This document shows positions 1-6,811 of a stretch of DNA of 6,811 nt, one piece after another. The DNA comes from Neoechinorhynchus agilis (taxonomy: Eukaryota; Animalia; Acanthocephala), in assembly GCA_051530055.1 (NCBI GenBank), contig JBMGUZ010000099.1, forward strand, positions 1-6,811. Direction: 5' to 3'. Positions within the stretch are counted from its first letter, which is position 1; each line of letters starts with the position of its first letter. Both the position numbers and the translations under genes were made by a program. The notes under the pieces were generated by a model. The model had not been told where the DNA came from, did not search any database, and saw only the letters and a list, made by a program, of their open reading frames with translations.

Positions 1-207
1 GAAGCAAACATTTTAAGATCAAAATGCTACATCGCTATATATTCATGACCTGGGCTTTAATTTTCCAAGATCCAACATTTTTAAAAAGCTTTGACCTCTA
101 ATTCGTGGTAGGAACACAAAACGGATATATATTCCATTTCTAAAGATCAGCAAACGTAACCTGACGACCGTAAACATGAAATTAGTTCGAATGAATTTTA
201 GTATCGA

Positions 208-284
208 GTTTCAAACTTAAAAGATCGAAGAAATATTGAACTATCCTAGGCCTTCGATGATCGCGTTAAGTTTAAGCTTGAAAC
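208..284. repeat. Imperfect bulged inverted repeat (possible small stem-loop)
   Basis: GTTTCAAACTTAAA (208-221) matches the reverse complement of TTTAAGCTTGAAAC (271-284) at 13/14; inner ATCGAAG (224-230) pairs with CTTCGAT (252-258). Confidence 0.4.
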
Positions 285-335
285 AATCAAGTTCTCTTCT
301 TCCCAATGCGCAAGATTGATAAGATTAAAATCCGT

Positions 336-343
336 CCAATCAG
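336..343 (+). promoter_or_regulatory. CCAAT box (NF-Y type) upstream of the + strand orphan gene
   Basis: CCAATCAG about 95 nt upstream of the ATG at 432; motif and position only. Confidence 0.35.
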
Positions 344-431
344 AATTCAAGAAAATTTTTTGCATCACTATGGCAACTTTTCATCCTTAAACGTTTCACT
401 TTTGTAATATTGCGGCTTTAATACTAGTAAA

Positions 432-1040
432 ATGAAAAGTAAGTATAAAATTTTATATTTTTTCTTAACATCTTTTCGTTTAGTGATGAGAAAATGCTTT
501 TGTTTTAAGCAGAGCCGTGATACAAAACTAAGTGAAATTAGCAATGGTGGGAACACTAAGGAGACCAAAAAATTAAAAGGATTTCGCGGAATATTGCGAG
601 CATTAGTAAAATGCTTTTGTGGGGCTACGGAGTTAGAAGAGAAAGTTGATATCAGCAGCAACAGTAAAGATAGTGATTTGAACCTATCCTTCCATCATGA
701 AAACAAGAAAACGTGGCAAGACTATCGCGAAGGCTGGAAAAAAATCGTTGATGAAGTCATCAATCAGGACAACAATAAAATTATGGTTATTGGGGGTTTG
801 AAGCAAAAAGAAGAAGTCAATCCAACATCAAACATCGAAAATAAATATACGGCTATATCCAAAGTTAATAAAAATTTGAAAAACCAAAATTCTGGAAAAA
901 TTAGAAAATCTAAGACTTCAACAACACAAGAAGATGGTTCAGATGGTGACCGTTGCATTTTATACATAATGTGGACGGCGATATTTATTATGCTGCTTTG
1001 TGCAATTGTTGTTGGGAGCACATTTTTCAAATGTTACTGA
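432..1040 (+). CDS. Orphan tail-anchored membrane protein; probably spliced (432-438 + 484-1040, 187 aa, MKMMRKCFCF...)
   Basis: 202-codon open frame in AT-rich DNA; single hydrophobic C-terminal segment CILYIMWTAIFIMLLCAIVVGSTFF (954-1028) followed only by KCY-stop; two KCFC motifs; AATAAA right after the stop; canonical-looking intron at 439-483. No family recognised. Confidence 0.7.
   Translation: MKSKYKILYFFLTSFRLVMRKCFCFKQSRDTKLSEISNGGNTKETKKLKGFRGILRALVKCFCGATELEEKVDISSNSKDSDLNLSFHHENKKTWQDYREGWKKIVDEVINQDNNKIMVIGGLKQKEEVNPTSNIENKYTAISKVNKNLKNQNSGKIRKSKTSTTQEDGSDGDRCILYIMWTAIFIMLLCAIVVGSTFFKCY
439..483 (+). other. 45-nt spliceosomal intron (in frame, stop-free)
   Basis: Starts GTAAGT, has TTAAC branch-like motif (465-469), a pyrimidine tract and ends TTTAG; removal gives ATG AAA A|TG ATG AGA in frame. 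Confidence 0.7.
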
Positions 1041-1041
1041 G

Positions 1042-1047
1042 AATAAA
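1042..1047 (+). terminator. Polyadenylation signal of the orphan gene
   Basis: AATAAA 1 nt after the TGA, followed by a GU/U-rich stretch (about 1060-1105). Confidence 0.55.
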
Positions 1048-2050
1048 GTAGTTTCTAAATTGGTTTCCGCGTTACTTTCAATCGTTTGCGTGTTTCGTCT
1101 TTGTTCGAAATTAATGACAAAGTTTCCCAACGTTTTTGCGCTTAACGTTACACTTTAGAAATTGAGATAAAGCTGAACTTGGAGACGTGCTCTTAAATTT
1201 ATTTAATGAAATGATCTCAATTAAGTGAATGTAAATCTGTTCACCGATTGGTCAGAAAGTTTTTCTACTTGTTAGCATTTCAGGATATATTTATTTCGCA
1301 ACTTTTGAAGAAACACAATGTTCTAACAACGGTTTTAGCATTTTAAAGGCACAAGTAGAGACTTTAAGTGATTATAGACCGGATAATAACGGTGGATTTA
1401 AGTTTTATTCACATTTGAAACACCCCGCGCCATAAATTTTACCTTTTGAACCCCGTAATCGCTACATAAATCTTTAGATTTGGACAATGAACTCGTTTCT
1501 GGAAACATTAGAGTCAAATTCACGCACAAAAAGCTATCGTAACCAATAACCCCAACGATCCGAATAAAGCATCAGTACCATCATCGCATGCTACCGCCGT
1601 CCCTCTAACCAATCGCTTTTAAAGAATAGCCTAAAACATATTTCACATCTTAAAAACTCGAATAGTAACCGAATCCCTAACTTCTTTGACTATGCGCAAT
1701 TCCATAGGCGCCCGAAAAGCCATAAAAGACAACCACATAATTTTTCCACATTAAACACAATTTTCCTTCCGAAACAAATATAAAGTTATCACCGAGTCCC
1801 TACATCATTATACCATAAATCGGCTCATCCAATTGTCTCTGATCCAACCATTGCCGATCGAAAACTTATATCGATTCCTCCCTTAATTTATCTTCCACGA
1901 CAACCAAAACAGTCGTAATCTCCTTCATTTCCACAGGACGTTCGTCTTTCAAAAATCGGAAATGTCCTTTGCTAAATGCACTTAGTTGAAAATATTCGAT
2001 TAGTGGCGTCAAACAAATCGAATTAATTTGCAGCATATAAACGATTCCTA

Positions 2051-3610
2051 TTAACGACGTGATCGGTTTCTGGTACGTCGTTGATGGCTGCGTGGGACCA
2101 GCGCATTAGGATTGTAAGCCATTCGATAATTTTCTCCTTGCGGCATTTGCATTCGTGTAGGAAACTGAGGAATTCCTTGAAAATTATTCGGATGTTGCGA
2201 ACTCCATCGTGCTCCATCGTAATAGTTTTGAAGGTTATGTACCATTCTCGATGGATTGGATTGGTTTCCTCGATGATATAGTCGCTGTGGAAAACGTTCA
2301 TTAATATAGGGCCTTTCGGCGTAATATCCTCCAGGATAAACTTCCATACTATTTGGCACCGATTGATTTATCATTCGGAAATATCCTGGTCGATAGACGT
2401 ACTCATTAGAGGTCGATAATGAAGTTCCTTGGAAATTGTTATAGGCATTGCTCATGGGTTGCGCCTGAGGTTGAACCGCAATCAAATCGTAAGGGGTCCA
2501 CGTTTGCGGATACCTTTGCAATTGGTAAGAATGCTGCGAGTAGACATTCCCTCGGTTGTCTTGTTGTATTGGATAGCGTCCTCGCGGCATCGACAGATCC
2601 AACGGAACTTCCTGTTGACTGCTCATTGGTTGAACAAAACTTTCACCGTACGATGGTATAGCCGCCATGTAGTTAGATTGAACACTCGTATTGGCATTTT
2701 GGTGTCGTTGTTGAATCGATCGTTGGTGGCTGCGATTTATTTGCTGCTGTTGGGAGAAGGATTGTCCCATTTGAACCAATGGCCATTGAGTTGATCCAGT
2801 GGAAACGCCATACGATGAAACTCGCTGAACTGACCTATCGGGATCGTTACGATCAGGACGTGAACGTTTCACTTCAGTTTCATTCTGATGTTGCTCGTCT
2901 TTTGCGGTCGTTTCGTGTTCCGTTAACCTTCTCTTTGGTTCAGCTACTACTGATTTATCCGAAAGTTCAACATCAGCTGTACGTTTTCTGGGTTTACTGG
3001 AAGATCTCGCGGGTTTGTTTGTTTTCTTCGAAATTTCTAGCAGGGGTTCAACTATTTTAAATTTCTCCATCATCTCCTCGGCGCTTGTACCCGAAAGTTG
3101 GAGCATTTCATTGCCATGAGCAGTGATTTTTACGCTTGATTCCCTAAACCAAATTTCTCCGACTTTGGAGAACTCTGGATAATAATATACCCGCTTTACA
3201 GTTTTCCTCAAATCTGGCAACTTCATTGCTTCCCAATTGTTAAATAACAAGTCAAGGTCAACGCAATATTTTAAAGTTATATTCAATCCGATATTTGTAA
3301 TCGAATAATCGCTCATTTGTCCGGCTCTGAGGCAAATGTTACCAATAAGTTCAGCAACATGATTAGAGAATAACTTTGCTCCGTCTTGTACTTCGCTTTG
3401 TACATTTACGACGACTTTCCCACTTCTAAAAATGCGAGCCGTTGCACCAGGAAACATCAAATCTTCACGATCATTTGGTACAGTGTATAAGATTGTTGGT
3501 CCTTTTTGCAATTCCGTATGCGGCATTTTCCTCTTTAGTTCGACAAGACTCACTTCGTTCATTTTGAATTTTGCACTGCAGTTGTAGGCGGTAGTGAGAG
3601 ACGATGTCAT
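2051..3610 (-). CDS. Divergent TBP-related factor: N-terminal two-repeat TBP core (aa ~8-196, nt ~3023-3589), basic linker, Q/N/Y/P/S-rich low-complexity C-terminal tail
   Basis: ATARIFRSGKVVV aligns to TBP TTALIFSSGKMVC; DYSITNIGLNITLKYCVDLD to [20 protein letters not shown]; YYPEF to YEPELF; LQLSGTSAEEMMEKFKIVEPLLEISKK to [28 protein letters not shown]. Motif order and spacing fit a full core. 519 codons uninterrupted. Confidence 0.85.
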   Translation of the reverse strand: MTSSLTTAYNCSAKFKMNEVSLVELKRKMPHTELQKGPTILYTVPNDREDLMFPGATARIFRSGKVVVNVQSEVQDGAKLFSNHVAELIGNICLRAGQMSDYSITNIGLNITLKYCVDLDLLFNNWEAMKLPDLRKTVKRVYYYPEFSKVGEIWFRESSVKITAHGNEMLQLSGTSAEEMMEKFKIVEPLLEISKKTNKPARSSSKPRKRTADVELSDKSVVAEPKRRLTEHETTAKDEQHQNETEVKRSRPDRNDPDRSVQRVSSYGVSTGSTQWPLVQMGQSFSQQQQINRSHQRSIQQRHQNANTSVQSNYMAAIPSYGESFVQPMSSQQEVPLDLSMPRGRYPIQQDNRGNVYSQHSYQLQRYPQTWTPYDLIAVQPQAQPMSNAYNNFQGTSLSTSNEYVYRPGYFRMINQSVPNSMEVYPGGYYAERPYINERFPQRLYHRGNQSNPSRMVHNLQNYYDGARWSSQHPNNFQGIPQFPTRMQMPQGENYRMAYNPNALVPRSHQRRTRNRSRR

Positions 3611-3616
3611 TTTTGT

Positions 3617-3654
3617 CTAAAGTAAAAGTAAGTTGAAATCTACTTCTGTTTATA
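3617..3654 (-). promoter_or_regulatory. Candidate 3' splice (or trans-splice) acceptor just before the ATG, and/or a TATA box
   Basis: Minus strand reads CTTACTTTTACTTTAG|ACAAAA-ATG (AG at 3618-3617); TATAAA at 3654-3649 lies ~40 nt upstream of the ATG. The two readings cannot be separated from sequence alone. Confidence 0.4.
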
Positions 3655-3740
3655 AATTTAAAGCAAATTCGATACAAGGAGGCTATGTGGGCCAATTTTT
3701 TCAGGTTTAGGAGAACTATTCGGCTGAAGCACCTTCTATT

Positions 3741-3754
3741 GAACTTCGAAGTTC
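3741..3754. repeat. Perfect 14-bp palindrome GAACTTCGAAGTTC
   Basis: Sequence equals its own reverse complement; ~130 nt upstream of the TBP-like ATG. Confidence 0.8.
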
Positions 3755-3835
3755 TAAATACATAAGGCCGAGCAATTTGTTTGTTTCTTTGCTATTAAAT
3801 ATTTGGGAAAGTATGAATCCGGGGGTGAGGGAGAT

Positions 3836-3859
3836 TGAACACGTGACGTCACGTGTTCA
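3836..3859. promoter_or_regulatory. Perfect 24-bp palindrome: CRE flanked by two overlapping E-boxes
   Basis: TGAACACGTGACGTCACGTGTTCA = CACGTG (3840-3845) + TGACGTCA (3844-3851) + CACGTG (3850-3855); extra TGACGT at 3869-3874. The palindrome is certain; the regulatory role is inferred. Confidence 0.6.
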
Positions 3860-4267
3860 TTAATTATATGACGTGTAGATTTAATCTTCGGTTAATTTTA
3901 TAGTTCGACGCAGTGGGGCGCAAATTTAGCCTAGCAGGAAAAAGAACCGTTTTTTATCACTGAATTTTTGGTTTAAGACTTCCAATGGTCAGTTGTTTTG
4001 AATTTTAAAAGATTCAAAATATTTGCATTCCGTATAATCCAGAAAAACGACATGGGTTCGAATTGTAAGCGATCATTTAATTGGTAGTGAACGAAATTCA
4101 AGTCTGTAAGGATTCCTCACTAGTCGTTAGCGAACTAATCGTGTTTAACGGCAGAATGTTAGCATCTAATTAAATCAAATCGAAGACTGCAAAGGAGAGT
4201 CCGTCGATGGCAATGCCAGGCGATTTTTGAATTTTAATTAGCGTAGTTTTTGATCATTTTTTAACGA

Positions 4268-4499
4268 TAGAATATTGATTATCTATTCTTCAATAAGGTC
4301 TACCTGCGCAATGCCGGCTAAACTGGCTTGTTAAGAATAAACGGTAATTATGTTTGAAGATTGAATTGTTCATATTGGTTGTTTTACGGCGAAGAATTTA
4401 AAATGATTTTATTTTTAAATCCGATATTTCGGCATCATCTTGTACGCGTTTATCAAGGTTGTAAATTGTTTCGAGATCAAATTGAAAGTTATAAAGGTA
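4268..4499 (-). pseudogene. Possible decayed fragment of a TBP-like paralog (second TBP repeat), overlapping the left hairpin arm
   Basis: Minus-strand translation YLYNFQFDLETIYNL..EISDLKIKSF, then after one frameshift PI*TIQSSNIITVYS*QASLAG, parallels LKYCVDLDLLFNN..KLPDLRK..EIWFRESSVKITAHGNEMLQLSG of the neighbouring gene. By-eye alignment with stops; DNA identity is low. Confidence 0.3.
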
Positions 4500-4657
4500 T
4501 TTTTCACAGTGAGAGATCGTTAGCGAAAATCGATCTTTATAACTTTCAATTTGATCTCGAAACAATTTACAACCTCCATAAACGCGTACAAGATAGTGCC
4601 TCCGAAATACCGGATTTTAAAACAAAATCATTTTAATTTCTTCGCCATAAAACAGCC
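4377..4657. repeat. Long inverted repeat / foldback: ~122-nt arms (4377-4498 and 4533-4657) with a short spacer; candidate hairpin RNA
   Basis: Arms differ by 11 substitutions and one 3-nt indel by my count; perfect 41-bp stem (4456-4496 / 4535-4575) and perfect 17-bp stem (4437-4453 / 4578-4594). Confidence 0.95.
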
Positions 4658-5264
4658 TAAACGTTAATTTGTTTCCCAGTCACGGTATCAAAAAAAGTTG
4701 AAAATACGATTATTTCTAAGCCAATTAATTTTGTAAACAGAATACGAAATCTAATTCTCATGATTACGATAAGCGAAGCTTTTGAAATTAATTCAATGGT
4801 TTTCTTTGGAGTCGAAGAAGATTTTCCGTAACATGATTTTAAATATTCATTTAGATTTAAAGCACTGATATTTATTATAGGCGATTTGCATTAGATAATG
4901 AACTAAAGACCAAAGCATTAACGTCAAAGCAAAAGGCATGAAGTGTAATAGTGTTACGTTTTGTTCATATTGACGAAGATTTAATCACCTCGTGGGTAAT
5001 GTTTTCAAGATAAAGTATTCTTGAACAGTTTTTATTCGACCAACAATATGTTTTGGTGATTTATTTATCAATGCAAAATAGAAAGATTATCCAAAATGGA
5101 GCATGGATTTGTGGTAAAGGATAATATCATTATTAAATTTTAGTTTGCTCCTTATACCCGGCTTACGTGTCTAATTGTTTTTACCTCGATCACGAGCATT
5201 GGAAACATGAAATAAATATTTTATTATAGCGATCTATGAAAATTTCATCATTCTCTTCAATTAA

Positions 5265-5495
5265 TCTATCTTGATATCTTATCGAGAGCCCATGATTGCA
5301 CCTCCGCGGCTCCCGTAGAGCAAGTTTTAGATTTCTTTGGACTGTTTTTACTGTTCATCTGAAATTAAAATCGATTGAAGGATTTTGCGCTTTTATTTTC
5401 CGTTTTATGCCCGGAAGCAGATCTCTAGAAAGACAACAATATTTAACATAAATATTCCACTTTATTAGAGGCTAGAGAATAATCGATAAGATAGA
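5265..5495. mobile_element. Possible MITE-like element
   Basis: TCTATCTT..TATCTTATCGA (5265-5285) is inverted relative to TCGATAAGATAGA (5483-5495); TAA on both flanks (5262-5264, 5496-5498). Short and AT-rich, so could be chance. Confidence 0.2.
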
Positions 5496-5504
5496 TAATA
5501 AAAA

Positions 5505-6811
5505 CACGTTTTATTTGTTGATTTACAAAGAAGAGGACCATGTACTTTTGGGTCTTCATAAACATACAGAAATTTTTTGTTTGTCTGTTCAGATGGGAAT
5601 GGCCGGTAAGGGGATGTCCGTTCGAGTGGGAATTGGCGGATATTGTTTGCAGGAGCGTTTGTAAGGTTGGTCTTTCCTCAGGTTAATTTCAAGCTATGAT
5701 ATCCGAGAAGATTTTGCGTTTGGAAAAAGGAGCTTAGGTACAGGGAGGTGTTAAATTGAGGGAGGATGAAACGGATTAGGATTAAGAGTGTTGTGTTCAT
5801 GAGAAAAGGGGCGATATGTGGTAGAAATTGTGATGGTGGGGTTGATATGCGTTTTGATTGTTTTATGAAAATAGCATCAAGGCATTCGGTGAGAGGGGAA
5901 AATCAACTGTGCAATTTTTAGAAGCTCTTCTTCTTGAAACATTTTAAGACGGCGGATTTGAGATTTAGAAAGATTGCAAAATAAAGGATAACCGTAGGCG
6001 AGGGATTGTAAGATAAAGCCGAAGTAAAATTTGTAAAGATCTGGTGAAGGGATTCCTAAATGTCGGAGACGTTTAAGGAGATAACTTTTAAAAGTGTTGC
6101 GCTTGAGGGAAAGAGAGATGTGCGAGTGCCATTTCAAATTCGATTGAAATTGGAGACCCATAATTCTTAGGGAGGTTACTCGTAGGATGTCATTTAGAAG
6201 CTCAGGGGAGAATGTAGGGTTGTGGGAGAGAGAAGAGATCATTTTGAAGCATTCAGAGAAATTGAGATGGAGTTTGTGATTGGTGCAGAAATATTTTATG
6301 TGTGTGATTTCTTTAGAGGTAATGGGTGATGAGGGTGATATCGTCGACGTTTAAGAAGAGTTTAGAGTGAGAGGAGAGAGGTTTGAGGTTGTTTAGGAAA
6401 ATATTAAAGAGAAATTGGTGATAGCACTGCACCTTGAGGTATGCCTTTGGTGAGGGATAGGCTGACCGAAGAGGTAGAACGGCACTGAATGTATTGTTTG
6501 CGATTGTGAAGATAAGATTCGAGCCAACGGATCTGCCACGAGTTAAGATAAAAGACGGAGCAGGCCGGGAGAAGGAGTGAATGGTTCACGGAGTCGAAAG
6601 CTTTAGATAAATCAAGTTAAATGAGACGGTTGACATGGGAGGGATTATTGTCGAGGTCAGGTAGAAGATTGTCATAAATGCAAAGTAGGGCATCGGTTGC
6701 AGAAAATTTGGGCCGGAAGCCAAATTTTATAGTGAAAAAGGCGAGATTTATAACATTTTTCGATGATTTTTGAAGGAGCGGCGGGTAGGATGGATATTGG
6801 ACGGAATGATT
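5505..6811 (-). mobile_element. Decayed non-LTR retrotransposon (CR1/L2-group-like), 3' part of ORF2 reverse transcriptase plus 3' UTR; continues beyond the window
   Basis: Minus-strand RT motifs in order: FRPISILP..SKIIEK (from 6806), KFGFRP, LDLSKAFDSV (6616-6587), GIPQGAVLSP (6445-6416), KLFLNVDD (YxDD site, NVDD at 6351-6340), LRIMGLQFQSNLKWHSHI, C-terminal LPQFNTSLYLSSFF; several frameshifts and in-frame stops; AATAAA at 5515-5510. Confidence 0.92.

Follow-up and report, generated by a model that had tools for sequence, protein, structure and literature searches.

The paralogues of the TATA-binding protein (TBP) family define alternative core-promoter systems, as is the case for TBP and TRF2, and lineage-specific paralogues are common. 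For example, TBP1/TBP2 of cestodes, TBP1/2 of Entamoeba, TBP1/2 of plants and the viral TBPs each present a TBP-fold duplicate diverging within one lineage, and they are mostly recognised by standard profiles and keep their DNA-kinking residues. Canonical TBP is characterised by two intercalating Phe pairs (human F193/F210 and F284/F301) and by a core identity of ~80% across eukaryotes. For TRF2, also named TLF or TBPL1, the signature given by Duttke et al. consists of the alteration of three of the four TATA-interacting Phe together with the absence of Leu208 (PMC4180970), and the substitutions specific to it are a Trp at N.L5.1 (human F210) and a Phe-to-His change (PMC7221094, PMC4180970). 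Human TRF2 has 186 aa with its core at residues 7-186 (PMC4180977), metazoan TLF cores are only 40-45% identical, and TLF has been reported as a negative modulator of transcription by TFIIA sequestration (PMC3142196). Moreover, two conserved Glu of the C-terminal stirrup, C.L3.2 and C.L3.4, contact TFIIB, and in viral TBPs C.L3.2 co-varies with their own TFIIB (PMC7221094), which provides a precedent for an altered C.L3.2 residue staying functional.

The gene analysed here comes from Neoechinorhynchus agilis (Acanthocephala), a parasite of fish, and lies on an unplaced and repeat-rich contig of 6.8 kb where a satellite and a MITE adjoin it; the window denotes the whole stretch analysed, 6,811 nt of this contig. 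An uninterrupted ORF of 519 codons with an ATG start and a TAA stop occupies positions 2051-3610, and a random frame of the same composition would be open over 519 codons with P ~1.5e-16. An earlier note on this DNA had placed a TBP-fold gene at these positions, giving no strand; the gene is real and complete, and it is encoded on the minus strand. In the public annotation the protein is hypothetical and is overlooked by standard Pfam annotation, and an Rfam search of the window returned 0 matches. The coding features are the following.

2051..3610, minus strand: intronless complete CDS of the TBP-like protein (519 aa + TAA), within which three RNA runs show 0 junctions
3020..3607, minus strand: two-repeat TBP saddle core, residues 2-197 (family profile, AlphaFold topology, Foldseek)
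3326..3607, minus strand: TBP repeat 1, residues 2-95 (Pfam TBP match, phmmer alignment to yeast TBP, model)
3032..3307, minus strand: TBP repeat 2, residues 102-193, pLDDT 85-93 (alignments and AlphaFold model)
3191..3235, minus strand: region with the 11-residue insert between H1' and S2' (WEAMKLPDLRKTVKR; alignments, profile, model)
2054..3019, minus strand: C-terminal tail, residues 198-519 (composition; no family match)

Searched as a single sequence, the protein reaches only 17.4 bits against Pfam TBP, below the cutoff of 22.9 and over residues 10-82 of repeat 1 only; in phmmer against the PDB it gives E ~0.01, and canonical TBPs reach only ~17 bits. With a family profile of 5 rows, built from the window protein and its N. 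agilis relatives, yeast and human TBP are found at E=2e-12 over chain positions 8-174 of 180, and it is through this profile that the two tandem repeats place the protein in PF00352. A relative in the same genome, P0004, scores 94.9 bits on Pfam TBP and thereby ties the window protein to that family. In the AlphaFold model (pLDDT 72, pTM 0.60) the topology S1-H1-S2-S3-S4-S5-H2 occurs twice, in residues 2-95 and 102-193, repeat 1 being the less confident half with pLDDT 57-70. In the PDB, each of the best 43 Foldseek matches is a TBP, with E values down to 8e-8 and TM 0.5-0.66; in Swiss-Prot only TBP, TBPL1 and TBPL2 are matched, the top TM-scores being those of TBPL1 (0.62/0.66), and the AlphaFold-DB clusters are likewise all of the TBP family. 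By model and by Foldseek, two of the checks that the earlier note had named along with PF00352, the duplicated saddle fold is thus present, and the complete two-repeat core that the note had seen near the Met begins at residue 2. Structure-based identity to TBPs is 14-20%, in contrast with the level kept by canonical cores, and the Pfam search found no further domain in the protein.

Two unusual core inserts had also been proposed from the sequence. The second of them, WEAMKLPDLRKTVKR before YYPEF, holds as 11 residues which are common to the window protein and P0004 and missing from yeast and human TBP, and which are modelled by AlphaFold as a short additional helix (residues 132-136). As to the first, PNDREDLMF, repeat 1 does carry ~10 additional residues around the N-terminal (TFIIA-side) stirrup, but their exact site, the H1-S2 or the S3-S4 loop, is uncertain because pLDDT falls below 50 at residues 32-45.

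The surfaces on which TBP function depends are considerably remodelled. Three of the four TATA-kinking Phe are replaced and only F61 (yeast F116 / human F210) is kept: human F284 and F301 correspond to S148 and H165, the human TBP signature positions for this comparison of repeat 2 being those of PMC4180970 and PMC7221094, and human F193 corresponds to T39 or P38, where the alignment is uncertain. Neither intercalating Phe pair of canonical TBP is therefore complete; human L208 is R59, and the central Asn is lost in lobe 1 and kept in lobe 2 (N106). On the TFIIB side, the contact motif YEPEL has become YYPEF (Y144, E146, F147), by which the Glu at C.L3.2 is lost and that at C.L3.4 kept, so that the protein has one of the two C-terminal stirrup Glu found in members competent for the pre-initiation complex. 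Besides the fold and the repeat topology, the landmarks retained from canonical TBP (TBP2/TRF3, insect TRF1) are F61, an SGK-type turn after S4, N106 and E146. Since Leu208 and three of the four TATA-intercalating Phe have been replaced, TATA binding would not be expected of this protein.

With these changes the window protein agrees with the TRF2 signature in number only, as the specific substitutions differ: F61 is still Phe at N.L5.1 where TBPL1 has Trp, the residue at F284 is Ser and not His, His stands at F301 instead, and Tyr replaces the Glu at C.L3.2. It shares with TRF2 the two-repeat saddle and the N-terminal start of the core, and some predicted TBPL1 entries likewise carry C-terminal extensions; it differs in the 11-residue insert after H1', in the ~10 extra residues of lobe 1, in an orphan tail of 322 residues and in a structure-based identity to TBPL1 of just 11-13%.

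The nearest relative is P0004 (KAL7667466.1, hypothetical protein ACOME3_006278, N. agilis), the sole non-self match to the core among 1.84 billion representative proteins (E=1.2e-6, 44.5 bits). The two proteins are 26% identical over 141 gap-free residues, with a pairwise BLASTP value of 1e-15 and a local alignment score of 150 against 30 +/- 5 for shuffles. Both have an intronless CDS in the same genome and the same insert between H1' and S2', and each gene adjoins copies of one ~265-bp satellite; however, P0004 lies above the Pfam TBP threshold and keeps the motif YEPEI, neither of which holds for the window protein. In terms of human positions, P0004 has F193S, L208T, F210Y and F284H with F301 kept, which fits the TRF2 signature (PMC4180970, PMC7221094) as three Phe are altered including a Phe-to-His change, Leu208 is lost, and N.L5.1 holds an aromatic non-Phe residue. 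Judged by these residues, P0004 appears to be a better TRF2 candidate of N. agilis than the window protein. The assignment is made partly from a Phe which human TBPL1 presumably retains. Other searches brought no further relative: a word-indexed search with the full protein returned only itself and a chimeric model (P0002), one with the P0004 core returned P0004 alone, and a metagenome scan found none. Unlike the paralogues of cestodes, Entamoeba, plants and viruses, the window protein is sub-threshold in Pfam, and its orthologue was detected in no second species. The earlier proposal of an additional lineage-restricted paralogue, other than ordinary TBP or TRF2, is accordingly strengthened by the better TRF2 candidate P0004, and the gene is intact and transcribed; for its comparison with Drosophila TRF4/TRF5 as TBP paralogues, the literature matches under those names were poly(A) polymerases.

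The tail of 322 residues (Q 12%, S 11%, R 11%, P 8%, N 8%, Y 7%) has a GRAVY of -1.29, a net charge of +17 and a composition of the disordered type, and holds NLS-like basic clusters, namely KPRKR at 206-210, KRR at 226-228, KRSR at 248-251 and RRTRNRSRR at its end. It has no match in Pfam and no look-alike above chance in the Atlas. The arrangement of core and tail had been described as an inverted architecture, which is right relative to TBP, TBP2 (TRF3) and insect TRF1, whose extension is N-terminal, but not relative to vertebrate TRF2, whose core also stands first; with human TRF2 as the standard, an N-terminal core is normal for TRF2. In fact the AlphaFold-DB clusters contain predicted members of the TBP family in which 100-1000 residues follow a leading core, for example B4IJV6 (core 2-171 of 278), A0A077Z006 (19-194 of 729), A0A2P6N1S4 (31-206 of 1218) and A0A6I8W8A9 (230-407 of 716). 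What is unusual is thus the length of the C-terminal tail alone, when compared with the closest relative P0004, a protein of 344 aa laid out the opposite way, with an N-terminal extension of 150 residues ahead of a C-terminal core. A circular permutation, by which the tail would correspond to the N-terminal extension of P0004 (resemblance QFP.R..MQ), was rejected, the extensions having no detectable relationship: the local score of 42 is reached by 115 of 500 shuffles, whose mean is 37.7.

Transcription of the gene is seen in at least seven worms, as seven RNA runs from seven samples contain 83-100% of its sampled words. RNA runs cover ~1440-3780, and the depth is zero on flanks where DNA is deep. 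The transcript features and the elements near the 5' end are listed below.

3617..5184, minus strand: 5'-UTR intron of 1568 nt, GT..AG (a contig of RNA run X2 joins 3616 to 5185)
5185..5336, minus strand: distal first exon (RNA contig, sequence reading)
1440..2050, minus strand: approximate 3' UTR (RNA coverage fading from ~1820 to 1440)
3628..3678, plus strand: 51-nt piece with GTAAGT..AG, skipped in RNA contigs X1 and X4
3838..3857, no strand assigned: perfect 20-bp palindrome AACACGTGACGTCACGTGTT (E-box/CRE/E-box; sequence reading)

A spliced sense mRNA, joining exon 1 to the CDS with GT-AG on the strand of the gene, is seen in one run (X2), with 6 nt between the acceptor and the downstream ATG. 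Another ATG in the distal exon (5206-5208) is in frame once spliced and would prepend MFPMLVIETK to the annotated Met; at the other end, an AATAAA signal is found at ~1409. The 51-nt piece probably belongs, as an intron, to an antisense transcript that overlaps the gene in its 5' part, and its joint was not seen in the DNA run X5; the contigs reaching the 5' end in two of three RNA runs carry this antisense-polarity intron, and the coverage there may be antisense in part. A candidate element of the proximal promoter is the palindrome AACACGTGACGTCACGTGTT, which precedes the ATG by ~230 bp, and the RNA coverage of X1 and X4 stops near 3756-3980. In the N. agilis transcriptome paper (PMC12690905), for which 74 males and females were sequenced one by one with stranded reads, and in one of its supplements, neither TBP nor TATA is mentioned.

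Two decayed partial copies of the gene, L001 and L002, lie on a chromosome at 13-18% DNA divergence from it, with stops, frameshifts and 5' truncations. They are DNA-level partial duplications with gene conversion; a retrocopy origin was rejected, their boundaries being without a poly-A tail and non-transcribed or rearranged pieces being included. For the core (codons 72-200), comparison with L002 gives 6 synonymous and 2 nonsynonymous changes (dN/dS 0.08, binomial P=0.003), which differs from the decayed part (dN/dS 1.21; Fisher P=0.002), this evidence of selection consisting of 8-10 substitutions which come partly from a gene-converted segment. Against L001, dN/dS is 0.5-0.67. The contigs from RNA and DNA show two core variants, both of them synonymous, and 8 of the 11 tail variants are nonsynonymous. 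The core is constrained.

Taken together, our preferred reading, to which we give a probability of roughly 0.6, is that the gene encodes a lineage-restricted, TRF2-derived paralogue with an added tail, acting as a TRF2-like initiation factor. It would have arisen by duplication from a TRF2/TLF-like lineage, represented by P0004, followed by strong divergence, so far seen only in N. agilis; what suggests the TRF2 parentage is a single relative, an indel common to both proteins and the residues of the signature, rather than a phylogeny. In the course of this divergence the two-lobed saddle would have been kept whole, the surfaces of TBP function (Phe, lobe 1 Asn, TFIIB Glu, TFIIA-side stirrup) would have been remodelled, and the disordered basic tail would have been gained at the C-terminus. 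The product is probably a TATA-independent initiation factor: a nuclear protein which would nucleate or modulate Pol II pre-initiation complexes at the core promoters of a specialised gene set, with the tail serving as an interaction or activation region. The altered TFIIB and TFIIA faces would imply that binding is either weakened or directed to co-diverged partners. With the C.L3.2 Glu lost and the TFIIA-side stirrup altered, the protein may, however, never enter such a complex.

Against this reading, a young duplicate heading for decay, whose open frame and transcription persist but which, like its broken sister copies, has ceased to be useful, is unlikely, even if the family does generate dead copies, key contact residues are missing, tail variants are largely nonsynonymous, the dN/dS values against L001 are those given above, and the gene sits among repeats on an unplaced contig. 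All 519 codons are open where the sister copies, at 13-18% DNA divergence, hold several stops and frameshifts; core differences show a strong bias to synonymous sites, the RNA libraries of at least seven individuals contain the sequence and one run a spliced sense mRNA, and the distance to P0004 implies a long independent history during which the frame was kept open. Slightly less likely again is that the fold has been co-opted outside the pre-initiation complex, as a decoy sequestering TFIIA or another partner, or, through the tail, as a nucleic-acid-binding or condensate-forming protein. Three of the four Phe, one TFIIB Glu and the lobe-1 Asn are gone, the long and basic tail, rich in Tyr, Arg and Gln, is of the sticker-and-spacer style, and TFIIA sequestration has the reported precedent of TLF. 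However, the saddle, E146 (C.L3.4), N106 and F61 are kept in a constrained core and no other domain is present, and the co-option overlaps with our preferred reading, from which it differs only in partner or target.

It is rather improbable that we are dealing with the ordinary TRF2/TLF (TBPL1) orthologue of N. agilis, evolving fast as in many parasites, though the N-terminal core, the number of altered Phe with the absence of Leu208, the top Swiss-Prot TM-scores and the modest identity among metazoan TLF cores would all agree with it. The same genome holds P0004, whose Pfam TBP score far exceeds that of the window protein and which has the TRF2 pattern with YEPEI, His at F284, an aromatic residue other than Phe at F210 and Phe at F301, and the window protein departs from it at these very positions, besides its low identity to the TBPL1 models. 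Far less credible than any of these is a TBP gene endogenised from a giant virus (Nucleocytoviricota). The CDS is intronless, and among the Atlas feature clusters that lie nearest to the core are TBP clusters in which Nucleocytoviricota predominate, but Atlas taxa are not evidence of transfer, and a viral origin was rejected with 0 relatives in the viral contigs scanned; the closest relative is a host gene with the same specific insert, the 5' UTR is spliced, and the repeats that surround the gene are host-like.

Within a transcription-factor family that is well known, this gene represents an unusual variant with a predicted role. As a speculation to which we give little credence, N. agilis might possess a second, partly orthogonal initiation module, in which amplified and highly diverged TBP-like factors, the window protein with its Tyr at C.L3.2 and its enlarged TFIIA-side stirrup among them, would work with co-diverged TFIIB/TFIIA paralogues for a parasite-specific or germline programme, by analogy with the co-diverged TBP-TFIIB pairs of giant viruses. 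There is also a practical warning in that standard Pfam annotation overlooks this gene. With its TATA-kinking and TFIIB-contact residues rewired and a disordered C-terminal tail attached, the constrained saddle would serve as a natural experiment in how much drift this fold tolerates without ceasing to function. Finally, to our knowledge almost no molecular genetics exists for acanthocephalans, and this gene could mark a lineage-specific transcription programme in them.

The minus strand holds the TBP-like gene as one uninterrupted reading frame, 519 codons long (2051-3610, with the ATG at 3608-3610 and the TAA at 2051-2053), and at the composition of the window (37% GC) so many open codons have a chance probability of about 1.5e-16. 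The species, N. agilis, is an acanthocephalan that parasitises mullets; its genome and transcriptomes appeared in 2025 (PMC12690905). Judged by its own sequence, the protein is barely recognisable as TBP: the match to Pfam TBP reaches 17.4 bits over residues 10-82 only, under the cutoff of 22.9, and residues 53-122 match yeast TBP at an E of about 0.01 (phmmer, PDB sequences). The Pfam check proposed in the earlier note falls short for the single sequence, but the family is reached through a relative. Exhaustive phmmer with residues 1-200 against 1.84 billion representative proteins gave one non-self relative (E=1.2e-6), the 344-aa N. agilis TRF2-like protein KAL7667466.1 (P0004), which scores 94.9 bits against Pfam TBP with two repeats. 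The two proteins align at 1e-15 in pairwise BLASTP (26% identity, 141 gap-free residues), with a local alignment score of 150 as against 30 +/- 5 for shuffles. A five-row profile, comprising the cores of the window protein and of P0004 and the unaltered translations of the duplicate copies, matches TBP of both yeast and human (E=2e-12) over chain positions 8-174 of 180. The AlphaFold model of the core built from the same alignment (pLDDT 72, pTM 0.60) shows the order S1-H1-S2-S3-S4-S5-H2 in each of its two repeats (residues 2-95 and 102-193), with lobe 2 at pLDDT 85-93, lobe 1 at 57-70 and residues 32-45 below 50. Every one of the model's 43 best PDB matches is a TBP (E down to 8e-8, TM 0.5-0.66); in Swiss-Prot and the AlphaFold-DB clusters it matches TBP, TBPL1 or TBPL2 and nothing else. 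Because of the relative, the profile and the model together, the complete two-repeat core claimed from the sequence is real, with its saddle, and the assignment of fold and family is near certain.

Human TBPL1 retains one of the TATA-intercalating Phe. TRF2 has three of these four Phe altered, with Trp at one site and His at another, and lacks Leu208 (Duttke et al., PMC4180970); the Trp lies at N.L5.1, equivalent to yeast F116 and human F210, and the conserved TFIIB contacts are the two Glu of YEPEL at C.L3.2 and C.L3.4 (Ravarani et al., PMC7221094).

Table. Signature residues of TBP and their counterparts in P0004 and the window protein.
Human F193: P0004 S189; window protein T39 or P38 (alignment uncertain)
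Human L208: P0004 T204; window protein R59
Human F210: P0004 Y206; window protein F61 (kept)
Human F284: P0004 H292; window protein S148
Human F301: P0004 F309 (kept); window protein H165
YEPEL motif: P0004 YEPEI; window protein YYPEF (first Glu lost)

By these residues P0004 has a TRF2-type pattern, and the window protein has not; as for the central Asn, lobe 2 of the latter retains N106 and lobe 1 has lost it (S4). The window protein would then be a further, more derived paralogue, its predicted DNA and TFIIB faces unlike those of TBP or TRF2. The strongest single sign that they are sister genes is a shared indel: compared with yeast and human TBP, both carry 11 additional residues between H1' and S2'; in the window protein these fall in the WEAMKLPDLRKTVKR region, which the model folds into a short additional helix, and the second of two inserts noticed earlier is borne out here. 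The first was placed at PNDREDLMF: lobe 1 indeed carries about 10 extra residues, but the model, at low confidence, folds EDLMF into a strand and puts the surplus into the H1-S2 loop.

The tail (residues 198-519) matches nothing in Pfam; its best Atlas score (0.53) does not exceed chance, the word-indexed protein search gives it no homologue, and it has no detectable relationship to the N-terminal extension of P0004. Its composition (Q 12%, S 11%, R 11%, P 8%, N 8%, Y 7%), GRAVY of -1.29, net charge of +17 and basic clusters at residues 206-210, 226-228, 248-251 and 511-519 make it look like a disordered nuclear interaction region. N-terminal expansions are the norm in the TBP family (Ravarani et al., PMC7221094), and only against these and P0004 is the layout reversed. 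The term inverted architecture had rested on a contrast with TBP, TBP2 and TRF1; the layout is not inverted against human TRF2, with its core at residues 7-186 of 186 (PMC4180977), nor against the core-first proteins among the following. The layout is unusual, yet with precedent.

Table. TBP-family proteins with a long region after the core (AlphaFold-DB clusters, predicted).
B4IJV6, TBPL1 entry: core-first, core 2-171 of 278
A0A077Z006: core-first, core 19-194 of 729
A0A2P6N1S4: core-first, core 31-206 of 1218
A0A6I8W8A9, TBPL1 entry: long region after the core, core 230-407 of 716

The gene is transcribed. RNA contigs from three runs cover about 1440-3780, and RNA depth is zero at 801-1361 and 3980-4166, where an N. 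agilis DNA run is deep; 83-100% of sampled words are present in seven RNA runs from seven samples. A contig of run X2 joins 3616 to 5185 with GT..AG on the gene strand, removing a 1568-nt intron with its acceptor 6 nt short of the ATG, and runs on mismatch-free through 868 nt of CDS, therefore a spliced sense mRNA exists; no junction falls inside the CDS in the three runs. The end of the distal exon (5185-5208, minus strand) reads ATG TTT CCA ATG CTC GTG ATC GAG and is spliced in frame onto ACA AAA ATG, so that a distal-promoter isoform could start 10 codons earlier, adding MFPMLVIETK. P0003, the public model of one decayed copy (L002), begins at the equivalent ATG. In addition, the 5'-reaching contigs of X1 and X4 skip a 51-nt piece (3628-3678) that the DNA run does not, and it reads GTAAGT..AG on the opposite (plus) strand; a spliced antisense transcript probably overlaps the gene from the start codon to about 600 nt into the CDS, and the RNA contigs cannot divide depth between the strands.

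The other features of the window are as follows.
432-1040, plus strand: 202-aa ORF without Pfam match, with zero RNA coverage over 801-1040 in three runs; probably not a gene
3838-3857: AACACGTGACGTCACGTGTT, a perfect palindrome of 20 bp composed of E-box, CRE and E-box, some 230 bp ahead of the ATG and near the end of RNA coverage in two runs; candidate proximal promoter element
4377-4657: nested inverted repeats with 56-nt arms (89%) and 66-nt arms (94% complementarity), inside the 5'-UTR intron, at about ten times the DNA word depth of the surroundings; very high-copy MITE-like hairpin element
5496-5706: single unit of a satellite of about 265 bp, next to exon 1; at least 13 tandem units of this satellite lie at 9468-12640 of the P0004 locus (L003), 2.4 kb downstream of P0004, where DNA depth is about 9000
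5877-6589, minus strand: decayed reverse-transcriptase fragments (RVT_1 15.5 bits, sub-threshold); DNA depth is very high, pointing to a non-LTR retroelement remnant
6365-6811: DNA near these fragments, with a 79% match in a second decayed copy (L001)

Both copies are partial and come from chromosome CM121341.1 of assembly GCA_051530055.1. In L001 codons 1-46 are missing, and an in-frame stop and frameshifts break the rest; at 10001-13700 of this locus (about 13.97 Mb) the public model P0002 (778 aa, ACOME3_003313) is a chimera that joins an RRM-like gene lying upstream with the dead copy's frameshifted tail. L002 lacks codons 1-71; over codons 72-298 its identity is 98%, and beyond them it is decayed, with deletions, stops and a frameshift. 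The copy is a rearranged mosaic (7732-9414, about 9.48 Mb; hypothetical protein KAL7675975.1), consisting in order of a copy of exon 1 with its upstream DNA (97%), a 46-bp duplicate of window 2710-2755, codons 72-298 and the decayed part. An X4 RNA contig carries the L002 form of the junction (2755 to 5156) and fits window 5156-5424 better than L002. Neither copy ends in poly-A, therefore DNA-level duplications with gene conversion are indicated.

The dN/dS comparison suggested earlier gives, against L002, 0.08 over core codons 72-200 (6 synonymous, 2 nonsynonymous; binomial P=0.003) and 1.21 in the decayed 3' part (Fisher P=0.002 for core against decayed part). Synonymous and nonsynonymous variants in RNA and DNA contigs number 2 and 0 in the core and 3 and 8 in the tail, small counts in which L002 and a second intact haplotype have several states in common. 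Even so, they point one way throughout, to constraint on the core and relaxation in the tail. That the gene is a still-open but functionless duplicate is unlikely beside this constraint, and somewhat less likely again is a saddle co-opted outside the pre-initiation complex, e.g. as a decoy or condensate protein. It is improbable that we deal with the worm's ordinary TRF2: the signature residues are not TRF2-type, and P0004 better fits that role. Viral acquisition has very little probability, and no relative is found in viral contigs or in JGI metagenome contigs. Outside N. agilis neither the exhaustive search nor the word-indexed searches gave a relative, the sole close match of the latter beyond the protein's own record being a hypothetical N. 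agilis protein; with few acanthocephalan proteomes in these databases, species-restricted means here not yet seen elsewhere.

Altogether the best-supported reading is a TRF2-derived, lineage-restricted paralogue whose saddle is retained under constraint and which has gained a disordered C-terminal tail. It would not be expected to kink a TATA box, and its TFIIB and TFIIA faces are altered. Most likely it serves a specialised set of genes in the nucleus, where it would initiate or modulate transcription independently of TATA; the statement as a whole has a probability of about 0.6.
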